Shown here: piece after piece, positions 1 through 64,000 of the stretch | How positions within the stretch are numbered: position 1 is the stretch's first letter | How the letters are laid out: the number at the start of each line of letters is the position of its first letter | Origin: Candidatus Bathyarchaeota archaeon | GTDB taxonomy: Archaea; Thermoproteota; Bathyarchaeia; 40CM-2-53-6 | Assembly (NCBI GenBank): GCA_963733055.1 | Contig: CAVTBR010000002.1 | Location: 448,001-512,000 of the forward strand | Direction: 5' to 3' | DNA length: 64,000 nt | Notes under the pieces: generated by a model | Told to the model about the DNA's origin: nothing | The model's database searches: none | The model's input: only the letters and a program-made list of their open reading frames with translations | Translations under genes and position numbers: made by a program

Positions 1-1010
1 TTCTCGGAATCTCGTCTATACTTGGATCTGTGAACTTCGTTGTTACGATCTACAAGCTCCGTGCTCCAGGCGTATTGTTCCGGAACATGTCTCTCTTCGT
101 GTGGATGATGCTCGTCACGGCTTTCCTAGTCATTGGCGCCACTCCAGTCCTCACCGTCGCTCTGCTTATGCTCTTTATGGACCGCAACCTGGGAACGGGT
201 TTCTTTCTACCTAAACTAGGAGGCGACCCACTGCTCTGGCAACACATGTTCTGGTTCTTCGGGCATCCAGAGGTCTATATCATGATAATTCCCGCGTTCG
301 GGTTGATATCCGAAATTATTCCGGTAATGTCCCATAAACAGATTTTCGGCTACGGAATGATTGCTGGCTCGGGCATAATGATCGGCGTCTTTGGATTTGG
401 GGTATGGGCACACCACATGTTCACATCGGGTCTATCCGACATAGCAAGGCTGCCGTTCATGGCTATGACTCTGGCTATCGCCGTCCCATCGGGGGTTAAG
501 GTGTTCAATTGGATAGGCACTATGTGGGGGGGAAGGATTAGCCTCAAGGTCCCGATGAAATACGCGATAGCGTTCATCTCCACGTTCTTCTTCGCAGGGG
601 CTACGGGGGTTTTTCAGGCAGCCATTCCCGTCGACTACCTGTTTCATGACACATACTGGGTAGTTGGACACATACACCTAATGCTTCTCGGCGCTTCGAC
701 GCAGGCAATCTTCGCGGCGTTATACTTCTACTTCCCGTACATGACGGGGCGGATGTATAACGAGAGGTGGGGCAACATTCAGTTCTGGATTACCGAGGTC
801 GGCATCTACATGCTCTTCTCAATGATGCTTCTCCTCGGGTTGGAAGGAATGCCTAGGCGATGGTACACGTACCCACTCCAATACGCAACCCCGAACGTTC
901 TCGCCAGCCTCTCCGGCTTCCTCATCGGGATCGGCGTGATCATTCTGGTTCTGAATTTAGTCTTCAGCTGGCTCCGTGGGCCAAAGGTCACAGGAAACCC
1001 GTGGCCATGA
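1..1010 (+). CDS. coxA: Heme-copper (cytochrome c) oxidase subunit I, 5'-truncated by window edge
   Basis: WFFGHPEVY and VWAHHMF Cu/heme ligand motifs, HDTYWVVGHIH, GMPRR; many TM helices. Confidence 0.95.
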   Translation, partial: LGISSILGSVNFVVTIYKLRAPGVLFRNMSLFVWMMLVTAFLVIGATPVLTVALLMLFMDRNLGTGFFLPKLGGDPLLWQHMFWFFGHPEVYIMIIPAFGLISEIIPVMSHKQIFGYGMIAGSGIMIGVFGFGVWAHHMFTSGLSDIARLPFMAMTLAIAVPSGVKVFNWIGTMWGGRISLKVPMKYAIAFISTFFFAGATGVFQAAIPVDYLFHDTYWVVGHIHLMLLGASTQAIFAALYFYFPYMTGRMYNERWGNIQFWITEVGIYMLFSMMLLLGLEGMPRRWYTYPLQYATPNVLASLSGFLIGIGVIILVLNLVFSWLRGPKVTGNPWP

Positions 1011-1447
1011 AGATGAAAGCTTTCCCCCTTCTGTCCCTGGCCACCGCAGTTTCGGTATACATCCTGATTGTCATCGGAGGCCTCGTAGCATCCTACGGTT
1101 ACGGTTTAGCCTGCCCAGACTGGCCACTATGCAATGGGCAAATCGTCCCAACCCTCACCACCCCCGTCATTGTGGAGTACACTCATAGACTATGGACGCT
1201 CGTCGTCACTGCCCTAGTCATTGCAACTACCGTGTTTGCGTGGAAGAAATATCACTGGGGAAGCATGGTTACCGTAATCTCAACGCTAACATTCATCTTA
1301 CTACTAGGGCAGATAGTTCTCGGAATGGTTACCGTGGACACACGCACGTTACCTTTAGCGGTAACCGCCCACCTCGCCCTTGCGACGCTAGTCTTCGCAA
1401 GCGCGTTAACAGCTAGTTTTGTCTCACTCACAAAGGTAGGTCGTTGA
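1007..1447 (+). CDS. ctaA: Short heme A synthase (COX15/CtaA family)
   Basis: GLACPDWPLCNG, EYTHR and TAHLALA motifs; ATG at 1007 overlaps the coxA stop (ATGA). Confidence 0.85.
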   Translation: MKMKAFPLLSLATAVSVYILIVIGGLVASYGYGLACPDWPLCNGQIVPTLTTPVIVEYTHRLWTLVVTALVIATTVFAWKKYHWGSMVTVISTLTFILLLGQIVLGMVTVDTRTLPLAVTAHLALATLVFASALTASFVSLTKVGR

Positions 1448-1537
1448 CGAGTTGACAAAAGAACAGGTCGTAATAGTCTCCTTTACGATAGCGACAGTTG
1501 TAGTGATATCAGTTATACTACGAGCAGTGCTCACGCG

Positions 1538-2446
1538 TTAGCTTTGACCTGGCGGACCTTGCGCCCTCGTTTTACCTTGTAGCAACAGAAGGGCCCGAAC
1601 AGTATCTGTTGAAGCGAGCAAGTAGCCGATCCTTAGCTCCTGCCCTCCACTGACATGTTCTTCCAGCATTCTGCGAGTCAGTTCGTAGGGGCCGGCTAAG
1701 TAGTTGGACCGGATCCCCTTTCGATCCTCCCTCCAGGCTGTGATGACTTCAGGATCGACTCGGAACATGTCGAACGAATCTCCGGACAAATGACGCTCAT
1801 ATTCACCTGTCGGAGTGGGTTTGAACTCCGCGAGATTAAGTTCCATAGGTTCGCTTGTCACGGTAGAAGCGCCCGCAGATGACCCGGTTACTTGCGCCCC
1901 TCCCGTTGTTGAAACGATAGTCTCGGGTGAAATTTCCAGCGTTTCCGGCATTTTCTTCAGGCTGGCTTCCTCCTGTGCACCCAATCTACCAATTGAACCG
2001 AAGATTACGTATGACAAAACCCCGAATGTCACGAGCAATACCTCAACCCACCAACGCGCCTCGTTGTAGATTGAACGTATGAAGACTTGTAGAACAAGGT
2101 CTGCCGCGGAGATCAGGCCAAGAAACGCGAAGAAGTACCCGATGTATTCTATCGTTTTGTAGAAACCCGGTTTCGGTGGGGTGGCTTCTTCAACAATCAA
2201 CTCCACCCCGACGTCAGGCCTTGCTGTTACTGGCGCAACAGTTGTAGGAGGCGTTATTGGTTTCATAAGGTAGTAGAGCGAGACGAAAACTAACACGGAC
2301 CCACCCAGAAGCAGGTTCGCCGCCAAGAACTGTGAGGTGAATGCTTGCGCTCCAGGAAGCCCTGACGCAACTAGGTTGAAGCCGTAGTCGACTAAAACGA
2401 ACCCTGCCGCTAACCCCAAGGCCTGAGGGAGACGACGTGAAACCAA
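1538..2446 (-). CDS. Hypothetical membrane protein (4 TM plus soluble C-terminus)
   Basis: 302-aa ORF with four hydrophobic segments. Confidence 0.6.
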   Translation of the reverse strand: MVSRRLPQALGLAAGFVLVDYGFNLVASGLPGAQAFTSQFLAANLLLGGSVLVFVSLYYLMKPITPPTTVAPVTARPDVGVELIVEEATPPKPGFYKTIEYIGYFFAFLGLISAADLVLQVFIRSIYNEARWWVEVLLVTFGVLSYVIFGSIGRLGAQEEASLKKMPETLEISPETIVSTTGGAQVTGSSAGASTVTSEPMELNLAEFKPTPTGEYERHLSGDSFDMFRVDPEVITAWREDRKGIRSNYLAGPYELTRRMLEEHVSGGQELRIGYLLASTDTVRALLLLQGKTRAQGPPGQS

Positions 2447-2531
2447 TTACCTTCGAGCCCTTCGACAATCAACAGGTGGCTAATAAAAGCTCAATTTGAG
2501 AGCACCCTAACACGCAGAGTCGAGGCCTCGT

Positions 2532-2945
2532 TCATGAGATCTCGAATTCATTTCCATCGAGATCCTTCAAAATGGCGTACTTGCCCCAGCTCGTAGAGGT
2601 TAGTTCCTCCGCAAACTCTACGCCCTCTTTCTTTAGTTCGAAGTAGGTCCTCTCAACATTCTCAGGATTACTCGCGGGTACAAGCCGCCCGGATTTCTCG
2701 TCTTTTCGCATATTGATTTCTCCGCATTGCAACCAGACCCCGGTTCTCCCACCCGGTTGATCCTGTCCCCATTCATCGCATCGTCCGCAAAGATGCAAGA
2801 GGGATGTCTGGGATCCCTTAGGTTTTACGAAAACCGCGTGCCCCCCATTTTCAATTACTTCGAAGCCAAGCTTGTCGCGATACCATTCCGCGGATTTTCT
2901 TGCGTCGTGGACGAGAATTGCTACAGAGCCGACTCCGGTTATCAT
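2532..2945 (-). CDS. VOC/glyoxalase family protein
   Basis: MITGVGSVAILVHDARKSAEWYRDKLGF start and WGKYAILKDLDGNEFEI end; ATG at 2945. Confidence 0.85.
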   Translation of the reverse strand: MITGVGSVAILVHDARKSAEWYRDKLGFEVIENGGHAVFVKPKGSQTSLLHLCGRCDEWGQDQPGGRTGVWLQCGEINMRKDEKSGRLVPASNPENVERTYFELKKEGVEFAEELTSTSWGKYAILKDLDGNEFEIS

Positions 2946-3059
2946 AACTGCTTCACACCAATTGAAGGGCTGAAACGAATAAAATGGGCGCTCTTGCTTT
3001 TCTTGCTTTACCGAAACCTTATATTTCTTGGAGCTGCGCGGGGCGAAAGGTTCCGCAAA

Positions 3060-3908
3060 ATGGGAACGGCCAGCGACACCTCGCCAGCGCACTCCGAGGA
3101 TAACGCGCCTGAATACCTCGAACATTCCGCCTGGCCAGTACTCATCGCTATGGCGATAGGGGTTGCGATGGTAGGCCTGTTCTTACTACTCAAGGGCCTC
3201 GTCCTACCTGCAGCTATTCTGATGATGCTTTCGTTCGGCGCGGTATTGGGAGGATTTCTTTACAGCGACACCCGGAACTGGCGTACTTCCGTGTCGAAGT
3301 CACTCGGCAAAATTCCCCCCGGAACTGTTCTCGGGCCGTTTCCAGTCGACATTAGTCTGACTGTTCAACTGATCATTCTAACCGAGGTACTTCTCTTCGG
3401 TGGCGCGTTCGCCATGTACTTCGCGATCAGAGTACAATTTCCCTTTTGGCCTCCGGCAGGGGCCCCCATCCTAGATACTTCCATAGCACGAATACAGACT
3501 TTGATTCTGATATCAAGCAGTGTACTCGTTGAGTGGGCTATTTGGCAGCTGAAACGTGGAAATGAAAGAACATTCAAGTTCGGTCTAATCGGAACTACCA
3601 TATTGGCGAGCCTGTTTCCGATTCTCCAGTTCGGTTTCGAGTGGCCTCATCTCATCCTCGGCGGTATACTCACTCCCACGAGCGGATTTTTCGGAGCGAC
3701 CTTCTTCCTACTGACAGGTATTCATGGCGCGCACGTGGTAGCTGGAGTTATCGCGTACACTTACACGGACATTCGGGCGTTTATGGGCCAATATACGCCT
3801 AAGAACTACGGCTTTGCAGAAGCCACGTCCACCTACTGGCACTTCGTACACATAATCTGGCTTTTGCTCTTTGCTCTGCTCTGGCAGGGGAGTCGACTCT
3901 TACATTGA
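3060..3908 (+). CDS. coxC: Cytochrome c oxidase subunit III
   Basis: HSAWP, ILTEVLLFGG, FFLLTGIHGAHV and YWHFVHIIW motifs; ATG at 3060. Confidence 0.9.
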   Translation: MGTASDTSPAHSEDNAPEYLEHSAWPVLIAMAIGVAMVGLFLLLKGLVLPAAILMMLSFGAVLGGFLYSDTRNWRTSVSKSLGKIPPGTVLGPFPVDISLTVQLIILTEVLLFGGAFAMYFAIRVQFPFWPPAGAPILDTSIARIQTLILISSSVLVEWAIWQLKRGNERTFKFGLIGTTILASLFPILQFGFEWPHLILGGILTPTSGFFGATFFLLTGIHGAHVVAGVIAYTYTDIRAFMGQYTPKNYGFAEATSTYWHFVHIIWLLLFALLWQGSRLLH

Positions 3909-4399
3909 AGCTGGAGGATTTCGGAACATTCGTAATCTTCACCGCACTCTACGCGGCGGGTACCCTCGGCCTACCAACGTTCTCGCTGCTGGCCTATCAA
4001 GTGAAGGTGGGCGAATTACCCACTGCATTTGTTGCGATCTTCGGGTACCCTGCAATCCTAGGTCTAACTCTTGGACAGTTTATCGCAAACCTTGGGGTTG
4101 AAGCCTCCCCCGTCGCGATGATATCCCCGGCAGTCTCCTTCCTTGGTTATTTGATCGTCTACCGTTTACGCAAAGTAAGTACGCTCGCGGGTTGCGTCGC
4201 CTACATGGTACTCACTTCAGCCTGGTTGACGTACCTATTGCCCATAACTACAGGCGTATCCACGACCGAGGCCGCATACTCCGCGTTCCTTGGCCAAGCG
4301 ATCGCAGTAATGATAGGTTACGCCGCATACCTCGGAGCGAAGAGAATGAGGTCGACTCCGGGACCGACAACGACCGATCATAACGTTCAGCACCAATGA
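3905..4399 (+). CDS. QueT-like membrane transporter component
   Basis: IFTALYAA..., YQVKVGE, AILGLTLGQFIANL pattern; 5 TM. Confidence 0.6.
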   Translation: MKLEDFGTFVIFTALYAAGTLGLPTFSLLAYQVKVGELPTAFVAIFGYPAILGLTLGQFIANLGVEASPVAMISPAVSFLGYLIVYRLRKVSTLAGCVAYMVLTSAWLTYLLPITTGVSTTEAAYSAFLGQAIAVMIGYAAYLGAKRMRSTPGPTTTDHNVQHQ

Positions 4400-4444
4400 T
4401 TTTACAATCAAGGCATTGTAATCGCTTCCAACGAGGTCGGACCA

Positions 4445-5638
4445 TTGCCAGGGCCGTTAGAAGGCATACGTATACTCGACGTGTCCCGCGTTTTGACTGG
4501 CCCCTTCTGTACCATGATCCTCGGCGATCTCGGAGCCGAAGTAATCAAGATAGAAACAACAGGCGGCGGGGACGATACTAGGCAGTGGGGTCCGCCGTTT
4601 ATTGGAGGGGAGAGCGCGTATTTTCTCTCAATCAACCGCAATAAGAAAAGCCTAACCCTCGACCTCAGCAGCAATGAAGGCCGAAGCATCTTCTACGATC
4701 TCGTCGCAAAATGTGATGTAATGATCGAAAATTTTCGACCTGGCGTAACCGAAAAACTTCAGATCAATTATCCGACCATATCAAAGAAAAACCCGACCCT
4801 CATCTACTGCTCCATAACAAGTTTCGGCCCAAGGGGACCTTACAAAGACTGGCCAGCATACGATATCGTGATCCAGGGTATGGGCGGCCTGATGGGAGTA
4901 ACTGGAGAACCCGAACGGCCTCCTGTGAGAATCGGCGTTGCTATCTCGGATCTAGGCGCGGGCATGTACGCTACCATCGCTATCCTCGCAGCCTTAGCAG
5001 GTAGACAACGTACTGGGAGAGGGCAGATGGTTGATGTCTCCTTGTTGGACAGTACGGTTTCGCTGATGACCTATATGGCGGGCTACTTTTTCGCGACGGG
5101 CCAAAGCCCGAAGAGAATGGGATCCGCCCACCCAACCATCGTCCCCTATCAATGCTTCAAGACTAAGGATGGGGATTTCGTCACGGTTGCGATTGGAAAC
5201 GACAAGCTATTCCGCACTTTCTCAAAAACTATCGGTATGGAGAACTTGGCAGATGATCCGAAGTTCTCCTCCAACGCCCAAAGGGTAGCCAACAGGAATG
5301 AGCTGATTCCTCAACTGGAGCGAACGTTCTTACAGAAGACCAGGGAAGAATGGTTGCGCATCCTAACCGAAGCAAAGCTACCAGCCGGACCGGTCTACTC
5401 TATTGGAGAAATCCTTTCGGACCCTCAAATCAAGCAGAGAGAAATGCATGTCACCATTACCCACCCCAAAGCAGGTAAGATTAGCCAGATTGGAATTCCA
5501 ATGAAATTCTCCGAGACGACGCCCGAGATCCGAAACCCACCTCCCCTACTCGGACAACACACAGATGAAATCCTCAGTAAGCTGCTCGGGTACGATTCGC
5601 ACCGCATAGCGGAGTTACATGAGAAACGAATAGTGTGA
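4445..5638 (+). CDS. CaiB/BaiF family III CoA-transferase
   Basis: GPLEGIRILDVSRVLTGP, LGDLGAEVIKIE, NRNKKS, ENFRPG motifs. Confidence 0.93.
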   Translation: MPGPLEGIRILDVSRVLTGPFCTMILGDLGAEVIKIETTGGGDDTRQWGPPFIGGESAYFLSINRNKKSLTLDLSSNEGRSIFYDLVAKCDVMIENFRPGVTEKLQINYPTISKKNPTLIYCSITSFGPRGPYKDWPAYDIVIQGMGGLMGVTGEPERPPVRIGVAISDLGAGMYATIAILAALAGRQRTGRGQMVDVSLLDSTVSLMTYMAGYFFATGQSPKRMGSAHPTIVPYQCFKTKDGDFVTVAIGNDKLFRTFSKTIGMENLADDPKFSSNAQRVANRNELIPQLERTFLQKTREEWLRILTEAKLPAGPVYSIGEILSDPQIKQREMHVTITHPKAGKISQIGIPMKFSETTPEIRNPPPLLGQHTDEILSKLLGYDSHRIAELHEKRIV

Positions 5639-5642
5639 GGCG

Positions 5643-6103
5643 ATGGAAATTTTGCATCTAGAAGGAACCTATGTACTAAACTGCCCCCGAAGCGACGTGT
5701 GGAAGTTCATCTCTGACCCACAACAAATAGCCCACTGCCTTCCTGACCTCCAAAGCCTTGAGGTCAAAGATGCTAACCATTTCGTGGCCACGGTCAAGGT
5801 GGGCGTCGCGTTTGTTGCGGCACCTTCAAATTTGATTTCACGCTAATCGACCAGACACCACCATCCCATTCCTCGTTTGAAGCGGTTGGTAAGGGAGCGG
5901 GAGTATCTCTGCGGCTTAACGCAACGATGGACCTGAAGGAGATCAGCGCGGACAGCACCGAGCTCGCTTGGAAGTCTGAAGTGCAGTTAGGGGGGTTGCT
6001 TGGCGAGATTTCTCCAAGCCTAATTCAGAACAGTACAGACAAGATGACCCGCCAATTCTTTGACTGCATCAAGGCCCAACTCGAACTCCACCCTTCAGTC
6101 TGA
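5643..6103 (+). pseudogene. CoxG/SRPBCC family protein with 1-nt frameshift near 5817 (possibly an assembly error)
   Basis: N-terminal frame VWKFISDPQQIAHCLPDL...VKVGVAFV continues in the -1 frame as GTFKFDFTLIDQTPPS...FFDCIKAQLELHPSV*; colinear with intact paralog at 40522. Confidence 0.8.
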
Positions 6104-7312
6104 TCACTGGTACGCTTCGTACTCCTTTCCGAGCACGGCTGAGGCGATTTTGAGTTTCATTATCTCGTCCGTACCTTCATAGAGCCTACAGACCCTGACA
6201 TCCTGCAGATGTCTGCCCGGCCTGAACATGTAAGAATACCCGCGCCCACCGAACACCTGAACCGCCCTATCCGCCGCATCCCAAGCAGCGTTGGACGCAT
6301 ACAACTTTCCCTCCGCAATCAACCGATCCGCATAGGCTCTAGCCGTGACATTCGAAGGATCGGCATCGTATGCGCTTTTTGCTCGTGCGGACTTGTAGAC
6401 CAAGCAACGTGCAGCGTCCAGCTCAGTTCGGATCATCGCGATGTGTTCTTGCACGAGCTGATGTTTGGCGATTGGCTTACCATGTTGTTCTCGCTCCTTG
6501 GAATATCGAACGACCTCGGTTAGGCAGTCGGCGATTACTCCCAGGCATCCCGCCGCTACGCTTAATCTACCACTCATGAGGGTGGACATCGCGATCTTGA
6601 ACCCGTCACCCTCCTTCCCGAGCATGTTCTCTTTTGGGACGGGGTAGTCGCTCAATTCGAATAGGCCGGTATTGGTGGTGGGCATGCCAAGTTTTGTCGT
6701 CAAATCCTGTTTCAGAATTCCTTCCTTGTCGGTGTCAATGATGAAAGCGCTGATTTTGTCGCCGCCTTTCGGGTATGCGAAAGTCACGATCGCGTGGGCG
6801 ATGCCTGCGTTCGAGATGAGATATTTCACTCCGTTGAGAACGTAATGGCTTCCCTTATCCTCGTACGTCATCTTCATTTCAAGTGGGTTGCTGCCGGCCT
6901 CGGGCTCGGTTAGCCCGAAAGCAAGAATCTTCTCGCCCCTGGTTGACGGTGGAAGGTATTTTCGTCTTTGTTCTTCGTTTCCCCACATCTGGATTGGAAC
7001 CTGACCGATAGACGTGTGACCCGAGAAGAAGGTGCGAATCCCGGTTCCCTCCATTCCAATCCGGTCCAACGCTCTAGCATACGTCAACGCATCAGCCTCT
7101 CGTCCACTATACTCTTTCCTGACCGGCATCCCAAGCAGGTTGTATTTTCTACAGAGCGGAATCAACTGATCATTGAACTTGTGCTCAACATAACAGACCT
7201 CCTCTATTGGACGAAGTTCCTTGCAGAATCCGACTACGTCATGAAAGAACGAATCCCGATCCTTAACATCCAAAGCCTGACCCTCCGAGATACCGAGGGT
7301 TCTAACATACAC
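6104..7312 (-). CDS. Acyl-CoA dehydrogenase
   Basis: AFGLTEPEAGS, LNGVKYLISN, AVQVFGGRGY, LYEGTDEI motifs. Confidence 0.95.
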   Translation of the reverse strand: MYVRTLGISEGQALDVKDRDSFFHDVVGFCKELRPIEEVCYVEHKFNDQLIPLCRKYNLLGMPVRKEYSGREADALTYARALDRIGMEGTGIRTFFSGHTSIGQVPIQMWGNEEQRRKYLPPSTRGEKILAFGLTEPEAGSNPLEMKMTYEDKGSHYVLNGVKYLISNAGIAHAIVTFAYPKGGDKISAFIIDTDKEGILKQDLTTKLGMPTTNTGLFELSDYPVPKENMLGKEGDGFKIAMSTLMSGRLSVAAGCLGVIADCLTEVVRYSKEREQHGKPIAKHQLVQEHIAMIRTELDAARCLVYKSARAKSAYDADPSNVTARAYADRLIAEGKLYASNAAWDAADRAVQVFGGRGYSYMFRPGRHLQDVRVCRLYEGTDEIMKLKIASAVLGKEYEAYQ

Positions 7313-7394
7313 ATGTGAATATAGCTTCTTGATCTACCTTGACGCGGCCAGATGCCGCGATAACAGAAAAGCTTCCGCCATGTAGTTTTTACCT

Positions 7395-8525
7395 GTGAGC
7401 GGAACATTCCCGATTCGTCATTCTAGCTCGGAGGTAAGCAAGTCGGGAAAGATTCGGGTCGCCATCGTAGGGGTAGGCAACTGTGCCTCATCACTCGTTC
7501 AAGGGATAGAGTTCTACAAGAATGCGAAAGTGGATGAATTCATCCCCGGCTTAATGCATGTGAAATTGGGAGGTTACCACATTCGAGACGTGACCTTCAC
7601 TGCGGCTTTTGACGTAGACAAGAACAAGGTTGGGAAGGACCTTGGTGAAGCGATCTACGCAAAACCAAACAACACCATAAGGTTCGCAGACGTACCCAAG
7701 CTTGGGGTTCAAGTTCAAAGGGGTATGACCCACGACGGACTTGGAAAATATCTAAGTGAAATAATCGAAAAACATCCATCACACACCGTGGATGTAAGTC
7801 ACGTTTTGAAAGAGACGAAAACAGACGTGCTCCTCAACTATCTACCCGTCGGAAGCGAATTCGCAACTAAATGGTATATTGAACAGGCTCTCGACGCACA
7901 CTGCGCGGTCGTTAACTGCATCCCGGTATTCATCGCCCGAGAGAAGCGTTGGCAGGAGATCTTCGAAAAACGTGGCGTACCCGTGATCGGGGACGACATC
8001 AAATCGCAGGTTGGCGCTACAATAGTTCATAGGGTGTTGACCCAGCTGTTTAAGGACAGGGGGGTAAAGTTGGAACGAACTGCCCAATTAAATGTTGGCG
8101 GGAACACAGATTTCTTGAACATGCTTGAACGTGAAAGGCTAGAGAGTAAGAAGATCTCGAAGACGGGCGCGGTGACTTCGGTGCTCGACTACAAGTTGCC
8201 CCCTGAAAACGTCCACATAGGCCCAAGCGACTACGTACCTTGGCTCCACGACCGCAAATGGGCATACATCCGACTCGAAGGAACAACCTTCGGCAACGTT
8301 CCACTGAACGTTGAATTGAAACTCGAAGTGTGGGATTCACCAAACAGCGCCGGGGTCGTTATCGATGCGATCAGATGCGCTAAACTTGCCTTGGACAGAG
8401 GCATCAGCGGAGCACTCAAAGCACCATCAGCCTACTTTATGAAATCTCCACCTGAGCAATTTCCCGACGATGTCGCCAGACGAATGTTAGAGGAATTCAT
8501 CAAGGAACCTCAACGGAGGCCCTGA
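7395..8525 (+). CDS. ino1: myo-inositol-1-phosphate synthase
   Basis: [47 protein letters not shown] motifs. Confidence 0.93.
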
Positions 8526-8635
8526 GGAGCACGATATTGGATGGGCTGCAAATTAAACTCGGTGTTCAGCAGCGTCCGAAAGGAACCAGATTTTCGGAAC
8601 CGCACTCAAACCTAAGTGCCAAGGAATCTAACATT

Positions 8636-9271
8636 CTATCCGAGCAGTGTTAATGCTGCGGCCATCGCAGAATGTTCTGCGAGTTCAGGACTGGGCGCAC
8701 TGACAATCGTGATCACGTCATTGTTACTCGGAGAAAACGTTTTTTGTAAATCCGCGAAAAGCGACTCATGTTGGTGCAGCGTCCAGCTTTCTCGTTCGCC
8801 CATGGGCATCACTAGCTCCCCGTTCTTGTAAACGAGTGTGCACGCACCCGTCGCTCCGACTCGAATAGCCGCGTCCCTCTGTTCGATGCCCCTCTTTACG
8901 AGCGCTCCAGACCCTCTAACGAGAACCGCTGCGCTTTCCTTGTCCAGCGCCAACTGCCTCGCGTTTATCGGGCGAGTCTCAGACAACTTTGATCTCAACG
9001 ACTTATAGAGCACTGTACCTCGTTGCGTGAGTACACATCCTCCCTTTGCCGTGCCGACGAGCTTCGCCTTTGTAAGATGCCTGATGATGGTTCGCCCTGC
9101 ACCTTCACCCACGCCAAGTTTTCTTGAGAGTTCGAGCCTTCCGATTGGCCCTTGGTCGCCAATGTAAAGAAGTGCACGAGAAACATGGACCGCGGAGAAG
9201 GCGGGTGCAGGACCTGGGCTGTCGGCTCTTGACACCGACAGGATTGCGTTGAGCACGCTCCGAGATGACAA
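8636..9271 (-). CDS. Winged-helix protein, probably DUF4443-like
   Basis: N-terminal HTH (IGRLELSRKLGVGEG) plus GIEQRDAAIRVGATGA; family name from recall. Confidence 0.6.
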   Translation of the reverse strand: MSSRSVLNAILSVSRADSPGPAPAFSAVHVSRALLYIGDQGPIGRLELSRKLGVGEGAGRTIIRHLTKAKLVGTAKGGCVLTQRGTVLYKSLRSKLSETRPINARQLALDKESAAVLVRGSGALVKRGIEQRDAAIRVGATGACTLVYKNGELVMPMGERESWTLHQHESLFADLQKTFSPSNNDVITIVSAPSPELAEHSAMAAALTLLG

Positions 9272-9294
9272 GAGTTAATCGCCTTCGAAAGGGA

Positions 9295-10488
9295 TTATTT
9301 TTTCTTCACGGCCGCCTTTTCCTTCGCTGTCTCACTCATCTTTCGGAATCTTCGTCTAACTTCCTGGAGGGTGGTGTCTTTCTTGCAAAAAGCAATCCGA
9401 ATCTTCCTCTCCCCCAACGCCTTGTCGTGGTAGAGGGCTTGAGCGGGCAAGACACCTACTCCGACCTTCTTCAATAGAAAGTCCGCAAATTGCATCCCAT
9501 CCCTGAACCTCTCAGGGGCGTCTACCAGGATGTAGTATGCGCCCTCCGGCCGAAGGTAGGCTAGCTTTGCCTCTTCAAGAATTTCCATGATGCTTCTTCG
9601 CTTTCGTTCGTAGGCTTCAGCCAACCTCTCGTAATAGTCTGAGGGGAAATTCAAGGCTGTGACAAGGGCCTCCTGCAACGGGTTAGGAGCACAGATCGTA
9701 AGGTAGTCGTGAACTTTCCGTATGGCGTCGGTAAGGCTTCTCTCAGCTATTGCCCAACCCACTCGCCACCCAGTTACGCTGTAAGTTTTCGAGGCGGCGT
9801 TCACCGTCACGGTTTTGTCGTGCATGTTCCCGAATGAACCGAGGCTAATGTGGCGTTTGCCGTCGTAGAGTATGTGCTCGTATATCTCGTCCGTGACCAC
9901 AACGGTGTCTTCGTCCTCGCAGAGATCGGCGATCAACTTCAGTTGTCCAGCCTCCAGGACGCGGCCGGTTGGATTATTCGGCGTGTTCAGCAGGAAGAGT
10001 TTCGGATGCTTTGCCATAACGCTCTTGAGAGTCTCTTCGTCAAGCTCTAGGTTTCGGCCCTTGAAAGGCACGTATAGCAACTTACAGCCCGCGAGGATTG
10101 CGTCTGGGACGTAGTTCTCGTAGAACGGATCAGTTACGACGACGTGATCGCCAGCGTTGGTTAGTGCAAAGATTGCCGCGGCGACTGCTTCAGTTGAACC
10201 GCATGTGACGGTCACGTTCTTTTCCACGTCCGAATCAATGCCGTTATACTCCTTCGCTTTCGCCGCGATAGCTTCCCTTAACCCTCGGTGGCCCCAGGTG
10301 ACCGAATACTGGTTAGACCCACGCCTAATCGCTTCGACGGCGGCTTCGACTAGCTTAGGGGATGGGATGAAGTCGGGCATTCCCTGGGAAAGATTGATCG
10401 CGTCGTACTGATCGCTAAGCCGCGTCATCTCACGAATCACTGATTCCGTGAAGAAGCTGAGTTTCTGGGATGCTGCCAAAGAAATCAC
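9295..10488 (-). CDS. PLP-dependent aminotransferase class I/II
   Basis: INLSQGMPD, NTPNNPTG, DEIY, SKTYSVTGWRVG motifs. Confidence 0.93.
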   Translation of the reverse strand: MISLAASQKLSFFTESVIREMTRLSDQYDAINLSQGMPDFIPSPKLVEAAVEAIRRGSNQYSVTWGHRGLREAIAAKAKEYNGIDSDVEKNVTVTCGSTEAVAAAIFALTNAGDHVVVTDPFYENYVPDAILAGCKLLYVPFKGRNLELDEETLKSVMAKHPKLFLLNTPNNPTGRVLEAGQLKLIADLCEDEDTVVVTDEIYEHILYDGKRHISLGSFGNMHDKTVTVNAASKTYSVTGWRVGWAIAERSLTDAIRKVHDYLTICAPNPLQEALVTALNFPSDYYERLAEAYERKRRSIMEILEEAKLAYLRPEGAYYILVDAPERFRDGMQFADFLLKKVGVGVLPAQALYHDKALGERKIRIAFCKKDTTLQEVRRRFRKMSETAKEKAAVKKK

Positions 10489-10523
10489 CTATGGCATTGT
10501 GGTTTAGGTTTAAATGAGCATCG

Positions 10524-12095
10524 TCACGGATGACCAGTCGTCCTTCTACCCGAACCGCTAAGACGCCGTCGCGTTACAAGAACCAGAACTAATACCGCCC
10601 CGGTTGCGACGATCATGAACCAGGCTAGATTAGACGTCGTGAACGCTACCGGCGCTTGGCCGCTCACCTGGGTTCTGACCATAGCCCATGCTCTCACTGT
10701 GCCTGCGTCGAGTCCCAGCCCGAGTACGTATTGTCCAAGCGGTGTTCTTGGAGAGACGGTAATTTCGACTTGGGCTGGATTGTTGGCGACGTCCACGAGC
10801 GACGCGCCTGGTGGAGAGAAGGTCACATTGATGTCTTGAGGGGTATATGACGGCCACGAGTAAACGTAGGTCCCGTATCCGGCGCTTTGCACATTGCTCG
10901 CCGACAAAGTCAAACTTGTTTGCCCGCCCGCTTGCAGCTGCAAGTGGTTTTCAGAGGGGCTGGCAGTGAAGGGCACCGTTTTGTTCCCGTATACCACGCC
11001 AATCTTGTTACCGCTCCATTCAGTAAACCACACGTTACCATCCGGTGCCAGGGCGATCCATAGGGCGGTGCTGATTGGACCGGTTGGAATAGCGAATTCG
11101 AACATTGTTTGGGCGGTGGGATCGAGATACCCTACGCTGTTCCCGCCATGTTCCGCGAACCATACTCTGCCGACGCCGTCTATCAAGAGGTCGTTGGGTA
11201 TTGATATTGGATAGACTTGGGGTGGGGGTTCGTGGGTTGGGTAGCGGGTTATTTGCTGGGAGGTGGAGTTGAACTTCACAATCCAATTGCCACCGTGGTC
11301 AGCCACCCAAACGATTCCGTCAGGTGTAACCGCGATCCCGACGGGGGAACCAACGTACTGCGTGGGGTCTATGGAGGAAAAATGGTACTCGTTGAACACT
11401 TTCGTCTGCAGGTTGAACGTCGCGACTGACTCGTTGTAGGCTTCTGTAAACCACAAGGTTCCATGGCTGCCGAATGTTAGGTCCGCCGGGCCCGCAAACT
11501 GCGTGGGAACAACATATTCATCAAGTTTACCAGAGAGTGGGTCATACGACCCGATCCTATTCCCTAACAGTTCAGTAAACCAGAGCCGCCCTTCGGTATC
11601 TGAAATGATTCTAAACGGGAAGGATCCTGGGGTAGGAATCGGGATGACTGTGAAATTATTGTCGCTCGAGTTGAACCTTATCAGGCGTCCATTCCCGCCC
11701 GGCTCGATCGCGCCTCCGGGGGAAACGGATCCTTTGAGAGAGTACTGTGTTAACCAAACCGCCCCACTCAGATCGACGGTTATCCCCCACATGTCTCCCA
11801 CTCCGGGAACCGCATACTCCGAGAATGTATCTGTTCTTGGATCAAACCGACCAAGCTTACTCGCATTCGACTCGGTAAACCAAACAACCCCTTCCCGATC
11901 TACGGTTAGGGCGAGTGGGGCAGAGTTAGGTGTCGGAACACTATACTCGTCTATGTACCGCGGCAAAGGGGTAGCCGCTAACCGCGGAGTGTTGAGCCAT
12001 AACCGCGCTAGACATTGTTGACATCGCAATAACGAGAATAAAGCCAACAGCAAGAGAGTAATGATTACCGAGTTGCCGATTCCTGTTATGTTGCA
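10524..12095 (-). CDS. Membrane-anchored Vgb (streptogramin lyase)-like beta-propeller protein; start uncertain
   Basis: Repeated G.(V/L)WFTE...N.IG..DP blades, C-terminal TM helix followed by RRR. Confidence 0.8.
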   Translation of the reverse strand, partial: CNITGIGNSVIITLLLLALFSLLRCQQCLARLWLNTPRLAATPLPRYIDEYSVPTPNSAPLALTVDREGVVWFTESNASKLGRFDPRTDTFSEYAVPGVGDMWGITVDLSGAVWLTQYSLKGSVSPGGAIEPGGNGRLIRFNSSDNNFTVIPIPTPGSFPFRIISDTEGRLWFTELLGNRIGSYDPLSGKLDEYVVPTQFAGPADLTFGSHGTLWFTEAYNESVATFNLQTKVFNEYHFSSIDPTQYVGSPVGIAVTPDGIVWVADHGGNWIVKFNSTSQQITRYPTHEPPPQVYPISIPNDLLIDGVGRVWFAEHGGNSVGYLDPTAQTMFEFAIPTGPISTALWIALAPDGNVWFTEWSGNKIGVVYGNKTVPFTASPSENHLQLQAGGQTSLTLSASNVQSAGYGTYVYSWPSYTPQDINVTFSPPGASLVDVANNPAQVEITVSPRTPLGQYVLGLGLDAGTVRAWAMVRTQVSGQAPVAFTTSNLAWFMIVATGAVLVLVLVTRRRLSGSGRRTTGHP

Positions 12096-12159
12096 ACGGT
12101 TAGTTGCGCCAGGAACGGAATCTCCGATGGTTAAACAAACCTTTCTGAGCCGAGGGGTC

Positions 12160-12462
12160 TTAGTAGTGTAGGCCGCAGTTCTCACAGTAGAACCGGTTGT
12201 AGGTCGGAATCTCGGTGAGCGGCGTTCCGCAACTAGAGCAGACGTAAAGGTCACCTAAGGGTTCAAGCGGCGTACCAACCATGACGAGTTCAACTTCCTC
12301 GATTTGCTCTTCCGACAAACGACAACACGAACAGTTGTAACGGGTAGGAGGTTGAAAAAGCTTTGTGGAAAAATCATGCAGGTCCGCTTCAAGCCGCGGA
12401 AGTTCACGTGGAAGAGCCTCTAACTCGCAGCGTTCTGGAAAGCTTTTCTCTTCAACAAACAC
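12160..12462 (-). CDS. Small zinc-ribbon protein; start uncertain
   Basis: C-terminal CSSCGTPLTEIPTYNRFYCENCG; GTG at 12462 avoids overlap with the tRNA. Confidence 0.5.
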   Translation of the reverse strand: MFVEEKSFPERCELEALPRELPRLEADLHDFSTKLFQPPTRYNCSCCRLSEEQIEEVELVMVGTPLEPLGDLYVCSSCGTPLTEIPTYNRFYCENCGLHY

Positions 12463-12491
12463 ATAAGGAACAGCCGTATCAGGCCTCGATA

Positions 12492-12569
12492 GGGGCCGTA
12501 GTCTAGCATGGTTATGATACGCGGCTTGGGCCCGCGAGGTCGCTGGTTCAAATCCGGCCGGCCCCACCA
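12492..12569 (+). tRNA. tRNA-Pro(TGG), CCA encoded
   Basis: GGGGCCG/CGGCCCC acceptor stem, CGCGG-CTTGGGC-CCGCG anticodon arm, GGTTCAAATCC T arm, ACCA end. Confidence 0.95.
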
Positions 12570-13589
12570 ATTTGGTCGATCGACACTGGATTCAGCGTAG
12601 GGCAATATTTGGAAACTCTCTTCGCAATTCTCCCAACTGTGTGAAGCCGTTCCGCCTTCCGTTTGATTTTCATGTCTACACTTCGCTCGAACCTTTGACG
12701 ACAGCAGTTCCGTACGTAAATTACGTGCAAAACGCGATATTTGCGATGATAGACCTTGCCGTTTCTTGGACCTATGAGTATACCGGCCTTTTTCCATGAG
12801 TTTAATGTGTAATGAATGGCCAGTCGATCGAGAGCAAGTGTTACTAACTCAACGACCTCTTTTCGCGTGTTGAAGGCCCGAATCTTGGGGTTGGACCCAG
12901 TTATTGATATCGCGCCTTCAGCGTCCCAGAAACCACCAAGAAACCAGCCGGGGTAGCTGCCAATAATTGGTTTCAACAGGTCAGGGCACGCTCTTGAGGC
13001 TAAGAGAAAATCGTATAGCATCCTGTTGTTAGCGTAGACACTGTAACGTCCGTCCTTGCGACGGGAAAGATGCAACGGTTTTTGCCGCCGCAGAGTAATT
13101 GCCATAGACTCTGCGAACGCCTGCGCGAAGTCCACATCTTTGACAATTAGCCGCGTGTAGTGTTTCCATCTCTTTTTGTATAATACTAGCGTGCCATCAC
13201 CAATCCAGGCCCCAATTCCATAAGCGAGGTGTGGACCTACAATCGGCAACACATGTCTCCGTAGCGGATCATATCGCCCCGTCAACCAATTGACGACCTC
13301 ACCCTTCCCAACGCCAACTCTCCTAGCGATAGTACCGTACCCCATCCCTGTCCTCCGTAATTCCAACACCTGCCTATGCTCTCCAATCCTTCGCCAGATG
13401 CTATGATATCTATTGTATGAGCGGTCATCCAATAATCGCGCGACCAACGCGATACCGTGGCCGCCTAGCGATTCGAGAAGATTCACGAAGGGCGACGCCT
13501 CCGATTTGTTCACCGATGAGCCAAGGAATTAAGTCATGAAGGTGCTCTCGTCCCAAGAGTCGCTGGTTCTAATCCGGCCGGCCCCACCA
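12539..13589. mobile_element. tRNA-Pro-associated element bounded by a 31-bp direct repeat of the tRNA 3' end
   Basis: GTCGCTGGTTC(A/T)AATCCGGCCGGCCCCACCA at 12539-12569 and 13559-13589 (1 mismatch) encloses one endonuclease ORF. Confidence 0.8.
12548..13513 (-). CDS. Double-motif LAGLIDADG homing endonuclease with N-terminal HTH
   Basis: LAYGIGAWIGDG and FLGGFWDAEG motifs; HTH-like GMGYGTIARRVGVGKGEVVNWL; very basic. Confidence 0.85.
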   Translation of the reverse strand: MNKSEASPFVNLLESLGGHGIALVARLLDDRSYNRYHSIWRRIGEHRQVLELRRTGMGYGTIARRVGVGKGEVVNWLTGRYDPLRRHVLPIVGPHLAYGIGAWIGDGTLVLYKKRWKHYTRLIVKDVDFAQAFAESMAITLRRQKPLHLSRRKDGRYSVYANNRMLYDFLLASRACPDLLKPIIGSYPGWFLGGFWDAEGAISITGSNPKIRAFNTRKEVVELVTLALDRLAIHYTLNSWKKAGILIGPRNGKVYHRKYRVLHVIYVRNCCRQRFERSVDMKIKRKAERLHTVGRIAKRVSKYCPTLNPVSIDQIGGAGRI

Positions 13590-13831
13590 CATCACTAATT
13601 AGTCATTGCGAATGAACCATTCACCTATTCCAAAACCTAGTTCGAGTTTTCTCGACCGGTAAGGCTGAATGTCTTGCACTCGTGTGAACCGCTCTGTCTT
13701 TCGGCATATCGTCTGGTCGTGTAGTACGCGTATCTTACTTGCCACACGCGTAGTTTGTAATGATTCGATGTGAATAATTCAAGCATACATGTTATAGGCA
13801 ACTACACGTTGTAGTTAGTTGATGAAAAAAA

Positions 13832-14602
13832 TTGGTTCGAACATTCGCGAAAACGCGTGGATATGCTATACTCGGCATTGTCCTAATCATAGCAATTATA
13901 GCGGCAGGAGCAAACAGCAACGCCGTCTTGGCTGATGCCTGCACTGCGCAATTGAGCTACCCCATCATGCCCGCAGTGTACTCTTACTCTAACGTTCCAA
14001 TCGTAGTGCCCATGTCAGCAACCTGTACCACAGCTTACGGCAACCAAATATACGCAACAGGTAACGCGTACGACGCAACGTCAAACGCCGGCTTAGGCTC
14101 GGTGAGCACAGTTCTACAATCTGTCAACGGTGGAACCAACTTCAATGGACAATTAGGGTTCAACCTCCCGACAACAACGCAAGGGCACACCGTCACGATC
14201 TCCGTTTCAGTCTACAGTAACCAATACGGCAATCTGATAACCGCAACCAGCGAAACATTTCAGGTTGTGTCAGGAAGCCAACAGGTCACTACTACCACGG
14301 TAACTCAACCGTCCCCATACCCATACCCGTATCCAAACCAATACCCAACCCAGTATCAGTATCAAAACCCCTACCCGTACCAGACTCCTCCATACTCCCA
14401 GTACCCTTCACAACAGCGTCCCTACAGAAACCAATCGCAATATCAAACTCAATACCAGAACAACTCTTCCCTACTGGGTTACGTTGCGATAGCAGCAATA
14501 CTCGCAGCCGTCATAATCGCAACAGCAGGACTAGTCATTTACGGGCGAAGGCAGCAACCCCCTATGCTAACGTGGGTTCCGCCACCTCCACCACCTCGTT
14601 AG
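13832..14602 (+). CDS. Secreted, membrane-anchored protein with P/Y/Q low-complexity linker
   Basis: Signal peptide, beta-rich domain, PYPYPNQYPTQYQ tract, C-terminal TM. Confidence 0.7.
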   Translation: MVRTFAKTRGYAILGIVLIIAIIAAGANSNAVLADACTAQLSYPIMPAVYSYSNVPIVVPMSATCTTAYGNQIYATGNAYDATSNAGLGSVSTVLQSVNGGTNFNGQLGFNLPTTTQGHTVTISVSVYSNQYGNLITATSETFQVVSGSQQVTTTTVTQPSPYPYPYPNQYPTQYQYQNPYPYQTPPYSQYPSQQRPYRNQSQYQTQYQNNSSLLGYVAIAAILAAVIIATAGLVIYGRRQQPPMLTWVPPPPPPR

Positions 14603-14841
14603 ACCTAGAATAAGACGGCACCCAAGAAATTCCCATTTCTTAGCTCCCTTTCGATAACAACAATTTTCAAACTGCCTGTGCAGCAAGGCTACTTGCCCTA
14701 TGACTTTAGAAAGCCGCAACCGCGATGCAAATTCAAGACATGCATTCTCCACTGTGGTAACGATAAGGCTAAGCTCGGGGGAGCCGGAACCAATGCTTAC
14801 TAGAGCGTAACACGTAAATTTGCCAACTATGGCGTGTAGTT

Positions 14842-15582
14842 ATGGACAAGATGCCACCGAAACCGCCGACCGGCCCAGCAGTTCAGACCATAGACGTAAC
14901 GAAAGTCTATCGAGTCGGCCATACCGATTATCCAGCCCTGAAAGGAATCAACTTGAAGATTAATAGAGGGGAGTTTGTTGCGATAATGGGCCCTTCGGGC
15001 AGCGGCAAATCCACACTCCTAAACCTGATTGGGGCACTCGACCGGCCCACTTCTGGGCGGGTAATCATTGACGGAATCGACCTTCGAAAGTTAGGCGAGG
15101 ACAGCCTTGCTCTACTCCGGAATCGCAAGCTCGGATTCGTATATCAAACGTTCAACCTGATTCAAAGGCTCACAGCAATGGAGAATGTCGAGATGCCTCT
15201 CATCTCTCGTGGCATGCCAGAAAAGATTCGAAAGAACAGATCATCAAAGATGCTAAGCGCCGTGGGTCTTGGAACCAAAGGAAACAAGCGGCCAACTGAA
15301 CTTAGCGGCGGAGAACAACAGCGAGTCGCCATCGCCAGGGCACTAGTAACCAACCCATCCCTAGTCATCGCCGACGAACCAACGGGAAACCTGGATTCGA
15401 AAACCACCAGCGAAGTAGTTGACCAGTTTGTCCAAGCGAACAAACAGTTTGGGACAACCATACTTGTTGTTACCCACAACCCGGACATCGCGGAAAGAAC
15501 TCAACACGTGATCTCGATTCGGGACGGTCTAGTCGAAAAGGAACAGTACCTTCAAAGGTTGGATTCCTATTCCTTGGGTTGA
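14842..15582 (+). CDS. ABC transporter ATP-binding protein (LolD/MacB-like)
   Basis: GPSGSGKST, LSGGEQQRVAIARAL, ADEPTGNLD. Confidence 0.95.
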   Translation: MDKMPPKPPTGPAVQTIDVTKVYRVGHTDYPALKGINLKINRGEFVAIMGPSGSGKSTLLNLIGALDRPTSGRVIIDGIDLRKLGEDSLALLRNRKLGFVYQTFNLIQRLTAMENVEMPLISRGMPEKIRKNRSSKMLSAVGLGTKGNKRPTELSGGEQQRVAIARALVTNPSLVIADEPTGNLDSKTTSEVVDQFVQANKQFGTTILVVTHNPDIAERTQHVISIRDGLVEKEQYLQRLDSYSLG

Positions 15583-16847
15583 GAAACATGCTGCTTACTG
15601 ATATGTTCAAGCTGGCAGCCAAAGCGCTGCTCGACCGGAAGATACGAAGCGTCCTAACCATTCTTGGAATAACCGTAGGGTCCGCCATAATTTTGGCATT
15701 AATTGCGAGCTCAAGCGGGCTTAGCGCGGGAATTACTGCTAACATTCAGAAGACTGGGGCAAACATACTGACTATAAGAAATGCGGGAGGTTTCTTTGAA
15801 GCTGGCTCCTCAAACACCTACCAGCTCAGTCAAACAGATATTACCTACTTGAAGAGCGTACCCGGTGTGGTTGCGGCCTATCCTTACTTCAATTATGGAG
15901 CCTCTATCCAGAACGGAGGTGCAACGCTTCAAGCTTCGGTGGTCGGAATTGATCTTTCAGCCCTCCCACTCTTGTACAATGGGTTGACCGTGGCTGAGGG
16001 CAGCATTCCTCTTTCAGGAGATACTACTTCCGCCGCGATCGGTTGGTCCATTGCAAATCCCACATCAGGAACGCCGATAGGCCTTCATCAGTTGGTTTCA
16101 ATGTCTCTTACCGGGATTAAGGGAGCCAAATCAGCGATCGCCTACTCGGTTCTTGCCAGCGCAATCCTCACCCAATACGGCACAGCTCTCTTCTCCAACA
16201 TTGACGATACAGTCTACATTTCATTTCAAGCGGCTACAATTCTTTCGAGGACTCCATACTTCAACGGAATCTACGTGGTCGTTGACAACACTGGAGATGT
16301 CGCGAACGTTCAGAATACAATTCAAACGTATTATGGAAACAATGTTCGGGTAATAAGCCCCGGACAGATTCTATCCAGCATTCAAGGAATCACAGGGCAA
16401 CTTACGCTATTCTTAGGCAGCATCGGAGCGGTGTCGTTGTTCGTGGCAACCGTTGGCATAGTCAACACAATGTACGTCTCCGTCATGGAACGCACCAGAG
16501 AAATCGGCATCCTGAAAGCATTAGGGTATCGACCAAAGCAAATCATGGGCATGTTCTTGTCAGAGGCCGCGCTAACGGGAGTAGTAGGGGGCATCTGCGG
16601 CCTAATTCTCGGATACGCACTCTCGTTCCTAATGGGCGGGTTTCTTGGAGGATTAGGAGGCGGCGGACCAAGATTTATCGGAGGCGGAGGTGGGGGAGGA
16701 TCAGCACCAAGTATTCAACCAGTCTTCTCAACAGACCTCATAATCTTCGCGCTCACATTCCCGGTTCTCCTAGCGACCATTGCAGGGCTCTACCCGGCGT
16801 GGAGAGCTTCGAGAATGAACCCGGTTGTCGCACTAAAGTACGAATAG
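15579..16847 (+). CDS. ABC transporter permease (FtsX/MacB-like)
   Basis: RSVLTILGI, VMERTREIGILKALG, GLYPAWRASRMNPVVALKYE. Confidence 0.93.
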   Translation: MRNMLLTDMFKLAAKALLDRKIRSVLTILGITVGSAIILALIASSSGLSAGITANIQKTGANILTIRNAGGFFEAGSSNTYQLSQTDITYLKSVPGVVAAYPYFNYGASIQNGGATLQASVVGIDLSALPLLYNGLTVAEGSIPLSGDTTSAAIGWSIANPTSGTPIGLHQLVSMSLTGIKGAKSAIAYSVLASAILTQYGTALFSNIDDTVYISFQAATILSRTPYFNGIYVVVDNTGDVANVQNTIQTYYGNNVRVISPGQILSSIQGITGQLTLFLGSIGAVSLFVATVGIVNTMYVSVMERTREIGILKALGYRPKQIMGMFLSEAALTGVVGGICGLILGYALSFLMGGFLGGLGGGGPRFIGGGGGGGSAPSIQPVFSTDLIIFALTFPVLLATIAGLYPAWRASRMNPVVALKYE

Positions 16848-16918
16848 ACTGACCGGTTCCCTCGATTCAATCACATCCGCGACCGGACACAGTCATCCGG
16901 AGCCAGCTCAGCGAGTAC

Positions 16919-17824
16919 CTACGGGAAGCTTGATCCGAAGAAGGTACTGAATAGGTTTCGGAGAAAGGTCAGAATTAGCCCAATTACGCTGACGCCCTGA
17001 CCTCGGCCCCCTCCAGTTTGGGACGGCTTTATCACCTGAACCTGTCCAGCGGCCCCACCCACAATTGGGATTCCTGGGCGGTTATTGTCGGTAACGGACA
17101 CCTTGACGGTGACCGTGTAGTTTCCCGGCGCGAGATTCGGATTGAAGACGATCAAAATGCTGAAAGGCCTTGGAATGTTTGGATCAATCTCTCCTAGGAA
17201 TACGCTGTTCTGCGGGCCTGAAACGATAGAGTCTGATTCAACGGTGACGTTGGCGTTGTAGGATGCTAGGTTTCCGCTGTTCAGCACATTGCCCGAGATC
17301 GTCGTATTGCCTCCCGGATTAACGGTAGATGGAGTAAACTGAATTCCGTAAACCACCAAACTGATGTACCCTGTAACCGACACCCCCAACGAGTGGCTCT
17401 CCTGAGTGTAGGAAACATCTCCCAGCTGCTTGTATGTTCCCGTAATCGTGCCTTGGTAGGAGCTGCCGGCGGCGGAGGATGGAGCGTAGACGGGGAAGGT
17501 TACGGTTACGCTTTGTCCATATTGGATTGAATCATAATGCCAATGGTTGTCGCCTTGTATGACTAGAGGTGCGGGCAGGGAGACAGCAATGTCGACATCA
17601 TAGATGGCTATGTAGCCGCTGTAGCTGTTTGCAACTGTTACAGTCATTGTGTTGTTCAAACCCGCCACCAAAGCCTGTCCGGTCACGGAGACGGTTAGGT
17701 GGGCAGCGGTTTGGGCGTGGGCCGCGTCAGGGATTTGCGTGAGCAAAGGCAGTAGCAAAACTATGATTGACAGGACTCGGCATCGCGTGGACCTCTTCAA
17801 GTCCTTACGGCTCCTGAAGTGCAT
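16919..17824 (-). CDS. Secreted beta-sandwich protein (COG1361/S-layer-like)
   Basis: Signal peptide, Ig-like T/V/S-rich strands, C-terminal amphipathic anchor; next to a MacB-like ABC system. Confidence 0.6.
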   Translation of the reverse strand: MHFRSRKDLKRSTRCRVLSIIVLLLPLLTQIPDAAHAQTAAHLTVSVTGQALVAGLNNTMTVTVANSYSGYIAIYDVDIAVSLPAPLVIQGDNHWHYDSIQYGQSVTVTFPVYAPSSAAGSSYQGTITGTYKQLGDVSYTQESHSLGVSVTGYISLVVYGIQFTPSTVNPGGNTTISGNVLNSGNLASYNANVTVESDSIVSGPQNSVFLGEIDPNIPRPFSILIVFNPNLAPGNYTVTVKVSVTDNNRPGIPIVGGAAGQVQVIKPSQTGGGRGQGVSVIGLILTFLRNLFSTFFGSSFP

Positions 17825-18776
17825 TTATTCTCTTATCGAGGGTCGGGTGCTTATCGAACAACCTGAGTAACGGGTTCGTGGCAACTGAGTCGAACAAGCA
17901 AGCGGTACCAATCGAAACGGCCGGCGCGGCGAAATAATTCTGGGATTCTCGAAGCTTCGAGAGAGCAGAGATTAGTGCGCCCCGCTCAGCAAGGTCGGCC
18001 GCCGTTCTATCCGCAAGGAACTCTCGGGCCCTGTAGACAGCAGGTTCGACTAGATGGCCGATCGGGTGTGCAAATAGTGCAACTCTGGCCGCGGTTGCGA
18101 ATGATCTTACTGCAAAATCATTATTCTTCACATGTGCCAACTCGTGCGCGAGGCAAGCATTCAGCTCGTCGGAGTTCAGTGATTCCAGCAGCCCCACCGA
18201 CACGGCCAACACGTATTCGCGCTTCGAGCGCGTGATGAAAGCAGCTGGGTCGCCTGAATCAATCAAGGTTACGTTTGGCGGAGCAATTCCCATGTTTTTG
18301 GAAAGCCTTTCCACGGAACTCGTTACTTCGGGCGGCGCGGTTTGAAAGGTCATTTCTGGAAATAGCCTTACGAGCGAAAGATGGGATTTTCTGAGTTCCA
18401 GAGACAAGGCGACACATACGGCCGCGACTGTGCCCACCGCAGCTAAGCCAACGTTCAGTGTGAAAAAGAAGGATACGAAATGCCGAACCTCCTCACCCTC
18501 GACGAATGAGGCATCGATCAGTTCGAGGTGTAACCAATTCGCGATTGACTGTAAGCTCTCGAAGAACATGATTCCTAGGACTGCGAGAAGAGCAGTAGAC
18601 TTGAAACGATACGAACGTCTTACGATGAATGCCAGGCCGAAAGCCGCGAATGTGAGACCTGGGAGAATTAACGCCGGTAACCATACGGATTGGTGAACGT
18701 TCAGGGGTGACGGGAATGGTGGAGGTCCTATCAGAAGCCACGCGAAAAACATGAGGACCCCGGGCGCATGTATCAT
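17805..18776 (-). CDS. Membrane zinc metallopeptidase (M48/M56, BlaR1/HtpX-like)
   Basis: LAHELAHVK, REFLAD and HPTLDKRI motifs; N-terminal TMs; coupled to a BlaI-like gene. Confidence 0.85.
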   Translation of the reverse strand: MIHAPGVLMFFAWLLIGPPPFPSPLNVHQSVWLPALILPGLTFAAFGLAFIVRRSYRFKSTALLAVLGIMFFESLQSIANWLHLELIDASFVEGEEVRHFVSFFFTLNVGLAAVGTVAAVCVALSLELRKSHLSLVRLFPEMTFQTAPPEVTSSVERLSKNMGIAPPNVTLIDSGDPAAFITRSKREYVLAVSVGLLESLNSDELNACLAHELAHVKNNDFAVRSFATAARVALFAHPIGHLVEPAVYRAREFLADRTAADLAERGALISALSKLRESQNYFAAPAVSIGTACLFDSVATNPLLRLFDKHPTLDKRINALQEP

Positions 18777-19201
18777 TTTGCTCCCTCACTTTTCAGCCTG
18801 TTCAGATACTTCGATATAATCTTGCGATCCTCAGGTTTGTCCGCCATCTTCTCAGCAAGGTATGCTACCGTCACATCGTTGAAACCTCGAAGCAAGGCGC
18901 CCATCACGTTATTCACAACAACGTGCTTGAAACCATCCTTAGTCAGGCGAGAGGCGTACAGATAATGGGGGCCTCCCTCTTTCACCAGTTTGCGCGTCAC
19001 AACGCCCTTCCGGTACAATCTATCCAAAATTGTAGCAACGGTTGTGACCGCAATCGAGCGGCTGCGCGAGAGCTTCTCATGAAACTCTCTGACTGAGAGA
19101 GGCGTCGGGGACTTCCATAGTTCCTGGAGCATGGCTGCTTCAAGGTCACCCAGGGCAAAGCGTATGTCTTTGTTGTTTGGGTGAAGAACTTGCAGTTTCA
19201 A
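18773..19201 (-). CDS. BlaI/MecI/CopY family transcriptional repressor
   Basis: LGDLEAAMLQELWK, AVTTVATILDRLYRKGVV motifs. Confidence 0.88.
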   Translation of the reverse strand: MKLQVLHPNNKDIRFALGDLEAAMLQELWKSPTPLSVREFHEKLSRSRSIAVTTVATILDRLYRKGVVTRKLVKEGGPHYLYASRLTKDGFKHVVVNNVMGALLRGFNDVTVAYLAEKMADKPEDRKIISKYLNRLKSEGAK

Positions 19202-19281
19202 GGGTGACCAGTTCTCGACTACCGCCTGTAGTTAGCCTTATATAAATTCGTTTCAATCTCGCGTAGCATGGTTAGATTGCG

Positions 19282-19728
19282 ATGCCAACAACCCCAATCA
19301 TAATCCCCATCATAGTCGCCGGAATTGTGTTAGGTTCGCTGCTAGTATCTCAAACTCGAAAAATCACCAAAAAGAAACTTCTAATCGCTTCTCTGGTGTC
19401 GGGCCTGCTCAACACCGGATACGCCTTCGTCCTCTACCTACTCGCTCCTCCCCCAACCTTCAACCGTGGGACCTTCACAGGTGGGACGTTTACTGGCGGA
19501 GGAACATTTACTGGTAGCTTTACTGGTGGCGGAGGATTCAGAGCCGCCGCAGGAGCGAGTTCAGAGACCTCCTTCCTGCTCTCATCGTTCGTAACCGGCT
19601 TTCTCATAGTGCTTGCAATCGTCGTGGTAGCGCTCGCCTATGTTCGTTTCAAGGGCGGCAAGTCTGAGGAAGAGACTGAAGCAGATCTAACAGATAAAAC
19701 TGAAGAAAGTAAGCTAGACGAAAACTAA
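19282..19728 (+). CDS. Hypothetical 3-TM protein with G-T-F-T repeats
   Basis: Three hydrophobic segments; GTFTGGTFTGGGTFTGSFTGGGG loop; acidic tail. Confidence 0.6.
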   Translation: MPTTPIIIPIIVAGIVLGSLLVSQTRKITKKKLLIASLVSGLLNTGYAFVLYLLAPPPTFNRGTFTGGTFTGGGTFTGSFTGGGGFRAAAGASSETSFLLSSFVTGFLIVLAIVVVALAYVRFKGGKSEEETEADLTDKTEESKLDEN

Positions 19729-19748
19729 GTTCCACCCTGGCTTTTCTA

Positions 19749-22700
19749 ATGTCCGGCCACACTGCTGGGCGACCAAGCAACAAACAACTCGTCGCAGCAA
19801 TCCTCCTACTGACACTGATTCTAGTAGAGGTCGCCGCCAACCCCGCATACTCAAGCGGCATCAACACCTCTTCAGTTGGTGTATCGCCTGGCAAGTTCGA
19901 CCTGCCGCTTGGGAGCGACTTCCCAACGTTCGGCTCGGTAAAACTAAGCTACCCTGACAGCGCCATATTAAACAACAGCACGGGAGATCTTCTCTTCAAC
20001 GTCACCCTGAACCCACTCATGCTCAACCCCACCTCCGCTCAGGTATGGTCCTCTGTCTTTCCACATCCTGAAGTTCAAGTGTGGGGATCGGGTTTTTCTC
20101 CCAAAGATACAAGTTGCACTCTGTCGGGCATAACATTCGCCTCCGACTTGTGTACGATTTCGGGAGGTAATCTGACTGCAGGCATGACATGGTTTGATGT
20201 CGGAAACGTCCCGGCTGGCACGTACATAATTACTGCAAAGGGCTACCCGGGAGGCGATTTCTCCTCAGCCTCCTTCACCGTCCTCCCTCCATCACTTATT
20301 CTCAACCCTTCTTCCGGCCCAAATGGTGCAATTGTAAGTGTCTCTGGGGTGGGATTTTACTCGCCACCCGCCGACACCATGTGCTCCTTAACTGGTAAGC
20401 CCGTGTCCGCGTCTAGTTGCAGCATAACGAGCGGCGTCCTAACAGGTGCATTTGCCGTTGCCTGCGTGCTGCCTACCTGTGGACCTGGAACCTATACTAT
20501 TGCTGTGACAACGAACGGAGGCGATACAGGGGAGGCGTCGACTTCATTCATGGTGACAACCACATCTTCTCCTTCTCAGCAGATGATTTTGAGTTCCTCG
20601 TTCGGCATGCCTGGAACAATTGTTTCAGTGGTTTCAGGGATAGGATTTTCCTTAACTGATACGGTCTGCTCAATCTCATTCTCGGGCAAGCCCCCAATCA
20701 CGGTAACTCTTACTCCACCTTGCACTATGGCTGGAGGAGTGATTGGCCCACCTCTACCAACATTTATTGTCCCTGCCATTCGGCCAGGCAGATACATCAT
20801 TAATGCAACCGGAATTCCGGGGCTCGACAATGCAACGTACAACTTTCTGGTCTTGCCGGCCTCCCCTTCACCACCAATCTCGGCACCGGTTAGAATCGAC
20901 ATCTACATCCCTCCTGACTTCTCCGGGTTGGTAATAAGCAAAACGTGGACAAGCTTCACGAACAATTACGACCCAAACAGCATCCAAGTGTCGAGACAAT
21001 CATCATCTGATCAGATCGGGCCTAGTTGGTGGAGAGTGAGCATTTACAATATCACCGTAACGCGAAGTCCCAGCTCCTACACGCCTCCCCTAGTTGGCCA
21101 TCGAATATTCATCATTAACCTGAAACAATACATCAGACTCTTTCAGGTGACATCCCCAACAACAGCAGGACGATATTTCTTCAAAGCTTTCATAAACGGC
21201 GTCTCAATCGGAGCGGCAAACTTCCCAACTCTCGTAGTCAAAGCCAGTCGCGACCCTGCATACATTTCCGGCGTCCTTCGAGACTTGGGCGATCGAAACG
21301 CTTCGAGAGCGGGACAACCAATAACTTATCCTCTTCTACCGAACGGGACCGGCGCTCGCGTATTAGCTACGGGTTACGATTACCTCGGCCGATCAGTTTC
21401 AGCCCAGGCGTTTCTCAATTCGACCGCCGGCGGAAACTATACACTGTTTGGGGTCGCGCCCGGCACTTACAACATAACCGCCTACGCTGCGGGATACATC
21501 CCAACACTTCGACCGTGGACCGTAAGCGTTGCTGCCGCCCAATCGCTAGAAGGGGTTGACGTGTATCTTTCAGACAGCGTACTAATCAGCGGAACAATAT
21601 TGTCCAAAGGCCCCGATGGAAACTTAATCCCCTGGGGAGGGCTTGCAGGGATAAACGGTACTTCGATACCCCGAGCAATTACCGTTGACCTTCTAGATTT
21701 GGCAGGGAACCTGGTAGCATCAACATCAGCCCCTTATGCTACAACAAGTTTTACGGACCCCACGGCAACGTCGTTTGATTTCGGCCCCGGCTTAGTCCAT
21801 CCTCCGATTCAAGATCAAGTTGGTTTTGATGGACGCATTCCCCAAGACTTCGCTAATTACACTTCAGGCCTAGTGTCAGGCGACTATCTCCTCCGTGCTT
21901 ACGTAACAGGTTACATCCAACTCGAAGAAGTTCGGGTTCATGTGGGCAATTTTACGACGGATACAGAGACTGTGTTACCTCTCATCCGAACGGGAAGCAT
22001 TCGAGTCACTATCCACTTCAAGTACTCAAACAATACACTAGTCGCGGAACCGCTGACGGGCTTCGACAACAGCGGTCAGCCTCTTCAAATTGGAGGTACG
22101 CTGACTGTTTCAGCATACGACCAACAGGGCATACTCAGAGCACAAAACGTAACGTTCGTACCGCCAGGAAGTACGAATGAAACAGTTGACTTGCTAGGAT
22201 TCAGCAACACTCGAGGTTTCGGCACTTTTTCACTACTGTCACAGAATTACGGCCTCCCGCCCGGCACATATTACATCGTTGCGCGTCTTACCTCCTCTCC
22301 AAGTTTCGCTGGGTTCGCTAACATCGGAATCCGAACTCTCTACTACCAAACAGACATCCATCAAGCCACTATCGGCCTTACCACTGAGGAAACCCTGATC
22401 AGCTTCTCAATATATCGCGCAGGAGGCGTCCTGTTGACTCTCCGTTCGATCAATTATCAAGTTCCCCCTCTCAACACAACTTGGACTTACCCTGGATCGA
22501 CAATCAAGCTCTTGATCATAGACCCAAACGGAGTCATCTATCAGACAAATTCGACGCAGGTGCGGAGAGCAACGAATGTAACATTCACTTTTGATGGGCT
22601 TCTTACTGACACTTATACGATAATAATCCAAACCCACGGCTATACTCAGCAGCAGATAATCCACGTGTACGTCAGACTTGGCGCTATCTCTGACGTGGCA

Positions 22701-23537
22701 ATTTACATGATTGCGAACCCAGTAATCGATCTAACGATATTCTACACGCATGAAGCCATCCTCAGCTCGATCAACTCCACATTGCCTTTCGCCCAACCGA
22801 TCAACAACTTGACCGCCACGCCGACGCGTATCGAGGTTTTCGATGATCAAGGGAGATTCGTTGCGGCGAATGCAACTTACATTAAGAACGGAAACATGAC
22901 CGCCCACTTCATCTTATCTGGATTCGACCTTTACTATGGAGATCCACGGCTTATCTGGTCGGGTTTCTATGATACGACAGATGCAGCGAGCCAAATTCCG
23001 GGTGGTTTAATTCTATACCCGTGGAATATGTCGCCTCACACGTACACGATTAGAATTTGGGTTGATGGTTACTACCAGTTAGAGCCTTTACGCGTAATTG
23101 TTACCGCGCCGCAGGATGTTTCCGTAGTTACATACATGGATCGGGCGTCCCGGATTTTCGGGACCGTAATGGGACCAGACTACTTCGACGTTGCCCGTCA
23201 CTTGTCTTGGGCGACAATTACGCTTCAGCCAAACAACAGCACCCTCACAAACATCATTGATGTTCGGCCTGGAAACTACACAACGTCTAGCCTCGACGGA
23301 TCTTTCCAAGTATGGGTTCCTCAGGGAACATACGGAATGGGAGTGGCCTTGGAGGGATACGCCACATATTCAGCTATGATTTCCGTCCCGCAGGGCTCGG
23401 ACATGTACATGCAAATCTGGTTAGACAACTACCAACCCTCAAGCCAACTCATCTCGACCGCTACCTCAAACTCTACGAGTACCTTGAATGCCAAGGCGCA
23501 CCTACGGCAAATCCCAAAAACTCTGAATAGGCTGTAG
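19749..23537 (+). CDS. Large secreted beta-sandwich protein (TIG-like repeats and carboxypeptidase-regulatory-like domains)
   Basis: 1262 aa, signal peptide, repeated G.GFS..DT.C and PG.Y.I motifs, many N-x-S/T sequons. Confidence 0.7.
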   Translation: MSGHTAGRPSNKQLVAAILLLTLILVEVAANPAYSSGINTSSVGVSPGKFDLPLGSDFPTFGSVKLSYPDSAILNNSTGDLLFNVTLNPLMLNPTSAQVWSSVFPHPEVQVWGSGFSPKDTSCTLSGITFASDLCTISGGNLTAGMTWFDVGNVPAGTYIITAKGYPGGDFSSASFTVLPPSLILNPSSGPNGAIVSVSGVGFYSPPADTMCSLTGKPVSASSCSITSGVLTGAFAVACVLPTCGPGTYTIAVTTNGGDTGEASTSFMVTTTSSPSQQMILSSSFGMPGTIVSVVSGIGFSLTDTVCSISFSGKPPITVTLTPPCTMAGGVIGPPLPTFIVPAIRPGRYIINATGIPGLDNATYNFLVLPASPSPPISAPVRIDIYIPPDFSGLVISKTWTSFTNNYDPNSIQVSRQSSSDQIGPSWWRVSIYNITVTRSPSSYTPPLVGHRIFIINLKQYIRLFQVTSPTTAGRYFFKAFINGVSIGAANFPTLVVKASRDPAYISGVLRDLGDRNASRAGQPITYPLLPNGTGARVLATGYDYLGRSVSAQAFLNSTAGGNYTLFGVAPGTYNITAYAAGYIPTLRPWTVSVAAAQSLEGVDVYLSDSVLISGTILSKGPDGNLIPWGGLAGINGTSIPRAITVDLLDLAGNLVASTSAPYATTSFTDPTATSFDFGPGLVHPPIQDQVGFDGRIPQDFANYTSGLVSGDYLLRAYVTGYIQLEEVRVHVGNFTTDTETVLPLIRTGSIRVTIHFKYSNNTLVAEPLTGFDNSGQPLQIGGTLTVSAYDQQGILRAQNVTFVPPGSTNETVDLLGFSNTRGFGTFSLLSQNYGLPPGTYYIVARLTSSPSFAGFANIGIRTLYYQTDIHQATIGLTTEETLISFSIYRAGGVLLTLRSINYQVPPLNTTWTYPGSTIKLLIIDPNGVIYQTNSTQVRRATNVTFTFDGLLTDTYTIIIQTHGYTQQQIIHVYVRLGAISDVAIYMIANPVIDLTIFYTHEAILSSINSTLPFAQPINNLTATPTRIEVFDDQGRFVAANATYIKNGNMTAHFILSGFDLYYGDPRLIWSGFYDTTDAASQIPGGLILYPWNMSPHTYTIRIWVDGYYQLEPLRVIVTAPQDVSVVTYMDRASRIFGTVMGPDYFDVARHLSWATITLQPNNSTLTNIIDVRPGNYTTSSLDGSFQVWVPQGTYGMGVALEGYATYSAMISVPQGSDMYMQIWLDNYQPSSQLISTATSNSTSTLNAKAHLRQIPKTLNRL

Positions 23538-23571
23538 ACCTTATCAATCCAATTTCTTGACAGGAATCTGA

Positions 23572-25224
23572 ATGCCGCGTCAACTTCGCCTGTTTATTTC
23601 GGTCTTTGTCTCGGGCGCTGTAGTGATGGCGCTCGAACTCTTGGGAAGCAGGTTGCTGGCTCCGGTGTTTGGAAGCTCGATTTTCGTTTGGGGCAGTTTG
23701 ATTGGTGTGGTCCTGTCAGCGCTCAGCGCGGGTTACTATCTAGGTGGGAAGCTTGCCGACATAAAACCGAACTTCAACGTGCTTTCGATCGTGATCTTCA
23801 TTGCGGGTTTAGTGGTTCTATCACTTCCGGCCATCGCGCCTCCTCTCTTCGACCTTGCGATCAGGTTGAATCTTGGTGACCGTTATGCGCCTCTACTCGC
23901 CACAACCTTACTGCTGGGGCCGCCAGGCGTACTTCTGGGTATGGTGTCGCCGTATGCTATTCGGCTGGTAGCCGAGAGTTTTGAGACGTTAGGCAAAGCG
24001 TCAGGCAACCTTTACGCACTTTCAACTGTGGGGAGCATAGCAGGGGTGTTTCTGACTGTTTTCATTCTAATTCCTCTTTTTGGAGTTAACAAGATCATCT
24101 TTGTGTTGGGAGTTGTGTTGCTGGTCGTTGCTTTTCTAGGGTTGAGTTATCGGTTCAAGTTCTTAGTCATCCTCATCCTAATCGTCCTCCCGTTCGCTGC
24201 ACCCTACATGGTTAACCGTCAGCTGACAATTGCCACCTACACGCTGGCTTTAGGTGATACAATCTACGAAACCGACACGCCCTACCATCATCTCATTGTA
24301 GCAGACGCGTATGACCCAGCAACCCAATCCACGACACGCTATCTCATAATGGATGACAACCTTCACAGCGCTATGGATCTTCAAGACCCTAACCGAACCG
24401 TCTTCCCCTACACCGACTACTTCCACATCGGACTCCTGCTTAACCCGAACATAACTCGCGTCCTCTTCATCGGAGGAGGCGGCTTTACCGGCCCCAAAGC
24501 CTTCCTGAGAGACTATCCAAACGTCACAGTCGACGTCGCGGAGATGGACCCGCAGGTTGTGCAAGTCGCCGAACAATACTTCGCCGTGAACGCTAGCAAT
24601 CCGAAACTTCATGTCTACATCGACGACGGTCGAGTTTTTCTTCAAAACAGTCAGCAGAGATACGACCTCATCGTGCTAGACGCCTACTCCAGAAGCTACG
24701 TCCCATTCCAATTAATGACGCTAGAATTTTTCAAACTAATCGACTCCCACCTATCCACCAAAGGCATAGTGATCTCAAACCTAATCTCAGGAACAACATC
24801 CAGCAACGACCAATTACTCACCGCCGAAACCACAACGATGAGTCAAATCTTTCCAAACGTTTACACGTTCGCAGTAGACGGAGCATCAAATACGAACGCA
24901 CAAAACGTGATAATCATCGCCACGCTGGCAACCAATCACTTGGGAGCCACGAATTTTGAAGAACTCGCCTCGACAAGCACAATTGTGAAGGTTCCGGGGA
25001 TGAACGATTACCTAACCAACTACTTCACACCCGTCGGAAACAACCCACCAATCCTCACGGACAACTACGCACCAGTGGATACAATGCTCAGCCCAATCAG
25101 CGGACTACCAATCACCAACGATCAACCTCCGCTCCTAAGCGAACAGGAGGCGTTGCAAATCTTAGGGGGGGTCGTAATAGTCGCCGCGGTGGCGGTCATT
25201 TTGATGAAAAAGAAGTATCTCTGA
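23572..25224 (+). CDS. Fused membrane domain / spermidine synthase-like methyltransferase
   Basis: SGAVVMALELLGSRLLAP, LYALSTVGSIAG, VLFIGGGG, YDLIVLDAY, LTDNYAPV. Confidence 0.88.
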   Translation: MPRQLRLFISVFVSGAVVMALELLGSRLLAPVFGSSIFVWGSLIGVVLSALSAGYYLGGKLADIKPNFNVLSIVIFIAGLVVLSLPAIAPPLFDLAIRLNLGDRYAPLLATTLLLGPPGVLLGMVSPYAIRLVAESFETLGKASGNLYALSTVGSIAGVFLTVFILIPLFGVNKIIFVLGVVLLVVAFLGLSYRFKFLVILILIVLPFAAPYMVNRQLTIATYTLALGDTIYETDTPYHHLIVADAYDPATQSTTRYLIMDDNLHSAMDLQDPNRTVFPYTDYFHIGLLLNPNITRVLFIGGGGFTGPKAFLRDYPNVTVDVAEMDPQVVQVAEQYFAVNASNPKLHVYIDDGRVFLQNSQQRYDLIVLDAYSRSYVPFQLMTLEFFKLIDSHLSTKGIVISNLISGTTSSNDQLLTAETTTMSQIFPNVYTFAVDGASNTNAQNVIIIATLATNHLGATNFEELASTSTIVKVPGMNDYLTNYFTPVGNNPPILTDNYAPVDTMLSPISGLPITNDQPPLLSEQEALQILGGVVIVAAVAVILMKKKYL

Positions 25225-25227
25225 GGG

Positions 25228-26682
25228 TTACATCTGCGAGGCGGCCCGAAGCTCATGCATGCTCTTTCGAAGTTTTGCCTGTAGTCTTGCGTTACGTGTG
25301 CGGGATCTCTTGCATGAAACAAATTCTTGTGCGATAAGCCTCTTTGTTTCTTGCGGATTAGGGCTGCCGCTAGTTCGATACAGGCGAAGGTGACGGCCGA
25401 GATCCAAAGCGTCACCGATCGACTTCATCGTGCTTGGCCGGATTGACCTTCCTAGAACCCGTTCCCAATCTGATCGCTTCATGTCTTTGAAAGTCATGCC
25501 TTGACTGAGGGCTGATCGTGCAACTGAGCCGACCAGGTGGTGAGCGGTTCTGAAGGGCAAGTCTTCCTTTCTTACTAGGAGGTTGGCAATTTCAGTTGCC
25601 GCAGTGAACTCTAGGTAACGCCTGCTCGACAATCGACGGTCAACGGTTATCCTAGGCATGATTGCGGTGAGAATTCGGAGGCAGGCTTTGAGTTCGTCAA
25701 TCGACTCCCAGAGAATGGGCGTTACTTCCTGGTAGTCAAGATTGTATCCTGAGGGTAAACCGTGCATTATTGAAAGTCCAGAATTGAAATTGGCTCCGAT
25801 TTTCCCGCACTTTGCACGGATTAGCTCGAGCGGGTCGGCGTTTTTCTTTTGGGGCATGATGCTGCTCGTCGAGGCGAACTCGTCGGGAATCGAAACGAGC
25901 GCGGCTTCTGCTGAGCTGTAGAAGATTAGATCTGTCGCGATTCGGGAGAGGTCGGAAGCTAAGAGGGCACAGTTTCCAAGAATCTCTAAGGCGAAGTCAC
26001 GGCCGCCAACCGCGTCTAAAGAAGCGTCCACAAGCTCATCAAAGCCAAGTAGGCGCGCGATCAACCGCCGATTCAGCGGTATACTTGTTCCAGCCAACGC
26101 CGCGGCACCCATTGGCGAACGATTGACTCTCCCGTATGCTTCGGTTAGCCGATCTACATCTCGTGACAAAGAAGCACAGTTCGCAAGCAGGTAATGGGCG
26201 AAACTTATTGGTTGTGCGGGCTGAAGATGGGTATAGCCCGGGAACACGGTAGTAATATGCTTCTTCGCTAAGCTTAGGATTGAGAATTCGAGAGTAAGTA
26301 TTTGGCCACTGAGTTCGATTATCTCGCTCCTGAGAGTCATTCTAATAGCTGTAACGACTTGGTCGTTCCGACTCTTGCCGAGGTGAAGTAGACCCCCCAC
26401 CTCTCTACCCGTACGTTTCGTGACAGTATCCTCAATTACCACGTGAATATCTTCCGCGTTTCGTTCAGGAAAATTGTAACTTTCAAGGCTTCTCAGTGCC
26501 TTCAGAATTCTGCGGGCCTTAGGTTTCTCAATCGTCCCAGATCTAGCGAGCGCAATCACGTGCGCCTCGTTGACCAGGACTGTCGATAACGCTATTCGCT
26601 TGTCGGATTCAAGTGATGAAATAAAATCCACTACATCTTTTCGTGTTCGCCTTAACCGGCCGCCCTTCAGAACAGACGACAT
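25228..26682 (-). CDS. argH: Argininosuccinate lyase
   Basis: GKSRNDQV, PGYTHLQPAQP, SSIMPQKKN. Confidence 0.95.
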   Translation of the reverse strand: MSSVLKGGRLRRTRKDVVDFISSLESDKRIALSTVLVNEAHVIALARSGTIEKPKARRILKALRSLESYNFPERNAEDIHVVIEDTVTKRTGREVGGLLHLGKSRNDQVVTAIRMTLRSEIIELSGQILTLEFSILSLAKKHITTVFPGYTHLQPAQPISFAHYLLANCASLSRDVDRLTEAYGRVNRSPMGAAALAGTSIPLNRRLIARLLGFDELVDASLDAVGGRDFALEILGNCALLASDLSRIATDLIFYSSAEAALVSIPDEFASTSSIMPQKKNADPLELIRAKCGKIGANFNSGLSIMHGLPSGYNLDYQEVTPILWESIDELKACLRILTAIMPRITVDRRLSSRRYLEFTAATEIANLLVRKEDLPFRTAHHLVGSVARSALSQGMTFKDMKRSDWERVLGRSIRPSTMKSIGDALDLGRHLRLYRTSGSPNPQETKRLIAQEFVSCKRSRTRNARLQAKLRKSMHELRAASQM

Positions 26683-26688
26683 CTAGGG

Positions 26689-27816
26689 TCACTGCGTTGC
26701 AGCCGGTAGGAGTGGTGAACTGTGGGCTTTTTCAACGAACCTTGGGAGAGCGCGGGCGTAGACTTCGATGCATCCTAGGTACTCCGAGATTCTCACATGT
26801 TCAATCTCAGTATGATCAAACCTCGAATCCCCTGGACCATAAGCAAACATGGGAATATTCTGTCGTTGGACAAAGAGGTTCATGTCACTTGTGCCAGTCT
26901 TCTTGACCATGGCAACCTGGCCGCCTTTCATCTTCCTAATGGCCCACCGGAAAGCCGAGACGGCGGTGGAATTGGGAGAACCAAGGAAACCTTCGGTCGG
27001 ATCTTCGAAGCCTACCTGGATCTTCACATCTTTTCGAGTTGAATTGTACCCGCTTGTAAATTCATTAATTTTGGCAACCAGATCGTTCAGCGACATCGCA
27101 GGCGGGACTCTGAGATCAACATCCAAGGTCGCGCGTGTCGGCACACTATTTCCTCCCTCACCAGCTTCCGCGCGGGTGACGCAACCGGTTACCGTATCGA
27201 ACTTGGATTGAGACTTGGTCTTCAGAATTCTTTTTTCAAACGCTCTCCAGAATAGGCTTGATTCCTCGTAGCTGTTGGCTGAGAGCCAGGGTGAAGCCGA
27301 ATGGCCTCCGCTGGTAGTGAAGGTCACGTGCAGTTTGAGGCTTCCCTTGTATCCGATGATCATGTTCGAGACGCCGCTCGGTTCTCCGAATACCGCCATC
27401 GCGTACTGAGTTTGATCATCGATTATCGCACGAATGCCCTTGCTGCTAGTCTCCTCCTCCACGACGGCTGCTAGGATAACTTGGAAAGGATATGAACTTC
27501 TTTCCTTAGCGAGAGCAGCGCCGACGATCATCGCTGCCAGGGACGATTTGGCGTCTACGGCGCCCCGCCCGTAGAGCAGATCGACGTCCTGTCGAATCTG
27601 TATTCGGCCCGGAACCGTATCCATATGTCCGCAGAGTAGAATCCGCGGACCTTCGTTGCCAAGAACGCCAACTACATTCCCAACCTGGTCAATCTTCGAG
27701 TCGAAGCCCCTTGATTGCATTTCTTTATGAAGGAACTCAGCTAGCTCGGCTTCGGATCCGCTCGGGCTGTAGAGTTCCAGCATTTTCTCCAGTAATTTAA
27801 CCGGATAACTTTGCAA
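26689..27816 (-). CDS. lysK: [LysW]-lysine/ornithine hydrolase (M20 family)
   Basis: LCGHMDTVPG, GRGAVDAK, VVEEET, GTSDMN, YGPGDS; TTG at 27816 after GGAGG. Confidence 0.9.
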   Translation of the reverse strand: MQSYPVKLLEKMLELYSPSGSEAELAEFLHKEMQSRGFDSKIDQVGNVVGVLGNEGPRILLCGHMDTVPGRIQIRQDVDLLYGRGAVDAKSSLAAMIVGAALAKERSSYPFQVILAAVVEEETSSKGIRAIIDDQTQYAMAVFGEPSGVSNMIIGYKGSLKLHVTFTTSGGHSASPWLSANSYEESSLFWRAFEKRILKTKSQSKFDTVTGCVTRAEAGEGGNSVPTRATLDVDLRVPPAMSLNDLVAKINEFTSGYNSTRKDVKIQVGFEDPTEGFLGSPNSTAVSAFRWAIRKMKGGQVAMVKKTGTSDMNLFVQRQNIPMFAYGPGDSRFDHTEIEHVRISEYLGCIEVYARALPRFVEKAHSSPLLPAATQ

Positions 27817-28996
27817 GCTCCTCCTTCTCCAAAATCTTTGGCAGGGTGTTGAGAACACGATCTACGTGCTCTGGTTGGATGCAGAGTGGTGGTAGAAATC
27901 TGAGAATGTTTCGTCCAGCATCAAGCATCAAAACTCCTTGCTGTAAAGCGTCTAGGATAATTTGATGGACCTCAAAGCGGGTCTCGACAGCCAGCATAAG
28001 GCCGAGGCCCCGAACCTCTCTGATTATCCGATGCACACTCATCAATCGCAGAAAGCCAGCCTTGAAGTATTCCCCAACTTTGGCCGCATTATCCACCAGT
28101 TTTTCATCAAACAGGACGTCGATGGTGGCGGATCCGGCTGCGCAGACGACAGGGTTTCCTCCGAACGTGCTCGAATGTTCGCCAACGGAGAGTGAACCCA
28201 TTGTCTCTGAGTTAGCTGCGGTTATGCCAATTGGTAATCCGCTTGCGACGCCTTTTCCCAGGCAAAGGATGTCTGGCTGCATTTCTAAATGTTCAGAAGC
28301 GAACAATTTTCCAGTTCTGCCGAAGCCAGTCTGAATCTCGTCTGCCACGAGCAGCCCACCTGCATCATGAACCAAATCCTGCAAGAGTCCCATCCAGCTC
28401 TTGGAAGGGACACGGATTCCTCCCTCACCCTGGACTGGTTCAACGAGAACTGCTGCAGTGTCGTTCGTAATGGTTTCTTTGGCGGCCTCGAGGTTGCCGA
28501 AGGGGATATGAACGAACCCTGGGACAAGGGGTTCGAAATTCTTCCTGTACTTAGGATCCCACGTTGCCGAGAGCGCCCCATGAGTTTTGCCGTGAAATCC
28601 ACCCTTGACAGCGACAATCTTTCTTTTTCCGGTGAATTTCCGTGCGACTTTGATAGCGCACTCGACTGCCTCGGTGCCGCTGTTGCTGAGGAAGATTCTA
28701 TCGAGGCCCTTAGGTAGAATATTGGTCAGTTTCGAGGTGAATAGTGCTCGAGCGTCATTGTATACTGATCCGTGGCATGCGATGAGCTTCTCGGCTTGAT
28801 CCGCTATTGCCTCTACAACTCGTGGGTGTGCGTGGCCTACGATGCACGCGCCATAGGCTCCGGTGCAGTCAACATATTCCTTGCCACGATCATCGTATAG
28901 CAGCGTTCCTTTTCCGCGAACTATCGTAACTGGTTTGCGTGCATAGTACTTGGCGTAATGCGTGTCTTCAATTGTACGCGCATCCGGTTCAGTCAT
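27797..28996 (-). CDS. lysJ: [LysW]-aminoadipate semialdehyde / glutamate semialdehyde aminotransferase
   Basis: NSGTEAVE, EPVQGEGG, DEIQTGFGRTG, STFGGNP; operon context. Confidence 0.9.
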   Translation of the reverse strand: MTEPDARTIEDTHYAKYYARKPVTIVRGKGTLLYDDRGKEYVDCTGAYGACIVGHAHPRVVEAIADQAEKLIACHGSVYNDARALFTSKLTNILPKGLDRIFLSNSGTEAVECAIKVARKFTGKRKIVAVKGGFHGKTHGALSATWDPKYRKNFEPLVPGFVHIPFGNLEAAKETITNDTAAVLVEPVQGEGGIRVPSKSWMGLLQDLVHDAGGLLVADEIQTGFGRTGKLFASEHLEMQPDILCLGKGVASGLPIGITAANSETMGSLSVGEHSSTFGGNPVVCAAGSATIDVLFDEKLVDNAAKVGEYFKAGFLRLMSVHRIIREVRGLGLMLAVETRFEVHQIILDALQQGVLMLDAGRNILRFLPPLCIQPEHVDRVLNTLPKILEKEELAKLSG

Positions 28997-29808
28997 GCGG
29001 TGATCAAAGTCCCGGTTTCTCCGTTGATTGCGTCGGTGTATGGGGCTGTGCCCTTACCTGGTGCTACCACAACTTTGCCGACGCCTTTCGAAAGGGCCTC
29101 GAGCGCAGCGTAAACTTTTGTGATCATTCCCGGTCCGAGCTTTGATAGGTCTCTCTTCGCCTCGTCGGCGTTCAGATGACGTGCGATACCGGAATCTAGA
29201 GAAACTCCTCCCACATCAGTTATGAGCAATAAAACGTCAGCTTGCAGAGTTGCAGCAACATGCGCTGCGGTTCTGTCACCGTCTATGTTCAAAGGCTCAT
29301 TTTCAGCGCCGAGTCCTATTGGTGCGATAACTGGGACGTAACCACTGCTAATCAATGCTCTCAAAAGAGTTCCGTCAGTATGCGTAATCATACCGGTGTA
29401 TCCTCCGTCTATGACTCTCCTCCGGCCTCGCTCATCCTTAATGATCAGTTTTCTTTTTCTTTCGGCTCGTATTAGGCTCCCATCTAATCCCGAGAGGCCG
29501 ACCGCCGGTATTTTTCTGCTGAGGAGTTGCAAGACGATTTGTTTGTTGACTTTGCCCGCCATAACCATAGTATAGATTGGAATCGTCTCAGCGTCGGTGT
29601 AGCGGCTTCTGAAACCCTCAGGAGAAGTAACGAATTGCTGATGAACTCCGAGTTTTTCAGCAACACTTGTAACCGTATTCCCCCCTCCGTGGACCAAAAC
29701 AGTCGCCGTCTGGTGCGTCAGAGTTGCGAAATCAGTTAGCGCAGATTCTGAGAAAGCGTCGCTCATTACTTTGTCCCCGACTTTTACAACGATAACCATG
29801 GAAATCAC
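28993..29808 (-). CDS. lysZ: [LysW]-aminoadipate/glutamate kinase
   Basis: VVKVG, LVHGGG, SRYTD, LSGLDG, NIDGDR. Confidence 0.9.
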   Translation of the reverse strand: MISMVIVVKVGDKVMSDAFSESALTDFATLTHQTATVLVHGGGNTVTSVAEKLGVHQQFVTSPEGFRSRYTDAETIPIYTMVMAGKVNKQIVLQLLSRKIPAVGLSGLDGSLIRAERKRKLIIKDERGRRRVIDGGYTGMITHTDGTLLRALISSGYVPVIAPIGLGAENEPLNIDGDRTAAHVAATLQADVLLLITDVGGVSLDSGIARHLNADEAKRDLSKLGPGMITKVYAALEALSKGVGKVVVAPGKGTAPYTDAINGETGTLITA

Positions 29809-30860
29809 TACGGGTGTAAGCCTATCTGATTCAAGCCGGTTTTCTCATCGAGGCTTGACATAAGGTTGAAGCACTGAACCGCCGCTCCGGCAGCCCCCTT
29901 CGTCAGGTTGTCTAGGGCGGAGAAGAGAATCAGTCGCTTTGAGTGAGCATCTATCTCGAAGCCTATGTCACAATAGTTTGTGCCAACCGTAACCTTGGGG
30001 TTAGGTAATCCGTAAAGACCTTTCTTGTCTGAAACGATCCTGATGAAGGGTTCTGATTCGTATTTTGCGCGAATTGCCTTGAAGACATCTCGAGGTTCCA
30101 ATCTACTGGTCATGAAGGTGTGGGAGGTGGAGAGGATGCCGCGGATCATGTTTACCGCGTGAGGGGTGAATGAAACATGAAGATTCTTACCGGCGAGTGG
30201 ATCAAGTTCCTGTTCCACCTCTGCAATATGCCGGTGCCCTGTAACCTTGTACGGACGGACCCCTCCCGCCCGTTCGGAGTGGTGGCTTGCAATTGTTGGA
30301 CTAGCCCCGGCACCCGACGAGCCGATTTTCGCATCGATCACAATTCGGTTTAGGTCAATCCATCCGCTTCCCACAATTGGAGCGAGACTTAGGATTGCCG
30401 CGGTAGCCATGCAACCTGGAACAGAAACAAGTTGCGCCGTCTTTATTTTGTCTCGGTGTAGTTCGGGTAGCCCGTATACTGATTTCATCAAGAGATCCGG
30501 TCGAGGGTGATTAAATCCGTAGTATTCCTCGTATGCTTTGGCGTCTTTCAGTCGGAAGTCTGCAGTGAGATCTATCACTTTCACGTTGCGCTCTAGGAGT
30601 TGTGGAACGACTTCGATGGATTTTCCATGTGGCAGCGCGGTGAAGACGAGGTCGCTTCTTGCAATAACGCTCTCCAAACCCTCCTCCTGGAATTTGAGCG
30701 CGGTTACGCCTCTAAGGTTGGGATGAATTCGAAATAGTGGTTCTCCGGCGTATCGCCGCGACGTGACGGCTTGGACCTCGCAGCTTGGATGGGAAAGGAG
30801 TAGCCGTAGGAGCTCGCCACCTACATATCCTGAGCCTCCCGTCACGGAGACGTTTATCAT
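29808..30860 (-). CDS. lysY: [LysW]-aminoadipyl/glutamyl phosphate reductase (ArgC-like)
   Basis: GGSGYVGGELLRLL, PGCMAT, GSSGAG, DNLTKGAAG. Confidence 0.92.
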   Translation of the reverse strand: MINVSVTGGSGYVGGELLRLLLSHPSCEVQAVTSRRYAGEPLFRIHPNLRGVTALKFQEEGLESVIARSDLVFTALPHGKSIEVVPQLLERNVKVIDLTADFRLKDAKAYEEYYGFNHPRPDLLMKSVYGLPELHRDKIKTAQLVSVPGCMATAAILSLAPIVGSGWIDLNRIVIDAKIGSSGAGASPTIASHHSERAGGVRPYKVTGHRHIAEVEQELDPLAGKNLHVSFTPHAVNMIRGILSTSHTFMTSRLEPRDVFKAIRAKYESEPFIRIVSDKKGLYGLPNPKVTVGTNYCDIGFEIDAHSKRLILFSALDNLTKGAAGAAVQCFNLMSSLDEKTGLNQIGLHP

Positions 30861-31711
30861 TTCTTAGCCTGCTGAATCGTGTACTCGAGTAACAGCTTCG
30901 GAATGTCAATCCCGGTCACGCGAACGGTGTTCTTGAATTCGGTAGTGTGGTTTACTTCGTGAACAACGAAGCCGCTCTCAGTTTCCATTAGGTCTACGCC
31001 GAAAGCGCCGCCCCCGACGGCTTGAGCTGCTCTTATGCTGAGTTCTGCTAGTTCAGGAGTTACCGGAAGATTCTCAGCCACGCCTCCACGCGCCGTGTTA
31101 GTTCGCCAATCGTCTGGTGGGGCGTTTCGGTAAATGGCGGCGACTGCTTGATCGCCGATCACGTAACACCGGATGTCTCGTTCGGGGCGCCTTATTTTCT
31201 CTTGCAGATAGTAGACTTGTTGGATGGGATGCATGTACTCTCTCGGTTCAAGGATTGCGGTTGCTGAATCAGGGTCTTTGATTTGCGCAACGAGCCTTCC
31301 CCAACTTCCAACAATCGGCTTTACGACTGCTGGGTAGCCTAATTGCTCTAATGCTTTGAGTGATGCTTCTTGGGTGAAGGTGAGGAATGTTCGTGGGGTC
31401 GGAATCTTCGCGTGACTGAGAGATATCGATGCGATAAGTTTGTTTCCACAGGTTGACGCTGCCTTGTAGGAGTTGACGACGGGTCTTCCTCTCGCTTCCA
31501 GTGCTGCGGTTACGTGTATACTCCTGAAGAAGGACATGCAGCGTTGGAGGAAAGCGTCCGCTAATTCGATCCCGTCTTGTTCATTTGTGATGTCCCATGC
31601 GAGTTGATTCGTGTCAAAGAGCTGCAGGTTTATGCTATCGCGTTTTGCGGCGTCTATGATGAGCCGCTCGTCGGGCCTTAACTGATCGTACAACAGGCCA
31701 ACTTTGACCGT
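30857..31711 (-). CDS. lysX: LysW ligase (ATP-grasp LysX/ArgX); 5' end inferred at an ACG codon
   Basis: LYDQLRPDE, KPIVGSWGRL, WRTNTARGG, EVNHTTEFKN. Confidence 0.9.
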   Translation of the reverse strand, partial: TVKVGLLYDQLRPDERLIIDAAKRDSINLQLFDTNQLAWDITNEQDGIELADAFLQRCMSFFRSIHVTAALEARGRPVVNSYKAASTCGNKLIASISLSHAKIPTPRTFLTFTQEASLKALEQLGYPAVVKPIVGSWGRLVAQIKDPDSATAILEPREYMHPIQQVYYLQEKIRRPERDIRCYVIGDQAVAAIYRNAPPDDWRTNTARGGVAENLPVTPELAELSIRAAQAVGGGAFGVDLMETESGFVVHEVNHTTEFKNTVRVTGIDIPKLLLEYTIQQAKK

Positions 31712-31714
31712 TAC

Positions 31715-31888
31715 CTATTCACCCCAATCCTCTTTCTCAATCACTACTGGTTTGATCGAGCGGCCTTGGGGAGTTACTACCACCTCGAAGTCTAGCCCGC
31801 AATCTTGGCAGCTCACAATTTCCCCATTAACGGCATCATCCGGGACTGTGATCTGAGCCTCGCAATCAACACATTTTTCAATAGACAT
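31715..31888 (-). CDS. lysW: Amino-group carrier protein LysW (57 aa; below ORF-track cutoff)
   Basis: MSIEKCVDCEAQITVPDDAVNGEIVSCQDCGLDFEV...EKEDWGE*; GGAGGTGA SD upstream. Confidence 0.95.
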   Translation of the reverse strand: MSIEKCVDCEAQITVPDDAVNGEIVSCQDCGLDFEVVVTPQGRSIKPVVIEKEDWGE

Positions 31889-31962
31889 CCGCTCACCTCC
31901 ATCAAATCGAACTAACGAGTAGTCTAGCGAACACGACCCCTGGGTGCCAGCGTTGGGGCGTT

Positions 31963-33237
31963 CTACTTTGCCTTACGCGCTTGCGTGGTCGCCTTCGCAG
32001 CGACTTTGTACTGCACCGGATTGTTAGAATGATCCCGCTTTCGCGCGTTCGCCACAACGGTTGGCATTGCCCAGATCTCAATGAATCCACTAGACCAAGT
32101 CTGGTCAAACGTCGTGGATGCACCGTATGTTGCCAACGCCGTATCATAGAGTGACATGGGCGAACTTCTTCCGACGACACTGACGGTGCCTTTGTAAACT
32201 TTTAGTTTGATTTCTCCCGAGACATGTTCCTGAGTTTTCTCGACGAAGGCGTCAAGATCTTCTTTGAGTGGGTCGTTCCAAAGTCCAGTATATGCAAGGT
32301 TGGTCCATTCTGTGTCAATTTTCTGTTTGAACCATACTTCATGCCTTGTTAAGACGAGTTTCTCCAGGTCCCTGTGGGCTTCGATTAGTATAGTCGCTGC
32401 TGGGCATTCGTAGATTTCCCGGGATTTGATTCCGACTAGACGGTCTTCGATGTGATCGATTCGGCCAACGCCGTGCTTTCCGCCGATGTAGTTCAGCTTC
32501 TTGATTAGATCGGCAGGGTTGAGGCACCTTCCATTAACGGCTACGGGAACCCCCTTCTCAAATTCAATAGTAAAGTATTCGGGTGTTGCCGGAGCGTTTT
32601 CGGGAGAATTGGTCCATTCGTATGCTTCTTGGGGTGGTTCGACGGCGGGGTTCTCGAGTATGCCACATTCGATTGAGCGACCCCAGATGTTTTGGTCTAC
32701 GCTGTATGGGTTTTCGAGGTCAACCGGGACGGGTATCCCATGTTCTTCGGCGTATCGGATTTCTTGTTCCCGCGGAAGTTTCCATTCCCGGACGGGAGCT
32801 ATGATCTTCAGTTTGGGGTCGAGGGCTTTGATCGTAACTTCGAATCTAACCTGGTCGTTGCCTTTTCCTGTACATCCGTGGGCGACTGCTTGGGCGTGTT
32901 CCTTGTGGGCGATCTCAACGAGTTTCTTGGCGATCAGTGGCCTTGCGAGGGCTGTGCTGATTGGATATTTGGATTCGTAGAGAGCGTTGGCTTTGATTGC
33001 CGGGAAGACATAGTCGTGAAGGAATTCTTCTTTCAAGTCTAGCGTGTAGTGTTTGATCGCTCCGATCAGTTTGGCTTTCTTCCCAACCTCGGTAAGATCA
33101 TCTGCTTGTCCGACGTCTGCGGTAACGGTTATGACGTCGTATCCGTATCTTTCTTTGATCCAGCGGACCATGACGGAGGTGTCGAGGCCGCCGGAGTAGG
33201 CTAAGACGACTTTTTCAGGCATGTAGAATCGGCTCAT
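31963..33237 (-). CDS. argG: Argininosuccinate synthase
   Basis: VVLAYSGGLDTS, HGCTGKGNDQVRF, ENPYSVDQNIWGRS, GIKSREIYE. Confidence 0.96.
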   Translation of the reverse strand: MSRFYMPEKVVLAYSGGLDTSVMVRWIKERYGYDVITVTADVGQADDLTEVGKKAKLIGAIKHYTLDLKEEFLHDYVFPAIKANALYESKYPISTALARPLIAKKLVEIAHKEHAQAVAHGCTGKGNDQVRFEVTIKALDPKLKIIAPVREWKLPREQEIRYAEEHGIPVPVDLENPYSVDQNIWGRSIECGILENPAVEPPQEAYEWTNSPENAPATPEYFTIEFEKGVPVAVNGRCLNPADLIKKLNYIGGKHGVGRIDHIEDRLVGIKSREIYECPAATILIEAHRDLEKLVLTRHEVWFKQKIDTEWTNLAYTGLWNDPLKEDLDAFVEKTQEHVSGEIKLKVYKGTVSVVGRSSPMSLYDTALATYGASTTFDQTWSSGFIEIWAMPTVVANARKRDHSNNPVQYKVAAKATTQARKAK

Positions 33238-33365
33238 TTTGTTAAGGAAACCTTATGAATTCGGCCCATACATTATGTTATCACTAATAAATGTTCCCTG
33301 AAGTTGTGGATTCAGTTATGACAATTCTTGCGACAGAAAAGAAGCAAATCTTGCAGAGCAGCCAA

Positions 33366-33812
33366 ATGGAACTCGATGAGGCTGACCGCAAGATTTTGCT
33401 AGAACTCCAACGCGACGCACGAATCTCATTCAAAACAATTGCACAGAAAGTCGGAGTAAGTGAAGCAACAGTCTTCGTACGAGTGAGAAAGATGCAGGAG
33501 GGGGGGGTGATTCGAGGTTATAGCGCGATCGTCGATCCTAAAGCTGTCGGAAGGGCCCTTACCGCAATTGTACTCGTCCGAGCAACCCCCAAAGCGTTTC
33601 CAGGGACACTTGACGCATTACGAAAATTCGATGAGGTCTATGAAATCTACGATGTGACTGGGGAATATTATTCGATTCTCAAGATTCGGACTAGCGGGAC
33701 GGAAGCGTTAGGAAAGATAATGGATGAAGTCGGAAAGATCGACGGCATCGCTGGAACGGAGACGATCATCGTTCTGCGAACGGTGAAGGAAGATTTTGCC
33801 GTACGGGCCTAG
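33366..33812 (+). CDS. Lrp/AsnC family regulator divergent from the arg/lys operon
   Basis: LDEADRKILLELQRDARIS HTH and VTGEY ligand-binding domain. Confidence 0.9.
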   Translation: MELDEADRKILLELQRDARISFKTIAQKVGVSEATVFVRVRKMQEGGVIRGYSAIVDPKAVGRALTAIVLVRATPKAFPGTLDALRKFDEVYEIYDVTGEYYSILKIRTSGTEALGKIMDEVGKIDGIAGTETIIVLRTVKEDFAVRA

Positions 33813-33826
33813 ATTACTGAGTTCGT

Positions 33827-34009
33827 CTACTTCTTCATGAGGTCGTAGTCGACCCAGATCCAGACCAGGCTCGCAACGAAAATGATAATGCCCGCAGCAA
33901 GCCACGGCGGATAAGTGTAGGAGGCGCCTACGACCGACCAGTAGATGTCGGCTAGGATGATGACAATCCCCATAGCGATCGCAAGCCAGGATTTTGATTT
34001 CGAGTCCAT
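33827..34009 (-). CDS. Small 2-TM protein
   Basis: 60 aa, two hydrophobic helices, ATG start. Confidence 0.55.
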   Translation of the reverse strand: MDSKSKSWLAIAMGIVIILADIYWSVVGASYTYPPWLAAGIIIFVASLVWIWVDYDLMKK

Positions 34010-34319
34010 TGAAATCAGTTAGAGGCAGCTGTTTGGCGCTTAAATGCCTTTCTTAACCAAAACGAACTGAAGGCAACTATCAGTTACCCTCCGTCGGGTA
34101 AAATCAAGTTCACGCTCGGTGCCGGTAACAAAGAAACGGTTTGTCCTGCGATTTACCTTTTTTGTGGAACGGGTTAAATAACTTCAGACTGACAGAAGTC
34201 GCTGGAATAAAGGTCGAAAAACAAGTGGTTAACTCTGATTCAGAACGCGCGTCGAAAAACTACGAACATTTCTAAGCCCGTTCTTGATTCGTGATCTATT
34301 ATCGAGAGTCGAACGAGGT

Positions 34320-34343
34320 CTTATTAACTTCAGAAACCCCGTC
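34320..34343 (+). promoter_or_regulatory. Conserved TATA-containing motif upstream of IPEYP genes (copy 1; others at 37384-37408 and 58599-58616)
   Basis: CTTATTAACTTC(A/T)GAAAC starts about 40 nt before the start codon in three genes. Confidence 0.7.
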
Positions 34344-34362
34344 TGATGTAGGGTCCGTGTTC

Positions 34363-35220
34363 TTGAAACGTCGGGTGGCTGGGTTTGGCTTACTCGTAGT
34401 CATGGTGATGTTTCTTCTAGCTTTGCAACCATTGCCTGTTCACAGCTCCCCAAGTCTATCCCTAGACGGGTCCGGTTCAAACTTTTGCGGTGCTGCGTCG
34501 TGTTCAGTCACGCCGTTCTCGACTAGCAACCCGAATGATGTTATAATCGTAGTTGCAAACACAATTACTGGGCCGAGTGTTACTTTCAACACGCCAACTG
34601 ATAGTCAGGGACATTTGAGTTTCACGCTGAGAAGGTCTACTCCACTCCCCATTTCTGGAACGATGAGTGAATGGTGGGCTGTAGCGTCCCCAACGATTTC
34701 GGCGGACACAATACAAGTTACTACGTCAAGCTCTGCTTTCATCGGATTAGTAGTTTGGGGAATTAGCGGGGCAAATATTGCGTCTCCCTTTGATCCTTCA
34801 GTAGGGGTACCCGCAACAAACAGCGGCGTTGCAACTCCCTGCATGGTCGCTACTTGTACTACTACGGCTAGCGTAACGATTCCATCTACCTCAAACGCTA
34901 ACGACATGATACTGGGTATGATCGGGTACAGTTCAGGCACTCTCGCGGCTGGTTCGGGTTTCACTCTAATAGCAAATCCCAGTACGGCCGGTGCTGAGTA
35001 CAAGATCGTGTCTTCAACCCAGAGTGGCCTCGTAGTCCCACTGACTATCACCTACTCTGAGGATGAAACGACGCTTTGGAGTATGATTGGAGACGCCGTG
35101 CAAACCGCATCCACGCCACCGCCGATACCTGAATACCCACTCGGACTACCATTCCTAGTTATCCTAATGATAGTTGGGTACGGTATAGTTAAGCGCAGAT
35201 CGCTAAACCGCGCATTCTAA
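34363..35220 (+). CDS. Surface protein with IPEYP (PEF-CTERM-like) sorting tail
   Basis: MKRR signal peptide, S/T-rich body, PPPIPEYPLG + TM + KRR. Confidence 0.8.
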   Translation: MKRRVAGFGLLVVMVMFLLALQPLPVHSSPSLSLDGSGSNFCGAASCSVTPFSTSNPNDVIIVVANTITGPSVTFNTPTDSQGHLSFTLRRSTPLPISGTMSEWWAVASPTISADTIQVTTSSSAFIGLVVWGISGANIASPFDPSVGVPATNSGVATPCMVATCTTTASVTIPSTSNANDMILGMIGYSSGTLAAGSGFTLIANPSTAGAEYKIVSSTQSGLVVPLTITYSEDETTLWSMIGDAVQTASTPPPIPEYPLGLPFLVILMIVGYGIVKRRSLNRAF

Positions 35221-35357
35221 AACTAGACGAGCCCACCAAACGGTTTGTTACAGCCCCAAGAATTTGCCCGACCCAACGTAGACGTGACGTTACCATCAGT
35301 TGCTTACGTTATTACCATCTATTACGACCAGTAACTCAGACTCAGGCCATGTTTGTC

Positions 35358-35466
35358 TGGAGCCTCGGGCGGGATTCGATCCCGCGACCTGCCGCTTTCC
35401 TGTCTTCTTGATTACAAGGCGGCCGCTCTCTGGTCAAATTGATCTGCCAGGCTGAGCCACCGAGGC
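35358..35466 (-). tRNA. tRNA-Thr(TGT) with two introns (D-arm ~35429-35444; canonical 37/38 ~35397-35412)
   Basis: GCCTCGG/CCGAGGC acceptor, GCCGC/GCGGC anticodon stem; removing 16+16 nt gives 77 nt ending CCA. Confidence 0.88.
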
Positions 35467-35516
35467 GCAGCGCGAGTATGAACATTCATGCTTAAAATTC
35501 TCGCGACTGAACCTGA

Positions 35517-36755
35517 CTACTTCCGTTTGTAGCGTTTTGCGGCCGCAGTGAGAGCCGTTATTGCGGGGAGTTCCTCCCCGGCGAGGAGCGAGAGCATCGC
35601 ACCTCCAGCCGTGCTCACATGGGAGAGTCGTCCTGCGACTCCGAGGATTCCTGCATAGCCAGCCAAGTGACCGCCCCCGATAACCGTGAAAGCATTGGCA
35701 TTCGCCATCGACTCTAGAATCGCCTTCGTCCCGCTCTCAAAACCTTCCTCTTCGAAAACCCCCATCGGTCCAGAAGCCACCACTGTTCTCGAATCCGCGA
35801 CTATATCAGAGAATCTACCAGCCGTATTAGAACCAATGTCCATCGCCCTACCAACCTTCGATAATCTACGAACCGGTTCGTCCACACGCTCACGATCCTG
35901 TGAAGTTCCAAAGTCGGTTGGCAACACGATGCGTTTCTTGTACTTGGATAGGATACGATTGGCCTTGAGCACTTCGTCACTTGCTGCCCCTACTTCCTCC
36001 TCATCCGCCTCACCAAGTTTAATGTCCATGGCTTTCAGAAACACTTTCGCCACATTACCTCCCACTAGGACTCGGTCCGCTTTCCCCGTCGATAGGATGT
36101 TTTCTATTACGGGAACTTTGTCCTCTATCTTCGCGCCGCCGAGCACGTACGTGATCGGTCGAGCGGGGTTGCTCATCAGCTTCTCAATCACGGATAGCTC
36201 GCCCTCCATCAATTTTCCCGCCGCGGACGGGAGAACGTATGGAAAGCCCACGAGTGAAGCCTGCGATCTGTGCGCCGTAGCGAAAGCATCATTCACATAT
36301 AGATCGAAGAGTGGAGCCAAACGTTTTACGAGGTTTGTTTTCGCGAGTTTCTCAGCCTTATCTTCGAGAATTTCCTCGGCGCAAAACCTAACATTGTCCA
36401 ACACCACGACCTCACCTCTTTTCAAATCCCTCACGGCCCTCCGCGCGGCCGGCCCCATTACGTCATCTATGAAAGTTACCCGTTGAGAGCAGATCTTCTG
36501 TAGGATTTCAGCATGTAGCTCGAGCGACGTAAAATCTCCTCTTCCCGGCCGGCTCTGATGTGATAGAACGGCGACCTTAGCCTCCGACAAGGCGTCGAGC
36601 GTTGGTTTGGCGGCAACGATCCTTCCGTCATCAAGAATCTGGTTGTTGTTCGGGTCGAGGGGCGCGTTGATGTCTAACCTCAGTAGCACGGTCTTGTCTC
36701 GAAGGTCGAAGTCGTCGAGAGTTAGATATTGGTACTCCATGCCGGCGAGACCCAA
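35517..36755 (-). CDS. pgk: Phosphoglycerate kinase
   Basis: LLRLDINAP, SHQSRPG, YVNDAFATAHR, LGGAK, HVSTAGGA. Confidence 0.95.
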   Translation of the reverse strand: MGLAGMEYQYLTLDDFDLRDKTVLLRLDINAPLDPNNNQILDDGRIVAAKPTLDALSEAKVAVLSHQSRPGRGDFTSLELHAEILQKICSQRVTFIDDVMGPAARRAVRDLKRGEVVVLDNVRFCAEEILEDKAEKLAKTNLVKRLAPLFDLYVNDAFATAHRSQASLVGFPYVLPSAAGKLMEGELSVIEKLMSNPARPITYVLGGAKIEDKVPVIENILSTGKADRVLVGGNVAKVFLKAMDIKLGEADEEEVGAASDEVLKANRILSKYKKRIVLPTDFGTSQDRERVDEPVRRLSKVGRAMDIGSNTAGRFSDIVADSRTVVASGPMGVFEEEGFESGTKAILESMANANAFTVIGGGHLAGYAGILGVAGRLSHVSTAGGAMLSLLAGEELPAITALTAAAKRYKRK

Positions 36756-36859
36756 CCTGCATTTTCAATCATACCGTCCCTTTCACTTAATGCCTTTTCG
36801 AAGATGAGGCGGGTTCGATTGGGAACGTTTTTACATGAACCTCCGGTCCTTTGGCGCGT

Positions 36860-36970
36860 GCCGGGGTGGCTCAGCCTGGTAGAGCGCCAGTCAGGCTTAC
36901 GGGACGAAACTCATAATCTGGAAAGCGATGGGCCCAGAAGCCGCGGGCTCGAATCCCGCCCCCGGCACCA
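36860..36970 (+). tRNA. Elongator tRNA-Met(CAT) with two non-canonical introns (~36891-36908 anticodon stem; ~36923-36938 variable region)
   Basis: GCCGGGG/CCCCGGC acceptor plus ACCA; CCAGA-CTCATAA-TCTGG arm restored after removing 18+16 nt (77 nt). Confidence 0.85.
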
Positions 36971-37190
36971 CAACGATGACGTTTCAGGCCCGAACTCCGA
37001 CTTTAATTGTGCCGTCAAATTCGTTTTGCCACAAGATACCTGATGGCCTAGCTCCTGAAACCGAACCCCACTATCGTTCCACTAGGTGGAAATGGAGGAT
37101 GATTACCCTTTGCGACTTCCCCTCCAACCCACGTTAAATACCTAGTCAGCACGTGCGACTATTCTAGTTGATTGATGGAGGTGTTTGAGA

Positions 37191-37271
37191 TTGGCTAAGA
37201 AACGACCAGTTAAGATGAGATTAAGTTCTGAGCACGACAAGAACGTTAGACAGGAGGAACAAGTAGCTTAA
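37191..37271 (+). CDS. Putative 26-aa small peptide MAKKRPVKMRLSSEHDKNVRQEEQVA
   Basis: TTAAATA at ~37134, GGAGGTG SD at 37177-37183, TTG start, terminator downstream. Confidence 0.5.
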   Translation: MAKKRPVKMRLSSEHDKNVRQEEQVA

Positions 37272-37284
37272 GGCTACTAACCCT

Positions 37285-37319
37285 GGGCGGATATCGCCCT
37301 AATTTTCTTTCTTTGTTTT
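37285..37319 (+). terminator. Hairpin plus T-rich terminator
   Basis: GGGCG-GATAT-CGCCC followed by TAATTTTCTTTCTTTGTTTT. Confidence 0.6.
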
Positions 37320-37427
37320 ATCAGATCGTTGACGGAACATCGTTGTTCCGGATCTTAAGCCAAGATCGGGAGCCGAACTAGGACTTATTAACTTCAGAAA
37401 CCCCCGTCAAAAGCAGGGTGCGTGTTA

Positions 37428-38219
37428 ATGAGACGTGGAACGGGGCTTGGGTTACTAGTAGTCTTGCTGATCTTTCTGGTCTTTTTGGAGCCGTTGCCTG
37501 TTCACGCCGCATCAACCCTCGTTCAGCAGAAGGAGGGCGATTGTGCCCCCTGCACAACGCTACCGGTAACTTTCTCGAGCAATGTTGCGAGCGGAAACGT
37601 ACTTGTAGTAACTTTACTTGTGGACCCTACGTTAACTTCTATCACTGACTCATTATCTTCATCATTTACGCAAGCCGCGACCTTTCCCTGTGATGGTGGT
37701 AGCACTATTTGCTACATCTACTACGCTACTCTGGCCTCAAGTGGGTCGGATACAATCACAATTACGATCCCCGGTACCCACATCGTCATTGAAGCGTACG
37801 CATACGAGGTTTCAGGTGTGGCGACGCCCCCAATCGTAACCGCCGTCAGCTCTGGGGCCAGTAGCTTCCCCAGTCCCACTTCGGTTTCCACGGCCTCGAC
37901 CACGTTCCAAAGCGGAGCCTTCGTTCTTAGTACAATCATCGCGGGAAGCCCGGTTACAGCCGGAAGCTCTTTCACACTATCACCTAGTGGGACAAGCCTC
38001 TTTCTGTTTGAAGAATATTCCACGTCCGCTGTAACTTCTCCAACAACGTTCCCAGCGACCTATACGAGCGAATTCTCTTGGTTTGAAATTGGGTTAGTCC
38101 TCAACCCCGCACCGACCCCGCCAATCCCAGAGTATCCGTTCGGACTCCTAATCCTCGCAATCCTCATGCTCATCGGGTATGGCGTAATTAGACGCCGAAC
38201 CCGAAACGATTACACCTAA
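37428..38219 (+). CDS. Surface protein with IPEYP sorting tail
   Basis: MRR signal peptide, S/T-rich body, PTPPIPEYPFG + TM + RRR. Confidence 0.8.
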   Translation: MRRGTGLGLLVVLLIFLVFLEPLPVHAASTLVQQKEGDCAPCTTLPVTFSSNVASGNVLVVTLLVDPTLTSITDSLSSSFTQAATFPCDGGSTICYIYYATLASSGSDTITITIPGTHIVIEAYAYEVSGVATPPIVTAVSSGASSFPSPTSVSTASTTFQSGAFVLSTIIAGSPVTAGSSFTLSPSGTSLFLFEEYSTSAVTSPTTFPATYTSEFSWFEIGLVLNPAPTPPIPEYPFGLLILAILMLIGYGVIRRRTRNDYT

Positions 38220-38262
38220 GGTACCTAATTGACTGAGCAACACCAGAATTTTTGGTTTAGGC

Positions 38263-38961
38263 TCAATTGAGAATGTCCACGTTTCCGTCTCCTCGGCCAA
38301 CGTATACGCGGTCAGCCATTTTCAAGAAGAGGCCGGTTTCTACCAAACCCGGCAGCATCTTCAGCTGACGGTCTAACCGACTCGGGTTCTCCAGCTTGCC
38401 GAAGTCAGCGTCTAGGATGAAGTTCCCATTATCAGTGATAACCGGGCCGATCTTCCCGGCGCTTTCACGGAGGCGGGCGCGAGCACCCATTGTTGTGAGC
38501 TTTGCCTGAACCGACCTGTAGGCGAAAGGAAATACTTCTAGGGGGATAAGCTGTTTCTCGCCCAGGTGCTTTGTGATCTTTCTTTCATCCACAACTATCG
38601 CGAGCTTATGGGCCGCCGAATCAACAACCTTCTCCTTCAACAAGGCCCCGCCCCCACCCTTGATCAGGTCAAGCGATGGAATTTCCACCTGGTCCGCACC
38701 GTCAATTGCGTAATCGACTGTATGGGCCTCATTCATACTCTTGATTCTCAGTCCGTGTGAGATTGCGAGATTCTCGATCTGATGCGATGTCGGAACAACG
38801 GATAACTCGAAGCCTCTAGCTCGGGATAGCCTAGCGATTTCTGCTAGCGCGTAGGCGGTGGTGGATCCGCTTCCAAGCCCGATGATCCAACCACTCCTAA
38901 TGGGTTGGAGCGCCTTGAGGACCGCTCGCCGCTTAGCGTCCTCAATTGAAGCCAATTTCAT
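38263..38961 (-). CDS. rpiA: Ribose-5-phosphate isomerase A
   Basis: GLGSGST, IDGAD, IKGGGGALLKEK, VITDNGN. Confidence 0.95.
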   Translation of the reverse strand: MKLASIEDAKRRAVLKALQPIRSGWIIGLGSGSTTAYALAEIARLSRARGFELSVVPTSHQIENLAISHGLRIKSMNEAHTVDYAIDGADQVEIPSLDLIKGGGGALLKEKVVDSAAHKLAIVVDERKITKHLGEKQLIPLEVFPFAYRSVQAKLTTMGARARLRESAGKIGPVITDNGNFILDADFGKLENPSRLDRQLKMLPGLVETGLFLKMADRVYVGRGDGNVDILN

Positions 38962-39590
38962 CCTTCCGCTTCGATCTGTTCAAGGCGATCCATAGCCTTG
39001 AGGATTTCCTCACGGATCTGTACAATCCGCTTTTCCGAATCAGTGATCGCCTCTTCATTTTCCTTGCTCTTCGACTGTTGGCCATGATTTGACTGTTGAC
39101 TTCCACCATTACCCACTGTGCCGCCGGAGCGTTCTGACTGTTTTCCGGGCGCGTTGGGAATTCCCGATTTGAGAACTTTCAGTTTCTCGTCGATCTCTGC
39201 AAGCTTGGCCTTGAAGCCTTTGACAACTTCATCCCTCTCAATTTCCAGGTCGTGAAGGTCCACGATCTGCTGGTTCTCTTGTATAGACTTCTCCAACCTC
39301 TTCAGATCGACTTTGTACTTCTCAAGCATCCGATCCCGCTCAACTTCGCTAATCGCGCCGCTCGAGTGGGATTCGTAGATTGTAGTAACAGCAGTGCCGA
39401 GAATCTGTCTTTCAAGTTTCAGTATCTTCAACGACTCCCTGGCCCGGTTCACCGCCTCAAGTGAGGTCGGTGGTTGAGGGTCTAATGTTGAACTGGGCAG
39501 GTTTGGAAGGGGGATTATTCTCTGTGCTTGGGGGGCGGCGGGAGTCTCTTTTTTCTTCCAAAAGGCCATATGGGTTACTAAGTTTACCAA
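38958..39590 (-). CDS. Hypothetical coiled-coil protein
   Basis: Charged helical ORF overlapping the rpiA start by 4 nt. Confidence 0.65.
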   Translation of the reverse strand: MVNLVTHMAFWKKKETPAAPQAQRIIPLPNLPSSTLDPQPPTSLEAVNRARESLKILKLERQILGTAVTTIYESHSSGAISEVERDRMLEKYKVDLKRLEKSIQENQQIVDLHDLEIERDEVVKGFKAKLAEIDEKLKVLKSGIPNAPGKQSERSGGTVGNGGSQQSNHGQQSKSKENEEAITDSEKRIVQIREEILKAMDRLEQIEAEG

Positions 39591-39807
39591 AGTCCGCCCC
39601 TGAATTACCCGTGGTTTATCTTTGATTGGGTGTAATAATATGTTCTATAGAATCATCCAGTTGATGGATACTTTCATTCATCTGTCATCCTTTTGCATGG
39701 TGGGAGAATTGTTTTCTGGGTTCTTTTAGTCCTGACGGCGAAGAAGGCTATCCTGGTAACCTGTCTGCGTGTCCAAGGTCTTCCTACGATATGAGAGGGC
39801 GAGCGAT

Positions 39808-40377
39808 TCAACCGCCCATCGTATCAGAGGGCTCCGGGTAAATCACATTCATTACTAACGTCCTGGAGCAGTCCGCGCAATGTACAACCGTCTTAGCGCA
39901 GTTAGAATGATATCTCGCCGCGCATTCGCATTGAATGTATGGTTCCGCTCTTGCACCTTCAAGTATCGATGCTATCTCCTTGCCACAATAAAGGCAGAGC
40001 CTGTTTAGGCCTAGGACATCTCTTTGAGTGAAGATTCCCACAATCTTTCCGTCCTCTGTCACTAACATCCTCCTTACTTCTCGCCTGTTCATGAGGTCGA
40101 TGGCTTGATTCAAGGATCGGTCATGCTCGATAGAAACCCCAGGCGAAGACATGATATCGCTCACCTTCGTGGAACTTGGATCGCGGGCGTCAGCCAGCAC
40201 TTTCTTCAACATATCCCTCTCCGTGACGATGCCTATTGGCAGACCTTTGCCCGTCACGACAAGGCTTCCCAGATTCCGATCTCTCATCAGTTTGGCTGCT
40301 GCTGCAACGGACGCGGCTTCATCGATCGTTACGAGGTCTCGCCGGGCAATGCTGTCAACCTTAACGTCCAAGACCAT
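39808..40377 (-). CDS. CBS-pair protein with C-terminal C4HC3 (RING/PHD-like) zinc finger
   Basis: GIVTERD and GIFTQRD CBS motifs; C-x2-C-x18-C-x-C-x4-H-x2-C-x6-C-x2-C. Confidence 0.85.
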   Translation of the reverse strand: MVLDVKVDSIARRDLVTIDEAASVAAAAKLMRDRNLGSLVVTGKGLPIGIVTERDMLKKVLADARDPSSTKVSDIMSSPGVSIEHDRSLNQAIDLMNRREVRRMLVTEDGKIVGIFTQRDVLGLNRLCLYCGKEIASILEGARAEPYIQCECAARYHSNCAKTVVHCADCSRTLVMNVIYPEPSDTMGG

Positions 40378-40521
40378 GCATATTCTTTGGTATTTCCAAC
40401 GATTTAACAGGTGCTGAATACCCGCTAGCCGGTCGTGGCCTAACATCATCTGTTTGGGAAAGTGAAGTCTTTTACCATCCGATACATCAAAATGCGTCAA
40501 CTGCCATAGGGAGCGAGGGTT

Positions 40522-40971
40522 ATGCATCTAGAAGGTTCTTTCGAGACCCCCGCATCTCGCCAGGTTGCTTATGATTTCCTACTCAACGCTAACGATATCG
40601 CCCCATGCCTCCCAGACTTGCAGTCGGTTGAGGTTCTCGGCCCCGACAGTTTTCGGGCGAAGGTGAAGGTTGGTATTGGGTTGGTTAGGGGGAATATGGA
40701 GTTCGAATTTCGCGTTGTAGACAAGGTCCCCCCAAGTTCTGCTAAGCTCGTTGGGAATGGGCGTGGGGTTGGAAGTTCGGTTGAGATTCAAACTGGGTTC
40801 AAACTGGACGAATCTGGGTCGGGATGTAAGGTTGGTTGGATTGCCGACGTCACTATGGGTGGGATAATCGCGGGATTGGGGTCAAGGATGCTGGATTCTA
40901 CTTCGAGTAAGATGGTTGAGCAGGTAGTTGAAAACTTCAAGAGTAAACTGAGCGAGAAGGCTCGCGCCTAA
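40522..40971 (+). CDS. CoxG/SRPBCC family protein
   Basis: IAPCLPDL, KVKVGIG, GGIIAGLGSRML. Confidence 0.85.
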   Translation: MHLEGSFETPASRQVAYDFLLNANDIAPCLPDLQSVEVLGPDSFRAKVKVGIGLVRGNMEFEFRVVDKVPPSSAKLVGNGRGVGSSVEIQTGFKLDESGSGCKVGWIADVTMGGIIAGLGSRMLDSTSSKMVEQVVENFKSKLSEKARA

Positions 40972-42191
40972 CTGTAAGCTTCGAACCCTTTTCCGAGAAC
41001 CAACGACGCAATCTTCAACTCCATAATCTCATCGGTCCCCTCGTAAATTCGAGCCACCCTAGAATCGCACAGATGCCTCGCAACGGGTGAGAGCAGTGAG
41101 TAACCGAAGCCGCCGAACACTTGCACCGCCATGTCTGCGCTCTCGTACGCCAGCCGCGACGCGACACGTTTGGCGATTGCCGATTGTAAGTCCACCTTGT
41201 TGCGGAGTTCCAGGTCGGTAGGGTTTGCATCTAGCCTTGTCTTCTCAACTGCCGCAAAGTACGTCGGCCATCGTGCCATCTCCAAATTCATGGCCATGTT
41301 TGCAATGTGGCGCTGAATCAGTTGGTGTTTTCCTATCGGTTTCCCATGCTGGACCCTTGACTTTGCCCGTTCCGTCACTGAATTTAGACAATCCCCGATG
41401 ATGCCGACGCATCCTGACCCTATCCCGATCCTTCCGTTCAGTAGGGCTGAGTAAGCAACGTACAACCCCTTGCCCAACTGGCCTACAACGTTCTCCTTCG
41501 ACACCTTGCAATCTGTCATCTCAAGCATCGCCGTATCGGAAGTGAAGAGGCCAATTTTCTCTTCGAGGTGCATGGCCACCGAGAAACCAGCCGTCTTCGA
41601 GTCTACTATGAAAGCGGACATCCCCTCCGTCCTACCTTTCGGATACGCGAATACGATCAGAGAATCGGCGATGCCGCCGTTCGAGATGAGATACTTCGTC
41701 CCATTCAACACGTACCCGCCATCCCGCTCTTCATAACTGGTCTTGAGTGACGTCGGCTCGCTTCCCGCCTCAGGTTCCGTTAGGCCGTACGCGAGAACCA
41801 TCTCACCTTTCGCCGCAGGAATTAGATAGCGTCTCTTGAGCTCATCGCTTCCCCACTGTTGGATTGCAAGAGAAGCAAGTAAGCAGTGGACGTCGACGAA
41901 CGTGACTACCCCAAGCCCCAACTGCCCATAGCGTTCCAAGGCCAGGGCCCAAGTCACAGGGTCTGCGCCCGCGCCACCCCACTCGGGGGATACGGTCAAG
42001 CCCATCAGTTGATATTTCTTCAGAATCTTTGGGAGCTCATCATTGTACTTGTGCGCGATGTAATGCTCGAATTCCGGTAAGTAGAGCTCCTTACACGCCT
42101 CATCAACCCGTTCCAGAATACCCAACTGCTCTTCACTGAGTTCGCGAAGCCGTCCCGCGAGCCTAACCGACTCGGCGAATGAACCTTCCAA
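40968..42191 (-). CDS. Acyl-CoA dehydrogenase (paralog of 6104-7312)
   Basis: AYGLTEPEAGS, LNGTKYLISN, AVQVFGGFGY, IYEGTDEI. Confidence 0.95.
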   Translation of the reverse strand: MEGSFAESVRLAGRLRELSEEQLGILERVDEACKELYLPEFEHYIAHKYNDELPKILKKYQLMGLTVSPEWGGAGADPVTWALALERYGQLGLGVVTFVDVHCLLASLAIQQWGSDELKRRYLIPAAKGEMVLAYGLTEPEAGSEPTSLKTSYEERDGGYVLNGTKYLISNGGIADSLIVFAYPKGRTEGMSAFIVDSKTAGFSVAMHLEEKIGLFTSDTAMLEMTDCKVSKENVVGQLGKGLYVAYSALLNGRIGIGSGCVGIIGDCLNSVTERAKSRVQHGKPIGKHQLIQRHIANMAMNLEMARWPTYFAAVEKTRLDANPTDLELRNKVDLQSAIAKRVASRLAYESADMAVQVFGGFGYSLLSPVARHLCDSRVARIYEGTDEIMELKIASLVLGKGFEAYS

Positions 42192-42418
42192 GAGAACTAA
42201 ACTCCCTGTAAGACCTGATTCTCATTCCTCACATTCTTTTACGTCTTGTTACATCGATAACCGAGATTTCCAAGGCGAAAGGAGGCCACACATACCGACC
42301 ATCCTGAGCCCAATCAGGATCTATACGACTCGATTACCCCGCCGTGGGCGAGGATCAACGAGGGGGTCATAGCTAAGTCATATATTGTAGAATCTTCGAT
42401 TGTTCCTTGGTGATATTG

Positions 42419-42508
42419 ATGTCACAAGGAACATATGTCTGCCCAGCCTGCAAGCAATTCTTCAAGACAAAGGAAGAGCTCGAAAACCACGCAAAGACCG
42501 CTCACTGA
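42419..42508 (+). CDS. 29-aa single C2H2 zinc-finger microprotein
   Basis: MSQGTYVCPACKQFFKTKEELENHAKTAH* matches Y-x-C-x2-C-x3-F-x5-L-x2-H-x4-H; GGTGA SD at 42409-42413. Confidence 0.8.
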   Translation: MSQGTYVCPACKQFFKTKEELENHAKTAH

Positions 42509-42628
42509 GCCAAGTAAACGCCGACCTTAGATTCCCCAACAGGGGATCTAACAACATCCATTCTTTTGGAACATTTACGAGGAATGTGCAACAGTTAAGT
42601 CTAACGAGTTCTTATCCCTCAAACGAGA

Positions 42629-43135
42629 TTGACCGTGAAAAGTTCGTTCGAAAATTTTAGCATCTACGGCTTCGCCGTAGACTACCCGGAAATGAGCCGG
42701 GTCGAATTCAACTCGAAAGGTCGGCGCGAATCAGGCGACGTAGTTTTCCATTTGCCGGACAAAGTTGAGCGAGTTAGAATATTCCTGTCTTGGGGAGATT
42801 TGGAAAAGGTCAAACGATTCCAATCCACCGACGAACACGCCGATTTCAGCCTTGACGCCATGAAGAAGGGGAAGAATGTGCAGAACTTCGAACGCCTATC
42901 ACGAGATACAATATCCATACACACTCACAGAAGCTCTGTGAACAAGGTTAGGTTTGATGAAAGGTCGAGGGGGTTAACCGGGAGCAAGGACATTTCGAGG
43001 GAAGCATACTCTCTACACGTCCATTGCCCAACATCAAACAGATATTTCGTATTGTACACGATGACCCCGAGCCACGGCGATAGCAGATATGATAAGATCA
43101 TGGAATCGATGAAGGATTCTTTCAAATGCCACTGA
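42629..43135 (+). CDS. Hypothetical protein (possibly PsbP/Mog1-like fold)
   Basis: YGFAVDYP N-terminus and KIMESMKDSFKCH C-terminus resemble that fold's pattern. Confidence 0.55.
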   Translation: MTVKSSFENFSIYGFAVDYPEMSRVEFNSKGRRESGDVVFHLPDKVERVRIFLSWGDLEKVKRFQSTDEHADFSLDAMKKGKNVQNFERLSRDTISIHTHRSSVNKVRFDERSRGLTGSKDISREAYSLHVHCPTSNRYFVLYTMTPSHGDSRYDKIMESMKDSFKCH

Positions 43136-43224
43136 ACGATACAGAGCGAACTGGCAGGGACCCTCCCGTATAGCCCGCATCCTCTTTGATGACAAGAATC
43201 TAGAACCAAAAGGCTCAATGGTGT

Positions 43225-43330
43225 TGGAGCCCCGGGCGGGAATTGAACCCACGACCTACGCCTGTTTGGTTTGTTTACCAAGGCGTCGCTTTTGGCATTG
43301 GGTGATTCTACCAGGCTGAGCCACCGGGGC
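43225..43330 (-). tRNA. tRNA-Thr(GGT) with two introns (17-nt D-arm; 12-nt canonical 37/38)
   Basis: GCCCCGG/CCGGGGC acceptor, ACGCC/GGCGT anticodon stem, GGTTCAATTCC; 77 nt with CCA after intron removal. Confidence 0.88.
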
Positions 43331-43818
43331 GATTGTCGGCAGGCAGGCGTTGGAATATTCGCTAATTAACCTTGGCGTCTGAACCTCATTGCGTTTGGGA
43401 AATGAAACATCACGAATCTCGCTCTTGTTAGGTCGGAGACTGTACGATCAAATTCCGGCAGGCTCTAAGTTGAGCGGACATCTTCCACGGCGTGGCGGGC
43501 TATTTCGGAAGATCTCATCGAATTTGATTGTGTGATTAGACAGCCAAATGGAGCTAAGGTAGGTTGGAAAAGCGTCGATTCGAGTGAATTAGTAAAAGCG
43601 GGTTATGATAGGTCATGAAAGCGCGAAATTGGATGTGTTTGGAACGGGGGAGGCTGGCCGGGGGTGTCATATTGGGTGCACTAACTTTTTGCGTTAAAAA
43701 ATGGTATAATCGGACTTTTACCATTCACCAATGTGACAATACGTGACCAAACGCTTAAGTGCATTTATTGGACCACCGTGCGTCAGAGTCAATTAACAAA
43801 AGGAGGAAAATTAGAAAA

Positions 43819-44673
43819 ATGGTCAAGAAATGCCCATCATGCGGCTACAACAACCGTGATGACGCATCATTCTGTTCAAGCTGCGGAGCATCTCTCGCAG
43901 GCAGCGCGGTCCCCTCACTCAAACCAGTCCCATCCGTACGCGTAGTAACCCCAGTCAGCCCCGGCGGACCTATCCGCGTGCCCGCACCAGGACAATGCTA
44001 TTATCACCCCAACCTCCCAGCAGTATACGTCTGCAACAGATGTGGAAGGTCGATTTGTCGCGATGATTCAAAAACATACATGGATCTCGTCCTCTGCCCG
44101 CAATGTTACGCAGGAGTCGTTCCAATGGTAGCACAACAACCACCCCAAGCCGCCTATGCCCAACGCCCACCCCAAATGGCGCCGGATTACGGTCCCCCGC
44201 CAATGGCTCAAGCCTATGGCCCGCCACCGATGGCACCGCCTATGGCTGCGCCAGCATTCGGTCCACCACCGATGGCTCCACCAGCAGCTGCTTACCCAGT
44301 CTATCCACCACCGCCACCAATGTTCGCCCCCGCATCACCGAGAGCACTCTGGGGCTTCATCCTATCAGTGATCGCTGGAATCCTAGTAATACTCAACGCA
44401 GCAGCTTTACTCGCACCAGGCTTCTACGCGATGTGGGTAGGTGTATTCTTCTGGTTGCCAGCACTCGGCCCTGCTAGCTTAGCATTCGCAATCGGTATAA
44501 TCATAGGGCTCATCCTGGTAATTGGGTCAATACTGATGCTGCTCGGCTACGGAACAATCGGAAGCATCGTCGTCTTCCCGTTGGCAGTGTTAAGCCTCAT
44601 AATCGGCGGAGGCTTTGTGGCCGGCTTCGTCTTAGGTGTGCTGGGCGGTATACTCGGCATGCTCGGACGGTAA
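43819..44673 (+). CDS. Zinc-ribbon + B-box-like finger + Pro-rich + multi-TM membrane protein
   Basis: CPSCG..CSSCG; CYYH..CNRC..CRDD..CPQC; GPPPMA repeats; C-terminal hydrophobic helices. Confidence 0.8.
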   Translation: MVKKCPSCGYNNRDDASFCSSCGASLAGSAVPSLKPVPSVRVVTPVSPGGPIRVPAPGQCYYHPNLPAVYVCNRCGRSICRDDSKTYMDLVLCPQCYAGVVPMVAQQPPQAAYAQRPPQMAPDYGPPPMAQAYGPPPMAPPMAAPAFGPPPMAPPAAAYPVYPPPPPMFAPASPRALWGFILSVIAGILVILNAAALLAPGFYAMWVGVFFWLPALGPASLAFAIGIIIGLILVIGSILMLLGYGTIGSIVVFPLAVLSLIIGGGFVAGFVLGVLGGILGMLGR

Positions 44674-44692
44674 GTAGCGTAGGGCACCCCCA

Positions 44693-44720
44693 ATATTTTT
44701 TTTCTTTCTCTTTCTCTAAC
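44693..44720 (+). terminator. T-rich archaeal terminator
   Basis: Long T/TC tract about 20 nt after the stop at 44673. Confidence 0.5.
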
Positions 44721-44956
44721 TTCAGTACGACGCCTAGTCGCTATTGCGCACTGGCGTGCTTCGAAGGCTGAGAAATGTATTTCTCTCCTTAATCCCCGAA
44801 GTATCGGGAGGGTTCGTTTCGTATTCGTACACCACGACGCTCGAATAAGCCCTCTGGAGCGCTCAGTCTCCATCCGACTCACCCTAACACGATGAACGCA
44901 TGAGCCATCAAGTTAACTACACTCTATAAGATTAGGAGATGAAGGGGGACCAATCC

Positions 44957-46491
44957 ATGTCCTACGTCAGCATCTCGAAACCTGTGAAGGATAGGATTGT
45001 CCAAGCTGCACGGGACACAGAGACCGAGATTATTGGGCTTCTACTCGGTAAACTCCAAGATGACACGATAATCGTCGAAGACTCGACCACCCACGAATTT
45101 TCGTCCGAACCACACCCGTCATGCTTCCGGCCAGCTCCATAGCAATCATAGCTGACCAACTCCTTACCGGACGCTTGAAGGGCAACATCGTAGGATGGTA
45201 CCACTCACACACAAGCGGAGGGCTGTTCTTTTCCGAGACCGATATTTCAACCCAAAAAAAACTACAGCAATTCTCATCCTTGATTACGGGGTTGGTGGTT
45301 GATTCAAGAAACGGGGAAGTCGGATACTTCAGAGTCATCCCAAGAACTGACAAAGCCGTTCGACTCCCTGAATCAAGCATCATAGTTTATTCTGATCCGA
45401 AAGACGCCGTCCCGCCCCCTCAAAGGACAGCGACAGTTGTAACTCCCACGCCTACTGTGGAAGTTCGAAGACACCCTCCTGCACGTCAGGTGCTGACGAG
45501 GCGTGCGGCGTTGGCGGTTATTTTGATTGTCCTAGTAATTTTGGTTGCGGGATTTGCAGGTCTGATCTACAGTTACAAGTTCGCCTCCCAAACATCAGTA
45601 GCAATCATTCATAACCCCGTCTTGGCGGGGACCATTGGAACGCCAATAACGATTTTCGCCAACACAACCGGGCTTATACATAATGTGACTTTGGTTTATG
45701 GTCCGGAAAAACAGGGTCCGATTACAGACGTGGCAATGAAGACGGTGGTTCCTGGAGAATTCAGCTACGTGATTCCAGGCAATCAGGTGGCGGGGAATAT
45801 GGCCTACTACATCAAAGCTTCCGATTCTGCGGGCAAGCAAGTTAACACTACCACTTATCACATCGTTATTTCTGATTTCAACATCCTACCACCAACCAGC
45901 TCGCTTACTGTATACAGAACCAAGTCTGCCGCCACAAACGTCCAAATAGCGTCCATCAACGATTTTACGCAACAGGTGCAACTCTCGGCAAACGGAAGCC
46001 CCAGCGGCATAACGATCGCATTCTCAAGAAACCCTGCCCCTACAGGAACAGTTAGCCTGAACGTGACCGCAAACTCGTCCACCCCCAACGGCACCTATCC
46101 AATAGCCCTGATTGCCACCTACCTACCACCTCAATCACCCCAAGTAGCAAGGCAAACGACTCTCAACGTAACCGTAGCCGACTTTGAGCTTCAAGCCTCA
46201 ACGACCAGTGTAACGGTCCCGGCCGGCTCAAAAGCGACTTTCAGCCTGAAGTTAACCCTCCAGAAGGGGTTCGTGGACCCTGTGAACATAACCCTGCTGA
46301 ACCTTCCAGAGGGAGCAAAGTACACTTTAACGGGCAACCCGACGGTTCTACCTGGAGGTCCCGGGACGGCTACCATAACGGTTCAGATAACAATACCAGC
46401 CTTTACAAAGCCGGGAACATACCCTGTCGTTGTAGAGGCAGTTGGGGGCGGGCTAGTGCACGCCTTGACTGTCGAGGTTACAGTAAGGTAG
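44957..46491 (+). CDS. JAMM/MPN+ deubiquitinase fused to TM helix and extracellular beta-sandwich domains; 1-nt frameshift near 45115
   Basis: ETEIIGLLLG (ORF 44939-45142) joins VGWYHSHTSGGLFFSETD (ORF 45121-46491) to form E..HxH-x7-S-x2-D; RRAALAVILIVLVILVAGFAGLIY TM. Confidence 0.85.
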
Positions 46492-46545
46492 TTTAGGCTC
46501 CTATATGGAGAGACAGGCAGCATGAGTGGAGGTGAACGATAGAAG

Positions 46546-46788
46546 ATGAAACTATTCATTCAAGCGCCTATCGGACCCCAGACGGGTTTGGCGGAGATCG
46601 ACGTGATCCCCGACCACACGGTTGCTGAAATCAAGCAACAGGTGTGCACCTCATTCGGCGTTGACCCGACGACGGTTGCTCTGATGTACGGAGGCGCAAT
46701 ACTAGACGAAGGCTCAACTATAGCACGATCGGGCATTCCAGAAAACGCTCAACTCGCCCTCATGCCTTACAACATAATTGGCGGGTAA
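46546..46788 (+). CDS. Ubiquitin-like modifier ending in di-glycine
   Basis: 80 aa beta-grasp pattern (TVAEIKQQV, LMYGGAILDE, SGI), ends IIGG*; GGAGGTG SD. Confidence 0.9.
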   Translation: MKLFIQAPIGPQTGLAEIDVIPDHTVAEIKQQVCTSFGVDPTTVALMYGGAILDEGSTIARSGIPENAQLALMPYNIIGG

Positions 46789-46800
46789 GGCTGAGACCGA

Positions 46801-47394
46801 TTGGACGCTACTCTGCTATACAAGGAAAAGAGCCTCCTCAACCACCAATTCCCCACGATCACAGCCCTGAACGACCCACCTACCCAGTTCGACGGATTAA
46901 TTCGATGCGAGAAAGGAGAGGTAAGACGCCTTGCTGAGAAGGGAGTATGGCCCTTCACAGAGTACGTGAACTGGAACAGATTCAAACTCGACCTGCCAAA
47001 CGAATACCCACTGAAACCTCCCGTGGCGACTTGGCTGACAGATATCTCCCACCCAAATATTGTACCGAACATTCCGAATGCAGTTTGCGTGTCCGTCCTA
47101 GGTGAAAAATGGGATCCGCGACTCAAACTGATCTCGGTCGTCAATTCACTCCACTATCTCCTCACCGACCCAAACCCACAAAGCGTCTTCGACAACCCCC
47201 GTGCCTTGAAAGCTGCCGACGTTTGCCGATCACATGGGTTCCCTAGAATGACCAAGCACAAGGCGAAGGAAGAAGTGAACGATACAGTTCATTTCAACAT
47301 AGTCCCCATACCAAGAACGCCAACCACACTCTCCCAACCCGGCGACATAGTGACCTTCTCAATCCCCAGGAGAGAAAACCGGACGCCGCGATAA
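46801..47394 (+). CDS. E2 ubiquitin-conjugating enzyme (UBC fold)
   Basis: LPNEYPLKPP..TDISHPNI..VCVSVL..WDP..LLTDPNPQS: HPN motif and catalytic Cys. Confidence 0.92.
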   Translation: MDATLLYKEKSLLNHQFPTITALNDPPTQFDGLIRCEKGEVRRLAEKGVWPFTEYVNWNRFKLDLPNEYPLKPPVATWLTDISHPNIVPNIPNAVCVSVLGEKWDPRLKLISVVNSLHYLLTDPNPQSVFDNPRALKAADVCRSHGFPRMTKHKAKEEVNDTVHFNIVPIPRTPTTLSQPGDIVTFSIPRRENRTPR

Positions 47395-48644
47395 TGAAAC
47401 TCGTTGCCTCCATCCCACGGTATAAGCAAATTGAGATCGACCTAGCCCCGACAAGAACCATCATGGAATTCAAACAGAAAGCCTGCGAGAAACTAGGTAT
47501 AGAAGCAGACCTTACAAAATGCCTGCTCCACGGTAAGCAACTGACAGAAAACTCATCCATCGCACGGCTCAAGAACGAAAAAGACCCTGTGATTCTAGAT
47601 TATCTCTGGGCACGGCAGCTTCTCGTCTGGGGCGCCGAGGGACAGCGGAAGATTCGAAACGCAACTGTACTTTTGGCGGGGGCGGGAGCGATCGGTAATG
47701 AAGCCGCGAAAAACCTCGCCATGCTTGGGGTTGGAAGAATCATAATAGTGGACCGGGACAATATCGAGCTGTCAAACGTAAGCCGAATGGTCTTCTTCCA
47801 ACCTAAAGACCTGGGCAAGAACAAAGCCGAATTCTTGGCGAAGAACCTTCATCTCACGTATCCATTCGTGACGACTACCGCCTACCGGGGCGAACTTGAA
47901 GGCATGCCGTTGAAACTCTACCTTGACTCCCAAGTTGTTCTTTGTGGTTTGGATAATGTCGTTTCACGAATCTTCCTTACGCAAACATGTCGTAAGTACT
48001 CCATTCCACTAATCGATGGGGGAATTACTGGGTTGAACGGAAGGGTTCATTCCTACCTGCCCCCCGATGACCCATGCCCAATCTGCCTCTTCCCCGCGAA
48101 CCAATACTCCAACATCGCGGGCCTACGTAACCCGTGCGAGGGGCCACTGGAACAAGAAACCGTTCCTTCTTTCGCCACCTCCATTTCCCTAGTGTCATCG
48201 ATTCTCGCGCAGGAAACAGTCAAGGTAATCCTAGGGTTAGGAGAGTACAAGTCAACTAAGAAGTGGCCTGAGAAAACTGGCCAACCGCTCAGATCAATCC
48301 TGTTCGTTGACCTGAAGAACAATCGCTACAGCACCATGGACCTCAAAAGAAGCGAACGATGCATTGTCTGCGGGAAAGACGGAACGGGAAGAACCCTGGT
48401 TCCGCGCGGTGACATGTCGCTCGATGCCCCTCCTGGTTCCAAGGCCACGGTCGAAGAATCAATCCGGAAGGTTTCCAACCTGGCCAAGGGAGAACTCACG
48501 ATTTTCGCAGAAACCTCAGAGGGTACACGGAAGATAGAGAGCAAATCGTTGCTTCGTAGCGTTGGAAAACGGGGCGATTACCTGAGAATCTTGGCGGAGG
48601 GCAAGAACAAAGAACTCCACGAATCAATACTAAGACTCACATAA
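47394..48644 (+). CDS. E1 activating enzyme (ThiF/UBA) with N-terminal Ubl-like domain
   Basis: RQLLVWG, GAGAIGNE, DRDNIELSNVSR, CPIC, NPCE (putative catalytic Cys), CIVC. Confidence 0.92.
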   Translation: MKLVASIPRYKQIEIDLAPTRTIMEFKQKACEKLGIEADLTKCLLHGKQLTENSSIARLKNEKDPVILDYLWARQLLVWGAEGQRKIRNATVLLAGAGAIGNEAAKNLAMLGVGRIIIVDRDNIELSNVSRMVFFQPKDLGKNKAEFLAKNLHLTYPFVTTTAYRGELEGMPLKLYLDSQVVLCGLDNVVSRIFLTQTCRKYSIPLIDGGITGLNGRVHSYLPPDDPCPICLFPANQYSNIAGLRNPCEGPLEQETVPSFATSISLVSSILAQETVKVILGLGEYKSTKKWPEKTGQPLRSILFVDLKNNRYSTMDLKRSERCIVCGKDGTGRTLVPRGDMSLDAPPGSKATVEESIRKVSNLAKGELTIFAETSEGTRKIESKSLLRSVGKRGDYLRILAEGKNKELHESILRLT

Positions 48645-48802
48645 CCCGAATTTTGAACTATCCATGTTAGTTTCTCGCACAACCCCTCGCACCAGGCTCC
48701 AGCAACTCCATCTTCTATGGGGAAAGCAGCCATTCAAACGTCTATTTTCAATGGGTAATCGTTAAGAACGGCCTGCAAACACTTCCTTAGTGTGTTCGGA
48801 AC

Positions 48803-49216
48803 ATGATTCCCTGTCAATCATGCGGCAGACCAAACGCTGAGGACGCGAGATTTTGTTTCAGTTGCGGCGCAGCACTTTCAAGGTTTCCACCAGTCAAGGT
48901 TGAAGTCAAATCCCCATTAACAGGCCAGACAATTCCAACTCCACGAGGCGCCCCTCCGATGTATACTCCCAGACAGATTCAGACGCCGGGAAGCTGCTAT
49001 TACCACCACGATCTACCATCAGCTTACGTTTGCACGCGGTGCGGCAGGTCGATTTGTGCAGGTTGCAACAAGCAATACGGAGTGCTAAACTTCTGCACCG
49101 AATGCTACTGGAACTTAGCCCCGAAGTTCAGTTATGGGCAGCAGCAGTATCAACAGCCCCAGCAATACCCTATGCCATACCCGCAACAAGAGCAAGGTAT
49201 GAACCCGTTCTTCTAA
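48803..49216 (+). CDS. Soluble zinc-ribbon + B-box-like finger protein (paralog of the 43819 N-terminus)
   Basis: CQSCG..CFSCG; CYYH..CTRC..CAGC..CTEC; Q/P/Y tail. Confidence 0.8.
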   Translation: MIPCQSCGRPNAEDARFCFSCGAALSRFPPVKVEVKSPLTGQTIPTPRGAPPMYTPRQIQTPGSCYYHHDLPSAYVCTRCGRSICAGCNKQYGVLNFCTECYWNLAPKFSYGQQQYQQPQQYPMPYPQQEQGMNPFF

Positions 49217-50883
49217 GCTAAACGGCCTTCTTTCTTCAAACTCTCAGTTATTTCCTTCAACTGCTCAACAGAGATGCCAAGCTCTGTTGACGCCTCGGTC
49301 ATAGATATGCTACCCTCATGTTTCACGATGTAATCATACACCCTATTCTCCGCCGAAGGCTCGACAATAGCCGCCACCGGGGTTCCGCATTTCTCGCAGA
49401 ACTCGGCTCCCCTCGCTACATTGTTACCACAACTCTTGCAAACCATGAATGGCTCTAGCATTGCCTGCCCAGTTTTTTGCGGGCGAAGTCCCGCAGCCCT
49501 GCTCTCAAGCTTACTCCTCCTGTGAACTACCACTGCAGTAACTCCAACAGCAGCAAAAGCTACGGCGCTGCCCCCAAAGAGTAGGATAAGTGGTACGTAG
49601 TCTACTGCCCATTCAGCCCGCACAACGTACGGGCCATTCACCGTTAACATCCATGAGCTCCCCGTGTTATTCAGGGTCTGAGTCGCTGGATCAACACTCC
49701 ATCCCGTAAGGGCATATGAAACGGGCCAGGTACCCGAAGAGGTTGGGGAAGTAATCGTTGCGGTCGTTCCTCGATCATACCAGCCCGACCCTGAAACTGT
49801 TCCGTAGGTCGAACGCACATCAACATAGTACTGTGTGGTGTAAGCTAGCGTCACGTTTGTCGGACCAGTGACCAAAACCGAGTAGGACAGATTCTTCGAA
49901 ACAGAGCTGTTGTAAGACCAACCCGTGAAGCGCAAGCGTTCCACTGGGCTCAGATTAATGATGGAGGGCGCTGGCCCCATTTGCACGCTAGAATTCGCAT
50001 CGTACCAACCCGCGTGCGTCTCATTGTAGGAGGAGGATACGCTCGGTGAGGAGTATGTCACGGTTAGGAGGTATTGAACGAGGTAGTTGGCGCTGACAAT
50101 TTTCGGCCGATCCATTAACACCATTCCCGAAGGTTGCTGTCCAGAAGATTCCCCGCCCCAATGATCGAACTCCAGGCGCGTATTCGATGAATTAGACGCA
50201 ACCATGCTAGCAGAAAAGTTAGCCTCCACGCCCGAATCGTACCACTCCGAACCTGCCAAGCCTGTGACGTTCGGAGGATTGGACTGTACGGTCAAGAAGA
50301 ACTGGGTCTTCCAATTTGCGACCGCTGCCTTTGGCCCATCCATGACTATCGGGTTGGACGTCAATTGGGTCCCTGTGGCGTCGCCAGACCAACCTGTGAA
50401 TATGTTCCTCGTCCCCTGGCCCTCAGCGATTTGTTGATCATTCAAAATTGCGTGCGCCGTTGAGCCAGAGTTGTACCATGCCTGGCCGGTTATTGAACTG
50501 AAGCCGCTTTCCACGGATAGGAAATATTGAGGGGTGTAGTTGAACTGATGGCTGCCTGGCGTGCTGACGCCCCACTCCGTATTATTTTCGTAATATCGTG
50601 TCCCGTTGCCGTTCCCTTGCACGTAGGCATCCACTAAGATGACGTGCGGGTTGTTGTTTGCTGAAAGAGTATACGTGGCCGAGCTCCCGCCGCTCAATGT
50701 TCCGTTAAAGCTTCCATCGACGTAGACGTGGGTTGTGAGGGAGGGCGGTAGACCCTGCACTGTGACGTTAACCGTGTAGCTGTTGTCGCCACGAACGTAA
50801 GAGGCGTTGAGAGCGATTAGGACGATGGATAAGGCAATAACCACTAGCAATCGCCCTGAAGACCCCAAAGTCAGCCGTCTCAA
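49213..50883 (-). CDS. Type I membrane protein: extracellular beta repeats, TM, cytoplasmic zinc ribbon and winged helix
   Basis: Signal peptide; repeated Q(Y/F).L.V..WY..F.GW units; TM; CKSC..CEKC; wHTH-like VYDYIVKHEGSISMTEASTELGIS. Confidence 0.75.
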   Translation of the reverse strand: MRRLTLGSSGRLLVVIALSIVLIALNASYVRGDNSYTVNVTVQGLPPSLTTHVYVDGSFNGTLSGGSSATYTLSANNNPHVILVDAYVQGNGNGTRYYENNTEWGVSTPGSHQFNYTPQYFLSVESGFSSITGQAWYNSGSTAHAILNDQQIAEGQGTRNIFTGWSGDATGTQLTSNPIVMDGPKAAVANWKTQFFLTVQSNPPNVTGLAGSEWYDSGVEANFSASMVASNSSNTRLEFDHWGGESSGQQPSGMVLMDRPKIVSANYLVQYLLTVTYSSPSVSSSYNETHAGWYDANSSVQMGPAPSIINLSPVERLRFTGWSYNSSVSKNLSYSVLVTGPTNVTLAYTTQYYVDVRSTYGTVSGSGWYDRGTTATITSPTSSGTWPVSYALTGWSVDPATQTLNNTGSSWMLTVNGPYVVRAEWAVDYVPLILLFGGSAVAFAAVGVTAVVVHRRSKLESRAAGLRPQKTGQAMLEPFMVCKSCGNNVARGAEFCEKCGTPVAAIVEPSAENRVYDYIVKHEGSISMTEASTELGISVEQLKEITESLKKEGRLA

Positions 50884-51119
50884 ATCGACGTGTCGGATTT
50901 CGAACCTTAAGAATTTTACAACACTCTACGGTGTCGGTTAAATGCGGAAAGGAGCCCCATTTTAGACTGGTTCAATGAAAATTGGACCAACCCGTAACAG
51001 CAATGAGATTTAAGTTGCGTCCCACCGCCATAAGCTAACCCGTGCAAGTCGACGTTGACGACGCATTCGACACAAACAGATGAGAAACTAATTTGGGGTT
51101 AGAGGATGGATTGTAAGGA

Positions 51120-51410
51120 ATGACGTCCACGCCATACACGCGGGGCCGTAGCCGCGAATACCAAGTTCTAAGGAAACTCAGGGAAGAGGGATGGTACTGT
51201 AGCCGTAGTGCAGCCTCACATGGCCCCGTAGACATATTCGCAGGCCGAGCTGGAAAAATCCTCATGGTACAAGTGAAGAGCGGAAAGGGGAGAGCCACCG
51301 ATGCGGAGCGAAGTACGTTGAAGCTTTGGGGCGAAGCATACCGGGGAAGGGTAGAGATTTGGAAGTATCGAAAAGGCAAACCGCTCGAACGGGAACTGGT
51401 CTACGAATAG
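51120..51410 (+). CDS. Hjc-like Holliday junction resolvase / PD-(D/E)xK nuclease
   Basis: GRSREY..L..EGW..RSAAS..VDIFA..VQVKS. Confidence 0.75.
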   Translation: MTSTPYTRGRSREYQVLRKLREEGWYCSRSAASHGPVDIFAGRAGKILMVQVKSGKGRATDAERSTLKLWGEAYRGRVEIWKYRKGKPLERELVYE

Positions 51411-51427
51411 TGAGCCACGCAGATCTC

Positions 51428-51778
51428 TTAACTTGCTGTCGATAATAGTTTCATCTGACCTATGCTCTCGTCTATCGCCTTCTGAGAAAGTCCCCGTCCG
51501 AGACCTCCGTCCTTTCTGAATGCGGCTTTGCCGTCTTTGAATATGATAATCGTGGGAACAACTCGGATGTTGAAGACCTCCCAAAGTGGATTTTCTTCGT
51601 TGCTGATATCTACTGAGGCCCATGAAACGTGGTCCTTGTCCGCGGCGGCTTGAAAGGCTGGGTAGAATCGTGTACAGAACGGACACCAAGAGGCGAGAAA
51701 GACAGCGGCCAGTGTTCCTTGGTTGTTCAGAGTTTCGCCGTTGAAATCATCGCATTTTAGTTCCGTTTCCATTACCAA
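51428..51778 (-). CDS. Thioredoxin family protein
   Basis: ASWCPFC and VVPT cis-Pro motif. Confidence 0.88.
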   Translation of the reverse strand: MVMETELKCDDFNGETLNNQGTLAAVFLASWCPFCTRFYPAFQAAADKDHVSWASVDISNEENPLWEVFNIRVVPTIIIFKDGKAAFRKDGGLGRGLSQKAIDESIGQMKLLSTAS

Positions 51779-51833
51779 GGGGCTCTAGGCGGGACCTTAC
51801 TTTCAACCTATCGTCGAATACGCCAAACCTTAC

Positions 51834-52673
51834 TCAAAGGGTTGGGGCGCGAACCACGAAATAGCAGAACGGATCAGATTTAGCTTCACAGCTCTTCTCT
51901 ACTACCTCAACCCGGCTGCCGACCAACTCTGCAAACCAGCCGGCGATGTGGCCTCGAATGAAGTTGCTTCTCGGAATGGCCGATTCCTTGTAGGACGCAC
52001 ATTCGAAGTTATCCCGAACCCGAAACTCAGCATTTTTCCGATCCAAGTCCACCGATACTATTTCGAATATGCCCCAGCCGTTCGATGAGTATAACCCAAC
52101 TATCGACCCAAGCTCATCACGTACGACACTTCCGAGCTGAGTGAGCAGATCCTTCATGATCGCTCTGCCCGCCGCCTCCCCCATTTCAAACATCACGACC
52201 CGGGCCGCCGCTCCGTCGCCAAAGACGCCCGTGATTCGAGAGAAGATTGACGCTAGGGAGTCAGTCCTCATTAGGATGGCACGCTGCCCACCCCAACGCA
52301 ACGGAAAATGGAATGAATCAATCAACAAACCCCTCCTTGGGATCTTGAAGCGAACTTCCACCGTCGACGGAAGAAATTCAAGCTCCTTAGCCAGTTCATC
52401 TGGACTGATCTCCGTTCCAGTAAAATCTGCGAAGAAACTCCAAAACGCGTGATTGGAATCGGATTTGGCGTGGTGGAAACCCGACAGGATGTTAACCTTA
52501 TGCCTGGTTGCAATCGCAGAAGAGACCTCAAGCGCACCCGGCGTGTTCTTCATTCTGACCACGAAGTGTGCGAGCTTTCTATCCGGTCCAAATTCGAATG
52601 AGAGAACATCCTTAGGAACATGCTCTTCGCTATCGGAGAAAGAAGGAGTTGCGTCTGCAACGGTTTCCTGCAA
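51834..52673 (-). CDS. ACT + V4R domain protein
   Basis: N-terminal NTPGAL ACT-like region; GWG, NFEC, FIRGHIAG, EKSCEAKSDPFCYF V4R motifs. Confidence 0.8.
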   Translation of the reverse strand: MQETVADATPSFSDSEEHVPKDVLSFEFGPDRKLAHFVVRMKNTPGALEVSSAIATRHKVNILSGFHHAKSDSNHAFWSFFADFTGTEISPDELAKELEFLPSTVEVRFKIPRRGLLIDSFHFPLRWGGQRAILMRTDSLASIFSRITGVFGDGAAARVVMFEMGEAAGRAIMKDLLTQLGSVVRDELGSIVGLYSSNGWGIFEIVSVDLDRKNAEFRVRDNFECASYKESAIPRSNFIRGHIAGWFAELVGSRVEVVEKSCEAKSDPFCYFVVRAPTL

Positions 52674-52840
52674 GGCCTAGCTGTCATCGCGAGTGCACTC
52701 TATAAGCGCATTCAGGGCTGGGCATCGCCTTTGTTCAAATCTCTAAACTAAAATGGGACGTAATGGTCGACTTCCGGGAAAGGTTTATTATTCTCGAATC
52801 GACTTCGATTTTGTACGAATCCAATTCGATGATGATAGAC

Positions 52841-53419
52841 ATGGTGGATAAATCAAACGGGCCGTCTGATATCGATAAACTAGGAGAAGAGGTTGCGAAA
52901 CTTCGCGAAGAGGTTCAGCGGATTTCAAGTGCTATTCCTCACCAGAACACCGCTCGAGGCGACGAATCCCCGAGGCGAAACTTTACGCAATCACTTTCAG
53001 AATATGTGAACGATGTCGTTGAGAGTGTCACGTCCGGTATTTCCTCGGAGATTGAAAAATCAGTTTTCGTAGATCCCACGGGGGCTTGGTTCGACCGTCA
53101 CATAGCGAGAGTGCAGGCAAGAGCAATCACTCCCGCCGAAGCCGAGCGCACCGCGACATTGATGAGCGCGATGGCGAGTGAGCATCGATTAAGGATACTA
53201 AACGAACTGCTTTACGGAGGGAGATATGCCGGCGAGATCGAGTCCGTTCTCAAAGACATTTCCCCAAGCACAATCTCGAACCACCTCAAGATACTGCAGG
53301 AGGCGGGGCTCGTGATTCAGGAGGGCGACCGCGGCCGGTACCTAGTCACTCTACCGGGAAGAATTGCCCTCAAAATGGCTACTCGACTCACGCGCTTCCT
53401 GGAACGCCGCAAATCATAG
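52841..53419 (+). CDS. ArsR-family winged-helix regulator; start uncertain
   Basis: AMASEHRLRIL, STISNHLKILQEAGLV. Confidence 0.8.
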   Translation: MVDKSNGPSDIDKLGEEVAKLREEVQRISSAIPHQNTARGDESPRRNFTQSLSEYVNDVVESVTSGISSEIEKSVFVDPTGAWFDRHIARVQARAITPAEAERTATLMSAMASEHRLRILNELLYGGRYAGEIESVLKDISPSTISNHLKILQEAGLVIQEGDRGRYLVTLPGRIALKMATRLTRFLERRKS

Positions 53420-53530
53420 CACGTACAGACCAAGTCACACGCTAAACGCGACCACCCGCTGATTTTCGCAAATCGACGGCGGGCGTATGGGATTATATGA
53501 CCGTATTCCGGTCCTAAATCAAACCCTAGT

Positions 53531-54454
53531 GTGTCGGAGCAAAAACACGTGACCCAGGCCAGTTTGAAATTGCACGGAATCATCACCGCATTACTCACAC
53601 CCTTTTCAAGTAATGGTCAAGTCGATGAGGCGGCTATTCGCGAACTTGTCCAATTTCAAATCAAGAGTGGTGTTAACGGTTTGTTCCCGCTCGGCACGAC
53701 GGGTATGGGCCCTGCGATGGAACCCGGCGAAAGGAAGCAAGTCGCTGAGATCGTGGTGAACGAGGCGAATGGCAGGGTTCCGGTTATTGTTCAAGTGGGC
53801 GCAGCCGATCCTGCCGCGAGCGTTGACTTGGCGCGCCATGCTGAGAAATGTGGAGCAGACGCCGTAGCCTGCTTGACCCCTTTCTACTACCATCCAGGAA
53901 CTGATGCGACCATAGAGCACTTCAAACGTATGGCTACGTCAACGAAGCTGCCAGTCTTAGTGTACAACATCCCCAGCAATACTGGAAATAATGTGGACGC
54001 GAAACTGCTCGCCCAACTTAGCCGTATTCCAAATATCGTGGGTATCAAGGATAGCAGCCGCGACTTCCCACAGTTGCTGGATTATTTGGCAAACGTGCCG
54101 CCTGGGTTCGCGGTGATAAATGGAACCGACTCATACCTCTTCTCAGCCTTCTGCGCTGGTGTGAACGCGGGCGTTTCGGCAACAGCCAACGCGGTTCCGG
54201 AACTATTCGTGGAGATGTATGGGGCTTTCAAGGCGAGCGATCTCACGAAGGGGGCGAGATTGCAGAGGAAGATACACTCACTGCGCGCCGCCATGAGCAA
54301 CCCCCCTCTCACCCCGCTGCTTGAAGTACTGAAGATGCGGGGGCTTAAGTCGGGGTACGTGAGGTCGCCGTTGCGCTCAATGACGAGTGAAGAAGTTGCA
54401 GCTCTAAGATCAACCGTAGCTGGGCTTGCGCCGGAAATCGTAACGGCCGCCTAG
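53531..54454 (+). CDS. DapA/NAL family aldolase
   Basis: LGTTG, YNIP, GIKDSS Schiff-base motif. Confidence 0.9.
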   Translation: MSEQKHVTQASLKLHGIITALLTPFSSNGQVDEAAIRELVQFQIKSGVNGLFPLGTTGMGPAMEPGERKQVAEIVVNEANGRVPVIVQVGAADPAASVDLARHAEKCGADAVACLTPFYYHPGTDATIEHFKRMATSTKLPVLVYNIPSNTGNNVDAKLLAQLSRIPNIVGIKDSSRDFPQLLDYLANVPPGFAVINGTDSYLFSAFCAGVNAGVSATANAVPELFVEMYGAFKASDLTKGARLQRKIHSLRAAMSNPPLTPLLEVLKMRGLKSGYVRSPLRSMTSEEVAALRSTVAGLAPEIVTAA

Positions 54455-55545
54455 CCCTTGGACACGAACGTATCCAAAGTCGGTTTCGTTGTAGATTTCT
54501 CGGGGTTCTCAGATAGACCAGACAATCTCACGCCCACCAGTCTTACCTTCTTTGGACGGTCCCTGAATTCTAGAAGCAGTTCCTGAATCGTAGTTTGGAT
54601 TGATCGTTTATCGGTGGTTGAGAATCGCAAACTCTTCTCCCTCGTGTACGTCTCAAACCCCGTGAAGCGTATCTTCAACCCGACCGTGCGAAAACTCATG
54701 TTCGCCTCGACCAAGCGCTTGTGAACATAATCAACCAAGTTAACCAGTTCCTCGTTTACCGTCAACCAATCGTTGGTATCCATTTCGAATGTATGTTCGC
54801 CGCCAATCGACTTCATCTCATAATTCTCTTGAACCTCCACACGTTCTTCCGCATTCGCTATCGCCCAGAGCCAGACTGCTGACTTCCCGAACTGCTTGTA
54901 CAGGGACCGTGCAGAGTATGAGGCTAGGTCACCTATGGTTTTGATTCCAAGCTCGTTAAGTCGCGTCTCCGTCTTCTCTCCAATTCCTGAAATCTTTGAG
55001 ACCGCTAGCGGTGCTAGGAATTCATTCACTCGTTCGGGTTCGATGTAGGTGAGGCCGTCGGGTTTTTGGTAGTCCGAGGCGATTTTGGCGGCTGATTTGT
55101 TTGGGGCGATTCCGATGGAACACGTTAGTCGCTCTTTCTCTTTGAGTTCAGCCTTAATTGCCCCCGCCAACGCGACCGGCCCGCCAGATGTTTTGGACCG
55201 TTCGGTCACGTCTAGGAAGGCTTCGTCTATGCTTACTTGTTCGAACTTGTCGGCATATTTCCTGATACGTTCCATGACATCTGCGGAGACTTGGCCGTAT
55301 AGCGGCAGGTTTGGTCGAACGTATGCTCCGTCGGGGCAGAGTCGGTATGCTCTTGAGATTGGCTGGCCGGAGTGAAGCCCTCGCTTCCTAGCTTCATATG
55401 AGCAGGCGACAACTACTCCCCTCCCTTTTCCCTTCTTCGGATCAGCCCCGATGATTAGGGGAACGTCACGTAGGGCTGGGTTCTCTCTCTGTTCGACTGA
55501 GGCGTAGAACGCGTCTAGATCGACGTGGAAGATGACGCGCACCAA
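54451..55545 (-). CDS. dinB: Y-family DNA polymerase IV
   Basis: HVDLDAFYASVE, SYEAR, SIDEAFLD, KPDG, VRLVGVR. Confidence 0.95.
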   Translation of the reverse strand: MVRVIFHVDLDAFYASVEQRENPALRDVPLIIGADPKKGKGRGVVVACSYEARKRGLHSGQPISRAYRLCPDGAYVRPNLPLYGQVSADVMERIRKYADKFEQVSIDEAFLDVTERSKTSGGPVALAGAIKAELKEKERLTCSIGIAPNKSAAKIASDYQKPDGLTYIEPERVNEFLAPLAVSKISGIGEKTETRLNELGIKTIGDLASYSARSLYKQFGKSAVWLWAIANAEERVEVQENYEMKSIGGEHTFEMDTNDWLTVNEELVNLVDYVHKRLVEANMSFRTVGLKIRFTGFETYTREKSLRFSTTDKRSIQTTIQELLLEFRDRPKKVRLVGVRLSGLSENPEKSTTKPTLDTFVSKG

Positions 55546-55666
55546 CTCCGGAACCTTCCTAGCTTCGATTTGTAGTTTGACAAATAATTCGTCGGTGTCA
55601 TGTCGATTTAAGGCCTTAATTCGTCACCGAGTTAAGGAGATGAAATGGCATGATAACGTGGTTCAA

Positions 55667-56750
55667 TCAGAGATGTGAGAGGTTGAGACGTCGGCGCAAT
55701 AACAGAAGAGCAGCGGACACTAGCATCACAGCCGCTGTTAAGAGTCCTGGTGAGACAAATTCTGGAACTGGAAACTGGGAGATCGGCAGTATGGCTACCC
55801 CCAGCCCTGAAACGGATGGCGTCCATCCCTCATAGTATACATAGTATTGGTTGCCAACCGATATGACCATCGGATCACTTATCCCTTGACTGTCAAACGC
55901 AATACCGCCAAGATTCGGAGCTACTACCGGGTTGCTTGCATAAGGAGCCGAATTGATCCCGTCCGTGGAGCTTGCGAACCCGATGTAGTAGTGATTGCTT
56001 GCCTGAGTGCTATTCCCGCTGTAGGCCATTAAGTATCCTCCGTAGGTTGCAGTTACACTGTAGAGGGAGTTCCAGTTCGCGTCCCACGTTCCTTTAGGAA
56101 TCGGTGGCATGAGGCCTTCTCTTGTCCAATGTATTCCGTCGGTTGATGTAGCGACCCCGGTTTGGGCTACTTGCTTTGAGTTTTCTCCTCGGTAATACAT
56201 CGTGTAATTGGAACCTGTTTTAACTATGATTGGAAGATACACATATTTGCCATCCCACGATCCGTTGACGCCCGGCGTGAAGATCGGGTTGCCCGGGTAT
56301 TTCGTCCAGTTTATTCCGTCAGGTGAAGTTGCGTAACCAATTTCCCATGTGAAAAGTGTCTGATTCTGTATGTCGTAGGTTTGTCCACCGTACCACATCT
56401 TGTATCCCCCGCTCTCTTGTATGACCCACGCTTGGTTAACTGAACCTGAATCCCATTGACCTGGAGCCCCGATTGAGAGGACTGGCTGTTGTCCGTACCT
56501 GCTCCACGAGATTCCGTCGTTTGACGTTGCAAGTCCAATTTGGTCAACTCCGTTGTTGGCTTCTCCGGAATACCACATCATGAACGACGAACCGGTATGG
56601 ATTACAACGGGTCTCCAATCGAAGGATGCCTCCCATGTGTTCGTGGATGGAGGCAGCACTTCCTGACCAGTTACTGACGCACTTGCGTGTGGCATCAAAG
56701 TTACGGATGTTAAAAGAAGAATGCATAACCCCAACAGAATTATCCGCATA
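55667..56750 (-). CDS. Secreted beta-propeller glycosidase-like protein with VPEF (PEF-CTERM-like) tail; start uncertain
   Basis: Repeated MWY.G..IG.ATS.DGI.W blades; VPEFVSPGLL + TM + RRR. Confidence 0.75.
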
Positions 56751-57006
56751 GCACAGGACCGATCAACAATAACACGTTGGTTGCTTAACACTTTCCATGA
56801 CATAAGGAATTCAATTCACAGCTTCGAAAAACCTGAACACCGACAAGAAACCGGGGGCACCTCCAGAGAATTTAGTGGCATTTAAGATCTGGGAGAATTC
56901 CTTCGGAAAAGGCAGAATCACCGACATCGATCTTCGGCCTTAAATCCACGAGTTAAGGAACTAAAATCATTCAAATAATCAGTTAACTACGGGGCTTCTT
57001 GCCAAG

Positions 57007-57819
57007 CTATCTATTTGCGAAATCGAAGAGGGTCTTTTGATTCTTAGAGCCGCCCTTCAAGCTCGACCAATCCAACTCCACCAGCCCCATGAGACGCCTG
57101 AATTCGTTTACGGACGCTGGTCCGAAGCCGGCGAAGTGGTTGTTGAAGAAAACGAAACGGTCTTTCACCGAGTCTCCCACCTCATCAAGCGCTTTCTTCC
57201 AGGTCTGCATCGTTTGCGTTTGATCCCTCTGCGTTTCCTTGAACTCCGTTATCGCCCTGTCTCCGACGAGGCGGAGGTAGACTATGTCGGAGGTGAGGGT
57301 TGGGGGCGTTGTGAGGTATTGGTTGACGGACCAGACTTGGCAGATATTGTTGCTCTGGAGCAGCTTCTGCGTTTCGGGGTTGAACCAAGACTTGTGCCGA
57401 AACTCTACCGCATACCTAGACTTCGGGTTCAGCTCCGCGATAAAGTTCGCCAGCGCCCTCTCGTGCTTTGGAAGTTTGAATGAGGGTGGGAGTTGGATGA
57501 CGAATGGCCCTAGTTTTTCTTGAAGCTGTTCCAGCGTTCTTGTGAAATGGGATAGGTACGATGAAACGTCCTCCAGGTGCTGGTCGTGTGTTATTCGTTT
57601 GGGGAGTTTCGGTGAGAAGACGAATCCGTTAGGGGTATTACTGTACCATTGCTGAATCATGGCTGGGGATGGGGCGCGGTAGAAGGTTGAATCTATCTCC
57701 ACGCAATCGAAAACTTGTGAATAGAGGCTCAGGTACTGATTGGGTTCGGTTTCTTTGGGGTAAAACGGGCCTACCCAATCTGCGTACGACCAACCGCTGC
57801 ACCCGATCCTAAGCGCCAA
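57007..57819 (-). CDS. DUF72 family protein
   Basis: IGCSGWSY..W.GPFYP, VEIDSTFY, QLPPSF, AVEFRH, FFNNH. Confidence 0.9.
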   Translation of the reverse strand: MALRIGCSGWSYADWVGPFYPKETEPNQYLSLYSQVFDCVEIDSTFYRAPSPAMIQQWYSNTPNGFVFSPKLPKRITHDQHLEDVSSYLSHFTRTLEQLQEKLGPFVIQLPPSFKLPKHERALANFIAELNPKSRYAVEFRHKSWFNPETQKLLQSNNICQVWSVNQYLTTPPTLTSDIVYLRLVGDRAITEFKETQRDQTQTMQTWKKALDEVGDSVKDRFVFFNNHFAGFGPASVNEFRRLMGLVELDWSSLKGGSKNQKTLFDFANR

Positions 57820-57889
57820 GATTGTTCCTAAGGGATATTCGTGAACTCAGTTAAGAAGAGTTTTCGAAGATTTGGGCTACCCCAGTATG

Positions 57890-58474
57890 GGTAACGTCAA
57901 CTTGTCGGTTGATGCCAAACCGAATGATTGGCCTTAATCCAGAATGCGAGCAAGGAGCTGACTTGATTTTTTGCCGAGGCTTACATCGGGTTAGATTACT
58001 TATGGAATATTGGAAAAGCATATTTGCTCATATGTGGAAGCATGCTTGCTTCTGCTAAAATTTGAAACCGGAAGAGATTTTCGCGCTTCATCCCAAGATC
58101 AGGTGGGCTGGATTAGCGACAAACAAGGGCGCGGTCGTTTTCGCACAAATGAGAAAGGGCGTGACAAGTTTCACTCCCGATACTAACAAGTTAGCTGATT
58201 TTGAGATACGAGCCCAATACATCATTGAATCCGCAGAACTAGAAGGGAAATGGGTTGGACCATTAGACCACATAACATTCTGCTTTGAGAAATACGTTGA
58301 ACTCATCGTACCGATCAAGGACGGTTACGTGGCAATCAACCTGGAAAAAGACGTACCATCCGAAGCATACCCAAGAATCTCTAAATCCATCCGCGAACTC
58401 GAATAAGAATCCGCATCAACCGATCATAGACAATGAGAAAATGTGCGCCCATTAACCGTTAACTTGACGTTACC
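57890..58474. mobile_element. Non-autonomous gene cassette: 25-bp TIRs, 8-bp TSD CCAGTATG
   Basis: GGTAACGTCAACTTGTCGGTTGATG (57890-57914) vs CATTAACCGTTAACTTGACGTTACC (58450-58474), 21/25; CCAGTATG at 57882-57889 and 58475-58482. Confidence 0.85.
58062..58406 (+). CDS. Small roadblock/profilin-like protein (cassette passenger)
   Basis: IRWAGLATNKG..MRKGV pattern, alternating beta strands; fold inferred. Confidence 0.6.
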   Translation: MKPEEIFALHPKIRWAGLATNKGAVVFAQMRKGVTSFTPDTNKLADFEIRAQYIIESAELEGKWVGPLDHITFCFEKYVELIVPIKDGYVAINLEKDVPSEAYPRISKSIRELE

Positions 58475-58526
58475 CCAGTATGGCATCCCTCTTCCGATAG
58501 GAACCGCGAAACAGGTTGATCTAGGA

Positions 58527-59151
58527 GGCAGCTTGAGGTTCACGTTTGATGAAACTAGGTGTGAAATTCCGGTTGATGCAAAGGCGAAGCCATGAAGTCT
58601 TATTAACTTCTGAAACTCGACCTAGCGCCGGGTTCGTTTGATGAAGCTTGGAACGGCTTGGGTAAAGTACGCCGTGCTTTTGGCAATTGTCTTAGCCTTG
58701 GCGATGCCTACGATTCCAAGCGCTAGATCACTTGGTCCGATGCAGGCTTGCCCTGCACTCTTTACATTTACGTCTTCTTCAACGACGACAGTGGCAACAT
58801 CAACTTCGAATACCCAAGTTGCTGGGTTGAGTGCCGTCTCCACACTTTCCTCTTTCCATATAACGAGTACATCAACTAGTGCAACTTGTAGTAGTATCAC
58901 GAGCCCTATCGGTCTTACTATCGAGAATGACTTTGAGTTTAACTTCGTTACAATTGTAATCGTTCTCGGAATACCTCTGGCTATTCCCGAATACCCCCTC
59001 GGCCTATTCATATTGGGAATTTTCATGCTAGCCGCATACGCCTACATTAAACGCAGGGCAACACGAAAACAAGACTAGAACTAACAGGAACCAAGGTATC
59101 ATCAATTCACTTTTCACAAGGGAATCCATCAACCGACAACTTCACCTTACC
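58527..59151. mobile_element. Second non-autonomous gene cassette: 25-bp TIRs, 8-bp TSD ATCTAGGA
   Basis: GGCAGCTTGAGGTTCACGTTTGATG (58527-58551) vs CATCAACCGACAACTTCACCTTACC (59127-59151), 17/25; ATCTAGGA at 58519-58526 and 59152-59159. Confidence 0.8.
58638..59078 (+). CDS. Short S/T-rich surface protein with IPEYP tail (cassette passenger)
   Basis: Signal peptide; AIPEYPLG + TM + KRR. Confidence 0.75.
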   Translation: MMKLGTAWVKYAVLLAIVLALAMPTIPSARSLGPMQACPALFTFTSSSTTTVATSTSNTQVAGLSAVSTLSSFHITSTSTSATCSSITSPIGLTIENDFEFNFVTIVIVLGIPLAIPEYPLGLFILGIFMLAAYAYIKRRATRKQD

Positions 59152-59228
59152 ATCTAGGACACTCCTGACCGGCAGACTTTACTTGACGCCGCAGACAGCT
59201 TCAGAAGCGAATAGTTCGGGGAGTCATT

Positions 59229-59945
59229 ATGGCGACTGCTGTGGGTCGACAATCCAAGAAATCTGAAGATCACGAGGAGGACTCATTCCGAAAGACATTG
59301 CAAATTGCAACCGTGGGTGAGGATTCGGAGGGAGTCCTTGCGGGCGTGAGAAACGCACCCGCTAACAAGCTTATTCTCTTGTGCTATGAGCGAGACAAGG
59401 AGGTGGCCCAACGCCTCGCGTCGACTATCAGTAATACGCTGAAGACGGAGGTGGAAGTGCACGATAAGATAAGGCCCGAACACTCATACAAGGATATCAT
59501 GCAGGTATTTTCGGAGATCGTCGAAAAGAACCGCGACAACTTCGAAGACTTTCTGTTAAACGTTAGCGGAGGAGACAAAATGATCTGTATCGCGGCAGCC
59601 GTCACCTCATTCATACTCGGCTTCAAGGCGTTTTTCTGTAAAGGGGATGAGTGCGTAATGCTCCCGCCAATGAAGCTGAGCTATACGGAGTTGGTGTCCG
59701 AGGTGAAGATGAGCATACTGCGGGCTTTGGACCAGGCGGGTGGCGAAGTCGACAGCCTCGACGAACTCAGCAAACTGACCAACTACGGAAAACCACTCCT
59801 AAGCTACCACATCCACGGATCTGAAGACGCCCGAGGATTAATCGACCTAGGGCTCGCGAGAGCCACGAGGCATTCGAGAGGAAAAACCAAAGTCACCCTA
59901 ACCACCCTCGGCAAGATGCTACTTGTCGAGAAAATCGAGGCGTAG
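59229..59945 (+). CDS. CARF-like Rossmann domain + wHTH regulator (Csa3/DUF6293-like)
   Basis: LQIATVG strand, LNVSGGDK motif, C-terminal HTH ending LTTLGK. Confidence 0.75.
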   Translation: MATAVGRQSKKSEDHEEDSFRKTLQIATVGEDSEGVLAGVRNAPANKLILLCYERDKEVAQRLASTISNTLKTEVEVHDKIRPEHSYKDIMQVFSEIVEKNRDNFEDFLLNVSGGDKMICIAAAVTSFILGFKAFFCKGDECVMLPPMKLSYTELVSEVKMSILRALDQAGGEVDSLDELSKLTNYGKPLLSYHIHGSEDARGLIDLGLARATRHSRGKTKVTLTTLGKMLLVEKIEA

Positions 59946-59952
59946 AAGAGCC

Positions 59953-60576
59953 ATGCTCACACTCTTCGAAGAACCATGGAGCCACTGGTGCGTCAAAGTC
60001 CGAAAGATAATGGATTACAAGAAGATCAAGTACAAACTCAACGCCGTAGGCGCCCATGATAAAAGAGAACTACTCACAGCCACCGGCCAGGACTACGTCC
60101 CAGCCCTAGTTGACGGCAAACAGATAATCACCTACGCTGAGATTCCCGATTTCTTGGAGATAATGACTCCAGAACCGACAATATATCCCAACCACACGAG
60201 AGGGGAAGCGAAGGCGATTGAAAATTGGGCTCACTACCGACTAGAAGAAATGGTTTGGCAGTACGCCGTCCCAGACTTTCCGAAGACATTCAAGGACGAC
60301 GTTGAGCGATGGGTCTTCGTCGAGCTCCAAGAAACAAAACGTGGGCCTCTGGAACGAGTCGAAGCCAGAAGACCAGAACTGAAGACCCAGATGGAAAATC
60401 ATCTTCAGATTCTTGAGGAAATGTTAGCTGAACATAGATTCCTGCTCGACGACAAGCCTAGCTTAGCGGACTTCGCCGTTCTTGGGGCCGTCAGCCCACT
60501 CAAATATTCGGGGAACAGTATTCCTGAAAGGTTCGAGAAACTGACCGCTTGGTACAGCAACGTGGACCGACTCTGA
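59953..60576 (+). CDS. Glutathione S-transferase family protein
   Basis: SHWCVKVR, GQDYVPAL, FLLDDKPSLADFAV. Confidence 0.85.
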   Translation: MLTLFEEPWSHWCVKVRKIMDYKKIKYKLNAVGAHDKRELLTATGQDYVPALVDGKQIITYAEIPDFLEIMTPEPTIYPNHTRGEAKAIENWAHYRLEEMVWQYAVPDFPKTFKDDVERWVFVELQETKRGPLERVEARRPELKTQMENHLQILEEMLAEHRFLLDDKPSLADFAVLGAVSPLKYSGNSIPERFEKLTAWYSNVDRL

Positions 60577-60603
60577 CCGTCATTTAGGGCCGCTATTTCA
60601 ATT

Positions 60604-60795
60604 GGGGAAGCGTGTAGCCGAGGAGGTTACCAATACACCGATAACGGATGCCCCCTAACTTCCACGAGGCATACGCGAGAGCTCTACAAGAATCGGTTAG
60701 GGACAAGAACGGGACACATAAGAGACATTCGGATGTTCAGCCAAGTTCGCAACAATAGGATGGACCGGATGAATGGTGAGCTGCGCGAAACTCAC
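60604..60795 (+). pseudogene. Degenerate DDE transposase fragment (IS6-like)
   Basis: Across two frameshifts reads ITD-APNFHEAY..GHIRDIRMFSQVRNNRMDRMNGELRE, resembling TD(G)A..H..NN..ER..G..R of IS6-like enzymes. Confidence 0.55.
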
Positions 60796-60924
60796 GGACG
60801 AATGAAACTCGTTCTAAGTAACGCGGATGTTTCTTAATTGAAACGTTTCTGTCCGAGGTTGCGGTTATCGACATGTATTCTTATATTGAGTGGAGTACGA
60901 GCAAGGTAACAAGAACGATTCACT

Positions 60925-61578
60925 TTGCGGATTTCAGACGTTAAACCCGTTACGTTTCTAGTTGCGACTGTTCTAATTTTGTTGGCGAGTTCTCTTCCGC
61001 AAGCCTTTGCGACGACAACGCTTGCCTATGACAATGGCACATGGAACGGTTTCGGTGGATCACCAAACACATTTGCGGCCGTAATGTTCTCACTTCCAAG
61101 TGGAGCCTCCTCAGCGAAGCTGAGGTTTATTCGATGGACTTTTGGAGAGATTGCGACTCCTTTGGAGATTCATATAACTCAAGCGGACCACATTACCGAA
61201 CTAGCTGGGTCACCCATTATGCTACCGAGTGACCCATCGGCGACAGGCTGCCCTCCAGGCTGGGGTGCTACCTGTTTTGGCTTGGATGTTACCAGCTTCA
61301 ATTTCGTGGTCACAGGCGACTTTTTTGTGATCATCCAGCAATCACCGGCTTCTGTCCTCAGCAGAGACAATGGTGCCTGTACTGGACGATCCTACGAAGG
61401 CTCCTCGCTGGCTGGACTGAGTGCCAATTCGCTCTCCGGCCACTGCAACGAGCTCCTTCGCGTGGATGTAGACCCTACCTCTACTCCTATCCCAGAATAC
61501 CCAATTGGCCTAACGATATTGGCAATATTCATGGTCATCGGCTACGGCCTAATCAAAAGAAGGACTATCACGTATTAA
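60925..61578 (+). CDS. Surface protein with IPEYP sorting tail
   Basis: Signal peptide, LAYDNG beta domain, TPIPEYPIG + TM + KRR. Confidence 0.8.
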   Translation: MRISDVKPVTFLVATVLILLASSLPQAFATTTLAYDNGTWNGFGGSPNTFAAVMFSLPSGASSAKLRFIRWTFGEIATPLEIHITQADHITELAGSPIMLPSDPSATGCPPGWGATCFGLDVTSFNFVVTGDFFVIIQQSPASVLSRDNGACTGRSYEGSSLAGLSANSLSGHCNELLRVDVDPTSTPIPEYPIGLTILAIFMVIGYGLIKRRTITY

Positions 61579-61651
61579 CGGTAAGAATCGGTGGAATCAA
61601 CCGACCTTATCCACCGTAGATATCCGTTACCTTTCGGGCCTCTCCACGTTC

Positions 61652-62575
61652 CTACTTTGGCCTGAACACGACCGATATCTCGGTTACTGGATCGATTATT
61701 GCCGCCACTACTTCCAGTATCTTGCGACGGAGTTGTTCTGTCTCCGCGATTGTTCTGTGCCCATCGACAAGCACAGAAATGATTCCGGTCAGGTAGGGAC
61801 CGGAGGGTCGCAACTTGATAGCCCTTACCTCTTCAACGCCCTCGACAGTCTTCAATGCTCCAGCTAGCACTGCGCTCATTTCTGGGCTTTCACAAGCGTC
61901 GAGCAGAATCAACGAGGATTCTCGTATTGCAACGTATGCGACTCCAAGAATGTAGATCCCGACGATCATACCACCAACAGCGTCGAGCACGTGAACCCCG
62001 AGAGAAGCACCAACAATGCTCACGAACACCACGACGGTTCCAGACGCATCCTTGATCGAATTATTTGCATTAGCCCTGAGAGAAAGAAGCCCATGCTCTT
62101 TCGCGGCCGCCCGCATTTGAAAAGCCCGATACGCGGAGATGGAACCACATATGGCTAAGGTAGCGAGGGCGAGAATTGGGTATGCGATTGTGGTCGGGTT
62201 GAGGAATGTTAGGTAGGCGGTATACATGATGTACACCGCGACTCCGACCGTCGCGAACGACACAACTAGCGCGGATAGGCTCTCTACTTTATGGTATCCG
62301 AAATGGAAACGTGCGTCGGGCCTCCGCCGGGAATAATGCAAACCAACCCACACAATTAGGGATATCACGGAGTCAGAAAGCGAGTCCACGCCATCCGCTT
62401 TCAGCCCAAGACTCCCCGTCCAAAATCCAACAATCAATTCCGCGACGCCTATTCCCAAGAGAGTTAGGACTGAGAGTTTCGCAATCTTTTCACCGATGTC
62501 GAACGCTCGCGCGGATGAGAATGTCACAAGCTGCTCTGAATATAGGTCACTTATTAAATCGAAGTGAAAGAGCAC
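61652..62575 (-). CDS. Cation diffusion facilitator family transporter; start uncertain
   Basis: ADGVDSLSD, PDARFHFGYHKVESL, ILLDA. Confidence 0.88.
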   Translation of the reverse strand: MLFHFDLISDLYSEQLVTFSSARAFDIGEKIAKLSVLTLLGIGVAELIVGFWTGSLGLKADGVDSLSDSVISLIVWVGLHYSRRRPDARFHFGYHKVESLSALVVSFATVGVAVYIMYTAYLTFLNPTTIAYPILALATLAICGSISAYRAFQMRAAAKEHGLLSLRANANNSIKDASGTVVVFVSIVGASLGVHVLDAVGGMIVGIYILGVAYVAIRESSLILLDACESPEMSAVLAGALKTVEGVEEVRAIKLRPSGPYLTGIISVLVDGHRTIAETEQLRRKILEVVAAIIDPVTEISVVFRPK

Positions 62576-62603
62576 CCGACTTCAGCAAAGAGAGCGCTAG
62601 GGT

Positions 62604-63146
62604 ATGGCGGAGAAACGAAGTTCAAGAATCAGGGACTCGCCGTCAGTGCTGATGTCATGCGTGCTGATTATTGTTTATTTGATTACGGGGATCGTAGGCG
62701 GCAACCTGCTCTCCCTCAACCTCGACGTGTTCTACCCGTTTGCTCAAGTAAATTCAGCCGTCTGGCACGGTGCGGTATGGATGCTGTTCACTTCGTTGTT
62801 CCTTCACGCGAACCCGTCACACCTTGGCGGAAACGTACTCTTTCTCTTGATCTTCGGAACATCCCTCGAAGAACAAGTCTCAACGAAGAAATGGTTGGTT
62901 ACTTACTTCGTGAGTGGACTGGCGGGAAATATTGCGTTCCTCTTCCTCGGAGGAGACGCTGTAGGCGTTGGTGCATCGGGGGCAATATTCGGATTGCTAG
63001 CTGCGGCGGGAGGCTGGAAGGGGCTCGTTGGGATGGTCCTATTCATAGGATTGAACCTCTTCGGTGGCGGCGGTTTTCTTGCCCACGCAGGCGGAATCGT
63101 CGCGGGCTTAGTAATACGCCGCTATTGGCTTAGAAGGGGCATGTAG
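62604..63146 (+). CDS. Rhomboid intramembrane serine protease
   Basis: FLHANPSHLGGN, VGASGAIFG, AHAGG. Confidence 0.9.
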   Translation: MAEKRSSRIRDSPSVLMSCVLIIVYLITGIVGGNLLSLNLDVFYPFAQVNSAVWHGAVWMLFTSLFLHANPSHLGGNVLFLLIFGTSLEEQVSTKKWLVTYFVSGLAGNIAFLFLGGDAVGVGASGAIFGLLAAAGGWKGLVGMVLFIGLNLFGGGGFLAHAGGIVAGLVIRRYWLRRGM

Positions 63147-63183
63147 CTTTGATTATATACAGAGAAAATCGAACGGACCAGCC

Positions 63184-64000
63184 ATGAGCTACGAACCCCG
63201 CACCCGTGGAATGCGCTCCCGTAGGGCATCCCCGAAGAAAGCTGCCCAAGAAAGAAGACCCAGCCAAGAAGACGCATTCGCATACCGAGAGGTCATTCCG
63301 GTAAACCCACAAGAGATCTTATCAAGAGTAAAGAACGAGCTCGAACACTTGGGATCCCAGCGCTTCGCGCTGCCACCATTCTACGAACATTTCCAGCGGT
63401 GGATGAGTGATGTGGAATCTGTCTTAGCCGACTTCAAGAACTCTGTGCCTGATGCCGCTGACAAAGAATACGAGGACACCGTTGGGACGCTAGTGGGTGA
63501 TATTCGAAGCGAACTCACGAAGAGAATTGACGCCGAAAAAACCCTCTCCAATCAAATTGCTGAATTACAAATGCAGCTGTCGAAGTATGAAGTTGAGGTT
63601 TCCGATTTAGAGAAGGAGCAAAGAAACCGAACGCATGAAGCGAAGAGGGGCTATGAGAGATCCGTTGGCAAGATTCGCGGCGAAATCGATGCGCTCGACG
63701 CGCAGCGATTGAAACTGCTCGGTGAGAAGCCAACGCTGCTGGACAGGATTCTCGGACGATCTAGAGTCAAAATTGACGGCAGCTCACATACGCTTCAGAA
63801 GAAAAAGCATGACCTGCATGGGAAAGAAGAGAAGCTTAGGCAGCAGCTTGACGGACTGAGGTCCGACTATCAGGGAAAGAGAAAGGAGGTCAGCGTCCGC
63901 GAGGAGGAGTTGAGGCAGCAGTTGGTTGAACTGAAGAAGAGTACATTGGACGATGGGTTGGAGATTAGAAGAAATGCCTGTGAACAGATTCGCACAACAG
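63184..64000 (+). CDS. Coiled-coil hypothetical protein, 3'-truncated, probable frameshift between ~63225 and 63300
   Basis: ATG frame stops at ~63303; the -1 frame (LGSQRFALPPFYEHFQRW...) is open to the window end. Confidence 0.6.
   Translation, partial: MSYEPRTRGMRSRRASPKKAAQERRPSQEDAFAYREVIPVNPQEILSRVKNELEHLGSQRFALPPFYEHFQRWMSDVESVLADFKNSVPDAADKEYEDTVGTLVGDIRSELTKRIDAEKTLSNQIAELQMQLSKYEVEVSDLEKEQRNRTHEAKRGYERSVGKIRGEIDALDAQRLKLLGEKPTLLDRILGRSRVKIDGSSHTLQKKKHDLHGKEEKLRQQLDGLRSDYQGKRKEVSVREEELRQQLVELKKSTLDDGLEIRRNACEQIRTT

Follow-up and report, generated by a model that had tools for sequence, protein, structure and literature searches.

A predicted membrane-associated ubiquitylation gene cluster conserved in one order of Bathyarchaeia

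A 64,000-nucleotide stretch of a Candidatus Bathyarchaeota archaeon genome (GCA_963733055.1, CAVTBR010000002.1:448001-512000; hereafter, the window) carries a cluster of six genes in the order ZnF1 (membrane B-box protein), JAMM (membrane protein), Ubl, E2, E1 and ZnF2 (soluble B-box protein). Taken together, sequence comparison and structure models suggest that this cluster probably encodes a Bathyarchaeia ubiquitylation system that is homologous to the Caldiarchaeum type, has been inherited vertically and is built for the cytoplasmic face of the membrane.

The first-pass annotation had described a eukaryote-like Ubl, E1, E2 and JAMM system encoded by co-directional genes, and profile searches agree with this description. 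All six genes lie on the plus strand. The Ubl gene (46546..46788) encodes 80 aa ending in GG-stop and matches Pfam ubiquitin (1.3e-09); the E2 gene (46801..47394) encodes a UBC core, which includes HPN and Cys96, followed by a conserved C-terminal tail (UQ_con, 1.9e-16); the E1 gene (47394..48644) encodes a Ubl domain, an adenylation domain and a C-terminal beta-grasp-like domain (ThiF, 4.1e-50), and its start overlaps the end of the E2 gene in the noted TAATG; and the JAMM gene shows matches to JAB. The flanking genes are ZnF1 (43819..44673), encoding a zinc ribbon, a B-box-type finger, a Pro-rich linker and a multi-helix membrane block, with a Shine-Dalgarno-like AGGAGG ahead of its ATG at 43819, and ZnF2 (48803..49216), a soluble paralogue of ZnF1 that consists of a zinc ribbon and a B-box-type finger. 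ZnF1 is separated from the JAMM-Ubl-E2-E1 block by 283 bases, and the block from ZnF2 by 158 bases. All of these genes except JAMM are open, co-directional frames at the positions originally reported.

The E2 is present in 54 of the 301 sampled Bathyarchaeia genomes, nearly all from one order, and synteny is kept across 46 related loci. The Ubl gene precedes the E2 gene in all 46, and the E1 gene follows it in 44, the exceptions being one contig end and one rearrangement. ZnF1 lies upstream in 36 of the 46 loci, with nine of the ten others having less than 2.2 kb of upstream sequence; ZnF2 lies downstream of E1 in 36 as well and is absent from four loci where about 6 kb of sequence lies downstream. 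The flanking finger genes are conserved together with the core. Within the cluster, conservation is highest for the Ubl gene (76-99% identity, 29 loci). The identity of the E2 tracks kinship (73-93% inside the genus, 58-64% inside the order) and the E1 sequences from 12 loci group in a single clade (support 97/91), from which we conclude, on sequence grounds, that the cluster is inherited vertically in one order of Bathyarchaeia. In five genomes of a sister genus that lack the E2, the B-box module and the Ubl-E1 are missing too, a co-loss that counts as one loss event.

In the window, the JAMM gene is not the single open frame that had been reported: loss of one base near 45116 interrupts it. 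The first 53 codons (44957..45115, plus strand, starting with the ATG at 44957), which include the catalytic-Glu region (JAB, 0.00018), are in one frame, and the remainder (45115..46491, plus strand), encoding HxHx7SxxD, the membrane helix and the outside domain (JAB, 5.9e-06; Prok-JAB, 1.8e-05), is one base back. At the deletion site (45113..45118, plus strand), a G is missing behind 45116 and codon 54 is destroyed. DNA alignment shows an extra G at this site in three relatives (L013, L015 and L016), the two pieces match residues 1-53 (98%) and 55-512 of intact 512-aa orthologues, and a G is inserted behind 45116 in the contig of a related organism (run X2; the near-identical run X1 does not span the site). 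Either the assembly is wrong at this point or the gene was damaged very recently. The genome encodes another Rpn11-like JAMM, a soluble one at a different place, which could cover the activity of the interrupted, anchored protein. The Rpn11-like motif residues (Glu ... HxHx7SxxD) are present, but in the window the Glu region lies ahead of the frame break and the His motif behind it; the intact orthologue from L013 matches the Caldiarchaeum Rpn11-like protein (6fjv, 1.3e-12), CSN5 (2.6e-11) and Rpn11 (1.4e-07) in the PDB.

Hydropathy supports the proposal that the deubiquitinase and one finger protein are membrane-bound, with one helix in JAMM and a C-terminal multi-helix block in ZnF1. A Pro-rich linker separates the metal site of JAMM from the membrane helix, and all nine N-x-S/T sequons lie behind this helix; as predicted from sequence and models, the Rpn11-like catalytic domain is on the cytoplasmic side and tethered to the membrane. 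The outside domain (about 300 aa) is beta-rich and Ig-like by weak matches only, including weak matches to PKD, DUF5980 and fn3. JAMM was found in 31 of the 46 loci, as a single-helix form that carries the outside domain (23 loci), a polytopic form (5) or a two-ORF split (3), and the JAMM motif is present in every locus with a JAMM domain among the first 29 loci. The polytopic block corresponds to PF06197/DUF998 in database relatives of equal length, and in one genome (G051) JAMM has one helix only. Membrane anchoring of JAMM, as predicted, is kept while the type of anchor changes. In eight loci the membrane/outside protein is retained but has no JAMM domain, and some loci lack any such gene, so that part of the order can do without the anchored deubiquitinase.

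The UBC signature reported for the E2 was borne out, with HPN, Cys96, W104 and DPNP invariant in 16/16 aligned orthologues; 258 E2 sequences in the PDB match at E<=0.001 (best 2.2e-12), and the best of these are eukaryotic E2s. The Ubl, in which GG is directly followed by TAA, matches ubiquitins and the Caldiarchaeum Ubl (6fj7, 1.3e-04) in the PDB. The original statement that it needs no maturation applies here and in 31 of the 46 loci; in the other 15, 1-5 residues follow GG. Given that 19 residues lie beyond the last Arg/Lys of the Ubl, the diGly proteomics that had been proposed as a check is unsuitable if trypsin is used.

The E1 comprises an N-terminal Ubl domain that the first-pass annotation had not noted (residues 1-70; PF00240, residues 10-66, 1.7e-06), an adenylation domain (74-330) with invariant Zn cysteines 228/231/323/326 and with Cys248 within a flexible loop, and a C-terminal domain (338-416) that has no Pfam match of its own and appears as beta-grasp-like in the AF2 model (pLDDT 86.8). 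The catalytic residues are conserved in 22/22 aligned sequences, and in all 44 loci with an E1 the alignment starts from residue 1 of the window E1. The suggestion that this E1 resembles UBA enzymes more than MoeB is only partly sustained: single-sequence matches in the PDB agree with it (UBA1 1.9e-32, ThiF 2.7e-22, MoeB 2.7e-16), as does, marginally, the fold (Foldseek, UBA3 2nvu_B 2.1e-21 over 429 columns versus ThiF 3.6e-20), whereas NCBIfam places ThiF (5.9e-34) and MoeB (6.9e-32) ahead of Ube1 (6.9e-23), all under cut-offs.

ZnF1 and ZnF2 are paralogous, as had been noted, with tblastn cross-matches of 1e-17 to 1e-20 in relatives. In ZnF1, a cytoplasmic zinc ribbon (CxxC-x10-CxxC; Zn_Ribbon_1, 3.4e-08) accompanies the finger, which shows weak Pfam matches to zf-B_box and Prok-RING_1, and the linker is 75 residues long and 37% proline; both zinc modules of ZnF2 are modelled by AF2 with pLDDT about 90 (finger about 92). 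The finger ligands follow the pattern C-x2-H-x8-C-x2-C-x4-C-x2-[C/D]-x9-C-x2-C, an eight-ligand cross-brace in which all eight ligands (C, H, C, C, C, C/D, C, C) are invariant in alignments of 33 and 32 sequences. By sequence comparison, these fingers belong to the B-box family, which the first-pass annotation had not named, with the window fingers scoring 16.7 and 16.6 bits, below the PF00643 gathering cut-off of 24.1 bits. The eight-ligand cross-brace pattern is common to eukaryotic (TRIM, plant BBX) and prokaryotic B-boxes, but the last ligand pair is Cys-Cys here and His-His there. TRIMs have a RING and a coiled coil beside the B-box, whereas neither adjoins the finger here. The finger model has no Foldseek match at E<=0.001, and a fold search gave FYVE/Rim-like proteins (Z 4.6), RING (Z 2.4) and B-box (PML B-box1, COL2; Z 2.3), so that at Z scores of 2.3-4.6 the fold assigns the finger to the cross-brace zinc fingers in general and to no particular type.

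The finger profile retrieves 1198 clusters at E<=0.001, and 29 of 40 proteins hand-picked from the 150 matches listed, with a preference for long and distant ones, match Pfam zf-B_box (PF00643, E<=0.001). Several of the sampled B-box proteins are fused to an Rce1-like protease, LiaF, Yip1, DUF4097, DnaJ or kinases. Because the superfamily is widespread and fused to domains outside the ubiquitin system, a B-box alone is no sign of E3 activity. An earlier study, in its available part, links the B-boxes of prokaryotes to the folding, stability and proteolysis of membrane proteins (PMC4506424). Only four copies of the B-box module are present in the genome, and two of these flank the operon. ZnF1 and ZnF2 are likely candidate E3s or adaptors, as far as their sequences and placement go.

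Convergent with the cluster, and not noted in the first-pass annotation, is a gene for a membrane protein (49213..50883, minus strand; Flg_new_2, 5.2e-08; Zn_Ribbon_1) with a predicted signal/anchor helix, an outside domain of about 390 aa that carries 16 sequons, and a membrane helix, followed by a cytoplasmic zinc ribbon and a winged-helix-like tail of about 45 aa. The tail shows weak matches to HTH_24 (13/31 members), HTH_PafC (13/31) and RPA_C (5/31, best 4.9e-06). This neighbour is found in 36 of the 46 loci; most of the misses are contig ends, and it is absent from three loci despite a flank of about 6 kb.

In the proposed mechanism, the Ubl would be adenylated by the E1, held as a thioester and handed to the E2; the two B-box proteins, one membrane-embedded and one soluble, would replace a RING E3 or serve as adaptors and bring E2~Ubl to the tails of membrane proteins, with the conserved neighbour and its zinc-ribbon and winged-helix tail as a candidate target. 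The anchored JAMM would take the Ubl off again, and would also trim the short-tailed Ubl in those relatives that have one, while its outside domain may link Ubl removal to conditions outside the cell. Such a system may function in transmembrane signalling or membrane-protein quality control, as the first-pass annotation proposed.

Somewhat unlikely, but the strongest of the competing explanations, is that Ubl, E2 and E1 perform general cytosolic tagging, for example for targeting to the proteasome as proposed for Caldiarchaeum, and that the fingers and the neighbour have no direct role as E3 or substrate. The fusion of most B-box superfamily proteins to domains outside the ubiquitin system is compatible with this explanation, as are the spacers of 283 and 158 bases that set off ZnF1 and ZnF2, which may have their own promoters, the loci from which ZnF2 or the neighbour is missing, and the additional Rpn11-like JAMM, which is soluble and encoded outside the cluster. 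However, most loci encode a deubiquitinase fused to membrane modules, the finger genes hold their position across the order and, in the sister genus, have vanished along with the E2, and the cluster contains no other E3 candidate, all of which argues against this explanation.

A ubiquitin modifier system was already mentioned in 2015 for single-cell genomes of MCG/Bathyarchaeota, in the part of that report available to us (PMC4571567), so that the suggestion that the present system may be undescribed holds only for its architecture, of which we found no description. Judged by sequence, the nearest described relative is the ubiquitylation operon of Caldiarchaeum subterraneum (Rpn11 | Ub-E2-E1-srfp, as given in the accessible parts of PMC3082918, PMC5654768 and PMC6043591), with 28-36% identity over local BLAST alignments. 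An operon of this type is present in three genomes (G334, G327 and G425) and, without the RING gene, in a fourth (G397). In G334, which belongs to the same phylum, the arrangement is JAMM | Ubl (with a 9-residue tail), E2, E1 and a small RING-H2 protein; the window proteins are 34% (E2, 119 aa), 31% (E1, 178 aa) and 28% (Ubl, 79 aa) identical to those of G334 in local alignments, and the L013 JAMM is 36% identical to its JAMM (113 aa). Both types have a Ubl with a GG end, a UBC E2 with HPN and Cys, and a single-chain E1 that combines a zinc site with a Ubl-like domain at the C-terminus and for which UBA3 is the best model in both cases as far as the available text on Caldiarchaeum goes; both have an Rpn11-like JAMM, though its frame is interrupted in the window, the Caldiarchaeum protein being the best PDB match of the Bathyarchaeia JAMM.

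JAMM is co-directional and membrane-anchored here, with an outside or polytopic module, whereas the Caldiarchaeum-type JAMM is divergently transcribed, soluble and 202-266 aa long. The Ubl mostly has no tail here, compared to nine residues there, and the E1 carries an added N-terminal Ubl domain, the alignments with Caldiarchaeum-type E1s beginning at window residue 64-72. Instead of the gene for a 75-80-aa RING-H2 protein that follows E1 in the Caldiarchaeum type (such ORFs lie after E1 in L092, L093 and L095), two B-box proteins flank the cluster, in line with the earlier observation that the operon includes no small RING: no RING-H2 gene of the Caldiarchaeum kind lies within the cluster. 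The finger profile and the Caldiarchaeum-type RING protein show no relation by hhalign (probability 3.3%), and a genome-wide PF13639 search produced no match but carries no information, as its control likewise matched nowhere. The winged-helix membrane neighbour is present here, unlike in the Caldiarchaeum type.

Burroughs, Iyer & Aravind reportedly described, in 2011, bacterial E1-Ubl-E2-RING-JAB operons with membrane-anchored JAB proteins, and are said to have presented Prok-RING families, binuclear treble-clef fingers, as presumed E3s. Compared by description only, these operons have a membrane-tethered JAB/Rpn11-like deubiquitinase and binuclear treble-clef fingers as presumed E3s in common with the present cluster but use Prok-RING, whereas the cluster here belongs to archaea, is passed on vertically within one order and has B-box-type fingers.

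Quite improbable is a role in antiviral defense like that of the Bil, Bub or CBASS Cap2/Cap3 ubiquitin-like operons. Bil and Bub are bacterial antiviral ubiquitin-like systems and, in the available parts of their descriptions, operons of Ubl, E1, E2 and peptidase (10.1101/2023.09.26.559546, PMC11601596), a gene content (Ubl, E1, E2, JAB) that is alike in outline; furthermore, the E1 matches the PADLOC CBASS E1-E2 models (2.3e-16) and BilD (5.8e-08). These E1 matches, however, cover the shared nucleotide-binding part only and are far weaker than the match to Pfam ThiF, whereas E2, Ubl, JAMM and the fingers have no match in PADLOC-DB of 2023, which may lack Bub models. The E2 is a canonical UBC E2, and the fixed chromosomal neighborhood across the order, which follows species kinship, is unlike that of mobile defense islands. 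A sulphur-carrier or SAMP/Urm1-type E1-Ubl pair in place of a ubiquitylation cascade is hardly credible: the NCBIfam models for ThiF, MoeB and SAMP-activating E1 are the best for the E1 (5.9e-34 to 2.5e-26, under cut-offs), but in 44 of the 46 loci Ubl and E1 are separated by a canonical UBC E2 whose HPN and Cys are invariant, the modelled C-terminal domain of the E1 is UBA3-like, separate ThiF-family paralogues are present in the genome (best 4.8e-74), and relatives without the E2 retain only generic ThiF/MoeB-like genes.

Within the preferred reading, that of a ubiquitylation system at the cytoplasmic membrane face, a bolder version, which we consider doubtful, can be formulated as a transmembrane ubiquitin switch, in which an outside domain would sense, the membrane B-box protein would ubiquitylate the tail of the neighbour, and the anchored JAMM would reverse the modification. 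The sensor could be the Ig-like outside domain of JAMM or the outside domain of the neighbour, reading the cell envelope or the surroundings, and the outcome could be release, extraction or sorting of the neighbouring bitopic protein. If true, this switch would be a prokaryotic forerunner of eukaryotic ubiquitin-controlled membrane-tethered regulators and of membrane E3/deubiquitinase pairs, and the B-box would have an E3 role independent of RING.

The start of eukaryotic ubiquitylation is best modelled by the ubiquitin systems of archaea; to our knowledge, the soluble, RING-based cascade of Caldiarchaeum is the only one reconstituted in vitro so far. The Bathyarchaeia version is conserved throughout an order of archaea that are abundant in soils and sediments, and its small, separable parts bear on the questions of whether a B-box can serve as an E3 in the absence of a RING, how deubiquitinases and ligases were first tethered to membranes (ERAD, MARCH-type ligases, ESCRT sorting) and what role is played by a Ubl domain built into an E1. 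Natural comparisons are offered by the varied states of JAMM (joined to an outside domain, to the DUF998 membrane block or to a single helix alone, split between two ORFs, or lost) and by the tailed and tailless Ubl proteins.

The six genes of the cluster (window 43819-49216, forward strand), located in a genome assembly of three contigs (2.88 Mb in total), represent a ubiquitylation system of the Caldiarchaeum kind that is vertically inherited across an order; this variant is linked to the membrane and flanked by B-box proteins. The first gene, ZnF1 (43819-44673, +), encodes a zinc ribbon, an eight-ligand finger, a proline-rich (37%) linker and, at the C-terminus, a membrane block. It is followed on the same strand by the JAMM gene (ATG at 44957; Pfam JAB), the gene for an 80-aa ubiquitin-like protein (Ubl; 46546-46788; Pfam ubiquitin, 1.3e-09), in which the codons for the C-terminal GG directly precede TAA, the E2 gene (46801-47394; Pfam UQ_con, 1.9e-16), the E1 gene (47394-48644; Pfam ThiF, 4.1e-50), which overlaps the E2 gene by TAATG, and ZnF2 (48803-49216), which encodes a soluble paralog of ZnF1. 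The predicted ubiquitylation cascade is very likely functional, whereas its substrates, the action of the B-box proteins as E3s and any part in signaling are inferred.

The first-pass annotation had considered the flanking zinc finger genes together with the conjugation genes, and a synteny survey of 46 related loci bears this out: the flanking genes are kept with the core, ZnF1, ZnF2 and the convergent winged-helix neighbor being present in 36 loci each. Nine of the 10 loci in which ZnF1 was missed have less than 2.2 kb of upstream sequence, and ZnF2 and the neighbor are missing from four and three loci, respectively, despite flanks of about 6 kb. The Ubl gene precedes the E2 gene in all 46 loci, and E1 follows E2 in 44, with all 44 proteins aligning from residue 1 of the window E1; the two other loci are a contig end and L038, which carries a different gene in this place. 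The Ubl shows the highest conservation (76-99% identity; 29 loci); E1 reaches identities of 41-88% and the JAMM protein 28-83%.

The E2 is present in 35 of the 41 near relatives and in 54 of the 301 sampled Bathyarchaeia genomes, nearly all of these from the order of the window and one from another order, and is absent from two genera of the window's own family (0/19 and 0/3 genomes). In five genomes of an E2-less sister genus, zinc ribbons are present but the B-box module and the Ubl-E1 are both missing, which counts as a single loss event. Four loci (L014, L016, L019 and L045) with E2s that are 73-84% identical are filed as Nitrospiraceae, Acidiferrales, Acidoferrum and Methylomirabilota MAGs, labels that are probably due to mis-binning.

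In the intact orthologs, the JAMM protein consists of a catalytic domain with the signature Glu ... HxHx7SxxD, a proline-rich stretch, basic residues, a single helix and about 300 residues with weak Ig-like matches. All nine N-x-S/T sequons lie behind the helix, indicating that the protease is cytoplasmic and the remainder of the protein is outside; matches to the outside domain in the ESM Atlas reach top scores of no more than 0.80 and are leads only. The gene 5' of the Ubl encodes a JAMM domain, one helix and an outside domain in 23 of the 46 loci, and a JAMM domain with a polytopic block in five (database relatives of equal length have PF06197/DUF998 here); in eight loci, it encodes the helix and the outside domain with the JAMM domain absent, in four, it is split into two open reading frames, and in the remaining six, it was not found or is cut by a contig end. 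The protein from the genome of another order, G051, has a JAMM domain with one helix only. The genome of the window also encodes a second, soluble Rpn11-like JAMM protein of 145 aa (G000:C3:609541-609978; L061:4541-4978) with the HxHx7SxxD motif intact, 39% identity to the catalytic domain of the intact ortholog from L013, and the Caldiarchaeum Rpn11-like protein as its best PDB match (1.1e-10).

In the related locus L039 (3976-4797), a ZnF1-like zinc ribbon lies in frame immediately 5' of the JAMM domain and may form a fusion protein with it; the outside domain is a separate open reading frame, and assembly errors are possible. In L057, the JAMM domain (3966-4433; 156 aa, motif kept, no helix) and the helix/outside-domain protein (4503-5711; 403 aa) share a frame with a stop between them, which could reflect either a nonsense mutation or a gene that is naturally split.

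The JAMM gene of the window itself is split by frame: after the first 53 codons, the other 458 are read one base back. The two pieces correspond to residues 1-53 and 55-512 of the intact 512-aa orthologs, so that codon 54 is the sole loss and there is no further damage. The three relatives that align at the break site carry an extra G there. This G is present in a contig of a related organism; X1, the sole near-identical DNA sequencing run, covers 44830-44961 and 45351-45700, on either side of the site, runs X5 and X6 gave no coverage, and no RNA data set was among the matching runs listed. The break is either a mutation of very recent origin or an error of the assembly. Programmed frameshifting was set aside given the extra G in the three aligned relatives, the open frame of all 23 single-ORF genes for the JAMM and outside domains in related loci, and the single open frames of all 120 database relatives listed (352-534 aa). 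In L013, the acyl-CoA dehydrogenase gene upstream of the cluster (109-1328) was recovered as two overlapping tblastn pieces, indicating that single-base frame breaks occur in other assemblies of the group as well.

Among the conjugation proteins, the Ubl genes end in GG-stop in 31 of the 46 loci and encode one to five residues beyond GG in the other 15; tailed forms occur, for example, in L031, L035 and L037. Digestion of conjugates of the window Ubl with trypsin would leave 19 of its residues attached. The best PDB matches of the E2 are ordinary eukaryotic E2s, and HPN, Cys96, W104 and DPNP are invariant. The C-terminal tail of the E2 (window 47270-47391; residues ~157-197), outside the Pfam UQ_con match (residues 60-135), is conserved, with the hydrophobic motifs F-N-I/V-V-P-x-P and D-I/V-V-x-F. 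In the E1 model (pLDDT 86.8), an N-terminal beta-grasp domain (residues 1-70) is followed by the adenylation domain and, at the C-terminus, by a beta-grasp-like domain, with UBA3 as the top structural match of the model (over 429 columns); the zinc cysteines and Cys248, located in a low-confidence loop, are invariant. The proposal that this E1 is more eukaryote-like is only partly upheld because the rankings disagree: single-sequence PDB matches place UBA1 (1.9e-32) ahead of ThiF (2.7e-22) and MoeB (2.7e-16), but among the NCBIfam profiles, ThiF and MoeB outrank Ube1.

The fingers of ZnF1 and ZnF2 are of the B-box type. The ligand pattern, CxxC-x10-CxxC followed by C-x2-H-x8-C-x2-C-x4-C-x2-[C/D]-x9-C-x2-C, is invariant in 33 sequences, and both zinc modules were modeled with pLDDT of about 90. 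In fold searches, the first module shows likeness to RanBP2-type ribbons and the second one to cross-brace fingers generally (FYVE/Rim-like, Z 4.6; RING, Z 2.4; B-box, Z 2.3); a Foldseek search with the finger model gave no match at E<=0.001. A profile of the second module retrieved 1198 clusters at E<=0.001, 70 of them at E<=1e-10, and Pfam zf-B_box was identified in 29 of 40 sampled matches. Several of the sampled proteins are fusions with membrane or other domains (Rce1-like protease, LiaF, Yip1, DUF4097 and DnaJ), so that a B-box alone is no proof of E3 activity. These fusions fit the statement in PMC4506424, which cites Burroughs et al. 2011, that prokaryotic B-boxes are associated with membrane-protein stability and proteolysis. 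The finger profile has no relationship to the RING protein of the Caldiarchaeum type. In the ESM Atlas, ZnF1 matches two clusters of Bathyarchaeota-only proteins annotated as 'hypothetical protein'.

Additional members of the finger family were observed. A third paralog in the same genome (contig C1; L059:4913-5506; 197 aa) contains the B-box, a proline-rich linker and a ZnF1-type membrane block without the zinc ribbon, and adjoins genes for a 977-aa NTPase/TPR-like protein and leucyl-tRNA synthetase. A fourth (contig C3; L060:4947-5291; 114 aa), which consists of the zinc ribbon and the B-box, is convergent with the gene for a surface protein with Ig-like repeats and, at its C-terminus, a PGF-like anchor, a layout that parallels that of ZnF2 and its neighbor. 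The 983-aa protein P0146, matched by the B-box profile, has an unusual architecture, in which a B-box of the family occurs together with WD40 repeats, an InlB B-repeat and a Ser/Thr kinase domain.

Across the phylum sample, E2 relatives (1e-12 to 1e-18) were detected in other families, for example, in 17/17 and 24/24 genomes. Four such loci, of the Caldiarchaeum type, likewise encode Ubl, E2 and E1 proteins, but their JAMM is divergent and soluble (202-266 aa), their E1s (388-399 aa; all four loci) are without the N-terminal Ubl of the window E1, and a RING-H2 protein of 75-80 aa follows E1 in three of the four. The Ubl of one of these genomes, G334, carries GG plus a nine-residue tail, as does that of C. 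subterraneum according to PMC5654768. Local alignments of the window proteins with those of G334 show 28-34% identity, and the JAMM proteins of L013 and G334 are 36% identical. In an E1 tree that took in neither eukaryotic nor Asgard, Bil or Bub proteins and had two ThiF paralogs with very long branches as its sole outgroups, the Bathyarchaeia proteins form one clade (support 97/91), with no settled placement relative to the Caldiarchaeum-type clade. Defense-system models gave no match to the E2, Ubl, JAMM or fingers. PMC4571567 mentions a ubiquitin modifier system for MCG-related single-cell genomes; in the literature searched, Burroughs et al. 2011 and the taxa drawn in Supplementary Fig. 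1 of PMC5654768 aside, there was no account for Bathyarchaeia of the anchored JAMM, of flanking B-box genes, of an E1 fused to a Ubl or of the neighbor.

The product of the convergent neighbor (49213-50883) begins with a signal/anchor helix, after which an outside domain containing 16 sequons and another helix lead to a cytoplasmic tail; it can be considered a candidate substrate or partner of the system. The tail contains a zinc ribbon and a segment of about 45 residues, the best-conserved part of the protein across the order, with weak winged-helix matches (HTH_24 and HTH_PafC in 13/31 each; RPA_C, best 4.9e-06). Just past this gene, a 96-aa Hjc/PD-(D/E)XK-like protein is encoded (window 51120-51410, +; Pfam Hjc, 4.8e-07) that is kept in many related loci. 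Elsewhere in the genome, two weak Snf7/ESCRT-III-like matches (G000:C3:143930-144364, 7.2e-04, and 146437-146937, 1.9e-03), which fall under the cut-off as does the Sulfolobus control, hint at an ESCRT-III-type system.

Follow-up and report, generated by a model that had tools for sequence, protein, structure and literature searches.

In a Bathyarchaeia archaeon, one gene of a ubiquitin cluster of eukaryote-like type probably encodes a membrane-tethered JAMM (MPN+) zinc isopeptidase of the Rpn11/CSN5 type. Within the window, the whole 64,000-nucleotide stretch of DNA that was analysed, the order of the cluster is a zinc-finger membrane protein, the JAMM protein, ubiquitin ending in GG, E2, an E1 with a ubiquitin-like domain and a small zinc-finger protein (Table 1). 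A sequence-only reading of this DNA had proposed a JAMM deubiquitinase encoded by one gene and linked to a GG-ending ubiquitin, and the catalytic motif, the modelled fold and the intact state of the orthologues support an enzyme of that predicted type.

Table 1. Features of the ubiquitin cluster and of its JAMM gene (window positions)
Feature	Position	Strand	Remarks
Zinc-finger membrane protein	43819..44673	+	Pfam Zn_Ribbon_1, DZR; start follows that of orthologues (MVKKCP...)
JAMM/MPN+ protease gene	44957-46491	+	JAMM, Pro/Thr linker, TM helix, beta-sandwich ectodomain; 1 base missing
JAMM N-terminal piece	44957..45116	+	frame of 44957; as deposited, runs on to stop 45140-45142
Frameshift site	45116..45117	+	one base (G in relatives) missing between
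JAMM remainder	45118..45384	+	frame of 45121; Pfam JAB and Prok-JAB
Pro/Thr-rich linker	45385..45504	+	predicted disordered; basic residues (RR) at end
Single TM helix	about 45505..45576	+	24-residue hydrophobic stretch; predicted N-in / C-out
Ectodomain, three predicted Ig-like beta-sandwich domains	45577..46491	+	~300 aa, sequons; stop codon 46489-46491
Ubiquitin, 80 aa	46546..46788	+	Pfam ubiquitin 1.3e-9; ends NIIGG-stop
E2 ubiquitin-conjugating enzyme	46801..47394	+	Pfam UQ_con 1.9e-16
E1 (ThiF family), fused N-terminal ubiquitin-like domain	47394..48644	+	Pfam ThiF 4.1e-50
Small soluble zinc-finger paralogue, 137 aa	48803..49216	+	Q/P-rich tail

The ATG at 44957 is the same start as that of the orthologues (MSYVSI...). 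The complete JAMM catalytic set claimed earlier is present, split over two frames, with the catalytic Glu (45026-45028, within an EIIGLLLG motif) in the frame of 44957 and the zinc-site motif H-S-H-x7-S-x2-D (45202-45243) in the 456-aa frame of 45121. In orthologue numbering the residues are E24, H83, S84, H85, S93 and D96, and none of them varies among the 48 family members aligned. Pfam JAB (PF01398) matches both window pieces, the N-terminal one at E 1.8e-4 with 21.8 bits, just below the cut-off of 22.5, and the C-terminal one at E 6.1e-6 with 26.5 bits; the latter piece also matches Prok-JAB (PF14464) at E 1.7e-5. An intact orthologue gives 46.8 bits for JAB (cut-off 22.5) and 42.2 bits for Prok-JAB (cut-off 25), and its AlphaFold model has an MPN fold resembling CSN5 and Rpn11, to which it is 24-35% identical, and the archaeal CsRpn11 (rmsd 2.6-3.5 Å). 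A look-up of the JAMM protein in the ESM Atlas led to a cluster of its own kind (JAB, 94% Archaea, most commonly Candidatus Bathyarchaeota). Prediction of a two-copy complex of JAMM residues 1-150 (score 0.08, mark 0.42) speaks neither for nor against such a complex.

The 1-nt frameshift that had been placed near 45115 is real in the deposited sequence: where relatives have the codons CAC CGC GTC the window has CACC-CGTC, a G being absent between 45116 and 45117. A DNA alignment with the closest relative, G019, has the same missing G. The 512-aa ORF of G019 reads ...SSEPHRVMLPPSS... across the break position, and residues 1-69 of this orthologous frame align to 44930-45136 with 81% identity. 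A read check of 45110-45120, suggested along with the sequence-only reading, gave part of an answer. The site is covered in three runs (X2, X4 and X6), and all three yield contigs with an extra G behind 45116; these contigs, the sole cover of the site, are from relatives 90-95% alike, and over 45112-45134 there were no same-strain reads, even the best run (X1, 0.35 of words) being without cover there. At 45113-45120 the reading CACCGCGTC would correspond to the artefact state and CACCCGTC to a real lesion.

Should the lesion be real, the strain would carry a membrane-JAMM pseudogene of a family that is functional elsewhere. The base is absent from the deposited sequence, no same-strain read contradicts its absence and it is outside any homopolymer. 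Against this, frame switches occur about once per 13 kb in those genes of the window's assembly (G000) that are otherwise conserved. When its genes were compared with the G019 ORFs of 200 aa or more (219 orthologous ORFs, 79,469 aa), 15 of them proved to have clean frame switches, 18 in total, with three genes switched twice. These switches make an assembly indel, not biology, the most likely cause of the gap at 45116/45117, as judged by sequence comparison. Both pieces of the JAMM gene are 81-83% identical to G019 without further stops and the remainder of the cluster is intact, which also tells against a pseudogene, and that reading is unlikely. Of the 18 switches 15 are extra bases, whereas the window break lacks a G within CCGCG, so that its type is not the one most often seen in the assembly.

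The two frames overlap (45064-45142) and the direction of the shift is −1, so that programmed ribosomal frameshifting connecting them was also considered. It was rejected: all the relatives examined read through in a single frame, no X-XXY-YYZ slippery heptamer was seen in the overlap on inspection by eye, and there are many similar breaks elsewhere in the assembly. The chance that it is programmed is very slight indeed. With about one frameshift per 13 kb, split genes in this assembly need comparison with relatives before any biological reading of them.

In relatives the gene is a single intact one. One uninterrupted frame of 496-625 aa is present in 23 of 40 related Bathyarchaeia genomes, and among the database homologues listed 112 of 120 matches are of 501-534 aa at 98-100% coverage. 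The architecture is far beyond chance, because the same 512-aa layout is repeated in more than 100 database clusters. The orthologues are therefore not degraded, nor are JAMM and ectodomain encoded as separate genes, the two findings that had been named in advance as fatal to the proposal: one frame encodes both parts in 21 of 23 Ig-type loci, and the other two have a frameshift and a run of N, respectively. The apparent split in G036 is a frameshift just past the TM helix, its ectodomain frame having neither a start nor a signal of its own, and in a congener, G134, the 536-aa frame is unbroken; that in G028 is a run of N at the JAMM/ectodomain joint. The full-length form occurs in seven families of the order (f1, f4-f8 and f10). 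TM-plus-ectodomain proteins without a JAMM domain in family f2 were treated as paralogous surface proteins, and the sole f2 locus examined (L054) is outside any ubiquitin cluster.

The Pro/Thr linker, basic residues and hydrophobic helix that had been described beyond the JAMM domain were all found. Linker residues 157-180 of the orthologue have pLDDT below 50 in the AlphaFold model, in which a helix follows at residues 182-208. The corresponding stretch of the window protein is the sole segment of the 456-aa frame with a Kyte-Doolittle value above 1.6. The mean number of K+R is 5.9 in the linker before the helix versus 0.4 in the 15 residues after it, a positive-inside bias. Consistent with the beta-sandwich region of about 300 aa with sequons noted earlier, three such domains are modelled for the orthologue, mostly with pLDDT above 90, and the window protein has 9 N-x-S/T sequons, every one of them beyond the helix. 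Sequon density per 100 aa is 1.65 in the ectodomain versus 0.25 in the JAMM domain, and three sequon columns are conserved. We infer a topology with the catalytic domain in the cytoplasm, one TM helix and the Ig-like domains outside the cell.

Foldseek with the ectodomain retrieved tandem Ig triples at E 2e-11, which are generic hits, and no specific ectodomain family is assignable from the Pfam and Foldseek searches. Matches below the Pfam cut-offs are to NPCBM_assoc, fn3_5 and PKD for the ectodomain and to DUF5980, I-set and DUF11 for related giant proteins. The ectodomain shares its modules with giant surface proteins of the cell, and they recur up to 27 times in such proteins of 1000-4000 aa.

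The part of the protein beyond the cytoplasmic enzyme is variable. The form with a TM helix and three Ig-like domains is found across the order. In five genomes of the same genus, all of one subclade, a polytopic DUF998 domain stands in place of the ectodomain (Pfam 6.6e-24 and 8.5e-19 for the JAMM-fused DUF998), and the genomes of this type form one clade (99/99) nested inside the Ig-type clade of the genus. A genome of another order (G051), which keeps the same cluster, has a 212-aa JAMM protein with a bare C-terminal hydrophobic anchor and no ectodomain. Because the outer part varies in this way between Ig-type, DUF998 and bare anchor, comparison of the family members indicates that membrane attachment, not ligand sensing, is the conserved feature.

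This comparison goes against the earlier suggestion of control of deubiquitylation by an external ligand or by envelope state: an ectodomain does not accompany enzyme and pathway wherever these are kept, being replaced by DUF998 or, in G051, absent while the cluster is retained. In such receptor-like control the Ig-like ectodomain would sense ligand or envelope and switch the cytoplasmic JAMM domain, for instance by clustering. The single-pass layout, with enzyme inside and Ig-like ectodomain outside, is what would be expected of it, and the ectodomain, which is retained in all seven full-length families, diverges faster than the JAMM domain (49% versus 75% identity in L004 and 40% versus 61% in L010), as surface-exposed recognition domains often do. 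Some ectodomain residues, e.g. Y284, D307, F337 and H503, are invariant in 48 of 48 sequences, a further point in its favour. However, in addition to the ectodomain being dispensable for retention of the cluster, the long linker of predicted disorder (residues 157-180) would be a poor transmitter of conformational change, and CsRpn11, the closest characterised enzyme, is reported to be active as a monomer without partners (PMC6043591). Control of this sort is improbable and gains no support from the comparison, although the Ig-type form may signal through its ectodomain. Because of the invariant residues in 48 sequences and the persistence in seven families, the ectodomain may well have a specific function beyond that of a passive anchor; these two features argue for it.

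Returning to the tethered enzyme and its gene neighbours, the features of a eukaryote-like ubiquitin cluster of Caldiarchaeum type are present, a GG-ending modifier having E1 (ThiF) and E2 (UQ_con) alongside. JAMM is followed by ubiquitin and E2 in 28 of 29 loci, and in 24 of the 29 the zinc-finger membrane gene is upstream of JAMM. Ubiquitin is 80-98% identical across the order. As had been pointed out, in the window it already ends in GG; in relatives the ends are GGR, GGN or GGTL. The E2, whose sequence reads HPNIVPNIPNAVC, has the HPN motif and Cys and is the single UQ_con match, and so the sole E2, of the genome. Residues 10-66 of the E1 match Pfam ubiquitin (1.7e-6). Elsewhere the genome has separate short JAB genes, frames of 145-153 aa of the HvJAMM1 kind.

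The zinc-finger membrane protein has an N-terminal zinc ribbon, then a second Cys/His module (C-x2-H...C-x2-C...C...C-x2-C); a Pro-rich linker leads to a C-terminal half that is Gly-rich, hydrophobic and multi-helical. Its Pfam matches are Zn_Ribbon_1 (3.4e-8) and DZR (4e-7) and, below the cut-offs, zf-B_box (0.0086) and Prok-RING_1 (0.0037). All 31 sequences compared have the same Cys/His ligands. For the module, which is modelled with pLDDT 71.6, a Foldseek search gave no match at E ≤ 0.001, the best rows being fingers of the NZF/RanBP2 type and LIM fingers at E above 0.3; a PDB profile search gave the ArnA zinc ribbon (3.7e-5) and the TRIM28 B-box region (0.004). The protein is a candidate membrane-embedded E3. 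The small paralogue is about 40% identical to its N-terminal module, and relatives likewise have it downstream of E1.

The scheme proposed here predicts activity, substrate and topology as well as the part played by the ectodomain. At the cytoplasmic side of the membrane the enzyme would strip conjugates of their ubiquitin, and so counteract the E1 and E2 of the cluster and probably also the zinc-finger membrane protein. In relatives whose ubiquitin has 1-2 residues past the GG it would trim the precursor as well. Outside, the three glycosylatable Ig-like domains, built from modules that also occur in the organism's giant surface proteins, would hold or dock the protein in the cell envelope and not act as a required sensor. 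The deubiquitinase and the zinc-finger protein, which may be a ligase, would be the two ends of the cycle, and both appear to be fixed in the membrane. A bolder proposal, which is speculative and rather doubtful, is that Bathyarchaeia of the order have a membrane ubiquitin cycle in which the zinc-finger E3 and its tethered Rpn11-like antagonist control the turnover or sorting of membrane or envelope proteins, and that the Ig-like ectodomain could dock the enzyme in the surface layer and report the state of that layer. If true, such a cycle would be a prokaryotic counterpart of ubiquitin-based membrane-protein quality control, of ERAD-like or endosomal-like kind.

In an order of archaea that are widespread in soils and sediments, the membrane arrangement is conserved throughout. 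If real, it could mean that membrane ubiquitin signalling predates eukaryotic endomembranes, and a system of 5-6 genes would be a small one in which to test the origin of such signalling. Published work treats archaeal ubiquitin clusters (Caldiarchaeum, Asgard archaea) as forerunners of the eukaryotic system. In the archaeal cluster with a characterised JAMM enzyme that enzyme is described as soluble (PMC6043591). In the open literature searched, no archaeal ubiquitin cluster was found to be described as having a JAMM anchored in the membrane; supplementary tables (PMC4327156, PMC6043591) may list such proteins.

Among solved structures the closest in sequence is CsRpn11 of Candidatus Caldiarchaeum subterraneum (PDB 6fjv/6fju; E 1.6e-13), which has the same fold (TM 0.75) and the same catalytic motif as the window family. 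It is reported to be encoded beside ubiquitin, E1, E2 and Zn-finger/RING genes, and to process the ubiquitin precursor as well as to act on ubiquitin conjugates (PMC6043591). The two clusters are thus alike in having JAMM beside ubiquitin, E1, E2 and zinc-finger genes. However, CsRpn11 is described as a soluble protein of 202 aa with C-terminal helices (PMC6043591), in place of which the window protein has the disordered linker, the TM helix and three Ig-like domains predicted to be extracellular. The modifiers also differ, since CsUb is reported to be made as an 87-aa precursor (PMC6043591), whereas window ubiquitin, ending in GG, needs no processing.

A further archaeal arrangement is that of SAMP/JAMM systems, where HvJAMM1 of Haloferax is reported as a JAMM metalloprotease that reverses conjugation of ubiquitin-like proteins (PMC4443979). 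These systems have SAMPs of ThiS/MoaD type, E1 only and no E2, and a soluble JAMM, whereas the window cluster has an E2 and a membrane JAMM.

Rpn11 of the proteasome lid and CSN5 of the COP9 signalosome share the MPN+ fold and zinc site with the window family (sequence E-values 1.8e-8 and 3.4e-12, respectively). Each works as part of a large soluble complex, in which it pairs with an MPN- partner; genes for a partner or complex of this kind are absent from the window cluster. We know of no eukaryotic JAMM with a TM helix and ectodomain of its own. Among eukaryotic deubiquitinases of other kinds, USP19 and USP30 are TM-anchored cysteine proteases. AMSH is reported to be a deubiquitinase at endosomes (PMC2172215). 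The logic shared by these three, and by the window protein as proposed, is a deubiquitinase held at the membrane and acting on membrane-proximal conjugates. AMSH, unlike the window protein, is recruited via protein partners and not by a TM helix, and an extracellular domain, absent from AMSH, USP19 and USP30, is predicted for the window protein.

As deposited, the JAMM gene lies in two plus-strand frames, one base being missing between 45116 and 45117. The first, from 44939, includes an ATG at 44957 that is the counterpart of the orthologues' start, and the JAMM glutamate (45026-45028, in the motif EIIGLLLG), and it terminates at the stop 45140-45142. The second runs from 45064 (first ATG at 45121) to 46491 and contains WYHSHTSGGLFFSETD, the H-S-H-x7-S-x2-D motif (45202-45243). 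Both pieces match Pfam JAB. C-terminal to the catalytic domain is a Pro/Thr-rich stretch, followed by two arginines, then by a hydrophobic run of 24 residues, the sole such segment of the frame, beyond which are ~300 residues with nine N-x-S/T sequons. Judged by frames, Pfam matches and hydrophobicity, the layout of JAMM domain, linker, TM helix and ectodomain described in the sequence-only reading is correct, as are its start coordinate and frameshift position.

In the closest relative, G019 (83% identical), a single 512-aa ORF reads ...EFSSEPHRVMLPPSS... over the break, where its DNA is CACCGCGTC versus CACC-CGTC in the window. An extra G behind 45116 is present in contigs from all three public sequencing runs compared (X2, X4 and X6), which, being only 90-95% alike, derive from relatives rather than from the strain itself; same-strain coverage of 45112-45134 was sought in public runs and none was found. 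The proneness of the window's own genome (G000; 2.88 Mb in 3 contigs) to indels was estimated by searching against it every stop-to-stop frame of 200 aa or more in 22 stretches (290 frames, 0.42 Mb) of one relative, G019, with identity and coverage of at least 60% as the orthologue criterion. An orthologue was found for 219 frames (79,469 aa in all), and 15 of these have between them 18 clean frame switches, 15 due to single extra bases and three to missing bases. Three genes are switched twice, and many of the switches adjoin CG-rich words, e.g. GCGC or CGCG. [Examples are C1:867339-867341, C1:470624-471259, C1:1549752-1550023 and C2:516514-516516.] Relative to G019, well-conserved genes are broken about once every 13 kb, a figure for breaks in G000 only since the query frames were chosen as open in G019. 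Error-prone long-read assembly fits this pattern better than decay of 7% of genes, and the break at 45116/45117 is most probably an artefact. Across the window's 45 kb of synteny with G019 and another relative, G013, no long gene other than JAMM is so split; that JAMM carries a real lesion is unlikely, and the chance that programmed frameshifting joins the two frames is negligible. Split genes in this genome need comparison with relatives. A 1262-aa gene of the window is intact while its G013 counterpart (L016, G013:C12:110001-130000) is in pieces in several frames, so the G013 assembly may also hold indel errors.

A single stop-free frame of 496-625 aa, from the JAMM domain through the ectodomain, is present in 23 of 40 relatives sampled at genus, family and order level. 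With the G019 protein as query, a database search yielded 175 proteins (E <= 0.001); among the 120 matches listed, 112 have lengths of 501-534 aa and coverage of 98-100%, and the other eight are 282-459 aa, the window's own truncated call (P0014, 456 aa) among them. The sequence-only reading had set itself against two findings, degraded orthologues and orthologues with JAMM and ectodomain in separate genes; these open frames show neither, and JAMM and ectodomain are encoded as one gene. Sources use generic names ('proteasome lid subunit RPN8/RPN11', 'Mov34/MPN/PAD-1 family protein'); the label Candidatus Bathyarchaeia archaeon is attached to one member, P0122, and the ESM Atlas cluster is 94% archaeal with Candidatus Bathyarchaeota commonest. 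E24, H83, S84, H85, S93 and D96 are invariant in a 48-sequence alignment. The full-length form (frames of 503-625 aa covering the query from 1 to at least 460) occurs in 17 of 201 sampled genomes of the class, all 17 in the window's order; the other orders searched in that sample yielded none.

An AlphaFold model of the G019 protein, with a 48-row alignment as input, has a mean pLDDT of 82.6. It comprises an alpha/beta domain (residues 1-145), a stretch with pLDDT below 50 (157-180), a helix (182-208) and three beta-sandwiches (about 214-300, 301-410 and 411-512) with pLDDT mostly over 90. In Foldseek the N-domain aligns with CSN5, Rpn11 and CsRpn11, the Rpn11 homologue of Caldiarchaeum (rmsd 2.6-3.5 A, 24-35% identity; TM 0.75 to the last, PDB 6fjv), and the C-terminal part with triple Ig arrays, e.g. 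titin I67-I69. By sequence the Caldiarchaeum enzyme is the best solved relative (E 1.6e-13), with CSN5 and Rpn11 ranking behind. Tests for the defining motif, a profile match, the fold and gene linkage were all positive: the gene belongs to the JAMM/MPN+ family, in the Rpn11/CSN5-like group tied to E2-containing clusters. An N-in, C-out topology is supported by charge, hydrophobicity and sequon rules. A hydrophobicity scan shows no N-terminal signal-like segment; K+R averages 5.9 in the linker ahead of the helix versus 0.4 in the 15 residues behind it; and sequon density is 1.65 per 100 aa outside versus 0.25 in the JAMM domain. Ectodomain sequons number 5.0 versus 3.4 expected by shuffling, and three sequon columns are conserved in 37-43 of 48 sequences. 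The ectodomain modules, which matched no specific Pfam family, occur in as many as 27 copies in 1000-4000 aa proteins (profile search, 1.84 billion representatives), and at least four large frames of the window's genome (589-957 aa) contain the two-domain unit.

The part beyond the linker is not the same everywhere. At the JAMM position, five genomes of the window's genus (G004, G014, G015, G018 and G021) encode a 381-423 aa protein; in the two ORFs read, from G004 and G015, a polytopic DUF998 domain (Pfam 6.6e-24 and 8.5e-19) follows the JAMM domain and linker in place of TM and Ig. In a tree of 27 JAMM domains (rooted at midpoint for drawing only, the long branches of loci L042 and L044 being flagged unsure), the five form one clade (99/99) nested inside the genus clade (100/99), and Ig-type proteins make up the rest of that clade and all other families, a pattern that fits one replacement of TM and Ig by DUF998. 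G051, of a different order, keeps the cluster of Zn-finger membrane protein, JAMM, ubiquitin, E2 and E1, and its JAMM protein, at 212 aa, has a hydrophobic C-terminal anchor at its end and no ectodomain. Where the ectodomain is present it diverges faster than the catalytic domain (49% versus 75% identity in locus L004, 40% versus 61% in L010); ubiquitin identity across loci holds at 80-98%. The predicted membrane tether is constant while the membrane part varies. In G036 a zinc ribbon (Pfam Zn_Ribbon_1 2e-4) is added at the N-terminus of the JAMM protein, whose gene has a frameshift of its own directly after the TM helix.

Features of the window and of relatives' loci (window positions unless a locus is named)
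Feature	Position	Strand	Remark
Zn-finger membrane protein	43819-44673	+	zinc ribbon, second Cys/His module, Pro-rich linker, Gly-rich multi-helix hydrophobic half
Ubiquitin	46546-46788	+	ends in GG; 3' of JAMM gene
E2	46801-47394	+	HPN...C; sole UQ_con match in G000
ThiF-type E1	47394-48644	+	fused N-terminal ubiquitin-like domain
E1 ubiquitin-like domain	47394-47600	+	Pfam ubiquitin 1.7e-6, residues 10-66; no terminal GG
Soluble paralogue of Zn module	48803-49216	+	137 aa; Q/P-rich tail
Convergent neighbour	49213-50883	-	555 aa
Intact 1262-aa gene	19749-23537
tRNA match	36860-36967		108 bases, 71-position model
Second tRNA	12492-12566
JAMM-DUF998 fusion	L048 4885-6030		G004
JAMM-DUF998 fusion	L050 5129-6400		G015
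JAMM, C-terminal anchor	L057 4806-5444		G051
JAMM, extra zinc ribbon	L045 5117-5941		G036

JAMM is followed by ubiquitin and E2 in 28 of 29 relatives' loci, the lone exception, L054, being a locus for a paralogous surface protein. Upstream of JAMM, the Zn-finger membrane gene is found in 24 of the 29, with two of the five misses at locus edges. Zn-finger paralogues stand on both sides of the cluster, and common to them are an invariant zinc ribbon and a C-x2-H...C-x2-C...C...C-x2-C module, a possible E3 element for which RING and B-box signals are all weak (Pfam, PDB profile and fold searches); the first finger resembles NZF/RanBP2-type fingers, at non-significant scores only. The convergent neighbour, with an InlB B-repeat-like domain (Flg_new_2, 5.2e-8), has a zinc ribbon near its C-terminus and is another zinc-ribbon protein in the neighbourhood. 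[Elsewhere in the window, the length of one tRNA match relative to its model suggests an intron-containing gene.] The E1 ubiquitin-like domain is kept in relatives, a ubiquitin query matching the E1 N-terminus in L005 and L006. Translation of the ubiquitin gene bears out the earlier statement that the product already ends in GG, as it does across the genus; in G036, G028 and G051 it ends in GGR, GGN or GGTL, the last being that of G051. Given these tails, precursor trimming, which has been shown for CsRpn11 (PMC6043591), is probably part of the JAMM protein's job in some lineages.

The catalytic domain is predicted to be a complete isopeptidase of the Rpn11 kind; the characterised enzyme nearest to it, CsRpn11, acts alone as a monomer (PMC6043591). 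A flexible leash of ~30 residues would keep it at the cytoplasmic membrane face, and the genome's only E2 and a membrane-embedded Zn-finger protein are encoded beside it. Most simply, ubiquitylation would cycle close to the membrane, and the JAMM protein would strip ubiquitin from membrane-associated conjugates and, where needed, mature the ubiquitin precursor. The conserved ectodomain residues argue that the ectodomain does something specific in the window's order, and its replacement or loss elsewhere that it is dispensable for the core function. Ectodomains of the Ig type probably position or retain the enzyme in the envelope, where surface proteins share their modules. The sequence-only reading had the ectodomain control deubiquitylation as a receptor would; as the DUF998 replacement and the absence in G051 speak against a need for it in the core function, that proposal is kept as an improbable, minority reading, envelope placement being preferred. 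No description of a membrane-anchored JAMM with an ectodomain was found in the full-text literature (subscription journals and supplements lie outside that search), and architecture and setting appear undescribed; the sequences themselves are not new, for databases hold more than 100 intact ones under generic names. In Caldiarchaeum, ubiquitin, E1, E2 and E3 adjoin a second E3 and JAMM (PMC6043591), and the window's cluster mirrors that arrangement. What sets its JAMM protein apart from every characterised JAMM/MPN+ member found is a predicted TM anchor of its own and a predicted extracellular domain.
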